A stretch of 34,575 bases of DNA from a virus, in the IMG/VR virus record IMGVR_UViG_3300035670_009674, positions 1 through 34,575 of that record; one strand, given 5' to 3'. The translations under genes were made by a program, and so were the position numbers. The notes under the pieces are model-generated. The model was not told the DNA's origin and searched no databases. It was given only the letters and a program-made list of their open reading frames with translations. Each line of letters begins with the position of its first letter. The stretch's first letter is position 1. Below, in pieces: positions 1-34,575 of the stretch.

Positions 1-127
1 ACATCATCCCCAAAAAGTTTCTGTTACAAAAACATTAGAAGTTACTTCCGGTCCGCTTCCCGCTCCTGCTATTTTAGAAAAGTATGAAGTCATAGTTCCA
101 GGAGCGGCCGAAAGAATTTTTAAATTA
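1..127. repeat. Terminal overlap copy A (identical to 34449..34575)
   Basis: Base-by-base comparison: acatcatccccaaaaag...gaatttttaaatta is present at both window ends. Confidence 0.95.
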
Positions 128-400
128 CTTGAATCGCAGACTCACCACAGAATAGCTCTTGAAAAAAAGGTTATTAATTCTGAGACAAGAAATTCAACTC
201 TTGGGATTGTCGCGGCATTTATTATCTCTTTTCTCTTCTTTGTTTTGGCTGGTTATGCTATCTATACTGGAAGCCCAATTGCCGGCGCTATAATTGGTGG
301 AATTAATTTAGGCTCGATAGTTTGGGTATTCATTTATGGGTCAAAAACCCGTCGCGAAGAAAGGCTTGAAAAGGCGCGCCTTGAGCACCGCCCTCAGTAA
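2..400 (+). CDS. DUF2335-like membrane protein, C-terminal part; the gene wraps the window junction (N-terminus at 34429..34575)
   Basis: Frame is open from the window start. Translation reads ..TLEVTSGPLPAPAILEKYEVIVPGAAERIFKLLESQTHHRIALEKK.., followed by two hydrophobic helices (LGIVAAFIISFLFFVLAGYAIY and IAGAIIGGINLGSIVWVFIY). Stop TAA at 398-400. The SGPLPxPxxLxxYExxxPGxAERI signature matches DUF2335 as I remember it. Confidence 0.7.
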   Translation, partial: HHPQKVSVTKTLEVTSGPLPAPAILEKYEVIVPGAAERIFKLLESQTHHRIALEKKVINSETRNSTLGIVAAFIISFLFFVLAGYAIYTGSPIAGAIIGGINLGSIVWVFIYGSKTRREERLEKARLEHRPQ

Positions 401-406
401 AAAAAC

Positions 407-429
407 TGATAGCAATTTTGATAGCAGTC
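407..429 (+). repeat. 23-nt direct repeat copy 1 (TGATAGCA-ATTT-TGATAGCA-GTC); candidate integrase arm-type site
   Basis: Exact copy of 584..606. It is itself a tandem of the octamer TGATAGCA. It lies on the opposite side of the tRNA-like core from copy 2. Confidence 0.7.
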
Positions 430-437
430 GTCGTCTA

Positions 438-480
438 AAAATATAGAAGTTTATTTTTAACAGTATCAAAATATAGAAGT
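438..480 (+). repeat. Two direct copies of AAAATATAGAAGT (438-450 and 468-480) in the att region
   Basis: Exact 13-nt repeat spaced 30 nt apart in an AT-rich intergenic region. Possible accessory-factor or recombinase binding sites. Confidence 0.6.
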
Positions 481-520
481 GAGCTTCTTATATATGTGGG
501 TGGCACGGCGGCAAAGTGTT

Positions 521-546
521 GGTTGCAATTCCCTCCGCCTCCACCA
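521..546 (+). other. tRNA-Ala/tmRNA-like 3' end fragment (..TTGCAATTCCCTC-CGCCTCC-A-CCA); candidate attP core
   Basis: Ends in CGCCTCC-A-CCA, i.e. a 7-nt acceptor 3' strand, discriminator A and CCA, with a T placed to form the Ala-type G3:U70 pair. It is preceded by a T-loop-like GGTTGCAATTCC. No matching 5' acceptor strand lies upstream, so it is only a fragment. It sits 18 nt from the integrase gene 3' end. Confidence 0.5.
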
Positions 547-563
547 AAATTATTACCTGTTAA

Positions 564-1619
564 TCAGGTAGTAAAATCGGGATTGATAGCAATTTTGATA
601 GCAGTCCCGATGTTGATTTTCTCGATTTCAGGACTATACTCAGGTGCCAGATGAGCGTATCTAAGGGTGGTCTTGAAATCAGAATGGCCTAGCCACGATC
701 TTAAAAGCGGCAGGCTGATTCCATTCTGAACCGCCCGTGACGCAAACGTGTGCCTGAGTAAGTGCCATGCACGACCGGGGCGCTTCACTCCAGCCGTCTC
801 TAGGATCCGGTTGATATGCGGCTCTGGCAGGTCTTTGTAAGCCTTCCCGAGCGTACTTGGAAACAATAGCCCTGTTTTCTTCTTTAAGTGCCCCAGTTTG
901 GCAACAGCCTCTTTGGATAAGGGGATTGCCCTAACCTGGTAGTTTTTGACCGTCCAGCTCAATTCTGGCTTGTTTTTCACATACACCAGAGGCTTTGGGG
1001 CCCAAATAATGTCTTTTCCTTCTAAATGAAGAATTTCACCAAGCCTTAGCCCTGTGTATCTGGCGATCACGACCATATCTTTGAACCTGCCGCCAAAGTA
1101 TTTTTCGGCCGCCGACTCAATCTTAAGGTATTCTTCGTCCGTGTAAAAATCGACATGGGTTTGGGGGACCTTCCTGAAAGATATTTTGTCAGCGGGATTG
1201 TGACCCAAGTAGTGCGGTACCGCTTTTGATATAAATGTCCTGATGGTCCCGCGGATATTGTTCCAAGTTTTTGGTCCTATTTTTTTCTTAAGAAGCCATT
1301 CCTGGATCAAGTCTTGCGTTATGTGAGACAGTTTTTTGACTTTGGTTTCCTCGAGAAAGTTTTTTATTCTCATAAGGTCTTTTTTGGCCGTGAATGGTTT
1401 CAGGTGGGCTAGGTGATTTTTCTCATACCAATCAAGGTAATCGGAAACGCATTTATCGATTTTAAATCGATGGAATTCTTGCTCGAGATCAACATCGAAT
1501 TTTGATTGAAGGATAGAAGCTGTCTTTCGGTCTTTTGTTTTTAGAGACCTAAGATACCTTTTTCCGTCCTTGAAATAGGAGTAGTAAAAGGTTTTGTTGC
1601 GCCGGAAGATAGTGGACAT
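564..1619 (-). CDS. int: Tyrosine recombinase / phage integrase
   Basis: 351 aa. C-terminal catalytic motifs ARYTGLRLGE (Arg), HLLRHTFAS (H-x-x-R) and GHSDFKTTLRYAHL (His..Tyr). Adjacent to the att-like region. Confidence 0.95.
   Translation of the reverse strand: MSTIFRRNKTFYYSYFKDGKRYLRSLKTKDRKTASILQSKFDVDLEQEFHRFKIDKCVSDYLDWYEKNHLAHLKPFTAKKDLMRIKNFLEETKVKKLSHITQDLIQEWLLKKKIGPKTWNNIRGTIRTFISKAVPHYLGHNPADKISFRKVPQTHVDFYTDEEYLKIESAAEKYFGGRFKDMVVIARYTGLRLGEILHLEGKDIIWAPKPLVYVKNKPELSWTVKNYQVRAIPLSKEAVAKLGHLKKKTGLLFPSTLGKAYKDLPEPHINRILETAGVKRPGRAWHLLRHTFASRAVQNGISLPLLRSWLGHSDFKTTLRYAHLAPEYSPEIEKINIGTAIKIAINPDFTT
584..606 (+). repeat. 23-nt direct repeat copy 2 (inside the 3' end of the integrase gene)
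   Basis: Exact copy of 407..429, 177 nt downstream of copy 1. On the minus strand it encodes the TAIKIAI residues of the integrase C-terminus. Confidence 0.7.
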
Positions 1620-1864
1620 TACGGGGTCGTGTCTAACCGGAGAAGTTTGCTGAGTTCAGTCCCACCTTTTATCTTAACGCCCATTTTTTTGAGTAGGTGT
1701 TTTATGCGGCGCTTTTGAGCTTTAAACCTTTCGCGCACCTTCCAGCGTGTTTTCCAAGCCCGATCACGATCTTCTTGGATCTCCACGAGAGCGTTACGGT
1801 ATGTTTGGAGTTTTTCGAGGGCTTGTCGCACCTCCCATTCGTTTGGATTGAATTGATCGGTCAC
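1619..1864 (-). CDS. Hypothetical basic helical protein (81 aa) in the lysogeny operon; possible recombination directionality or regulatory factor
   Basis: ORF is start/stop-overlapped with both the integrase and the upstream gene. Lys/Arg-rich predicted helices. No family recognised. Confidence 0.55.
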   Translation of the reverse strand: MTDQFNPNEWEVRQALEKLQTYRNALVEIQEDRDRAWKTRWKVRERFKAQKRRIKHLLKKMGVKIKGGTELSKLLRLDTTP

Positions 1865-2415
1865 TTTTTAAGAGCTGACAAAATATCTGAAATCTTTTGG
1901 TAAACATCTTTTGGTTTTTTGATGTATTCCCAAACAGTCTCGGCCATAGGGCTGCCGGCTGTATTAAAAACAATTTTCCCCAGGTCGCTCAAAGCGTATG
2001 TTTTTAAGTGGTAATCTGTTATTTTTTGAAGTGGGAGTTGAGTTATCTTTTTACTCAACACCCCTCGGATGGAGATTATTTTTTTATCAGTTATTGCGTA
2101 TAAGACGCAACGAGCCGCAACAAATGACCACACGATTGAGACCCCAAGAAGCCACGCAATAATGACGGCAAAGGTTTTTGATAGCATGAGCGCGAACAGC
2201 AAAACAATGAGCAGCAGAACAGATCCGTTAAAAAACATTCTTGGCGCCGGCCGGAGCTCTAAAAATATTTTTTCTCCTGCGGTCAAATAGCTTTTTGGAA
2301 TCAGTTTTGGGGATTCATAGCCAGGGAGAGACGCTTTGAATTCGCTTCCACAATGTTTACACTTAACCGCTTCGTCTTGGATCTCTTCAGCGCAGAATTG
2401 GCATTCTTTCATCAC
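1861..2415 (-). CDS. Zinc-ribbon + bacterial PH-domain (bPH_2/DUF304-like) membrane protein
   Basis: N-terminal CQFC..x12..CKHC zinc ribbon. Two hydrophobic helices (GSVLLLIVLLFALML and AVIIAWLLGVSIVWSFVAA). Then YAITDKKIISIRGVLSKKITQLPLQKITDYHL..GKIVFNTAG, typical of the YdbS/YdbT-type PH domain. ATGA overlap with the repressor gene. Confidence 0.7.
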   Translation of the reverse strand: MMKECQFCAEEIQDEAVKCKHCGSEFKASLPGYESPKLIPKSYLTAGEKIFLELRPAPRMFFNGSVLLLIVLLFALMLSKTFAVIIAWLLGVSIVWSFVAARCVLYAITDKKIISIRGVLSKKITQLPLQKITDYHLKTYALSDLGKIVFNTAGSPMAETVWEYIKKPKDVYQKISDILSALKK

Positions 2416-3053
2416 TTCACCTTCTTCATATAGATAGCTTCAACGACCCCGCGGAGCTGAATTTCTTCTTTAGGACCAAAAGTCATAGCTTGATGCTCTG
2501 GATTTGTAGAGTCGGGGACAAGCATAACGTTTTGTCTCGTTCGGTAGAATCGTTTCAATGTGCATTCGCCATCGACTTTGACCACAGCAATATTGCCATT
2601 CTCAGGAAGCTTGTCCGCGTCAATAAGGATATAGTCGCCGTCGTCAATTCCGGCCTTATTCATTGAATCACCGACTACACGGAGAAGATAAAGCCGGCGG
2701 CCGCGGATGTCTTTTTTAAGCACCGGATACCATCCTTCAACGTCGTCCAGTTCCCAGCGCTTAGGAGAAGCCGGGCAGTTGCCAAGAAGAGGAATCTTGT
2801 CTGCTTGTTTGAACTCAATGCCTTCCTGGGGGATAGGGGACTCGAGATCCCCGGTCAATGTCATCAGGAATTTGTAATCGACTCCAAGATGGGGAGCGAG
2901 TTTTTTTAAGAATTCTACCGTCGGTTTTGATTTCTCGTTTATCAGGCGCGAAATATAAGACTGACTGACCTTGCAGTTCTTAGCCAGAGCGTTACCAGAG
3001 ATTTCTTGTTTCTTAATGGTATCTTTTATGAAACTACTGAGAGTTTTATTCAT
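2412..3053 (-). CDS. CI/LexA-like phage repressor (XRE HTH + S24 peptidase domain)
   Basis: HTH segment GNALAKNCKVSQSYISRLINEK. S24 motifs VVGDSMNKAGIDDGDYILID (Ser) and ECTLKRF (Lys). The ORF is open up to a GTG at 3098, but ATG 3053 (MNKTLSSFIKD..) gives the usual HTH spacing. Confidence 0.9.
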   Translation of the reverse strand: MNKTLSSFIKDTIKKQEISGNALAKNCKVSQSYISRLINEKSKPTVEFLKKLAPHLGVDYKFLMTLTGDLESPIPQEGIEFKQADKIPLLGNCPASPKRWELDDVEGWYPVLKKDIRGRRLYLLRVVGDSMNKAGIDDGDYILIDADKLPENGNIAVVKVDGECTLKRFYRTRQNVMLVPDSTNPEHQAMTFGPKEEIQLRGVVEAIYMKKVK

Positions 3054-3065
3054 GGCAAAATTATA
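3054..3065 (-). promoter_or_regulatory. Possible PRM-like -10 (TATAAT) 6 nt upstream of the repressor ATG, implying a leaderless cI transcript
   Basis: Minus strand reads TATAAT-TTTGCC-ATG. There is no SD sequence between them, and the -35 at 17-nt spacing is poor (ATCGTT). Confidence 0.35.
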
Positions 3066-3126
3066 GCTACCCCTATCTATAAAACGATAACAAAACACAA
3101 AAAAAATAAATAATTATAAAAAAGGA

Positions 3127-3154
3127 TTGACACAGGAAAACATATCATTATGAT
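3127..3154 (+). promoter_or_regulatory. Early rightward promoter (PR-like): TTGACA-N16-TATGAT
   Basis: Consensus -35 TTGACA at 3127-3132 and TATGAT at 3149-3154, in the divergent repressor/cro intergenic region. Confidence 0.6.
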
Positions 3155-3227
3155 TATGCACATATCGAACATCGTAAACGACACAGCCGTCAAGCGTTAC
3201 GAAGGGAGCAAGGAGGCAGTGAAAAAA

Positions 3228-3467
3228 GTGGTTCATGTCAAGATAAATAGCCTAGAAAAAATCATAGCGAAGCGCAATTGGTCATTCCGGGATCTAGCAA
3301 AGAGAGCCGGGATAAGCCCTGCCACAATCTCAAGGTGGAAGAACGAACAGGTTCCAGTAAGCGCTTCTAGCAGACGCAAGCTGATGGACACCCTTCCAGG
3401 GTGTAATTTTAATCGTATTTTTTTGATTAAAACCGTTCGATATGTAGATAACGCTAGTCATGAATAA
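3228..3467 (+). CDS. Cro-like HTH regulator
   Basis: HTH segment WSFRDLAKRAGISPATISRWKNEQ. AGGAGG at 3211-3216, then in-frame GTG at 3228. The ATG at 3150 lies inside the predicted -10, so the long form is unlikely. The exact start is uncertain (3219 or 3228). Confidence 0.75.
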   Translation: MVHVKINSLEKIIAKRNWSFRDLAKRAGISPATISRWKNEQVPVSASSRRKLMDTLPGCNFNRIFLIKTVRYVDNASHE

Positions 3468-3660
3468 CTACCTCACTATCGAAGGTCTCGCCAAATATTT
3501 GAACTTTGAGACTAAAACCATTTATTGCTACTGGAAGAAGTGGGCAACCCAAGGGCTCAAGGTTTATGTGGTGGGGCGCTCGCCTCGCTTTAAATCGACT
3601 GATGTGGACTCATGGATCGAGAAAAACTGCCGGTTGATAAACGGGGAAGTGAAGCTGTGA
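3460..3660 (+). CDS. Excisionase/AlpA-type HTH DNA-binding protein
   Basis: 66 aa. The LTIEGLAKYLNFETKTIYCYWKK..GLKVYVVGRSPRFKSTDVDSWI pattern is typical of the HTH_17/excisionase family. Its start overlaps the cro-like stop. Confidence 0.65.
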   Translation: MNNYLTIEGLAKYLNFETKTIYCYWKKWATQGLKVYVVGRSPRFKSTDVDSWIEKNCRLINGEVKL

Positions 3661-4049
3661 AAAAAATAATTCTTACGCTTGCGCTTCTTTTCGTCCCGAC
3701 GCTCGTTCACGCGGAGATAGGAACAACTTCTTGGTATTCCGCGGAATGCTGCCGCTATAACCCTGCCGCTTCTTGCCCCACTGCTTCTGGGAAAAGTCTT
3801 TATGTACTCGAAGCGAAAGGGAGCGACTTCGCGGCCTCTTGGGATTTCCCGATCGGAACGAAGCTGAAAGTCACTAGCCTTAAGACTGGGAAATCGGTGA
3901 TCGTCACGATTCTCGACCGCGGACCAGCAAAACGGCTCCACAGAAAACTAGATCTTTCAAAATCAGCATTTCAAAAAATCGCCGACACACGGCTCGGCTT
4001 AATCGAAGTTCAATATGAAAAGCTACCAAACCAAAAGATCGCTCGTTAG
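3657..4049 (+). CDS. Secreted RlpA-like double-psi beta-barrel (DPBB) protein
   Basis: GTG 3657 forms a GTGA overlap with the preceding stop. Signal peptide VKKIILTLALLFVPTLVHA. Motifs SWY..TASG..AAS.DFPIGTKLKVTSLKTGKSVIVTILDRGP..LDLSKSAF match the RlpA/3D-type DPBB pattern. The ORF track start at 3612 is the alternative. Confidence 0.7.
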   Translation: MKKIILTLALLFVPTLVHAEIGTTSWYSAECCRYNPAASCPTASGKSLYVLEAKGSDFAASWDFPIGTKLKVTSLKTGKSVIVTILDRGPAKRLHRKLDLSKSAFQKIADTRLGLIEVQYEKLPNQKIAR

Positions 4050-4202
4050 GCAAATGCTTACGATCATAAACAATTGGAATCCGTCTTTTTTTGACATGGG
4101 GATTGATCCTCGGGGCCAATTCAGGGTGGCGACTGCCCCAATATCGAAGACCGGCTGTGAGGGGGAAACGGCTGCTCCAGGACCAATCCAGGGGGCGGGG
4201 CA

Positions 4203-5630
4203 ATGATCGCCTCGCCCCTTTTCCGCCATCAAAGAGACGCGGTTGCGTTCGCGATCTCGAAAAACGGAAATTGTGCCCTCTTTCATGAAATGGGGCTCGG
4301 AAAAACAAGGACCGCTATCGAAATCTACCGGATGCTTGCCCTTAAAAATCCTGAGCTGAAGCTGATCGTGTTCGCTCCGCTTTCGCTTCTCCAAGCCGCT
4401 TGGGGTGCAGATATACGGAAATTTTCTGGGCTTAAGTTCTGCGATTGCCACGAGAAGGGTATCCCTTCCGTGTTAAGTGAAAGCGTGCTTTTGCTTAATT
4501 ACGAAATGGCGATCCAAGAGAAGAGTCTTAAACCGCTTCTTGAGCTGTTCAGCAAATACCAGTTCGCCGCGGTTTGTGATGAATCAAGCCGCATGAAAAA
4601 TAGCAAAGCAAAAACAACAAAGACGCTTCTTAAGTTCGCTGAGAAACTCAAACACCGGATCGTTATGAGCGGGACTCCGGCTCCGAACGGCCTCTATGAG
4701 TATTGGGCGCAGATGCAATTTGTGCACCCGAGCATATTCCACCCGTCTTTCTACGCGTTCAGAAACACATATTTCCACCTCGAGCGGAATGGCTACAAGA
4801 TGATCCAGCAGGGTTCGTTCATGACCCGTCAAATGGCAAAGGAGATCTTTTCAAAGGGATTCAAATACGAGATCACCCCGGCCAATGAAAAGCGCCTAGT
4901 GGCCCGAATGGAGCCGTGGGCTCACCAAGCAAAGAAAATCAATTGCCTTGATCTACCGGAGCAGATCGACGAAGTGCGTGAAGTCGAGATGGGGCCGAAG
5001 CAAAAGGTTCTCTACAAAGAGATGAAGCGCAATCTGATAACCACAATTCAGGGCGAAACTGTTACCGCTCAGGTAGCCCTCGCAAAGCTCATGAAGCTCC
5101 GTGAAATGACAAGCGGATTCGCCATAGACGAGAGAGGCGAGACGCGTGACATAGGTGAGAATCCAAAGATCGCTGAGCTTGAGAGCATTCTTGAGGAAGC
5201 TGGTAATCAGCCGGTGATTATATGGTGTCAATTCCAAAAAGAGATCAGGGATGTCTCGGCATTATTAACCAAGCTGGGTAAAACATTTTCGACAATTTAC
5301 GCCGAGACAGATGACCGCAATGAGTCAATTCAAAACTTCCTGAACGGCAAAAGCCAATACTTGATTGCACATCCAAGAAGCGCGGCACATGGCCTGACTT
5401 TTGTGAATTGCAGTTTGCAGGTCTTCTATTCGCTTTCTTATTCGTGGGAAGAATACGAACAGGCAAGGGCTAGAACACACCGAGCCGGACAGCGTAACGC
5501 TTGCACCTATATTCACATTCTGGCCAAAGACTCTATTGACCAAGAGATTTACAAGGTTTTACAGAAGAAACAAAGCATTCAAGAGGTTGTGTGTGCGTTT
5601 TTAGAACACGAGCCGAAGAGGGTGGCATGA
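4203..5630 (+). CDS. SNF2-family (SF2) helicase/translocase
   Basis: Motifs GLGKT (I), DESSRMKN (II), MSGTPAPN (III) and THRAGQ (VI). 475 aa. Confidence 0.9.
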   Translation: MIASPLFRHQRDAVAFAISKNGNCALFHEMGLGKTRTAIEIYRMLALKNPELKLIVFAPLSLLQAAWGADIRKFSGLKFCDCHEKGIPSVLSESVLLLNYEMAIQEKSLKPLLELFSKYQFAAVCDESSRMKNSKAKTTKTLLKFAEKLKHRIVMSGTPAPNGLYEYWAQMQFVHPSIFHPSFYAFRNTYFHLERNGYKMIQQGSFMTRQMAKEIFSKGFKYEITPANEKRLVARMEPWAHQAKKINCLDLPEQIDEVREVEMGPKQKVLYKEMKRNLITTIQGETVTAQVALAKLMKLREMTSGFAIDERGETRDIGENPKIAELESILEEAGNQPVIIWCQFQKEIRDVSALLTKLGKTFSTIYAETDDRNESIQNFLNGKSQYLIAHPRSAAHGLTFVNCSLQVFYSLSYSWEEYEQARARTHRAGQRNACTYIHILAKDSIDQEIYKVLQKKQSIQEVVCAFLEHEPKRVA

Positions 5631-5911
5631 CCGAAACACAGCTCAAAAACAAGGTTCTCAAAGCGATCAAGGAAAAGTATCCGCAATGCTTTGCGCAGAA
5701 GATCGCTGACAAGTTTACAAGCGGGATACCGGATTTGATTGGGTGTTTCAACGGAAGATTTTGGGCTGTGGAATTGAAAGTGGGGCGCAACAACGCTACC
5801 CCTCTACAGTTGCATTTTTTGTACAAGATAGATTTGGCAGGCGGCCGCACGGCCATCTGCCGGTCTGTTAAGGATGTAATGGAATTTCTTAAAACAATGG
5901 AAGCGAGGTGA
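5627..5911 (+). CDS. VRR-NUC domain nuclease
   Basis: GIPDLIGCFNGRFWAVELKVGRN = PD..(E)xK nuclease core. ATGA overlap with the SNF2 stop. SNF2 plus VRR-NUC pairing is common in phage replication modules. Confidence 0.8.
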   Translation: MTETQLKNKVLKAIKEKYPQCFAQKIADKFTSGIPDLIGCFNGRFWAVELKVGRNNATPLQLHFLYKIDLAGGRTAICRSVKDVMEFLKTMEAR

Positions 5912-5917
5912 AGTGAC

Positions 5918-6325
5918 ATGGAAACCGCAATTGATGAGCGCGAGCTTATAGCTCAGCTCCGCGAGGCGCGAAAAGAAGTGACGCTTAAAGAAGAGTCGCT
6001 CAAACACGCCGAGCAAAAGCTGAATGAAATAGAAAGCAAGCTCATTGAGTCAATGCAGGCAAGAGGTGCAGAGTCCACGGCCAAGTATGAGGGGCTGGGA
6101 CGCGCCATTCTCTTGAAACCGAGACTTTATGCGAGTTACCGGAAAGAAAATGAAGAAGCTGTCTTCGAATTCCTAAAATCTGTTGGGAGAGAAGACCTTA
6201 TGAAACTTTCCGTGCATCCGTCCAGTCTTTCAGGTTTTGTAAAAGAGAAGGTAGAGCAAGGGGAATCTGTTCCTGACTGCATTACTTATTACCTTAAACA
6301 AGGCGTGCGTTTTGACGCCGCATAA
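5918..6325 (+). CDS. Hypothetical replication-module protein with N-terminal coiled coil (Gp157-like pattern, unconfirmed)
   Basis: 135-aa ORF with GAGGTGA RBS. Heptad-rich N-terminus. No catalytic motifs. Confidence 0.6.
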   Translation: METAIDERELIAQLREARKEVTLKEESLKHAEQKLNEIESKLIESMQARGAESTAKYEGLGRAILLKPRLYASYRKENEEAVFEFLKSVGREDLMKLSVHPSSLSGFVKEKVEQGESVPDCITYYLKQGVRFDAA

Positions 6326-6344
6326 ACCTGAAAGGATAAATCAC

Positions 6345-7073
6345 ATGACGCAAGAAATAGCAAAAAAAGAAGAAACAGGGTTGGCGCTTAATAACGCCAA
6401 TCGCAGAGGGTTTGAAGACGGTGTTTCGCGCGAAGATCTAATCATCCCTCGCGCAAAGCTTCTTCAAGCTCTCTCGCCAGAGGTTTCAGAGGATCCGAAG
6501 AAATTCCACGCCGGGATGCTCATCAATTCTTTGACGAAAGAAGAATTGCCGATCGAGTTTGTCCCGGTGTTCGTGTTTTTCAATTGGATCCGCTTTAACC
6601 CGAGAAACAAGGAGGATGTGAATTTTGATTCTGCCTATGAACCTGGCGCTATGATCTGGCGCTCAAACGATCCGAACGACCCCAAAGTTTTAGCGGAAGC
6701 TTGTTTTGGGCCTAACGGAGAGCGGCCAAAGGCCACAAAATTCATGAACTTCTTTTCGTTTTTTCCCGGCGTTCCGATGCCGATCATCATCAGCTTCTCG
6801 AATACCAGCTACAAAGCAGGGAAGAATCTGCTTTCGCTGGCCAAGTTTTCGGGAGGGGATATGTTCGGCCGCAAGTACAAGCTCGCGGCAAAGCAGGAAA
6901 AGAACGACATTGGGACATATTTTGTCCTAAAAACCGATCCGGCTGGAAAGACAGGCGAAGAAGACTACAAGGTCGCCGAAACTTTCTGGCGGGAATTTAG
7001 GAGTAAAGCAAAGGATATTCAGGTCCATGAGGAAGTGGATCCTGATAAGGAAACCGAAACAGTACCGTTCTAA
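6345..7073 (+). CDS. Hypothetical replication-module protein (possible DNA-binding/annealing protein)
   Basis: Long ORF between the coiled-coil protein and the primase. ATG 6345 is preferred over 6312 (GAAAGGA upstream). No family recognised with confidence. Confidence 0.6.
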   Translation: MTQEIAKKEETGLALNNANRRGFEDGVSREDLIIPRAKLLQALSPEVSEDPKKFHAGMLINSLTKEELPIEFVPVFVFFNWIRFNPRNKEDVNFDSAYEPGAMIWRSNDPNDPKVLAEACFGPNGERPKATKFMNFFSFFPGVPMPIIISFSNTSYKAGKNLLSLAKFSGGDMFGRKYKLAAKQEKNDIGTYFVLKTDPAGKTGEEDYKVAETFWREFRSKAKDIQVHEEVDPDKETETVPF

Positions 7074-7082
7074 GGTTTCCAA

Positions 7083-9575
7083 ATGCCGTCAAAGGAAATC
7101 TACTCCTTCCTGATCGACAGGGCTCCGCTTCTTGAGGCTCATCATAAAGAGCTGAATGAGAAGCGGGGCTTCTCCGATAAGACGATCGCTCGCTTCAAGC
7201 TGAAGAGTTGCGGAAAGCATTTTCTTGAGCTTGAAGCTGAGCTTTCATCGAAATTTCAGGAATCTAATTTGATCGCTTCCGGCGTCTTCCTCAACGACGG
7301 CAAGCAATCGCGCATCAATCCAGTCCTAACCGAAGAAAGAGTCCTGATACCTTATCTTGACCAAAACGGAGCTTATTACATCCGGCCCCATAAACTTGGT
7401 CTGGCAGGCATTCCAGTTGAGATCTACCAAACGCTTAACCTTGCTGAGAACCCAGGCGAGATCGTTCTGACAGAGGGTGAGTTTAAAGCAGTTGCCGGCA
7501 TGCAGTACGGCATCCCGACAATCGCGGTCCCTGGGATATCAAGTTTCTCCGAAGCGCATTTCCCGCGTCTCGTAAAACTGCTCAATGATTTTAAGATCAG
7601 AAAAGTTACTGTCTTATTCGATAACGAAGTCAAAGATAATCCTGCGTTTCCTGACCGCTACAAAGAAAACCCAACCGATCGTTACGACACGCAGTTTTAT
7701 GCTTATTACATGGCGAAGAAGCTCGATACCGAGGGTTTTGAGTCGCGGATCGCTTGGCTCCCTGACGGATGGAGAGAAGGGGGCAAGATCGATATTGACG
7801 GAGCGGCCGCTCAAGGCCGGACAGCTGGAGATATCAAGAAAATAATCTTCGACGCCAAGAGCCATAACATTTATCTGAACGACCTAGCAGGAGAGGCCAA
7901 GCAGATAATCCTTCGGAAAAACTCGCAGAAGCGCCACAGAAGCCATGTAGCCAAGGAATTCGGGCATTATGTGGCCACCAGGCGCAGGGGAAAGACCGAG
8001 TGGACTGAGATCATCTCTAATTTTCTTATCAAAATCATAGCCACCCACGAAACCCCGGAGGGCATCATCCGTGAGGTTGTGTTTGTAAACGAGTTTGGGG
8101 AACATTCCACCAGTTTCAGCCTGCCGCCGGAGTCAATGTCAGGCACCGACGCTTTCTCAACCTTCTGCCTTGGCCGGGGGAACTTTGTCTGGCGCGGGTC
8201 AAAAGAGGACTTGTCAACGATCTGGGAGTCTGAATTTCTAATGATGGACGAGGGCCGCAGGATCAGCGAGCCGGACCATATCGGATGGGTAGAGCGTGAC
8301 AAAATCTGGCTGTTTGGGAACGTGGCAATCAGACAGGACGGCACTGAAATCAGGCCAGACAAGAATCATATCTTCTGGTTCGAGAAAAAGGGCATAAAAC
8401 CGATACCTTTAGGGGTCACGACGGGCAAAACGACCATCAGTGAGGGTGTGCCATACCTAAGCTTGCAATCATGCCATATAAACGAAATAAAGCAGAGACT
8501 CTCGGAATCTATCGGGGCAAATCCAGCGAGCCTTTGCCTAGGGTGGGTTTCGGCGATACCGTTTCTTGAAGAGGTGTTTGATCTGTACGGGTGCTTTCCG
8601 TTCCTGTTCATTACCGGGCGGCGAGGATCCGGTAAGTCCACTGTCGCCGAATGGCTGATGAACTTCTTTGGGCTTGAGAATGCCGGGAAGATGGCGGCTG
8701 ATACCACTCCTGTCGGGTGCCAGCGGTATCTATCCTACTATTCGAGCCTGCCAGTCTTCCTTGATGAGTATCGGAACACCAAACAGATCAAGTACAAAGA
8801 CGGTTTTTTCAGGAATGCCTATAACAGACAGTCAGCCGGCAAGGGTATCAAGGCCGATTTTGGGGTGCGCGAAGCAAAGATCAGGGGAACGCTTCTCTTC
8901 TCCGGGGAGGAAACCCCGGAGGACAACGCCCTATTAACCCGCTCGATAGTCGCCATCGTCAGCGAGAAAAACCGTACCACGAACCATTTTGACTGGTTTC
9001 AGAAGTATCGGACCCGTTTCAGTTCACATTTTTTGGACCTTTTGAAGCGGCGTAACACCTTAATCGAGCCGTTTTTTAAGATCCTCAAAGAAGCAAAGGA
9101 GCACTTCCTGTCGAGCGGAATCGATGACCGGCTGGCTATCAATTACGCGATCGTAGCGGCCGGCTATGCCACGGCCTTCGGGGAAGATGATATTGACTTC
9201 GCCAAGTTTATGACTGGCGAAACCCAGCGCGTCAAAGAGGAGTACCAAGACGAACAAGCCGTGAACATCTTTCTCGAAGACCTAATCGCCATCAAGACAC
9301 GCGGCATGATAAACGGCGACTACTGGGCTATAGATGACCACAAGATTTACCTGTATTTCCACGGCCTCTACAGCGTTTGGTCAGAACACTTCCGCCGGAC
9401 CAGGGGGGTTGAGCCTTTCAAAGCGTCTGCGATACGGGATTACCTGAAAGAGGAGCCTGGATTTGTCGGATCAAATTTTACAAAAAAGATCAATGGCCAG
9501 CCAAAAAAATGCTCGGTTTTTGACATTCAAAAATCATGCGAAACAGTAAAAATGCTCGTTGGGGTTGATTTATGA
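7083..9575 (+). CDS. Bifunctional DNA primase (TOPRIM) / P-loop helicase
   Basis: 830 aa. TOPRIM-like IVLTEGEFKAVA...VTVLFDNEVKDNP. Walker A GRRGSGKST. Walker B VFLDEYR. The iteron origin lies directly downstream. Confidence 0.85.
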   Translation: MPSKEIYSFLIDRAPLLEAHHKELNEKRGFSDKTIARFKLKSCGKHFLELEAELSSKFQESNLIASGVFLNDGKQSRINPVLTEERVLIPYLDQNGAYYIRPHKLGLAGIPVEIYQTLNLAENPGEIVLTEGEFKAVAGMQYGIPTIAVPGISSFSEAHFPRLVKLLNDFKIRKVTVLFDNEVKDNPAFPDRYKENPTDRYDTQFYAYYMAKKLDTEGFESRIAWLPDGWREGGKIDIDGAAAQGRTAGDIKKIIFDAKSHNIYLNDLAGEAKQIILRKNSQKRHRSHVAKEFGHYVATRRRGKTEWTEIISNFLIKIIATHETPEGIIREVVFVNEFGEHSTSFSLPPESMSGTDAFSTFCLGRGNFVWRGSKEDLSTIWESEFLMMDEGRRISEPDHIGWVERDKIWLFGNVAIRQDGTEIRPDKNHIFWFEKKGIKPIPLGVTTGKTTISEGVPYLSLQSCHINEIKQRLSESIGANPASLCLGWVSAIPFLEEVFDLYGCFPFLFITGRRGSGKSTVAEWLMNFFGLENAGKMAADTTPVGCQRYLSYYSSLPVFLDEYRNTKQIKYKDGFFRNAYNRQSAGKGIKADFGVREAKIRGTLLFSGEETPEDNALLTRSIVAIVSEKNRTTNHFDWFQKYRTRFSSHFLDLLKRRNTLIEPFFKILKEAKEHFLSSGIDDRLAINYAIVAAGYATAFGEDDIDFAKFMTGETQRVKEEYQDEQAVNIFLEDLIAIKTRGMINGDYWAIDDHKIYLYFHGLYSVWSEHFRRTRGVEPFKASAIRDYLKEEPGFVGSNFTKKINGQPKKCSVFDIQKSCETVKMLVGVDL

Positions 9576-9880
9576 AGTTACCTTTTCAAAAGGTAACTTT
9601 TTTGAAAGGTAACCTAAAAGGTAACCGTGAAATAACAGATAAAAAAAGGCTAAAAGTTACCAAGTTACCTTTCAGTGGAATGATTTTGCCTTTTTTGAAA
9701 AATATCGAAAACCACTTGTTGATAACCTGTTTATATCGCAAAAAAGCGATTTTCCAGGACACATGTGTTTTGAATGGTAACCGAGGTAACTTGGTAACTT
9801 TTGGTCATTTTACAGATAAAAAACACGGTTACCTTTTAGGTTACCTTTTGAATTTCGGTTACCTTTTATGGCGGTTACCG
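9576..9880. repeat. Iteron-rich candidate replication origin
   Basis: 13 exact GGTAAC/GTTACC cores, mostly as AAAGGTAAC or GTTACCTTT. GTTACC starts at 9577. Forward cores at 9592, 9608, 9620. Reverse at 9656, 9664. Forward at 9776, 9785, 9793. Reverse at 9828, 9840, 9858, 9874. Each block contains ACAGATAAAAAA (9635 and 9812). AT-rich spacer at about 9670-9775. Perfect 11-bp inverted repeat at 9576-9598. Confidence 0.8.
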
Positions 9881-9881
9881 T

Positions 9882-10169
9882 ATGTTTGAAAAATTGTCCG
9901 CTGATCCGCAGGTTCTTTACAACAAACTCGTATCAGGCATGGAATGGATCAATCGGTATCTACACAAGCGCGGCCATGACGCGCACATAGACGCTGAGAT
10001 CGAGCGGTTTAGGGCCGAGGTTGTCGGACCGCTGGATGAAGCATGGTCCAAAATGACTGATCCGGAAAAAGAGGCATTCAGGCGCCGGAACCCAATAAAG
10101 TCCTCGCGCGGGAAAATTCAACCGCCAGTGGCCCAAAAAAACGGGGTAGGAAGGATAGTGACCTGGTGA
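9882..10169 (+). CDS. Hypothetical protein (95 aa)
   Basis: ORF in the co-directional gene string; its stop overlaps the next start. Confidence 0.55.
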   Translation: MFEKLSADPQVLYNKLVSGMEWINRYLHKRGHDAHIDAEIERFRAEVVGPLDEAWSKMTDPEKEAFRRRNPIKSSRGKIQPPVAQKNGVGRIVTW

Positions 10170-10444
10170 GTATCCAAGACACCCTAAAACAGCTCGCTGA
10201 GCACAATATCAAGCTTAGAGGACAGGTCGAAGCTCTAACTGGACAGATCCAGTCTATTTTGGACCAGACGCATAGGGCCTTCCGGCTGAAGGATGAAGCA
10301 ATTAATGTTTTGATTGGTGAAAGAACAGCTTTAAAAGGATTTATAAAGAAACTTTCGGAAGAGAATCAAAAATTAAGGAAAGAAAATGAAAAATATGAAA
10401 TAGCAGAGCTGGAAAGGAGCTGGAGAGATGATGAGCCCGCGTGA
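10166..10444 (+). CDS. Hypothetical coiled-coil protein (92 aa)
   Basis: GTG start in a GTGA overlap. Heptad-like sequence (LKQLAEHNIKLRGQVEAL.., KLSEENQKLRKENEKYE). Confidence 0.55.
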   Translation: MSIQDTLKQLAEHNIKLRGQVEALTGQIQSILDQTHRAFRLKDEAINVLIGERTALKGFIKKLSEENQKLRKENEKYEIAELERSWRDDEPA

Positions 10445-10562
10445 CATCTTTAGGGAAAACCTACTGACCATGATCTCGAGATTTTTAAGCGTTCCATACA
10501 ACCTAACCGAAGAAGAAATCAAAGCTGAGCTTAAGAGGACCCTGGATGAATGGGAAAGGTGA
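10428..10562 (+). CDS. Small hypothetical protein (44 aa), below the ORF-track cutoff
   Basis: AAGGAG at 10414-10419, 8 nt before ATG 10428. Translation MMSPRDIFRENLLTMISRFLSVPYNLTEEEIKAELKRTLDEWER. It fills an otherwise non-coding gap. Confidence 0.45.
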   Translation: MMSPRDIFRENLLTMISRFLSVPYNLTEEEIKAELKRTLDEWER

Positions 10563-10773
10563 TAGGCCAAGACTTGTGAATCAAACAGTATATGACAGAA
10601 ATTATGACGCTATTTTTAACCGCAAAGAACTTTCAATCTACCACCCGAAGAAAATTTGGGAGTGTGAAAAGTGCGGATACGAAGGTGAGGCGCAGCGCGG
10701 TGGATCATGCGGAGTCTTACATTTTTACTGCCGAAAGTGTGGGGAGCTAATGTGGGAAAAGGATGTGAGCTGA
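10546..10773 (+). CDS. Zinc-ribbon protein (75 aa)
   Basis: CEKCGYEG..x16..CRKCG pair of CxxC motifs. Confidence 0.6.
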   Translation: MNGKGDRPRLVNQTVYDRNYDAIFNRKELSIYHPKKIWECEKCGYEGEAQRGGSCGVLHFYCRKCGELMWEKDVS

Positions 10774-11024
10774 TGGATAGAAAAATTCAAGAGAGTTTAA
10801 ACAAAATACAAATTGTGAAAAATAAAAACTACTACCAACGGCACATGACATACAAAGAATGGTATGAAAAAGGCGGGAGATTAAAAGGTTGTATACCGTT
10901 TGAAGAGTGGGCGTTCGCTTCAGAAGAATGGATTAAAGGTTTTAGAGAAGGATCAAGATCAGCATGGCTTTACCAAGCGAATATGTGGGGGCGGAAGCTA
11001 AGAACAAAAATGCTCTCAAAATAA
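10773..11024 (+). CDS. Hypothetical protein (83 aa)
   Basis: ATG 10773 overlaps the preceding TGA (TGATG). The upstream extension to 10707 overlaps the zinc-ribbon gene and is unlikely. Confidence 0.5.
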   Translation: MDRKIQESLNKIQIVKNKNYYQRHMTYKEWYEKGGRLKGCIPFEEWAFASEEWIKGFREGSRSAWLYQANMWGRKLRTKMLSK

Positions 11025-11033
11025 GAGATTAAA

Positions 11034-11231
11034 ATGAACCTTTACCAAAAATGCAAAGCGTGCGGGGCTTCGATATTTTTTATGAAGACACGCCTCGGGA
11101 AAATGATCCCAGTGAATGTCGAGACGATAGGTGACGGGAAGATTTTTGACCCCAAGACAATGACGGCGTATTTCGCGACTTGTCCTTATGCCGAGCAATT
11201 TAGGAAGGCGAAGAAAGAGGGAAAAATTTGA
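11034..11231 (+). CDS. Small Cys-containing protein (65 aa), zinc-finger-like
   Basis: CKAC near the N-terminus plus a distal TCPY. Confidence 0.5.
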   Translation: MNLYQKCKACGASIFFMKTRLGKMIPVNVETIGDGKIFDPKTMTAYFATCPYAEQFRKAKKEGKI

Positions 11232-11245
11232 TGGTCGGTGATTAT

Positions 11246-11274
11246 TTGCTCTTGCAATGTTATCTATTTATAAA
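11246..11274 (+). promoter_or_regulatory. Candidate promoter for the late operon: TTGCTC-N17-TATAAA
   Basis: Hexamers at 11246-11251 and 11269-11274, in the 55-nt gap before the cupin gene. Confidence 0.4.
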
Positions 11275-11286
11275 GTGAGGTGAAGA

Positions 11287-11655
11287 ATGAAAAACACAAA
11301 CGTTAAAAATCGGCCGGTTTCTATCTTTACGCGCTTAATAACGCGAAAATGGGGCTCGTATCGAGTGATGAGAGAGTCTAAAAATCAAAGCATCAAAATC
11401 AAAACACTTTTTTTTGATCCAGGGAAGGCCACGAGCATGCAAAAGCATTCCCACAGAAGCGAGATTCTGTTCTGCCGATATGGGGAGGTTATTGTTTTTA
11501 ATCCTCGCGGGTGGACTTCTCTCCAGGAAGGAAAATATCTAATCGTTAAGCCGAAAGAGTGGCATCGGATAGAGGCCGGGGCCAGCGGCGCGACTCTTTT
11601 AGAGGTTCAGTTCGGCCAGAAATGCTACGAGCGAGATATTGAGCGTGCGTCATGA
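11287..11655 (+). CDS. Cupin-domain protein resembling the type II phosphomannose isomerase (PMI) domain
   Basis: RKWGSY...IKIKTLFFDPGKATSMQKHSHRSEILFCRYGEV...KPKEWHRIEAG..ATLLEVQFGQKCYERDIER. This parallels the RPWGxY..lSlQxHxHRxEhW..HR..N..EvQxGxylxEdDIxR pattern of ManC/AlgA C-terminal PMI domains. GAGGTGA RBS. Confidence 0.7.
   Translation: MKNTNVKNRPVSIFTRLITRKWGSYRVMRESKNQSIKIKTLFFDPGKATSMQKHSHRSEILFCRYGEVIVFNPRGWTSLQEGKYLIVKPKEWHRIEAGASGATLLEVQFGQKCYERDIERAS
11309..11345 (+). repeat. 37-nt dispersed repeat copy 1 (partner at 17866..17902)
   Basis: ATCGGCCGGTTTCTATCTTTACGCGCTTAATAACGCG is 36/37 identical to the partner, in the same orientation. Confidence 0.95.
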
Positions 11656-11906
11656 ATATCAAGGATTGTTACGACCCAGAGATCATGGATCGCGGGATCC
11701 GGAGGGGGTTTTGGATTTATCGCGAAAGTAAATGTGTGATTGATGAGAAAAAAATCAAAATTATTGAACTGTATTTGAAAGAAAAAAAATCCTACCGTGA
11801 GATTCAATCCGAGCTGAAGGTAAGTCCAAACATAATCAAAAAAACTATTGTTTTGGCCATGAGGACTTATCCGTTCCTTAAGAAATACGCTATCACTAGA
11901 AAATAA
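11652..11906 (+). CDS. Small HTH protein (84 aa); possible late regulator or terminase-associated DNA-binding protein
   Basis: ATGA overlap with the cupin gene. KKSYREIQSELKVSPNIIKKTI resembles a resolvase/terminase-small-type HTH. Confidence 0.55.
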   Translation: MNIKDCYDPEIMDRGIRRGFWIYRESKCVIDEKKIKIIELYLKEKKSYREIQSELKVSPNIIKKTIVLAMRTYPFLKKYAITRK

Positions 11907-11960
11907 CAGTTTTTCACTCTTAGAACAGTCTTTCTGCACTATTAGTAGAGGGATAATAGT

Positions 11961-12350
11961 GTGGACGAAAAGATCGTCAAAAATCGTATTTATACCCAAG
12001 AGGGGACTGGTAAGTTCCGGCCAGGGAATCCAGGTAAGCCAAAAGGCGCTATCAGCCACGAGCAACGGATCCGAACAGAGATCCTCGGTTGCTGGAATTC
12101 AAAATCTCGAAAGATCTTAAAGTGGAAACTCAAAAATCCGGAAACATTCATGGAGGCCGTGAGAGTGCTTCTGGCGCTCATGGTCAAGTCAGAGACTAAG
12201 AATGAATTCAATTTTGGAGACAGACACAACACCAATATCACCAACATCCTCAATTCAGGGACTAAAGAAGAACAAGACAAATTACTTAACTCAAGCCTTG
12301 AGAGAATCAATCGCCTTAGAGAGCTGGTTGCTCGAGAAAGCCACGCGTGA
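11961..12350 (+). CDS. Terminase small subunit candidate (DUF5681-like N-terminus)
   Basis: GTG start with GAGGG RBS. The GKFRPGNPGKPKGA motif is typical of small phage proteins encoded just upstream of large terminases. Confidence 0.55.
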   Translation: MDEKIVKNRIYTQEGTGKFRPGNPGKPKGAISHEQRIRTEILGCWNSKSRKILKWKLKNPETFMEAVRVLLALMVKSETKNEFNFGDRHNTNITNILNSGTKEEQDKLLNSSLERINRLRELVARESHA

Positions 12351-13686
12351 GCATTTCTACATCTTCTTCGAAGAAATCTTCTCGGAGAGTATCAAAGCGG
12401 TCGAAGGTCGATTCATTGACGGTTCCCATTTCCGAGAATGGTGCCACGATCTCCAAGATCAGAAACGCACCTCGGTCGAATCCGCCAGAAAGCACGCCAA
12501 GTCAACAATCTTCTACGCATGGATCATGTGGCAGCTTTGGAAAAACGATCTGCCATATTTTGAAGGGCTTTTTATCAGCTACAAAGAAGACCTGTCAGCG
12601 TATCACCTCAAGGCTGTCAATCGGTACATTGAAGCAAATCCTTATTTCAAAGGGTTTCGGAAGATGACGCCTGCTGAAACTATTGTCCACTATGAGAAAG
12701 AAGGAAAGAAATTCCTTTTTGAGCCGGAAGGAATAATGAGTTTCAAACGAGGCCGTCATCCTCACGCTGTCCTTTGTGATGATATTTTGCGTGACCCGGA
12801 AGTCAAACTTGACATTTCACAGATTGAAAAGATTACAGACATATTTAAGAGAGAAGTTCTTTCTCTTCCGAAAGAAGATGGTTTCCTGCATCTCCGAGGC
12901 ACAAGGCAGGATGAAAACGATATTTTTGACAGTTTAAAAAAAGACCTCTCATTCCTGGCAAAGTCTTATCCGGCAGTCATCAGCGACACAGAAGGTAAGG
13001 TCTTGTGGCCAGAGATGTTTCCTATCGAGAAGCTTAGGAATATCAGGAATTCGATAGGCGAGAAAACTTTCGGCAAAGAATATCTTTGCCACCCGGTTCG
13101 CGGAGCTGAGGGATTTTTCAGGCGTGAGAACATAGACAGAATAACAAAATTAAAACTAAGAGCTTACGATCTCTCGAAGACTCTCTCGCTCCGTGAGTAT
13201 TGCTATGCAGGATTCGATATAGGGAAGAAGACCCACCCGTCTCATCTAGCCGTCTTCGGCGTCGATAGGAAGGGCCGTTTAGTCCAAGTCCACTCCAAAT
13301 GGATGGACGGGTGGGATTATATCGATCAGCTGGCTCACATCAAAGACGCGATCGACTGCTTTAAGATCGCAAGACTGTATTACGACAACACGCGTGCTGA
13401 ATTCGAATCATTTCACGAGTCAGGAAGCCTTCCTGCTGAGATGGATGGTGTTGTTTTCACCCAGAAAAGCAAATTCTCAATGGCCTCAGAGCTGGACAAG
13501 CTTGTGACTCAGGGCCGCATCTGGTTGTTAAACGAAGAAAGACAGAAAAAACAATTGCTTTGCGTTGATAACGATTTGCAAGCGGTCCAAACATCCGAGG
13601 GACATGGAGACTCATTTTTCTCAATATGCCTTGCCGTCAAAGCGTTCACCGATGGACAGGGTGTCGGCGTTTGGGAGCTGAATTAA
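12202..13686 (+). CDS. terL: Terminase large subunit
   Basis: About 450-494 aa, directly upstream of the portal gene. ATPase-like ARKHAKST and HAVLCDDIL (Walker B-like). C-terminal nuclease-type acidic residues (YYDNT.., GHGDSFFS). Start uncertain: ATG 12202 overlaps the previous gene by 149 nt, and in-frame TTG codons at 12298 and 12328 are alternatives. Confidence 0.8.
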   Translation: MNSILETDTTPISPTSSIQGLKKNKTNYLTQALRESIALESWLLEKATREHFYIFFEEIFSESIKAVEGRFIDGSHFREWCHDLQDQKRTSVESARKHAKSTIFYAWIMWQLWKNDLPYFEGLFISYKEDLSAYHLKAVNRYIEANPYFKGFRKMTPAETIVHYEKEGKKFLFEPEGIMSFKRGRHPHAVLCDDILRDPEVKLDISQIEKITDIFKREVLSLPKEDGFLHLRGTRQDENDIFDSLKKDLSFLAKSYPAVISDTEGKVLWPEMFPIEKLRNIRNSIGEKTFGKEYLCHPVRGAEGFFRRENIDRITKLKLRAYDLSKTLSLREYCYAGFDIGKKTHPSHLAVFGVDRKGRLVQVHSKWMDGWDYIDQLAHIKDAIDCFKIARLYYDNTRAEFESFHESGSLPAEMDGVVFTQKSKFSMASELDKLVTQGRIWLLNEERQKKQLLCVDNDLQAVQTSEGHGDSFFSICLAVKAFTDGQGVGVWELN

Positions 13687-13697
13687 AGGGGTGATGG

Positions 13698-15707
13698 ATG
13701 GGAATCTTTAATTTTTTAAAACCAAAAAAAGCGGCTAGGGTTAATAAACCAAAATCCGCTGTTGTAAAGTCAGGAAGCGAATGGTCAAAGCTTTGGGCTA
13801 TGGCTCAGGAGAATCTTCTCTTCGGAGATAAGGTTTCGAAGCCGTTCGAACAGATAGGTTCAGTTTACAAGGCGATCAGCGCGATTGCAGATAATGTCCC
13901 TCAGGCAGAGCTGGTATTTAAGGAGTGGAAGAGCGAGAAAGAAATTTATCCAGAACCACTCATGTCTCTTTTCGAGAATCCGAATCCTTTGATGTCAGGA
14001 AAGGATTTTGTTCAGGCTGTTGTTGGTTTTATGGCGCTTTACGGCGAGGCTGTGATCGTAAAGACATTGAGCGTTGGGCAGGTGATAGGCGGAAGGAATC
14101 TCCCCGCTGAGCTTTGGCCTTTTAATCCTTCAGATTTTCAAGAGAAGGTTTCTAATGGGAAGATCGTCGGATGGTCCTGCGGATCTCAGACATTCACCCC
14201 TGAAGAGATTATATTCCTAAAAGGCTTCAATCCTTATTCACGGTTTCGCGGTATGGCACCGACAAAGCCGATCGAGAAGATCATCGACATTGACTGGCAA
14301 TCCCTCATTTACAACAAAGCGTTTTTTGATAATGACGCGACTCCTGGATTTGTCCTAACCACTGAGAAGCGGCTTACTGAGCCTCAGATCAAAAGACTCC
14401 AAGAGTGGGTTGATAAAAAACACAAAGGTTCATCAAAAGCTTTTAAAGCTGCGATCTTTGACGACGGGATAACGCCGAAGACAATCAGCGCAAGTCCGAA
14501 GGATATGGATTTCATCGAGCAGAAGAAATTTACGCGTGAAGAGATCCTGGGAATCTGGAGGGCACCCAAGGCGCTATTCAATATTACAGAAGATTTAAAT
14601 TATGCGACCTTTGTCGGGCAGATGAAAGTCTTCTGGCAATACTCTATAGAGCCGATCCTTCGGAAATTTGAAGAGTCTCTTAACAAGTTTATTGTCACTC
14701 CTTATGACCCAAAGATTTATTGTGAGTTTGACACCTCAAATGTCCCGGCCTTTCAAGAAGACTTCGAAAAGAAGGTCACAACCGCTAAGTCTCTGTTTGA
14801 TATGGGTTTTACAGGCAATGAGATCAACGAAAAACTAAAACTAGGTTTCGAGCCGAAAGAATGGCGCGATAAGTGGTGGATCCCGTTTTCCACAGTGCCG
14901 GCCGGCGAGACACTACAGCAGAATCCTGATCCGCAAGAAGACGCGCCTCAAAAATCCAAAACAGTCAGCGATCTTGTGATCTGGAAGGCGTTCTTGAAAA
15001 AGCATGAACCGCTTGAGAACAGATTCGAAAGCAAGTTGAAACGTTATTTCTTCGAGCAGAGAAAAGAAGCTTTAGCTTCTATGAGCGGAGAAAAGTCAGC
15101 TCAAAAACATATCCAGATAACGATTGATTGGCTTAAGCAGGATGAAAAGCTTATTGGTCTTGCAAAGACGTATCTCTACGAATCAATCCTCGAAGGTGTT
15201 GATTTCAGCCGTGAGTTTGCAGGTCAGCAGATCGTTATGGATCGTATCAATCACCGGATCTCGAGTCTCTTAGAGGATAAGACGCGCAAGATCACGCGCG
15301 TAAATGCCACGATACGCGGACAGCTTGAGACGCGTGTTAACGAAGCACTCGAGGCTGGTGCGGCGCAAGGTCAAACGATGCAACAAATATCCGAGACGGT
15401 TAAGGATTCAGTCCGCGGTATTTATAACCTTGCGAACACAAGAGCCCGCGCCATTGCACGCACCGAGATCACAGGCGCTATGAACGGAGGTCAGCTTCTC
15501 TATTACGCTGAAATCGGAGCGCCATACAAACAGTGGGTAACGGCCGGCGATGAAGCTGTGCGAGAGAGCCATAGAATTCTTGAAGGTGAGATGGTGGGCG
15601 TTCATCAAAGATTTGGAAACGGCTTAGACGCTCCTGGTGGAGATGGTCCGGCCGAGGAAGTAATTAATTGCCGTTGTACGCTCATTCCAATTTTTAAAAA
15701 GGAGTAA
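13698..15707 (+). CDS. Portal protein (HK97 family) fused to a Mu F / SPP1 gp7-like head morphogenesis domain
   Basis: The N-terminal ~400 aa show the portal pattern (LFENPNPLMSG..FMALYGEA..., DMDFIEQKKFTREEILGIWRAPKALF). The C-terminus ARTEITGAMNGG..WVTAGDEAVRESHRILEGE..INCRCTLIP is the MuF-domain signature. Confidence 0.85.
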   Translation: MGIFNFLKPKKAARVNKPKSAVVKSGSEWSKLWAMAQENLLFGDKVSKPFEQIGSVYKAISAIADNVPQAELVFKEWKSEKEIYPEPLMSLFENPNPLMSGKDFVQAVVGFMALYGEAVIVKTLSVGQVIGGRNLPAELWPFNPSDFQEKVSNGKIVGWSCGSQTFTPEEIIFLKGFNPYSRFRGMAPTKPIEKIIDIDWQSLIYNKAFFDNDATPGFVLTTEKRLTEPQIKRLQEWVDKKHKGSSKAFKAAIFDDGITPKTISASPKDMDFIEQKKFTREEILGIWRAPKALFNITEDLNYATFVGQMKVFWQYSIEPILRKFEESLNKFIVTPYDPKIYCEFDTSNVPAFQEDFEKKVTTAKSLFDMGFTGNEINEKLKLGFEPKEWRDKWWIPFSTVPAGETLQQNPDPQEDAPQKSKTVSDLVIWKAFLKKHEPLENRFESKLKRYFFEQRKEALASMSGEKSAQKHIQITIDWLKQDEKLIGLAKTYLYESILEGVDFSREFAGQQIVMDRINHRISSLLEDKTRKITRVNATIRGQLETRVNEALEAGAAQGQTMQQISETVKDSVRGIYNLANTRARAIARTEITGAMNGGQLLYYAEIGAPYKQWVTAGDEAVRESHRILEGEMVGVHQRFGNGLDAPGGDGPAEEVINCRCTLIPIFKKE

Positions 15708-15712
15708 TTGAA

Positions 15713-16534
15713 ATGGAAAAAATTCTTAAGGTATTCAGAGCCGAAGTCAAGTCGGTAAACGAAGAAGATTTCTCAGTAGTGGCTTTGGTCTCTACGAAAT
15801 CAATCGATAGAGACGGAGAATCCATTCTCCCTGAGGCATTTAAGAAGCGCCTCAAGATTTATAAAGATCATCCTGTCCTTCTGTCTTCTCACCGTTACGA
15901 CAAGTTGACTCAGCAGATCGGGATGGCTGAGGCTGTGAAGGTGACTGATGAAGGGCTCGAGGCCAAGTTCAAGTATTTCGTCGGTCAGGGGAATCAAGAA
16001 GCTGATTGGGGCTTCAACCTTGTTAAGAACGGCGTCGGCGCGTATTCCGTTGGATTTATCGCTCACGCATGGGAAGACCAGCCGATCAACGAAGACACGA
16101 AAGCCGGGAAGAAGCCGTATCGCGTCTATACAGACGTTGAACTGATCGAAGTGTCCCAGGTGCTTATCCCTTCGAACCGTGATGCGCTATCAAACAGTCT
16201 ATCGGCTGAAGGTGTTGACCCTATCGAAAAGGAAATGTGTGAGCTTGCGATCAAGTCATTCTTTCCTGAAAAAAAGGAAGAAGCTCCTGTTGAATCTCCG
16301 AAAGAAAATCAAGAAGAGAAGTTATTCGAAGCGGTGCAAGCCAAACTGTTGGCAGATCAATCATTTATTGAAAAGTTAGCTGAGTGTATTGCTCAGAAGT
16401 TGTCAGAAAAGAAAAGCTACTTCGACGAGCTTTTTAGCAAGGCGGGCGGTAGCCCTGAAGCTGAGCTTAAGAAAGAGGAAGTCGGAGCAATGCTGAAAAA
16501 TGGAATTCAAAACGTATTTAAGAAAAAGGAATAA
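15713..16534 (+). CDS. Prohead serine protease (HK97/S78-like) with acidic C-terminal scaffold-like tail
   Basis: Motifs SSHRYD, GAYSVGF and LIEVSQVLIPSNRDA. Positioned between the portal and the major capsid genes. Confidence 0.8.
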   Translation: MEKILKVFRAEVKSVNEEDFSVVALVSTKSIDRDGESILPEAFKKRLKIYKDHPVLLSSHRYDKLTQQIGMAEAVKVTDEGLEAKFKYFVGQGNQEADWGFNLVKNGVGAYSVGFIAHAWEDQPINEDTKAGKKPYRVYTDVELIEVSQVLIPSNRDALSNSLSAEGVDPIEKEMCELAIKSFFPEKKEEAPVESPKENQEEKLFEAVQAKLLADQSFIEKLAECIAQKLSEKKSYFDELFSKAGGSPEAELKKEEVGAMLKNGIQNVFKKKE

Positions 16535-16538
16535 TTCA

Positions 16539-17738
16539 ATGTCTGAAGAATTAAAGAAAACGATCGAGGAAGGTCTTTCTGGGGTTAAGACTTTCGTCGA
16601 CGAAAAAGTAGCGCCTCTTGCTACAGAGGTCAAAGCCCTTTCTGAAAAGGTTGAGAAAATCGAGAAGCTCCCGGCTTTTGCGGCTCCTGCAATCAATATG
16701 CTCCCTAAAGAGTATAAGGGTTACAAGCTCAATGAGATGGGTGCCTCTGTCCGCAAGGGATTCGAATCTGATGAGGGGCTTTTCCGCTACAACAAGTGGA
16801 TTGTCGATGTTGTGCGGGCTCTCAAAGGTGATAGCGAGTCTCGTCTGGCTATTAAAGAGCTCCATGCGAAAACCGGCCTTGGCGAAGCTTCTGGCTCAAT
16901 CGGCGGCTATTTGGTCCCGGATGAGTTCTCAAGCGCGATCGTGAAGCTTGCTCGCGAAGCGTCGTTCCTGCTTGCGAACGCCACGGTCCTCAACATGGGC
17001 TCCGATCAGCTTTACGTCCCGACCGAAGCGAGTCTGGCTACTGCTTATTGGCCTGCTGCTGAGAAGACTGCTCCCACAAAGAGCGATCCTTCTTTCGGCC
17101 AGGTCAGTTTGACTGCCAGAAAGCTTGGCATTCTGACGAACCCGGTAGGCAATGAGTTGCTGGCTGATTCTGCCATCGACATTTCTGCATTGCTAACCGA
17201 GCAGTTTGCCTATGCTCAGGCTCTTGAGTTGGACAACCAGGCTCTTAACGGCACCGGGTTTCCTTGCAGTGGTGTTTTGACCGCCGCTGCTGGTTATTCG
17301 GTCGTTATGACTCTGGCGAACTTCTCAAGCATTTCTGCTGACAACCTCTCTGAGATGATCTCGAAGCTCTCAGGGGCTGATGTGGCGAATGCGAAGTTCG
17401 TGTTTCACAACCTGATTACCCATTACCTCCGGATCCTTAAAGATTCGCAGAATGCTTACATTTATGCGAATCCTGGTCAGGGTGTCCCTGGTACGGTTTG
17501 GGAACTTCCCGCTATCAAGAGCGCAAAGGCTCCGTCGACCACTGGAACGTCGACTGCTTTTGTTTCTCTCGGTAACTGGAAGAATTTTTACGTTGGGAAA
17601 CGGAACGGATCGTTCGTTCTCGATCTTGACCCGTATTCCAATTTCGGAAGTGACGAAACCGTCTTCCGGATGATGTCTCGTTGGGCGTTAGCGATTGGAC
17701 GCTCCACGGCATTCGTTCGTTTGGTCTCTGGTAGCTAA
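16539..17738 (+). CDS. Major capsid protein, HK97 fold, with N-terminal delta-like coiled coil
   Basis: ATG 16539 after AAGGAA. About 400 aa following the protease. GGYLVP.., the P-loop-like region and the C-terminal RWALAIGR pattern are typical of HK97-family capsids. Confidence 0.85.
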   Translation: MSEELKKTIEEGLSGVKTFVDEKVAPLATEVKALSEKVEKIEKLPAFAAPAINMLPKEYKGYKLNEMGASVRKGFESDEGLFRYNKWIVDVVRALKGDSESRLAIKELHAKTGLGEASGSIGGYLVPDEFSSAIVKLAREASFLLANATVLNMGSDQLYVPTEASLATAYWPAAEKTAPTKSDPSFGQVSLTARKLGILTNPVGNELLADSAIDISALLTEQFAYAQALELDNQALNGTGFPCSGVLTAAAGYSVVMTLANFSSISADNLSEMISKLSGADVANAKFVFHNLITHYLRILKDSQNAYIYANPGQGVPGTVWELPAIKSAKAPSTTGTSTAFVSLGNWKNFYVGKRNGSFVLDLDPYSNFGSDETVFRMMSRWALAIGRSTAFVRLVSGS

Positions 17739-17748
17739 TCGCAAAACT

Positions 17749-17774
17749 GACGGGGAGGGGCAACTCTCCCCGTC
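17749..17774 (+). terminator. Stable hairpin after the capsid gene (11-bp stem incl. one G:T wobble, GCAA tetraloop); attenuator or mRNA-stabilising element rather than a full terminator
   Basis: GACGGGGAGGG-GCAA-CTCTCCCCGTC. The downstream T-tract is weak (CTTCC). Confidence 0.5.
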
Positions 17775-17788
17775 TTCCAAAGGGTGAG

Positions 17789-18337
17789 ATGGTAAAAAAA
17801 ATTCTGCTTATAGGGTCTGCCGGTTATGTAAAGGATTGGTATGCTGAAAACGGCTCCAAGTATTTATCGGCCGGTTTCTCTCTTTACGCGCTTAATAACG
17901 CGTGGGCTGTTGATCCTGAGAATCTTAAAGTTTGGCTTCGCGCGGAAGACTTTTTTGATATCCCGACAAGTCTTAAACCGAAAGATGAAGACCGGAATAA
18001 ATGGACAGTCATTACTCGTTGGAATGATGTTCCTTTTTTCTACACCAATCGGCGCGGCGGAACCATGCTTCTGAATGCTTTGTGCCATTTGATGAACGAA
18101 GCGTTTTACAACAAACATTCGCTTTTTATAGCGATAGCTGGCGCAGACCAGACTTACGGCGGACCGAAAGATTGGTTTTATGGAACCGGCACTCCAGATC
18201 CTATGAAATTCGGGAAAGAATTCATTCAGGAAAGCCTTCAGCACATCAAATATGCCTCTGAAAAGCTTGGACACACTATTGTCAACGTAGGCGAACAAGC
18301 AGAAACGCTTCTGCCTTTTGCGAGGTTTTCGCTGTGA
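17789..18337 (+). CDS. Hypothetical Rossmann-like protein, first gene of the modification cassette
   Basis: 182 aa with AGGGTGA RBS. The N-terminus MVKKILLIGSAGY..LYALNNAW loosely recalls the GxGxS..N/D pattern of DUF115/Maf or GT42-type sugar transferases. No secure family call. Confidence 0.65.
   Translation: MVKKILLIGSAGYVKDWYAENGSKYLSAGFSLYALNNAWAVDPENLKVWLRAEDFFDIPTSLKPKDEDRNKWTVITRWNDVPFFYTNRRGGTMLLNALCHLMNEAFYNKHSLFIAIAGADQTYGGPKDWFYGTGTPDPMKFGKEFIQESLQHIKYASEKLGHTIVNVGEQAETLLPFARFSL
17866..17902 (+). repeat. 37-nt dispersed repeat copy 2 (partner at 11309..11345)
   Basis: ATCGGCCGGTTTCTCTCTTTACGCGCTTAATAACGCG. Here it is read as LSAGFSLYALNNA. Confidence 0.95.
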
Positions 18338-19143
18338 TTAAGAGCGCGGTCCTTTTTATAACGATGCTTTGCAATTATTCCTGCCCGTATTGCTGGGAAT
18401 CGATCATGCGGAAAGAGGGAAAATTCAAACCGGAACCGCTGAGGCCAGCCGAAGAATGGGTAAAAGCGATAAACAAGATCAAGCCGCAGCTGCTCGATAT
18501 AACTGGCGGCGAGCCGACACTTATGCCTGATTTTGTCGACATGATAGAGAAGTTGGATCCAACAATTAAGGTTGCTTTTACCACCAATCTTTCTGGGTCT
18601 ATGCACGAGCTGGTTCGGAGGATCAGGCCGGATCGCGTCACGTCAATAACCGTTTCTTTTCACCCGACCCATAAAGGCGTTGATCTCAATGGATTTACAG
18701 CCAAAGCGGTTGACCTTGTGAATGCCGGTTTTCAAGTAACTGTTAATTATGTGGCTTGGCCTGGGCAGATGGACTTGATTCCTATGCTGAAACAGCATTT
18801 CGAGCATAAAGGGATTCGTTTTCATATCGATCCGTTCAGCTTTGTTGGGTTTGAATACGACGAAACCCAAAAAGAATTTTTAAAGCCATACATTGAAAAA
18901 GATCGTCTTCCTGACGCCCAAAAAGGCGACCTCCATAAATGCTCTGGCGGGATGGATCATTTGAACATTCAGCCGAACGGCGATGCGTACAGATGTATTT
19001 TGGACAAACAGATTAATGAGGAAGCGTGTGTTGGGAATATCTTCGATGAAGACTTTAAGCCTATTGACGGAGAAACGCTTTGCTCTCATAGGTATCAATG
19101 CCCTGGGTGCGATAAGGACAAGGTTAAGGTGGAAAAGATATGA
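18334..19143 (+). CDS. Radical SAM enzyme with SPASM/twitch-like C-terminal Cys-rich domain
   Basis: CNYSCPYC (CxxxCxxC) at residues 13-20. GGEPTL SAM-binding motif. C-terminal CSGGMDHLNIQPNGDAYRC..VGNI..C..YQCPGC. GTG start in a GTGA overlap with the upstream gene. Confidence 0.85.
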   Translation: MIKSAVLFITMLCNYSCPYCWESIMRKEGKFKPEPLRPAEEWVKAINKIKPQLLDITGGEPTLMPDFVDMIEKLDPTIKVAFTTNLSGSMHELVRRIRPDRVTSITVSFHPTHKGVDLNGFTAKAVDLVNAGFQVTVNYVAWPGQMDLIPMLKQHFEHKGIRFHIDPFSFVGFEYDETQKEFLKPYIEKDRLPDAQKGDLHKCSGGMDHLNIQPNGDAYRCILDKQINEEACVGNIFDEDFKPIDGETLCSHRYQCPGCDKDKVKVEKI

Positions 19144-19277
19144 AGCGGAAACGGAAGTCTTTTTACAAATGCCCAAAGTGCTTGAGAGAGAGAATTTGGG
19201 AGCCCGCGAGTTTTGTGCTTTGCGATCATTGTTTAGTGACGATGACTGAGTTTAAAAAAGGAATTGTGACGAAATGA
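19140..19277 (+). CDS. 45-aa Cys-rich ORF (CPKC..x18..CDHC): zinc ribbon or candidate peptide substrate
   Basis: ATGA overlaps on both sides (19140-19143 and 19274-19277). AAGGTGGA RBS. Translation MKRKRKSFYKCPKCLRERIWEPASFVLCDHCLVTMTEFKKGIVTK. Below the ORF-track cutoff. Confidence 0.55.
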   Translation: MKRKRKSFYKCPKCLRERIWEPASFVLCDHCLVTMTEFKKGIVTK

Positions 19278-20371
19278 TCGCTGTTGACTGGAGAACAAAA
19301 CCTAATTCGCTTGTGGGGAATGCTTTTGGCTACAACGTGCACAACAGCCAAATGATGAAGCATGCCGCTAAGTATCTCGAGCTGAGGGATGACGCCGAGA
19401 TCGCGCTTACGATAACTCCGGCGGACCAATTCATCCCCGTCCCAGGGAAGTTTAATATCCTGTTTACGATGTGGGAATTCCAAGATATTCCGCAAACATA
19501 TATCCGCGGGTTGAATGCTGCTGATCTGATTTTGGTCCCGTGCCGATTCTGCAAGGATATTTTTAAGCGCTACACGACGAAGCCAATTGAAGTTTGTTGG
19601 GAGGGAACGGATCCAGAGGTTTTTAAATACCACGAAAGGAAAGCCGGGACGCCGTTCCGTTTCCTTTGGGTCGGTGCTCCGAACCCGAGAAAAGGCTACC
19701 CGCTTGTCCTTGAGGCAATAAAAGTTTTTGAGCATACGCCTGATATCGAAATCTATTTGAAAACGACGGTTCCAAAAATCAATTGGTTTGAATTTTTCGT
19801 CAATGTCTGGCGCAAGCGAAAAGCGATTATGAACCAAGATGGAAAACGTGTGAGCTTTAAAAGAATGCTTCGCCGGATTCCACGGCCACAATTGGCTGAT
19901 AAGGTCTATCGGTACGGAAAGCATAAAAACATTATTTTTGATACAAGAAAGCTCTCGACCAATGAATTGATTGATCTCTACAACTCAGCTCACTGTTTTA
20001 TTCTTCCGAGCTTTGGCGAAGGATGGGGGCTGACTCTTTGCGAGGCTATGGCGACAGGCGCGCCGGCAATCGCCTGCGAACATACCGGGATGAAAGATTT
20101 CTTCGACGATATGGTCGGTTATCCGATTAAGTGGAATCTCATGCCTCAAGATTTAGTGAATTACAAGCTGAGAACGACTGGCTGTGTTCCTGATACGCAA
20201 AGCTTTTTACAGCAGATGTTCGAGGTTATCAAAAATTATCCTCTGGCCTTGCAAAAAGGCAAGAGAGCAAGTGAGCGGATACTTTCAAAATTTACTTGGG
20301 ATATATCGGCTAAGCGGCTTGCTGAAATCATAGGGAGATATAAATGTCAATCATTACGAAAAGCGATGTAA
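19274..20371 (+). CDS. GT-B fold glycosyltransferase, family 1/GT4-like
   Basis: FRFLWVGAPNPRKG, then ILPSFGEGWGLTLCEAMATGAPAIA (E-x7-E region), characteristic of Glycos_transf_1. Confidence 0.85.
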   Translation: MIAVDWRTKPNSLVGNAFGYNVHNSQMMKHAAKYLELRDDAEIALTITPADQFIPVPGKFNILFTMWEFQDIPQTYIRGLNAADLILVPCRFCKDIFKRYTTKPIEVCWEGTDPEVFKYHERKAGTPFRFLWVGAPNPRKGYPLVLEAIKVFEHTPDIEIYLKTTVPKINWFEFFVNVWRKRKAIMNQDGKRVSFKRMLRRIPRPQLADKVYRYGKHKNIIFDTRKLSTNELIDLYNSAHCFILPSFGEGWGLTLCEAMATGAPAIACEHTGMKDFFDDMVGYPIKWNLMPQDLVNYKLRTTGCVPDTQSFLQQMFEVIKNYPLALQKGKRASERILSKFTWDISAKRLAEIIGRYKCQSLRKAM

Positions 20372-20898
20372 AGACTTTTTTAAACATCAGCACGTCAACG
20401 GACGACACGTTGCTCGATACGCTGATCGCTTGCGCTGAGGCTGACGCTATTGCGAATGTCGGACGGTGCATTTCTACAGCCGCTTCTACTTATCTCGAAT
20501 ATTACAACGGTGATGGCACTCCTAGACTCTTATTGAAAAATTACCCGATTCAGTCTGTCCAACACCTTTACGACGATACGGATCGTCTTTATGCCGCTGA
20601 TTCTGAAATAGCTGCCGCTGATTTCACTATCCACGGGGACCAGGGGATCATTGAGCTTGACCGAGGATTCCTCTTCGCCGAGGGGAATCAGAATATCAAG
20701 GTCCAATACACGGCCGGCTTTGCCACTGTGCAGCAGGACATCAAGCTCGCGCTTATCAAGCTTGTTATGGCGGAGTATCTCTCAATCAAAACTCGCATGA
20801 ATACAGTTAAAGACGATGAGATAGGAAGCAAGGTAAAACTTTTACGAGAAGACGCTGAAAAGATTTTGGACAGATACAGGAGTATTCGCAGTGATTGA
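20344..20898 (+). CDS. Head-tail connector (gp6-like)
   Basis: ITKSDVKTFLNISTSTDDTLLDTLIACAEA is the typical N-terminus of gp6-like connector proteins. GGGAGA RBS. Confidence 0.75.
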   Translation: MSIITKSDVKTFLNISTSTDDTLLDTLIACAEADAIANVGRCISTAASTYLEYYNGDGTPRLLLKNYPIQSVQHLYDDTDRLYAADSEIAAADFTIHGDQGIIELDRGFLFAEGNQNIKVQYTAGFATVQQDIKLALIKLVMAEYLSIKTRMNTVKDDEIGSKVKLLREDAEKILDRYRSIRSD

Positions 20899-21496
20899 AA
20901 TGACGCTTAATCAAACGCAGCGCTATCAAGTGGAGAAACTTTTGTCTAAAGGCGCCGCTGAAAAAATGAGCATCGTTTTGTTTAGAGCGTTTCAGAGGAT
21001 CGGAGAAGAAACGGCAAATATTGTGAAGTCAAATTTATCCGGAAGAATTTTGAATACACGGACAGGACATTTGCGAGTTAAGACGGAATCAAAAGTAGTG
21101 TCTACAAGCGATAACATCACAGCGACTATTGGCAGCGGAGTTAGGACAGGTGGCAGGCTTCCTTACGCGGAGATCCACGAAACTGGTGGAGTGATCCGGC
21201 CCAAGAGAGGTAAACACCTCACAATCCCAATGGCAGCTGCACTTACGGCCGCAGGTGTTCCTAGATTCACAGCTCGTCAAGTTTTCAGCGGTCAGACTCC
21301 TTATGACAAAGGCGCGGTTATAGGGAAAACAGTTTTTGGAATTATGAAAGGCGAGAAACCTACTCCGCTTTTCTCGCTTGTAAAAAGTGTGACTATTCCA
21401 GCCAGAAGGTACATGTCTCGTTCGCTTGAGGAAATTGAGAATCGCGTCACTTCGATAATTAAAGAATCAATTGCTAAACAATTGGAGCTCGCATGA
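20891..21496 (+). CDS. Head-tail joining / head-closure protein (HK97 gp10-like)
   Basis: Position and the YAEIHETGG motif. The start may be GTG 20891 or ATG 20900. Confidence 0.6.
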   Translation: MIEMTLNQTQRYQVEKLLSKGAAEKMSIVLFRAFQRIGEETANIVKSNLSGRILNTRTGHLRVKTESKVVSTSDNITATIGSGVRTGGRLPYAEIHETGGVIRPKRGKHLTIPMAAALTAAGVPRFTARQVFSGQTPYDKGAVIGKTVFGIMKGEKPTPLFSLVKSVTIPARRYMSRSLEEIENRVTSIIKESIAKQLELA

Positions 21497-21933
21497 GTAC
21501 GCAAGAGGATGTTTTTAGCGGGCTCAAGACGCTTCTTGAAAATGACGCAACGCTCAAGACGTATGTAAAAACCGTCTGGGACGGTGTAAAAAATTCTGTT
21601 CCTAATTTCCCGATGATCGTTTTAGAGCCTTTAAACAAATCTGAATCAGATGATGTTTATGACAGGCAAGAAATTCGTCTGCAAGTCGCTGTGGTTGGGT
21701 ATATCGAATGCCTTGATGTTGATAAACAGATAATCGGCGACACCAACACTAAAGGAATATTTAACTTTGAGAATGATTTAATAAAAGCCATTTCAGCCGA
21801 TCGCACGCTCGGCGGATATGCAATACACACTTACTTGAAAAACACCAAGTATGAATTTGTTGAATACCCGATTAGAAGTTTTTCGCTTGAATGCGAAATC
21901 CTTTTTAGGCAGGGGTCAACGAGTAGAACTTAA
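21493..21933 (+). CDS. Tail completion / tail terminator-like protein
   Basis: 146 aa, ATGA overlap, positioned immediately before the tail tube gene. Confidence 0.55.
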   Translation: MSTQEDVFSGLKTLLENDATLKTYVKTVWDGVKNSVPNFPMIVLEPLNKSESDDVYDRQEIRLQVAVVGYIECLDVDKQIIGDTNTKGIFNFENDLIKAISADRTLGGYAIHTYLKNTKYEFVEYPIRSFSLECEILFRQGSTSRT

Positions 21934-21950
21934 CAAAAGGAGAGAAAAAA

Positions 21951-22910
21951 ATGTTTCTATCAAAAAATAAACTCCTCCTCATAAAAGAGGAGACAACGGA
22001 AGGGCAGGACGCTAGCCCAACTCCTGCCGCTAATGCGATTGAAGCAAAGGGTATAAAGATCGAATATCTCGGCGAGCTTTTAGAAAGAGACTTGCTGAGG
22101 TCCACTTTCTCAAACAATGCTCCACTCATGGGACAGCGAAATATTGAGCTGTCTTTCACGATGGAAGTGAAGGGAAGCGGGACTTCTGGTACGGCACCAA
22201 AAATCGGCGACATGCTCGAAGCTTGTGGTTTTTCGGAGCATATCGGAGCAGCCGGTGGATCCAGCTCGGTTGTTTATAAACCTGCTTCTTCGGGGATCAA
22301 GTCGGTCACGATTTACCTCTATGAAATGCAGGATACCGGGAATTGCCGTCTGCACAAGATCACCGGGGCTCGTGGGTCTGTATCTTACAACTTTGAAGCT
22401 GGGAAGATTGCGACGGCAGAGTTTAAGGTGCAGGGGCTTTACAACGATCCTACCGATGTCGCTGTTCCGACCGGATCCGCGTTTGAAAGCACTGTCCCTC
22501 CGATCGTTGAGTCTTCGCTTTTTACTCTGAATTCTTCAGACGATCTCGTCGCAAGTGCAGTGAAAATCGATATGAACAACGAGATCGCAAAGCGTGAAGA
22601 TCTTAACAGCGCCACAGGTCTTCTTGGTTTCATAATCACTGGAAGAAAACCGAGCGGGTCGTTTAATCCGGAAGCGCTTCTTAAAGCGACTTACGATTTC
22701 CATACTGATTGGAAAAATGCGACCGCAAGAGCGTTAAGCATTGCTCTTGGAGCTGCTGCCGGCAACGGCAATCATCTCGTTGTAACGGCTCCCAAGCTTG
22801 TGCTTGAGAAGATCGGCGAAGGCGAGAGGGCTGGAATCCGAACCGAAGATATTCCGTTCCGTTTGGCTGTCAATTCGGCGGATGACGAAATCGAACTGAA
22901 GTTTACATAA
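21951..22910 (+). CDS. Major tail (tube) protein
   Basis: 319 aa with strong AGGAG RBS. Positioned directly upstream of the G/GT chaperone pair. Confidence 0.7.
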   Translation: MFLSKNKLLLIKEETTEGQDASPTPAANAIEAKGIKIEYLGELLERDLLRSTFSNNAPLMGQRNIELSFTMEVKGSGTSGTAPKIGDMLEACGFSEHIGAAGGSSSVVYKPASSGIKSVTIYLYEMQDTGNCRLHKITGARGSVSYNFEAGKIATAEFKVQGLYNDPTDVAVPTGSAFESTVPPIVESSLFTLNSSDDLVASAVKIDMNNEIAKREDLNSATGLLGFIITGRKPSGSFNPEALLKATYDFHTDWKNATARALSIALGAAAGNGNHLVVTAPKLVLEKIGEGERAGIRTEDIPFRLAVNSADDEIELKFT

Positions 22911-22919
22911 GGAGGAACC

Positions 22920-23285
22920 ATGCTTGTTGGAATTGATGTCACTGAAACCGTTGAACATGTCTCGAAGTATGAAACTAACACTGAGAGTCCTACTGTATTC
23001 GTTTTGAGGGCTCTTACCAACAGAGACAAAATCAAACTTTTCGGGAGCTCTGTCAATTCGAAGGGCGAGTTTGACCAATCTAAGTTTCAGGACAAAGCTC
23101 TGGATATTTTGAAAGCAGGTTTGAAAGAAGTCCGTAATTTGGTGAACAAAAAGACCGGGCAGCCGGAAACCGTGTCACAGATCACGGATGAGTTTATTGA
23201 CGCTCTTCCGTTCGATGTCGTGATGGAGCTTTTTGAAAAGATCATGACGATCAATTTTTTAACGGAGAGCGAAAGAAAAAACTAA
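22920..23285 (+). CDS. Tail assembly chaperone (gpG-like)
   Basis: 121 aa, acidic, AGGAGG RBS. Ends in a slippery run. Precedes the tape measure gene. Confidence 0.75.
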   Translation: MLVGIDVTETVEHVSKYETNTESPTVFVLRALTNRDKIKLFGSSVNSKGEFDQSKFQDKALDILKAGLKEVRNLVNKKTGQPETVSQITDEFIDALPFDVVMELFEKIMTINFLTESERKN

Positions 23286-23593
23286 CCCTGGCGGTTTGGT
23301 CGTATTTAAGCGAACTGGACTGCCGGACCTGCAACAAACAGCTCCAAAAGATCCGCAGGTGTGTAGAAGGGGCTGAATATGAGCTTGAAGGTCAAAAACT
23401 TAATCGGTGTCCTTGGCGATATGTCAACGGCGCAACGATGGAAATGGTCGAAATGTATCTAGCCATGAAGCGTGGATTCTTACCGAATGCCGGCGCATGG
23501 CTGGATCAGCCGATTAAGTTTTCAGAGGCAATGACATTCGTTGAAGGTTATGTAGAAAAACTGAGAAAGGAAAAAGAGAATGCCGAGCGATAA
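22920..23593 (+). CDS. Tail assembly chaperone frameshift product (gpGT-like)
   Basis: The -1 frame downstream encodes ..LTLAVWSYLSELDCRTCNKQ..RCPWRYVNGATMEMVEMYLAMKRGFLPNAGAWLDQPIKFSEAM.. There is no ATG-initiated ORF of 60 aa or more in this frame, and it ends 14 nt into the tape measure gene. Confidence 0.65.
23276..23282 (+). promoter_or_regulatory. Candidate -1 programmed frameshift heptamer A_AAA_AAC (alternative T_TTT_TTA at 23255-23261)
   Basis: In the zero frame aga-aaa-aac-taa. The -1 frame is open from 23237 to the TAA at 23591-23593. Confidence 0.65.
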
Positions 23594-25472
23594 AGAAATG
23601 AACATAGTTCTCCGGCTCAAGGACGAACTGTCCAAGGGACTGTCTAAAGCTGGTAAAGATGTTGGTGACTTTGCTCAGTCTGTTGACCGCGCGGGGAAAC
23701 AGATGTCTCAGCTTGGTTCTAAGATGGCTTTTATCGGCACGGCTACCGTTGCCCCTTTCGTGGCTTCGATGAAAGCAATGGAGAAATATTCTTTCGCTGT
23801 CGCAAGAGAGAATGAAAGAACTGCTAATACATTTCTCCAATTGTCAAAAACAATTTCTGAGGCTGCTCTTCCTACGATTAGAACCTTTAACGATATGATG
23901 GCCCGCGGTGTGAATCTTTTAAATTCCATCAATCCTCAATTGAGACAGCAGGTCGCTAGCTGGACCCTATGGAGCGGCGCGATTCTTTTGGTTGGCGGAT
24001 CGCTATTGATATTCCTCGGGAAGCTAGTTCAGGCTGTGAATATTTTAAGAATAGTTCCCCTTTTGCTTAATCCAATCTCTTTGACTGTTATGGCGATTAT
24101 TGCTGTTGTTGGCCTTTTAATATTTGCTTGGGTTAAATTTAGAGACCAAATAATTGCTATTTTGAACGAGGTAGAAAAAAGATTTCTTCAATTTTCTAAA
24201 ACGATTCTTGAAGGGATTCAACAGATCGTTGACTCTATTGTAAAAATAGCTGACAAAATTCCAAATTGGACGACTGGCCTTCCTATCGCGCGGGATATGA
24301 AAGCTCTTGGAGAGTCTCTCAAAGGAGCTTCGGGAGAAATTAAAAAATCAACAGACTCAATCCAGCAAAGTATTAATAAGCTTAATTCTGGAAGCAATGG
24401 TGCGTTGGCGACTGGTGTTCAAAATATCGGAAACGGAATCTCGTCTGTCTTTGATAAAGTAAAATCAAAAATTCAAAGCACGGCCGGTGAATTACAACCC
24501 GTCATCAAAGACCTCGAAACCCGCCTTTACGAAACCTCGCAGAAATTCACAGACGGATTCGCTGACGCTTTCGATAAGGTGCTTTTCGAAGGCCAGAACT
24601 TCAAAGAATCGATGAAGTCTCTTTTCTCGCAAATGGGCCGGGACATCATCAAGGACTTCATGAAAACTTCGATGAGAAACCTCATAAATTCGGCCTTTGG
24701 GCGCCAAATGGAAGGCGGAGAGGGTCTAGGCGGCTTCTTGTCGTTTAAGACGATCGGGAGCCTTCTGGGAGGCTCTAAAACCGGCAAAGAAGGCGAGAAA
24801 GAGGCCACAGAGCCGTTTTCTATCCTAACCAATGCCGCGAAGAATGTCGGAAGCGCGTTCAACTCGATCAAGGACAAAATGTCCGGCTTCGGGAACATCC
24901 TCGGCCAGACCAAGGGCGTTTTTGACGGTGTTTTTGGGGCCCTGAAGGGCTTTGGCTCGAACATCATGAGCTTCGGAGGGCAGCTGCTCGGGGGAATCGG
25001 AGGGCTTCTAGGGGGCTTTGGAAGCGCATTAAGCGGCATTATGGGCGGTCTTGGGGGCATTCTAGGCGGTATCGGAGGCGGAATCGGCGGTATTTGGGGC
25101 GGAATAGCCAGTTTATTCAGCTTTTTCGGCCACACAGGAGGGCTTGTAACGACCGCCGGGATCATGCGGTACCACTCCGGAGGGCTTGCCGGGCTTAAGC
25201 CGGACGAGGTACCGGCCATTCTCCAAAGCGGGGAAGGTATCGTCAATCGCTCGGGTATGGGGAAGATCGGCCGAGACGGGTTAAGAGATCTGAATACCGG
25301 CCGGATCCCCGGTGGCGCTCAGACTCAAGAGGTCCACAATCACTACAACACGATCGTCGTTCAGGCATGGGACACGACTGACATCAAGCGCAACGAGAAA
25401 AAACTTGTCGGAATTGTCGAGGGCGCTTATGCCAAAAACGGCTCGATTCGTAAAACAATGAAGAGTTACTAG
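23580..25472 (+). CDS. Tape measure protein
   Basis: 630 aa. Helical N-terminus, hydrophobic segments, and the Gly-rich tract GGIGGLLGGFGSALSGIMGGLGGILGGIGGGIGGIWGG. Follows G/GT. Confidence 0.85.
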   Translation: MPSDKEMNIVLRLKDELSKGLSKAGKDVGDFAQSVDRAGKQMSQLGSKMAFIGTATVAPFVASMKAMEKYSFAVARENERTANTFLQLSKTISEAALPTIRTFNDMMARGVNLLNSINPQLRQQVASWTLWSGAILLVGGSLLIFLGKLVQAVNILRIVPLLLNPISLTVMAIIAVVGLLIFAWVKFRDQIIAILNEVEKRFLQFSKTILEGIQQIVDSIVKIADKIPNWTTGLPIARDMKALGESLKGASGEIKKSTDSIQQSINKLNSGSNGALATGVQNIGNGISSVFDKVKSKIQSTAGELQPVIKDLETRLYETSQKFTDGFADAFDKVLFEGQNFKESMKSLFSQMGRDIIKDFMKTSMRNLINSAFGRQMEGGEGLGGFLSFKTIGSLLGGSKTGKEGEKEATEPFSILTNAAKNVGSAFNSIKDKMSGFGNILGQTKGVFDGVFGALKGFGSNIMSFGGQLLGGIGGLLGGFGSALSGIMGGLGGILGGIGGGIGGIWGGIASLFSFFGHTGGLVTTAGIMRYHSGGLAGLKPDEVPAILQSGEGIVNRSGMGKIGRDGLRDLNTGRIPGGAQTQEVHNHYNTIVVQAWDTTDIKRNEKKLVGIVEGAYAKNGSIRKTMKSY

Positions 25473-25474
25473 CC

Positions 25475-25816
25475 ATGGCCGCAGATTTTACATACCTACC
25501 AGATTCAGTCCTCGACGAAGAGCCGGAATTTAACACGCTCATCACGAAGTTTGAGAACGGCGCCGAACAGCGCCGGAGCAAGCGCTCGCTTCCGATCAGG
25601 AAGTGGAAGCTTATTTTCAGGAACAGGACTCAATCAGAATTCGAAGATATCAGGGATTTTTTCATCGATCAGCAAGGGGCATATGCGAGCTTCACATGGG
25701 AAAACCCGAACGACTCGACCGAATACACTGTCCGATTCGAAAAAGACTCTATCAAATTCCAAAGGAAAACATTTAACGCCTACGATTTTGAGCTTGGCTT
25801 CATCGAGGTGATTTAA
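25475..25816 (+). CDS. Minor tail protein, lambda gpM-like (distal tail)
   Basis: 113 aa. The C-terminal pattern ASFTWENP..YTVRFEKDSIKFQR..FNAYDFELGFIEV parallels lambda M (SFLWTPP..VTCAKW..VEFSAEFEQV). Confidence 0.65.
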   Translation: MAADFTYLPDSVLDEEPEFNTLITKFENGAEQRRSKRSLPIRKWKLIFRNRTQSEFEDIRDFFIDQQGAYASFTWENPNDSTEYTVRFEKDSIKFQRKTFNAYDFELGFIEVI

Positions 25817-26430
25817 TGCCTCGGACAGTCGACTCGACTTTTAACGCCGAGAAGAACAAGGCTGAGAATCGTCCGGTATTCCTTTACACGATCCACGATT
25901 ACGACGGATCAAGCAACAATCTCTATTTTGCCGAGTGGGACGCGGATGTTGTCTATGACGGCATTACCTACACGAAATTCCCGATCAAGCATGACACGGT
26001 GTCTGAGAATACCTCGGGTGAGGTCGATTCAGTTAAGGTCACGGTCGCTAATGTGGACCGGACGATCGAGGGATATCTCGAAGCTTACGACTTAAGAGGC
26101 AAGAAGGTCACGATCAAGCGCGTCTGGGCGGACCAGCTCGCGGACCCTACGGCCTGCATGAACGAGATCTTCTACATTGATTCTTACGGATCCACGGAAG
26201 AGGCCGCCGAATTCACACTGTCATCGAAACTAGCTGTCATGGACACCATGCTTCCGACCGGGAAGTATTTCAGAGGGTACTGCCGGTGGATATACAAATC
26301 GACCGAATGCGGATACACAGGAGAACTGCCGACATGCCTTAAGACGCTCGCTGATTGCAGAGCGCATTCGAACCAGCTGAGGATCGGTGCTTTCCCGGCC
26401 ATTCCAACGCAAAGGACTTTCATATCGTGA
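25816..26430 (+). CDS. Minor tail protein, lambda gpL-like / DUF2163-BR0599-like with C-terminal Cys cluster
   Basis: The C-terminal CRWIYKSTECGY..PTCLKTLADC...IGAFPAIP motif (4 Cys) matches the Fe-S binding tail-tip proteins of lambda and GTA-like tails. Confidence 0.65.
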   Translation: MPRTVDSTFNAEKNKAENRPVFLYTIHDYDGSSNNLYFAEWDADVVYDGITYTKFPIKHDTVSENTSGEVDSVKVTVANVDRTIEGYLEAYDLRGKKVTIKRVWADQLADPTACMNEIFYIDSYGSTEEAAEFTLSSKLAVMDTMLPTGKYFRGYCRWIYKSTECGYTGELPTCLKTLADCRAHSNQLRIGAFPAIPTQRTFIS

Positions 26431-26861
26431 TTAAGCCGGACGACCTTGTTAAAAAATATCTCGGCATTCCTTATAAGCTCAGGGGCCGCAATCCAGAGGA
26501 AGGCTTCGATTGCTGGGGCCTCGTGCTTTGGCTGTTCAAGAATGAATTTGGGATAAAGCTTTTTGACCTTGAAAATCTCGAATATGAAAAAGACTGGTAT
26601 CGAGAGGGGAATTATTTTCTTGAGAATGTTTGGCGCGATTGGGAGAAGTTAGAGAAGCCGGAGCTGTATTGCGGTGTCATGTTCAACAGTCTTTTCGGTT
26701 TCACGAATCACGGCGGGATCATGCTGGATTCGAATCGGTTTCTCCATTGCGCTTTGCAGGGCGTCGTAGTCTCGCGCATATCCGACCGTCAGCACCAAGA
26801 GGCGTTTAACGGTTTTTACCGCAATATCAAACTCGCCGAGAAATTAAATGATAACCGTTAA
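26427..26861 (+). CDS. NlpC/P60 (C40) peptidase-domain tail tip protein, gpK-like
   Basis: GFDCWGLVLWLF catalytic Cys motif, with a downstream His (TNHGGIM). GTG 26427 forms a GTGA overlap. Confidence 0.75.
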   Translation: MIKPDDLVKKYLGIPYKLRGRNPEEGFDCWGLVLWLFKNEFGIKLFDLENLEYEKDWYREGNYFLENVWRDWEKLEKPELYCGVMFNSLFGFTNHGGIMLDSNRFLHCALQGVVVSRISDRQHQEAFNGFYRNIKLAEKLNDNR

Positions 26862-29800
26862 GCGGATCCCGAATATCCTGAACAAAGACGGCCGCGAGGA
26901 AAAGATTTTTGACTGTTTGCCTGGGAAAACGATCGAGCAGTATTTGGCAGATTCCGGCTTTCACTATAAAGATCAAAAGATCGTTCTTTCAGGCAAACGC
27001 ATTACCGATCTTTCGATGGTCCCGGAAAGCCAAGAAGAAGAGCTTCTGGTCCTGCCGGACAACAAGATCGAGATCATCATCTTCGCCGCTGTTGCGTCTT
27101 GGATGGCTACGGCGCTTGTTATTGCCGCTGTTGTCACGGCTATTGCCACGGTCGCTTTCGCCATTTGGCAGATGTGCCAAAAACCCAAAAAGCCGTCCTA
27201 TGGCGCTATGGGCGGGGCCGGATCCAGCTCGATGGACGAATCAAGCCCGACCTATTCCTGGAACCCTATGCAGGCGACCATGGATGTCGGAACGCCTATT
27301 CCGGTTGTTTACGGCACGCACAGGGTAGCGCCGAATATGATCTGCTCATATCTTTCGGAAACGGATGCGGACGGAGAGGGTAGCGGGAAGCAATATTTGA
27401 ACAATCTTTATTGCTTCGGCGAGGGCGAGATCGATTCTTTTTCCGATTATGAGATCAACGAGAATCCATCAACAAATTATGACGGCGTTGATATCGAAAC
27501 GCGCCTCGGGACGAACGATCAGACGGTTATCCCGAATTTCAATGACGCTCCAACACTTTACGATGTCGGGGCCACGCTGATTAAAGAAGATCCTTACACC
27601 TACACGACGATCAAGGATGATGTCGAAGCGTTTGAAGTGCATATCGAGTTTCCGCTAGGATTTTATGAGGCGACCTCTGGCGGGGGCACGCAGTCGATAA
27701 GCTGTCAATTTAAGATAGAGCACAAACTTCACTCATCAGGGACTTGGATCGTGGACGGAACGCCGACCTATAACGGCAACACCAGAAGCACGGCGCGCAG
27801 GATATTCAGAAAAGAGGGATTGAGTGCCGGGCAATATGATATCCGCGTGACACGCCTCACGAATGACGGAACTTCGACTTTGATTAACGATTCCAAGCTC
27901 GAGCGCATTTCAGAGATCAATACCGATGATTTCTGCTATCCGAATTGCGCTCTTGTTGGGCTTAAATTCCTTGCCACGGACCAGCTTTCAGGCGCCACGC
28001 CGAATTTCACGGCTATTGTAAAAGGAAAAAAGATCATGTGCCCGCAGGTGATGAATGGCGCGACTGCTGTCGATTGGGAAGATTATTACTGGGACGATGA
28101 CGACGAATGCTACCGGCTCATCTCGGATGATACCGAGCTGACTTGGGACGGAGAGACCTATCACACGGCTTATTGCGCGAATCCGGTATGGTGCGTCTAT
28201 GACCTTTTAGTGTCTACGCGCTACGGCCTTGGACGCTACATTGAGGCCGAGAATATCGCTCTGGCCGAGTTTGTCGAGGAATCGAAGTATTGCGAGGAAT
28301 TGGTGCCGGACGGAGACGGCGGTTACGAGAAGCGCTTTGAGCTGAATATCGTTATGGATTCCCAGACCAGCTCGCTTGACTGTCTGATCCAGATATGCGC
28401 CACTTTCAGGGCTTGGGCGTTCTATTCAAACGGCACGATCATCTTGAAGATAGACAAGCCGGAATCACCGTCTCAGATGTTTAATTCGGGGAATATCGCC
28501 GAGAAGACCTTTCAAATGCACTGGAAGTCTCTTAAAGAGGTCCCGAATTTCATCGAGGTTGAATATAACGACGCGAACAAAAACTACCAGCGCGAGAAGA
28601 TAGCGTCTATTGACGAGGCGTCTTTGACGGCTGGGAATCCTCCGAGGAAGAAAGATGTCCGACTTTTCGTGACCAAGCTATCCCGCGCTGTGCGGGAAGG
28701 CCGTTACGCCCGCCTGATCGCGAAATATATCCACCGAACCGTGACATTCAAGGCCGGTATTGACGCAATTGCTTGCATGGCAGGGGATGTTATAACGATC
28801 AATCACTCACTTCCTCAGTGGGGTGTGGCTTCCGGCCGTGTGGCCGCCGGATCCACGCCTACAACGGTCAAGCTAACGGAGCCGGTTACTCTGGCCGAAG
28901 GGAGCACTTACAAGATTAGGATCCGGCTGACAGGCGATAGCGTCGAGGAAAAGACGATCACGAATGAGGCAGGAACAACCGACACGATCACGATATCTGG
29001 GACTTTTTCATCGGCCCCGCAACAGTTCGATATTTATGACATCGGAACATCGTCGAATATCAAAAAGGATTTCCGCGTCGTCGAGCTGAAAAAAGAGGGG
29101 ACGAATGAAGTTGAGATCACGGCCGTTGAGTACAATTCGCTTTGTTACGATGACTCGGATATTGATCTGCCGGACTTCCTCGATCTGGATCCGGCAACAG
29201 GAATCCCGCTTGTCACGAATCTAACGCTTACCGAGCGCACATTGCTTCTGCCGGACGGAAGCCTGGACCAGGCGATCGAGGTCTGGTTCAACCGGCCGAA
29301 TCAGGCAAATTATTCTTTCAAGAAATACCAAAAGGCAAAAATCTACCTATCCGATGACGCCGGGACCAGCTGGACGCTGATCGGCGAGACCGAGGGCGAG
29401 TATTTCGAGATCCAGGGCGGGCTTGTTGTCGGAACGACCTACACGGTGGCCGTGGTTTCGGTGTCCTACGCCGGAGATGAGACGGCTGTTTCGGCTTCGC
29501 CGGATGAAGACATCACCTTGGCCGGTAAGGTCCTTCCGCCCGCTGATGTAACTAATTTCTCGGCTTCTTTTGGCGTGGATCATGTCAGGTTCGCGTGGAC
29601 GCGCGTCACAGACGGTGATCTGGCCGGATATGAGATCAGAGAGGGCGATTCATGGTCAATGGGGACCGTTATCGCGGCCGGGATCACGACAACGGCCTAC
29701 GATCTTTTCCTTATAACGGCCGGGACACACCGATACATGATTAAGGCGGTCGATACTTCGGGGAATTACTCGGTCAATGAGGCTATTTCATCGGTCACGA

Positions 29801-30495
29801 TCTCAGGTGTACCGGCCCAGAATGTTATCTTGAGACTGGAAGATCAATTTGCCGGTGCCGTCTCTGGTGATATCGAGATCGGATACACGAAGGACTATAA
29901 CACCGGATACTACCGCAAGGCGCTTATTCTAAAAACGGCTAACACTTGGCCGATCACGAGCTGGCCGGTCCAGTTCGGACAGCCGTTTTCCTCGAATTCT
30001 GGGGCTTATTACACTTCGCCTGTCGTTGACCTAGGGCGGATATTCAGCGCCATTCTGACGCTTGATCTCGGGACTTTTAATGTGAGCGGAGGGATTCTTT
30101 CGGTCCAGATCGCTTATTCCGAGACGGATTCGGACCCGACCGATTATGTCGATTTTGCCCCAGGGCAGTATTCTTGCCGTTACATACGATTCAAAATCAT
30201 CATGTCAACCGCTGATATCGCGCAGGCGCTCAGGGTTTATAAGATCAAGCTCAATGTCGATGTGCCGGATATCACCCAGCGCGGGACCAATGTCGCTATT
30301 GATTCGGCTGGCACCACGATAACGCTTGAGGGATTTTACCAGATAACCTCGATCGGCGTTAGTGTCGTAGGCACTACTCCGCTTGTGCCTCATATCACAG
30401 CGCAAAGTTCGAGTTCATTTACCGTGAAACTTTATAACCCAGCAACAGCCGCTTATGTGAGCGGATACATCAACTACGATGTGGCGGGGTATTAA
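26848..30495 (+). CDS. Host specificity / central tail fibre protein, gpJ-like, with gpI-like N-terminal extension and FN3 domains
   Basis: 1215 aa. N-terminal ~110 aa with a long hydrophobic segment. J-like core. FN3-like repeat (VTNFSASFGVDHVRFAWTRVTDGDLAGYEIREG). Confidence 0.85.
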   Translation: MITVKRIPNILNKDGREEKIFDCLPGKTIEQYLADSGFHYKDQKIVLSGKRITDLSMVPESQEEELLVLPDNKIEIIIFAAVASWMATALVIAAVVTAIATVAFAIWQMCQKPKKPSYGAMGGAGSSSMDESSPTYSWNPMQATMDVGTPIPVVYGTHRVAPNMICSYLSETDADGEGSGKQYLNNLYCFGEGEIDSFSDYEINENPSTNYDGVDIETRLGTNDQTVIPNFNDAPTLYDVGATLIKEDPYTYTTIKDDVEAFEVHIEFPLGFYEATSGGGTQSISCQFKIEHKLHSSGTWIVDGTPTYNGNTRSTARRIFRKEGLSAGQYDIRVTRLTNDGTSTLINDSKLERISEINTDDFCYPNCALVGLKFLATDQLSGATPNFTAIVKGKKIMCPQVMNGATAVDWEDYYWDDDDECYRLISDDTELTWDGETYHTAYCANPVWCVYDLLVSTRYGLGRYIEAENIALAEFVEESKYCEELVPDGDGGYEKRFELNIVMDSQTSSLDCLIQICATFRAWAFYSNGTIILKIDKPESPSQMFNSGNIAEKTFQMHWKSLKEVPNFIEVEYNDANKNYQREKIASIDEASLTAGNPPRKKDVRLFVTKLSRAVREGRYARLIAKYIHRTVTFKAGIDAIACMAGDVITINHSLPQWGVASGRVAAGSTPTTVKLTEPVTLAEGSTYKIRIRLTGDSVEEKTITNEAGTTDTITISGTFSSAPQQFDIYDIGTSSNIKKDFRVVELKKEGTNEVEITAVEYNSLCYDDSDIDLPDFLDLDPATGIPLVTNLTLTERTLLLPDGSLDQAIEVWFNRPNQANYSFKKYQKAKIYLSDDAGTSWTLIGETEGEYFEIQGGLVVGTTYTVAVVSVSYAGDETAVSASPDEDITLAGKVLPPADVTNFSASFGVDHVRFAWTRVTDGDLAGYEIREGDSWSMGTVIAAGITTTAYDLFLITAGTHRYMIKAVDTSGNYSVNEAISSVTISGVPAQNVILRLEDQFAGAVSGDIEIGYTKDYNTGYYRKALILKTANTWPITSWPVQFGQPFSSNSGAYYTSPVVDLGRIFSAILTLDLGTFNVSGGILSVQIAYSETDSDPTDYVDFAPGQYSCRYIRFKIIMSTADIAQALRVYKIKLNVDVPDITQRGTNVAIDSAGTTITLEGFYQITSIGVSVVGTTPLVPHITAQSSSSFTVKLYNPATAAYVSGYINYDVAGY

Positions 30496-30518
30496 ACAGC
30501 TACAAGGAGGCGATTAAA

Positions 30519-32453
30519 ATGGCAAAGGCAACTTTTCCCGAGACAACAGGGTATGAATCTTCCCAGCCAGCGGACGCTGGTTCTTTAACCGAAGCGAATT
30601 TCAGAAATTTTCTGTCAGCTCTTTTCCAGGGCGATTTCGCACCATTGCGTCCGAGAGCGCAAAGCACGCCTGATATGACAATTCATGTCAATCCGGCTTA
30701 TTTAAACAGCTTCACAGCTCAGGTGTGGGGAACAGGGAATAGTCCTTTCACCTACGCGGGCGGGAACACTTCATCCTTTACAGCGCCGAGCGCGAATCCC
30801 CGCATTGACATCGTTTATCTGACTTCTGCCGGAGCTTTGGCTGTTGTCACGGGAGCCGAGGCCGCTTCTCCGGTCCCGCTTTGGGCTTCGGTCCCGAAAG
30901 ACGGGATCCCGATCTGTTTGATCTACCATAAGACGACCGAGACGACGATCGTCAATTACGAGGATAAGGATTCGAATTCCACGCAAGGGTACATTTACCA
31001 GGATATTCGGCCTTTCCTGAATCTCGGCGGTGGAGCGTCTCTTTCGGATATGTACACGGCTCAGGACAATATCGCGCTTCTCGCTTTTCGCCTCGCAATT
31101 CAAAGCTCTTTGAGCGTTCAGAAATTTGAGGACTTGATCGTTGACGAATACGAGGACGAAACAGGGGTTGATACCGGAAATTCAGACGCCACTTACGACA
31201 GCACGAATGATCTTTATACGCCTCCGAGCGGAGACCAGACGGGAAGCGGTTCGGCTCTTTCCGGTGGGGATGGTAGCGGTACCGGCGACAGTATGACGAC
31301 TGAACAGGATATGGCAGAATTCTTTTCAAATACAGGATCGACCGATTACGGTGTTGGGCAGACTTTTACGCCCGCATCGTCTTATGCTATTTCGGGTTTC
31401 AAGTTCAAAGTTAGCGAGAACGGATCTCCTGACATGGTAGTAAAGGGCAGACTTTATGCAACAAGCGGAGGATTGCCCACAGGAAGTCCGCTGGCTGAAA
31501 CAGCGAACATAAACGCCGAAGATTTTTCAGACTATTCGACATACGCTTATTACACATTCACATTTACGACGCCGTATACACTTTTAGCCAGCACGATGTA
31601 TGCGATTGTTATCGAGAGGATCAGCGGGACTCCGAGCGGGTCGAATAACTGCTTTATAAAAAGAAGCTCCGGCTCTGAATTGGCGAATGGGAGATTTATC
31701 GGCCAGAACTCCTCGTCTGTTTGGGCTAATTTTGCGACTGATTGTGACCTTGTGTTTGAAGCGCTGGTCAGCTTAGACAAAGAAAACGCATTTGACGATG
31801 ACACGGACACATATTGGGCCAGCTCTCAAACCAGCGGAAGTGTAAGCGGGGCGGCTTATATTGGCTACGACTTCGGAAGCGGTGTAACAAAGGCGTTGAC
31901 AGGTTTCACGATAAAACAGCATGCCGCTGACCAAGCGATAAACTCCGTCAAAGTTCAGCGGTCAGACAACGGGTCGGATTGGACGGATGTCGAAACGGTA
32001 TCAATCACAGCGGACACTTCGCTACAAACAAAAACTTTCACGAATACGACAGCCGCACGATATTGGCGATTGATTGCGAACGCAGAGACCACCAGTGGGG
32101 CTTGGCAGATTGAAGAAGTCGGTCTCACCATGTCATCGAATATGGACCTTCGTTCGGCCGCGTTCACAGCTGAGGCCGCACCAACAGAGGGCCGGATCGT
32201 AATTTTCGAAGAAGATGTGGACAGCGTAACGATCAACACTGACCTATTGGCCTATATTTCAAGAGACGGCGGGACGACCTATACGCAGGTCACGCTCGTT
32301 GATGAAGGGGATTACGAAACCGGAAAGCGCATATTGGCCGGATCGGTTTCGATCTCAAGCCAGCCAAGCGGGACCAGCATGAAATACAAGCTTGTCTCGG
32401 CGAATCTTAAGAACTTAAAAATCCACGGCACAGGGCTTTTCTGGAAATCATGA
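30519..32453 (+). CDS. Tail fibre / receptor-binding protein with F5/8 type C (discoidin)-like domain
   Basis: 644 aa with AGGAGG RBS. AFDDDTDTYWASSQ..YIGYDFG..FTIKQ..VKVQRSDNGSDWTDV..ARYWRLIA is the discoidin/galactose-binding-like pattern. Confidence 0.75.
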   Translation: MAKATFPETTGYESSQPADAGSLTEANFRNFLSALFQGDFAPLRPRAQSTPDMTIHVNPAYLNSFTAQVWGTGNSPFTYAGGNTSSFTAPSANPRIDIVYLTSAGALAVVTGAEAASPVPLWASVPKDGIPICLIYHKTTETTIVNYEDKDSNSTQGYIYQDIRPFLNLGGGASLSDMYTAQDNIALLAFRLAIQSSLSVQKFEDLIVDEYEDETGVDTGNSDATYDSTNDLYTPPSGDQTGSGSALSGGDGSGTGDSMTTEQDMAEFFSNTGSTDYGVGQTFTPASSYAISGFKFKVSENGSPDMVVKGRLYATSGGLPTGSPLAETANINAEDFSDYSTYAYYTFTFTTPYTLLASTMYAIVIERISGTPSGSNNCFIKRSSGSELANGRFIGQNSSSVWANFATDCDLVFEALVSLDKENAFDDDTDTYWASSQTSGSVSGAAYIGYDFGSGVTKALTGFTIKQHAADQAINSVKVQRSDNGSDWTDVETVSITADTSLQTKTFTNTTAARYWRLIANAETTSGAWQIEEVGLTMSSNMDLRSAAFTAEAAPTEGRIVIFEEDVDSVTINTDLLAYISRDGGTTYTQVTLVDEGDYETGKRILAGSVSISSQPSGTSMKYKLVSANLKNLKIHGTGLFWKS

Positions 32454-32617
32454 TTACACCGGAAAACTTCAACTCGGAGCAGAGAGAATATCTCGCTTGG
32501 AAGAATCAGGCGAGACGGGACGCAAGGGATAAACTCAATCTCTCCGAGAGGGAAGCTTATGAGGTTGACGCTTATTTTAATTATCGAATGGCCGCGAGCC
32601 ACCACGAAAGGGAGTGA
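32450..32617 (+). CDS. Small hypothetical protein (55 aa), below the ORF-track cutoff
   Basis: ATGA overlap with the fibre gene stop. Translation MITPENFNSEQREYLAWKNQARRDARDKLNLSEREAYEVDAYFNYRMAASHHERE. Confidence 0.4.
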   Translation: MITPENFNSEQREYLAWKNQARRDARDKLNLSEREAYEVDAYFNYRMAASHHERE

Positions 32618-32620
32618 TTT

Positions 32621-32830
32621 ATGCCAGTTAAAACATTGCCAGCGAACGAAAAACAAAAACTGAAAGAGAAGTATCAGAAGCAGGAGGCCGAGAAGATCGT
32701 TGAAGCAAATCGAAAGCTTCTTAAGACGCGTTTCAAAAATAAATTAGCTACAGCATCGTCGGCGGCCGATGTTTTGAAGCTTGTCAAAATTTTGAGCCGT
32801 CATGTTTTCGGAGAGGAGGACGGTGAATAA
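32621..32830 (+). CDS. Hypothetical Lys-rich helical protein (69 aa)
   Basis: ORF in the co-directional string. No family recognised. Confidence 0.5.
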   Translation: MPVKTLPANEKQKLKEKYQKQEAEKIVEANRKLLKTRFKNKLATASSAADVLKLVKILSRHVFGEEDGE

Positions 32831-32834
32831 CATC

Positions 32835-33089
32835 ATGTCTTCTCAAAACGGCAATGTTAAATGGTGGCAACTGGTGTCAGTGGCTGTTGCTTTGTTCGGC
32901 GTGATGGTGACCTTGAGTATTTTTTTTGCGAGCAATGTCATTGCCAACGACCGACTGAGAGCGGCTGGGGATGAATACCTGAGAGAAAAAATCGAGTGTT
33001 TGCTGAAAGACAATATGAATCAGCACATGATTATCGTTAGGGACTTGCAAGAGATCAAAACGAGGATGGGGATTAAAAATGGGTCTTAA
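32835..33089 (+). CDS. Single-pass membrane protein (84 aa), holin/antiholin candidate
   Basis: TM segment WWQLVSVAVALFGVMVTLSIFFASNVI. Start may be ATG 32835 or 32802. Confidence 0.5.
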   Translation: MSSQNGNVKWWQLVSVAVALFGVMVTLSIFFASNVIANDRLRAAGDEYLREKIECLLKDNMNQHMIIVRDLQEIKTRMGIKNGS

Positions 33090-33384
33090 AGAATGGTTTA
33101 TCAAGCGGGCTGTTAAAAGCTGGCTCGATAAGCAAAAGAAAGGACAAACTAAAATGTGGAAAGCTCTTGAAAACAAGAAAAATTATGTTTGCTACGGACT
33201 GATCGCGGTATCAGCGATCGTGCAAATTCTGCAAGCGTTTCATGTTATTCCGAATGTAATGCCGGACGCTGCATACGGCTTGCTTGATGTGGTTTTCGCT
33301 TCTTTGGGTTTCGGCGCCCGAGCAGAGACTCAGACTAGGATCAACGCCGCATTGAAACAGCTTGGTCAAATCCAGGTGAAATAA
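33079..33384 (+). CDS. Two-TM membrane protein (101 aa), holin candidate
   Basis: TM segments YVCYGLIAVSAIVQILQAF and AAYGLLDVVFASLGFGA. GAGGATGGGG RBS. Confidence 0.5.
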   Translation: MGLKEWFIKRAVKSWLDKQKKGQTKMWKALENKKNYVCYGLIAVSAIVQILQAFHVIPNVMPDAAYGLLDVVFASLGFGARAETQTRINAALKQLGQIQVK

Positions 33385-33385
33385 C

Positions 33386-34012
33386 ATGAAAACTTTACAT
33401 AAGAATTTTCTTGTTAAAGTTTTCGGGCTTTTCTTTACATTGTGGATCCTGAGTGGATGTGCCACGACGAGCTATCTTCCAGCCCTAAGCAACGCGCACA
33501 GCTTCAAGGCGTCTGATTGCGATCTGGTCTATTCCGAGCATCTGCCGAACAATGTCGCCGCGCTCGCCGAGCAGTTCAATATGGTTGAATCACTCAGGAG
33601 GACGCTAGAGAAGAATCCTTCGCTGGCCGATAAGGTGTTGCCCTCCGGCGGGACCGTTGAGGCGCTTGGGAAGAATTCGGCCAATATCGGGCTCGGGCTG
33701 GCTTCGGTTGTTTCGGCCTTTAAGGACAATCTGAGCATTGCCTCGATCATCGGATCCACGGTTATGGGTGGGCTTTCGACGCTAGGGGATATGCGGTCTG
33801 AGGATAAGACCCAGCGCCGGGTGGATGTGTGCATGCCAAAGACGGCTGAGAATATCGTCTTTATCCACGGAGAAGATGTTTTGATTATCACCGGGAAGAA
33901 GGAAGTCTCACAGATGATCTCTGAGGCGAATCAGGCGCGGAAGATGAAGCCGGAGGTTAAGAAAGAGACTCTGACGGCTCCACCGGCGCCGACGATTCCG
34001 GTTAATTCGTAA
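33386..34012 (+). CDS. Lipoprotein (208 aa), function unknown
   Basis: Signal peptide with lipobox LSG-C (Cys25). Pro-rich C-terminus. Confidence 0.65.
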   Translation: MKTLHKNFLVKVFGLFFTLWILSGCATTSYLPALSNAHSFKASDCDLVYSEHLPNNVAALAEQFNMVESLRRTLEKNPSLADKVLPSGGTVEALGKNSANIGLGLASVVSAFKDNLSIASIIGSTVMGGLSTLGDMRSEDKTQRRVDVCMPKTAENIVFIHGEDVLIITGKKEVSQMISEANQARKMKPEVKKETLTAPPAPTIPVNS

Positions 34013-34052
34013 AATTTCCACTTCCCCCTAGTTGCTTGCGATTAGGGGACCC

Positions 34053-34090
34053 GAGCCGGGAGGCGAAAGCTTCCCGGCTCAACCTTTTAT
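34053..34090 (+). terminator. Rho-independent terminator at the end of the late operon
   Basis: GAGCCGGGAGGC-GAAA-GCTTCCCGGCTC: a 12-bp stem including one G:T wobble with a GAAA tetraloop, followed by AACCTTTTAT. Confidence 0.65.
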
Positions 34091-34146
34091 CCCTTGCGGT
34101 CGATAATCTCGTTAGTTATGATAACAGCAATTCAATGGTTCAAAAT

Positions 34147-34175
34147 TTGATTTCTTCAGATACGTCGGGTATATT
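34147..34175 (+). promoter_or_regulatory. Sigma70-type promoter TTGATT-N17-TATATT for the moron operon
   Basis: Hexamers at 34147-34152 and 34170-34175, about 20 nt upstream of the GGAGG RBS of the 34197 ORF. Confidence 0.55.
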
Positions 34176-34196
34176 TTCGGTATCGGAGGTTGCATA

Positions 34197-34445
34197 ATGG
34201 GTGAGTATCCAACAAGGGCAGGCAGGTTGTTCGCACGCCCGTCTTTTATCGAGGGAGCGGCCAGGGTAATAGACATGGGCTGCACTCTTACAGAATTCAA
34301 TCGAAATAAAACAGGCGAAGAAGCGGACCAGGCCGCAATTTTATCCGATTGGTATTCTATCGGAGACGACATGCGATCTGCGATCAGGACCTACACCCAC
34401 GAACAAGACCAAGAGGTCCAAAATAAACTTGTCGCAATCGCCTAA
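34197..34445 (+). CDS. Hypothetical 82-aa protein, first gene of the moron operon
   Basis: GGAGG lies 7 nt upstream of the ATG. Preferred over the antisense ORF 34112..34372, which lacks an RBS. Confidence 0.65.
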   Translation: MGEYPTRAGRLFARPSFIEGAARVIDMGCTLTEFNRNKTGEEADQAAILSDWYSIGDDMRSAIRTYTHEQDQEVQNKLVAIA

Positions 34446-34575
34446 TCAACATCATCCCCAAAAAGTTTCTGTTACAAAAACATTAGAAGTTACTTCCGGT
34501 CCGCTTCCCGCTCCTGCTATTTTAGAAAAGTATGAAGTCATAGTTCCAGGAGCGGCCGAAAGAATTTTTAAATTA
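34429..34575 (+). CDS. DUF2335-like membrane protein, N-terminal part (continues at nt 2..400 across the circular junction)
   Basis: The frame is open with no ATG. In-frame TTG 34429 gives LSQSPNQHHPQKVSVTKTLEVTSGPLP.., about 139 aa in total. The start codon is uncertain (CTG 34378 is also in frame). Confidence 0.5.
   Translation, partial: MSQSPNQHHPQKVSVTKTLEVTSGPLPAPAILEKYEVIVPGAAERIFKL

Follow-up and report, generated by a model that had tools for sequence, protein, structure and literature searches.

A zinc-ribbon/bPH_2 membrane protein as cargo in a variable repressor–integrase slot of a temperate phage

Introduction

What is the role of a pair of small genes that a temperate phage carries between its repressor and its integrase, and might the larger of them encode a superinfection-exclusion protein, as an initial annotation of the sequence suggested? 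The repressor–integrase gap of prophages is a productive place to seek anti-phage functions, and PH-domain proteins recur in this slot with no known mechanism. Xu et al. 2010 (PMC2817789) had drawn attention to PHb domains in the lysogeny modules of phages, and PH-domain proteins in the cI–int slot are already described in the lactococcal phages TP901-1, bIL285 and ul36. The locus analysed here extends the pattern to the membrane-anchored bPH_2 family, to a fusion with a zinc ribbon and to phages of the Omnitrophota, a phylum whose phages have hardly been studied.

Genome and operon organization

The window, all 34,575 nucleotides of IMGVR_UViG_3300035670_009674, is a whole virus genome with terminal repeats of 127 bp. 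The phage is a complete, temperate, 34.6-kb phage. Its host, which is uncultured, most probably belongs to the Omnitrophota. The region of interest has the following features.

564–1619, minus strand: tyrosine integrase of 351 aa, last gene of the operon (PF00589, 62.9 bits; phrog_1, 8e-54)
1619–1864, minus strand: basic helical protein of 81 aa, second cargo gene (GTGA and TAATG overlaps; codon usage)
1861–2412, minus strand: predicted zinc-ribbon/two-TM/bPH_2 inner-membrane protein of 183 aa, first cargo gene (alternative GTG start at 2415)
2412–3053, minus strand: cI/LexA-type repressor, first gene of the operon (HTH_3 and Peptidase_S24)
3054–3149, both strands: putative divergent switch region (promoter-like sites on each strand)
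3150–3467, plus strand: Cro-like HTH protein (HTH_26, 35 bits; HTH_3, 28 bits)
3460–3660, plus strand: HTH_17 protein of 66 aa (PF12728, 24.6 bits against a cut-off of 27; phrog_66)

The four minus-strand genes run from the repressor through the 183-aa and 81-aa genes to the integrase, and neighbours overlap by 1–4 nt at every junction; the gene order and start-to-stop overlaps proposed initially are thus both seen in the open reading frames. The repressor stop codon TGA shares one nucleotide with the next ATG (TGATG), or four if the GTG at 2415 is used. The stop of the 183/184-aa gene overlaps the GTG start of the 81-aa gene by four nucleotides (GTGA), and the stop of the latter overlaps the int ATG by one (TAATG). 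From 3053 to 570 the minus strand shows no terminator-like site, and a terminator-like hairpin follows int at 570–554. The repressor joins an N-terminal HTH domain (PF01381, HTH_3, 38 bits) to a C-terminal S24 autopeptidase domain (PF00717, 76 bits), the combination that marks the cI/LexA type, and matches phrog_4 (8e-31). Gene packing suggests that the 183-aa gene is expressed with it: the gene abuts cI and is preceded by its own Shine–Dalgarno-like site, so that lysogens probably produce its protein along with the repressor.

On the opposite strand, a promoter-like TTGACA-16-TATGAT (11 of 12 positions matching) lies at 3127–3154. Direct reading of the minus strand finds a TATAAT at 3065–3060, 6 nt ahead of the cI ATG. 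The Shine–Dalgarno site and in-frame starts of the Cro-like frame were likewise read from the sequence; its true start is probably the GTG at 3228, behind AAGGAGG at 3210–3216.

The variable repressor–integrase slot

Comparison with sister prophages in Omnitrophota genomes delimits the cargo. These prophages share the end of cI (..YLKKVK-stop) and the start of int (MSTIF..), and the C-terminus of the repressor (..GVVEAIYMKKVK) is conserved in them. A syntenic sister phage, G066:C24, has 54% identity in terminase and portal, 47% in the tail and 54% in the integrase. In this phage cI (..DSIYLKKVK-stop) directly abuts the int ATG and the slot is empty. G036 carries a 61-aa protein with a signal-peptide-like N-terminus between the two genes, and G325 carries a BamE-like lipoprotein. 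The same cI and int ends thus enclose different content or none, which identifies 1619–2415 as cargo in a variable slot; by this sequence comparison it is a two-gene insertion between repressor and integrase. All slot occupants except the 81-aa protein are predicted membrane, exported or lipoprotein products. Empty slot, small exported-type protein, lipoprotein and the present pair form natural comparison sets that define the slot precisely. The proposal that the locus is exclusion-type lysogeny cargo is therefore borne out as regards placement, by the variable sister slots and, through analogy, by the lactococcal PH proteins in the same position.

This type of integrase occurs in 14 of 401 sampled Omnitrophota genomes, and integrase-based scans of viral sequences found no sister phages. 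A terminase-based scan found two related fragments of viral genomes, one 80% and the other 49% complete, in which the bPH gene and int are both absent; one of them spans 5.8 kb upstream of the terminase.

The zinc-ribbon/bPH_2 membrane protein

The architecture first read from the sequence, a zinc ribbon, two transmembrane helices and a bPH_2 domain, is upheld by a Pfam match, four invariant cysteines and a predicted helical hairpin. The parts of the protein, from N- to C-terminus, are as follows.

2341–2403, minus strand: N-terminal Cys4 zinc ribbon, residues 4–24, predicted cytoplasmic (CxxC-x10-CxxC)
2110–2232, minus strand: membrane helical hairpin, residues 61–101, with a 3-residue outer loop (SKT; AlphaFold2 helices)
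1867–2103, minus strand: bPH_2 domain (PHb2, former DUF304) and C-terminal helix, residues 104–182, predicted cytoplasmic (PF03703)

The open reading frame was initially given as 184 aa. The frame itself stands, but the family alignment (A1, eight members) begins MKxC, so that the ATG at 2412, giving 183 aa, is a likelier start than the GTG at 2415. Cysteines C4, C7, C18 and C21 are invariant across the eight members, in the spacing of a two-knuckle zinc ribbon. In profile searches, the two zinc-ribbon models (PF13240/PF13248; Zn_ribbon_3 and Zn_Ribbon_1) scored 18.4 and 18.1 bits, below gathering thresholds of 27 and 25, whereas PF03703 scored 33 bits over residues 104–167 against a cut-off of 22. 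Precomputed annotation assigns PF13248 to some homologues, and all seven close metagenomic homologues (P0002–P0008) carry PF03703. The related bPH_3 model reaches only 18.1 bits (cut-off 23), and no SHOCT domain was found with Pfam. The best bPH-type PHROG hit is phrog_3707, 'membrane-flanked domain' (3.7e-7). PHROG 3707 is filed as a moron.

Both helices of the hairpin lack charged residues. Lysine and arginine number four in the N-terminal flank, five in the C-terminal flank and one in the loop, which by the positive-inside rule places both termini inside; the predicted topology thus agrees with the two-TM arrangement originally described and leaves zinc ribbon and PH domain in the cytoplasm. 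The AlphaFold2 model (mean pLDDT 74.6) has helices at 61–77 and 79–101, then six strands between 104 and 165 and a helix at 167–182, that is, a beta-sandwich with C-terminal helix, the PH fold, directly after the membrane hairpin. For this model Foldseek ranks two bacterial PH structures, 3dcx and 3hsa, highest (E about 1e-4, probability 1.00), so profile and structure prediction both sustain the PH assignment. A PDB sequence search with the family profile gave no match, and PADLOC models matched neither this protein nor the 81-aa protein.

The idea that the domain combination is unusual is not borne out: several Atlas clusters of 57–231 members join bPH_2 to a zinc ribbon, with members from phyla such as Chloroflexota, Acidobacteriota and Omnitrophota, and the phyla with cellular homologues include Myxococcota. 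Distant homologues belong to ordinary operons of cells; in Myxococcota, for instance, a Ser/Thr kinase and a TPR protein are encoded alongside. Many membrane proteins encoded by viral contigs and by Omnitrophota genomes carry the same zinc-ribbon module at their N-terminus, and this common motif dominates a family-alignment scan of genome and metagenome contigs, where no close homologue was among the matches listed. The viral scan with the full alignment recovered mostly unrelated zinc-ribbon membrane proteins, the scan with the TM and PH part alone recovered one relative, at a contig end, and a tblastn search of INPHARED with the 183-aa protein gave zinc-ribbon matches only. Phage homologues also lie outside lysogeny modules. 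The G066 homologue (30% identity) is on the lytic strand, between VRR-NUC and methylase/terminase genes; in viral contig L273 the homologue adjoins a VRR-NUC-like gene, assigned by motif only; and conserved bPH_2 'membrane-flanked domain' genes are found in large Salmonella phages with genomes of about 155 kb. From these placements, the bPH_2 family is not tied to lysogeny.

The 81-residue protein

The second cargo gene encodes a basic protein (pI 10.4) with no match in Pfam, PHROG or NCBIfam and only sub-threshold matches in the Atlas. Its frame alone among the six scores positive for codon usage (+0.13), similar to other phage genes. The predicted structure (pLDDT 84) consists of a helix at 9–60 and another at 68–75. 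The protein belongs to a tiny, unnamed family with the C-terminal motif KxQKRxIKxLLxxxGxxIKxGxxLSxLLRLD; five remote relatives were found among 1.84 billion representatives, and relatives bear long N-terminal extensions. These extensions, together with a highly charged composition that is neither amphipathic nor hydrophobic, rule against the idea that the bPH protein exports it as a leaderless bacteriocin.

Two roles proposed at the outset can be weighed here. As a recombination directionality factor for the neighbouring integrase, coupled to it in translation like lambda xis–int, the protein would have the right size and charge, and its gene directly precedes int, with an overlap. This reading is nevertheless very unlikely. 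No homologue was found at E <= 0.01 in the sister genomes G066, G036 and G325, which have the same integrase type and in two of which cI abuts or nearly abuts int; the protein is thus not conserved with its integrase and probably not an excisionase. Its modelled long and short helices do not form the winged-helix or HTH_17/MerR-like fold of Xis-type proteins, and neither Pfam nor PHROG yields an excisionase match. The one viral relative found is a gene standing alone, with 5 kb on each side free of any integrase, and an excisionase transcribed along with the repressor would promote excision during lysogeny. A better candidate is present in the early operon. The conserved HTH_17 product of 3460–3660 matches phrog_66, 'excisionase and transcriptional regulator', and has a G036 homologue (52% identical, 29.4 bits) on the opposite strand, upstream of cI; on sequence it is the best candidate excisionase/regulator of the phage. 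The other suggestion, that the 81-aa protein regulates or partners the membrane protein, has a counterpart in the wider possibility of a single two-component system, either a toxin–antitoxin/abortive-infection pair or a membrane effector with its regulator. The 4-nt overlap and apparent acquisition in the same slot speak for such a pair, as does the lactococcal SieF7/2AB, a two-gene system (PMC7693887). However, about 20 other zinc-ribbon/bPH_2 loci have no member of the 81-aa family in their vicinity, the single other locus of the family lacks a bPH gene, and PADLOC recognizes neither protein, so that a two-component system is highly improbable. The 81-aa protein is a separate passenger, not a dedicated partner of the 183-aa protein.

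Comparison with known systems

The nearest positional analogues are lactococcal. By Pfam, TP901-1 ORF2 and bIL285 orf2 are bPH_3 + SHOCT proteins encoded between integrase and repressor (for TP901-1 ORF2, bPH_3 78 bits and SHOCT 31 bits), and ul36 ORF124 is a bPH_1 protein adjoining int. The literature treats the first two as superinfection-exclusion candidates (PMC6127208, PMC7693887): bIL285 orf2 appears there as 'sie285' (PMC6127208), and TP901-1 ORF2 is stated to be identical to SieF7/2A, which together with SieF7/2B lowers skunavirus plaque size (PMC7693887). TP901-1 ORF2 and bIL285 orf2 share with the 183-aa protein their position and the strand of the repressor, but in them Pfam detects bPH_3 and SHOCT and neither a membrane nor a zinc-ribbon domain, whereas the 183-aa protein combines bPH_2 with a zinc ribbon and a TM hairpin and thus falls outside the bPH_3 + SHOCT type of SieF7/2AB. 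Pairwise similarity is confined to 39 PH-core residues (E 2e-5). The lactococcal partner is a separate ImmA/IrrE-type Peptidase_M78; here the neighbour is the unrelated 81-aa protein, and the repressor has an S24 domain of its own.

In domain content the closest comparisons are YdbS of Bacillus subtilis and DdE of Enterococcus faecalis, which share PF03703 and a hairpin followed by one cytoplasmic PH domain (PMC8657885). They lack the zinc ribbon, and they adjoin a three-PH partner, YdbT or DdF, in cellular or bacteriocin loci; the 183-aa gene lies in a prophage with cI and the 81-aa gene as neighbours, so that it does not form a YdbS/YdbT-type pair. The best structural matches are PHb1 proteins (PF08000; 3dcx, 3hsa), for which ring-forming oligomers are documented (PMC2817789). 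These and ul36 ORF124 are soluble, single-domain members of another PH family, in contrast to the predicted membrane protein described here. DUF304 (= bPH_2) proteins are predicted to be membrane-anchored, with an intracellular ring-forming PH domain (Xu et al. 2010, PMC2817789).

Sie2009 of Tuc2009 and the Ltp lipoprotein of TP-J34 occupy the same slot as envelope proteins made with the repressor, with folds unrelated to that of the 183-aa protein. Sie2009 scores as tRNA_anti-like (OB), which rules it out as a PH protein, and Ltp is an exported lipoprotein, whereas the 183-aa protein is predicted to be mostly cytoplasmic. The BamE-like lipoprotein and the signal-peptide-like small protein of the sister Omnitrophota slots echo the slot logic of Sie2009 and Ltp.

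Possible roles of the cargo

Position and analogues suggest that the 183-aa protein may be a lysogen-expressed, membrane-level factor of superinfection exclusion or of defence/abortive infection, a reading held tentatively, at a little below an even chance. The small inner-membrane protein would carry, tethered by a flexible linker, a Cys4 zinc ribbon in the cytoplasm, span the inner membrane by a tight two-helix hairpin almost without an outer loop, and pack its cytoplasmic bPH_2 domain against the membrane's inner face. Made with the repressor in lysogens, it would probably oligomerize through its PH domains, by analogy with other bacterial PH domains, and exclude or abort superinfection from the cytoplasmic side. 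Against this stand the negative PADLOC result, the family's occurrence outside lysogeny modules and in ordinary cellular operons, and the nature of the lactococcal analogues: these have neither TM helices nor a zinc ribbon, fall in other PH families and give only a moderate phenotype that needs a second gene.

Two other functions deserve consideration. The protein could be a lysogenic-conversion factor for envelope fitness, moving or resisting small membrane-active peptides in the manner of YdbS and DdE (bacteriocin export or tolerance, envelope stress). Its two TM helices and one PHb2 domain are the YdbS/DdE core, DdE and DdF are needed to export the leaderless bacteriocin EntDD14 (PMC8657885), so far the sole tested role in the DUF304/bPH_2 family, and transporter or pore roles have been proposed for DUF304 proteins (Xu et al., PMC2817789); a weak NCBIfam match to PuhB (6.5e-6) also points to membrane-complex roles. 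Yet YdbS and DdE have no zinc ribbon, no bacteriocin-like gene was noted in the phage, and no YdbT/DdF-like multi-PH partner was found, the whole phage genome giving one self-match, which leaves envelope fitness a rather unlikely explanation. An equally modest likelihood attaches to a service in the phage's own cycle (anchoring of replication or packaging, lysis timing, lytic-growth exclusion), with the cI–int placement incidental. The lytic-strand homologues of G066 and L273 beside VRR-NUC(-like), methylase and terminase genes argue for it, as does conservation in the Salmonella phages. The gene is, however, packed behind the repressor in the present phage, and since it is missing from the two related fragments and shifts position between sisters, an accessory gene suits the data better than a core function. 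If the exclusion reading holds and the protein protects, it would give the large, uncharacterized DUF304/bPH_2 family one of its few concrete roles; if there is no protection, the 183-aa gene is one more ordinary accessory gene.

A broader and distinctly improbable generalization is that bPH_1, bPH_2 and bPH_3 proteins might form a pan-bacterial class of lysogeny-slot exclusion factors acting at the membrane from its cytoplasmic side; in the present member the zinc ribbon would dock on, or compete for, a conserved host membrane partner needed by incoming phages. The zinc ribbon of the 183-aa protein is almost identical to that heading an abundant Omnitrophota family of two-TM proteins of ~100 aa.

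The repressor–integrase gene block

The window is an IMG/VR virus record in its entirety (34,575 bp; CheckV 100%); the record carries direct terminal repeats, measured at 127 bp. It belongs to a temperate, siphovirus-like phage whose integrase/repressor module lies leftmost, followed by early genes; the terminase, portal, capsid and tail genes are on the plus strand. Re-reading of the window placed the four minus-strand ORFs of the module exactly where the initial annotation had put them.

2412-3053, minus: repressor (cI), HTH_3 + Peptidase_S24 (Pfam: Peptidase_S24 76 bits, HTH_3 38 bits)
1861-2412/2415, minus: 183/184-aa zinc-ribbon/bPH_2 protein (ORF reading)
1619-1864, minus: 81-aa protein (ORF reading)
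564-1619, minus: tyrosine integrase (Pfam 63 bits; phrog_1, 8e-54)

The start–stop overlaps claimed for these genes are also seen. Junctions from cI through the 183-aa and 81-aa genes to int read AAGTGATGAAA, AAAAAGTGACC and CCGTAATGTCC, with overlaps of 1 (or 4), 4 and 1 nt. ATG 2412 is the likelier start of the 183-aa gene, because the family alignment opens with MKxC. A consensus scan of the minus strand found no terminator-like site within the cI–int block, one directly past int (570-554), and within the block only weak promoter-like sites (9/12 matches, at 1635-1606 and 1147-1120).

A perfect TATAAT at 3065-3060 (minus strand, window 3051-3070), lacking a good -35 hexamer, stands 6 nt ahead of the cI ATG (3053). 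Transcription from this site would give a leaderless repressor mRNA, as PRM does for lambda cI. TTGACA-16-TATGAT at 3127-3154 is the region's strongest promoter-like match, and the start codon annotated for the cro-like ORF (ATG 3150) overlaps with it. As a perfect AAGGAGG (3210-3216) precedes an in-frame GTG at 3228, a length of about 79 aa is probable for the Cro-like protein. A DUF2335 membrane protein gene (55 bits; phrog_3996 'membrane protein', moron category) spans the record ends (window 2-400, plus, and 34429-34575). It adjoins the attP side of int, which makes it a second candidate for a membrane gene expressed in the lysogen.

A variable slot between cI and int

Two full-length members of the zinc-ribbon/bPH_2 family were found in 401 Omnitrophota genomes. 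One lies on a 30.8-kb contig, G066:C24, a sister phage whose gene order matches that of the window (identity 54% for terminase and portal, 52-80% for capsid-region genes, 47% for tail, 54% for integrase). Here the final 45 bases before int encode the repressor C-terminus (..IRGVVDSIYLKKVK*), the int ATG follows directly after the stop, and there is no cargo between cI and int. A search with two integrases recovered the window-type integrase in 14 of the 401 genomes, and two further genomes from this search, G036 and G325, show the cI–int arrangement.

G036: cI (..VDSIYLKKVK*), then a 61-aa protein (L281:1315-1500, plus) whose N-terminus resembles a signal peptide, then int
G325: cI, then a 120-aa BamE-like lipoprotein (L290:2474-2836, minus; lipobox LFSGC; PF04355, 33 bits), then int

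Across the four phages the cI–int junction is thus a tightly packed, variable cargo slot, which is empty in one and holds a small exported-type protein, a lipoprotein or the window's gene pair in the others. Region 1619-2415 is a two-gene cargo insertion in this defined slot. Such changing contents are the signature of lysogen-expressed accessory genes. The initial annotation had proposed exclusion-type cargo, and slot variability gives this general idea much stronger backing than position does by itself. The G036 and G325 slot proteins are further candidate exclusion genes.

The zinc-ribbon/bPH_2 protein

The proposed PH domain stands: bPH_2 (PF03703) matches at 33 bits, above its cut-off of 22, and the predicted fold is of PH type. 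The zinc ribbon is upheld by four cysteines invariant across the eight-member family alignment, though several Pfam zinc-ribbon models score about 18 bits, under their cut-offs. PH-core residues Y105, T108, K110, T151-A152-G153 and W161 are also invariant. In an AlphaFold2 model from this alignment (mean pLDDT 74.6), the zinc ribbon and linker are poorly ordered. A short strand (49-53) precedes helices at 61-77 and 79-101, after which come a beta-sandwich and, at the C-terminus, a further helix. Foldseek against the PDB ranks the bacterial PH proteins 3dcx and 3hsa first and eukaryotic PH domains next. Neither hydrophobic helix has a charged residue. Since Lys/Arg cluster on both flanks of the pair and the connecting loop is three residues (SKT), the zinc ribbon and PH domain should both be cytoplasmic; the protein should show almost nothing to the periplasm.

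The architecture is not rare and is catalogued already. A word-indexed search retrieved 138 relatives, only seven of them close and full-length (34-44% identity, BLASTP), including one from an Omnitrophica MAG. In the ESM Atlas the name 'Bacterial PH/zinc-ribbon domain-containing protein' is given to several clusters, each with 57-231 members, whose sources include Chloroflexota, Acidobacteriota and Omnitrophota. Remote versions occur in cellular loci among the matches listed. Six to eight Myxococcota-type loci among these (L084:4353-8121 and relatives) conserve the order Ser/Thr kinase (Pkinase+PEGA), TPR, bPH_2.

The head motif, MKKCPxCAEEIQDEAxKCKHCG, is very common on membrane proteins of viral contigs and Omnitrophota genomes, and zinc-ribbon membrane proteins beside int may form a wider pattern. 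About a fifth of the 401 sampled Omnitrophota genomes match the family profile at E <= 1e-10. Twelve translated matches are proteins of ~100-130 aa with two TM helices and no PH domain; their zinc ribbon, MKKCPFCAEEIQDEAIKC[KR]HCGE, is near-identical to that of the 183-aa protein. On viral contig L003 (6001-7618), a zinc-ribbon/one-TM/beta-rich protein gene ends 2 nt before the integrase gene.

Possible functions

Bacterial PH domains were defined, and observed in phage lysogeny modules (ul36 ORF124, Min1 ORF77), by Xu et al. 2010 (PMC2817789). DUF304 (now bPH_2) proteins were predicted there to be membrane-anchored with an intracellular, perhaps ring-forming, PH domain. The bIL285 orf2 product, a PHb protein of a constitutively expressed lysogeny module, was named 'sie285' (Aucouturier et al. 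2018, PMC6127208). According to Ruiz-Cruz et al. 2020 (PMC7693887), the two-gene system SieF7/2AB, which cuts skunavirus plaque size, is identical to TP901-1 Orf2/Orf3. Both orf2 products carry bPH_3 + SHOCT (Pfam, 81 bits for bIL285 and 78 bits for TP901-1) and neighbour Peptidase_M78 proteins, and ul36 ORF124, which adjoins int, carries bPH_1 (135 bits, Pfam), whereas the 183-aa protein is bPH_2. All three Pfam bacterial PH families are therefore found between integrase and repressor, the window's addition being the membrane-anchored bPH_2 type. A Pfam check ruled out Sie2009 as a PH protein. The present case is PH-domain cargo of the repressor–integrase slot in an understudied host phylum.

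By position and analogy, an exclusion or defence reading is plausible, and a lysogen-protecting exclusion or abortive function of the 183-aa protein has a little under an even chance. PADLOC gives no match to the protein; in PHROG it matches family 3707 at 3.7e-7, a 'membrane-flanked domain' entry classed with the morons. Several observations temper the case for exclusion. Among bPH_2 proteins only DdE and DdF have been tested, and their role is in leaderless bacteriocin export (PMC8657885). An envelope-fitness role for the 183-aa protein is unlikely. 'Membrane-flanked domain' bPH_2 genes are conserved in ~155-kb Salmonella phages, and both G066:C24 and viral contig L273 carry the homologue amid lytic-strand genes. 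In G066:C24 this gene (30% identity, 7e-29; bPH_2 38 bits) has a VRR-NUC gene on one side and a DNA methylase/terminase block on the other. That the 183-aa protein serves the phage's own cycle is likewise improbable. No bPH_2 homologue was found in two related viral fragments (80% and 49% complete). Bacteriocin export, the Salmonella phages, the lytic-strand homologues and these fragments together indicate that the family is an accessory membrane module of phages and cells, not necessarily with one role throughout.

The 81-aa protein and a candidate excisionase

The 81-aa ORF is taken as a real gene, because its codon usage, resembling that of neighbouring small genes, is coding-like solely in the annotated frame (+0.13 versus -0.12 to -0.59 in the other five). 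The protein has no match in Pfam, PHROG, NCBIfam or PADLOC, and word-indexed search returned only itself, with no close homologue. Exhaustive phmmer over 1.84 billion representatives found five remote relatives (E 8.6e-8 to 9e-4), none with a Pfam domain. What they have in common is the C-terminal block KxQKRxIKxLLxxxGxxIKxGxxLSxLLRLD, whereas the N-terminal part before it is variable and measures 0 to 150 residues. The structure model has a long helix (9-60) and a short one. The lone viral-contig relative (160 aa; L274:4719-5201, plus, on a 20-kb contig) is the sole plus-strand gene between the early region and the lysis/tail block, and the 5 kb to each side of it contain no integrase; its position is typical of a lysogeny or moron gene.

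Neither role suggested for this protein was borne out. For a partner or regulator, no family member lies near any of about 20 other zinc-ribbon/bPH_2 loci, which shows that pairing of the two cargo genes is not conserved. A recombination directionality factor is disfavoured because searches of G066, G036 and G325 recovered no member of the family, despite their window-type integrase.

A further small protein is encoded to the right of the repressor.

3460-3660, plus: 66-aa HTH_17 protein (24.6 bits; phrog_66 'excisionase and transcriptional regulator')

Its G036 homologue (52% identical, 29.4 bits) lies upstream of cI and is read from the opposite strand. In the window the gene sits after the cro-like gene, the same place as xis in TP901-1.
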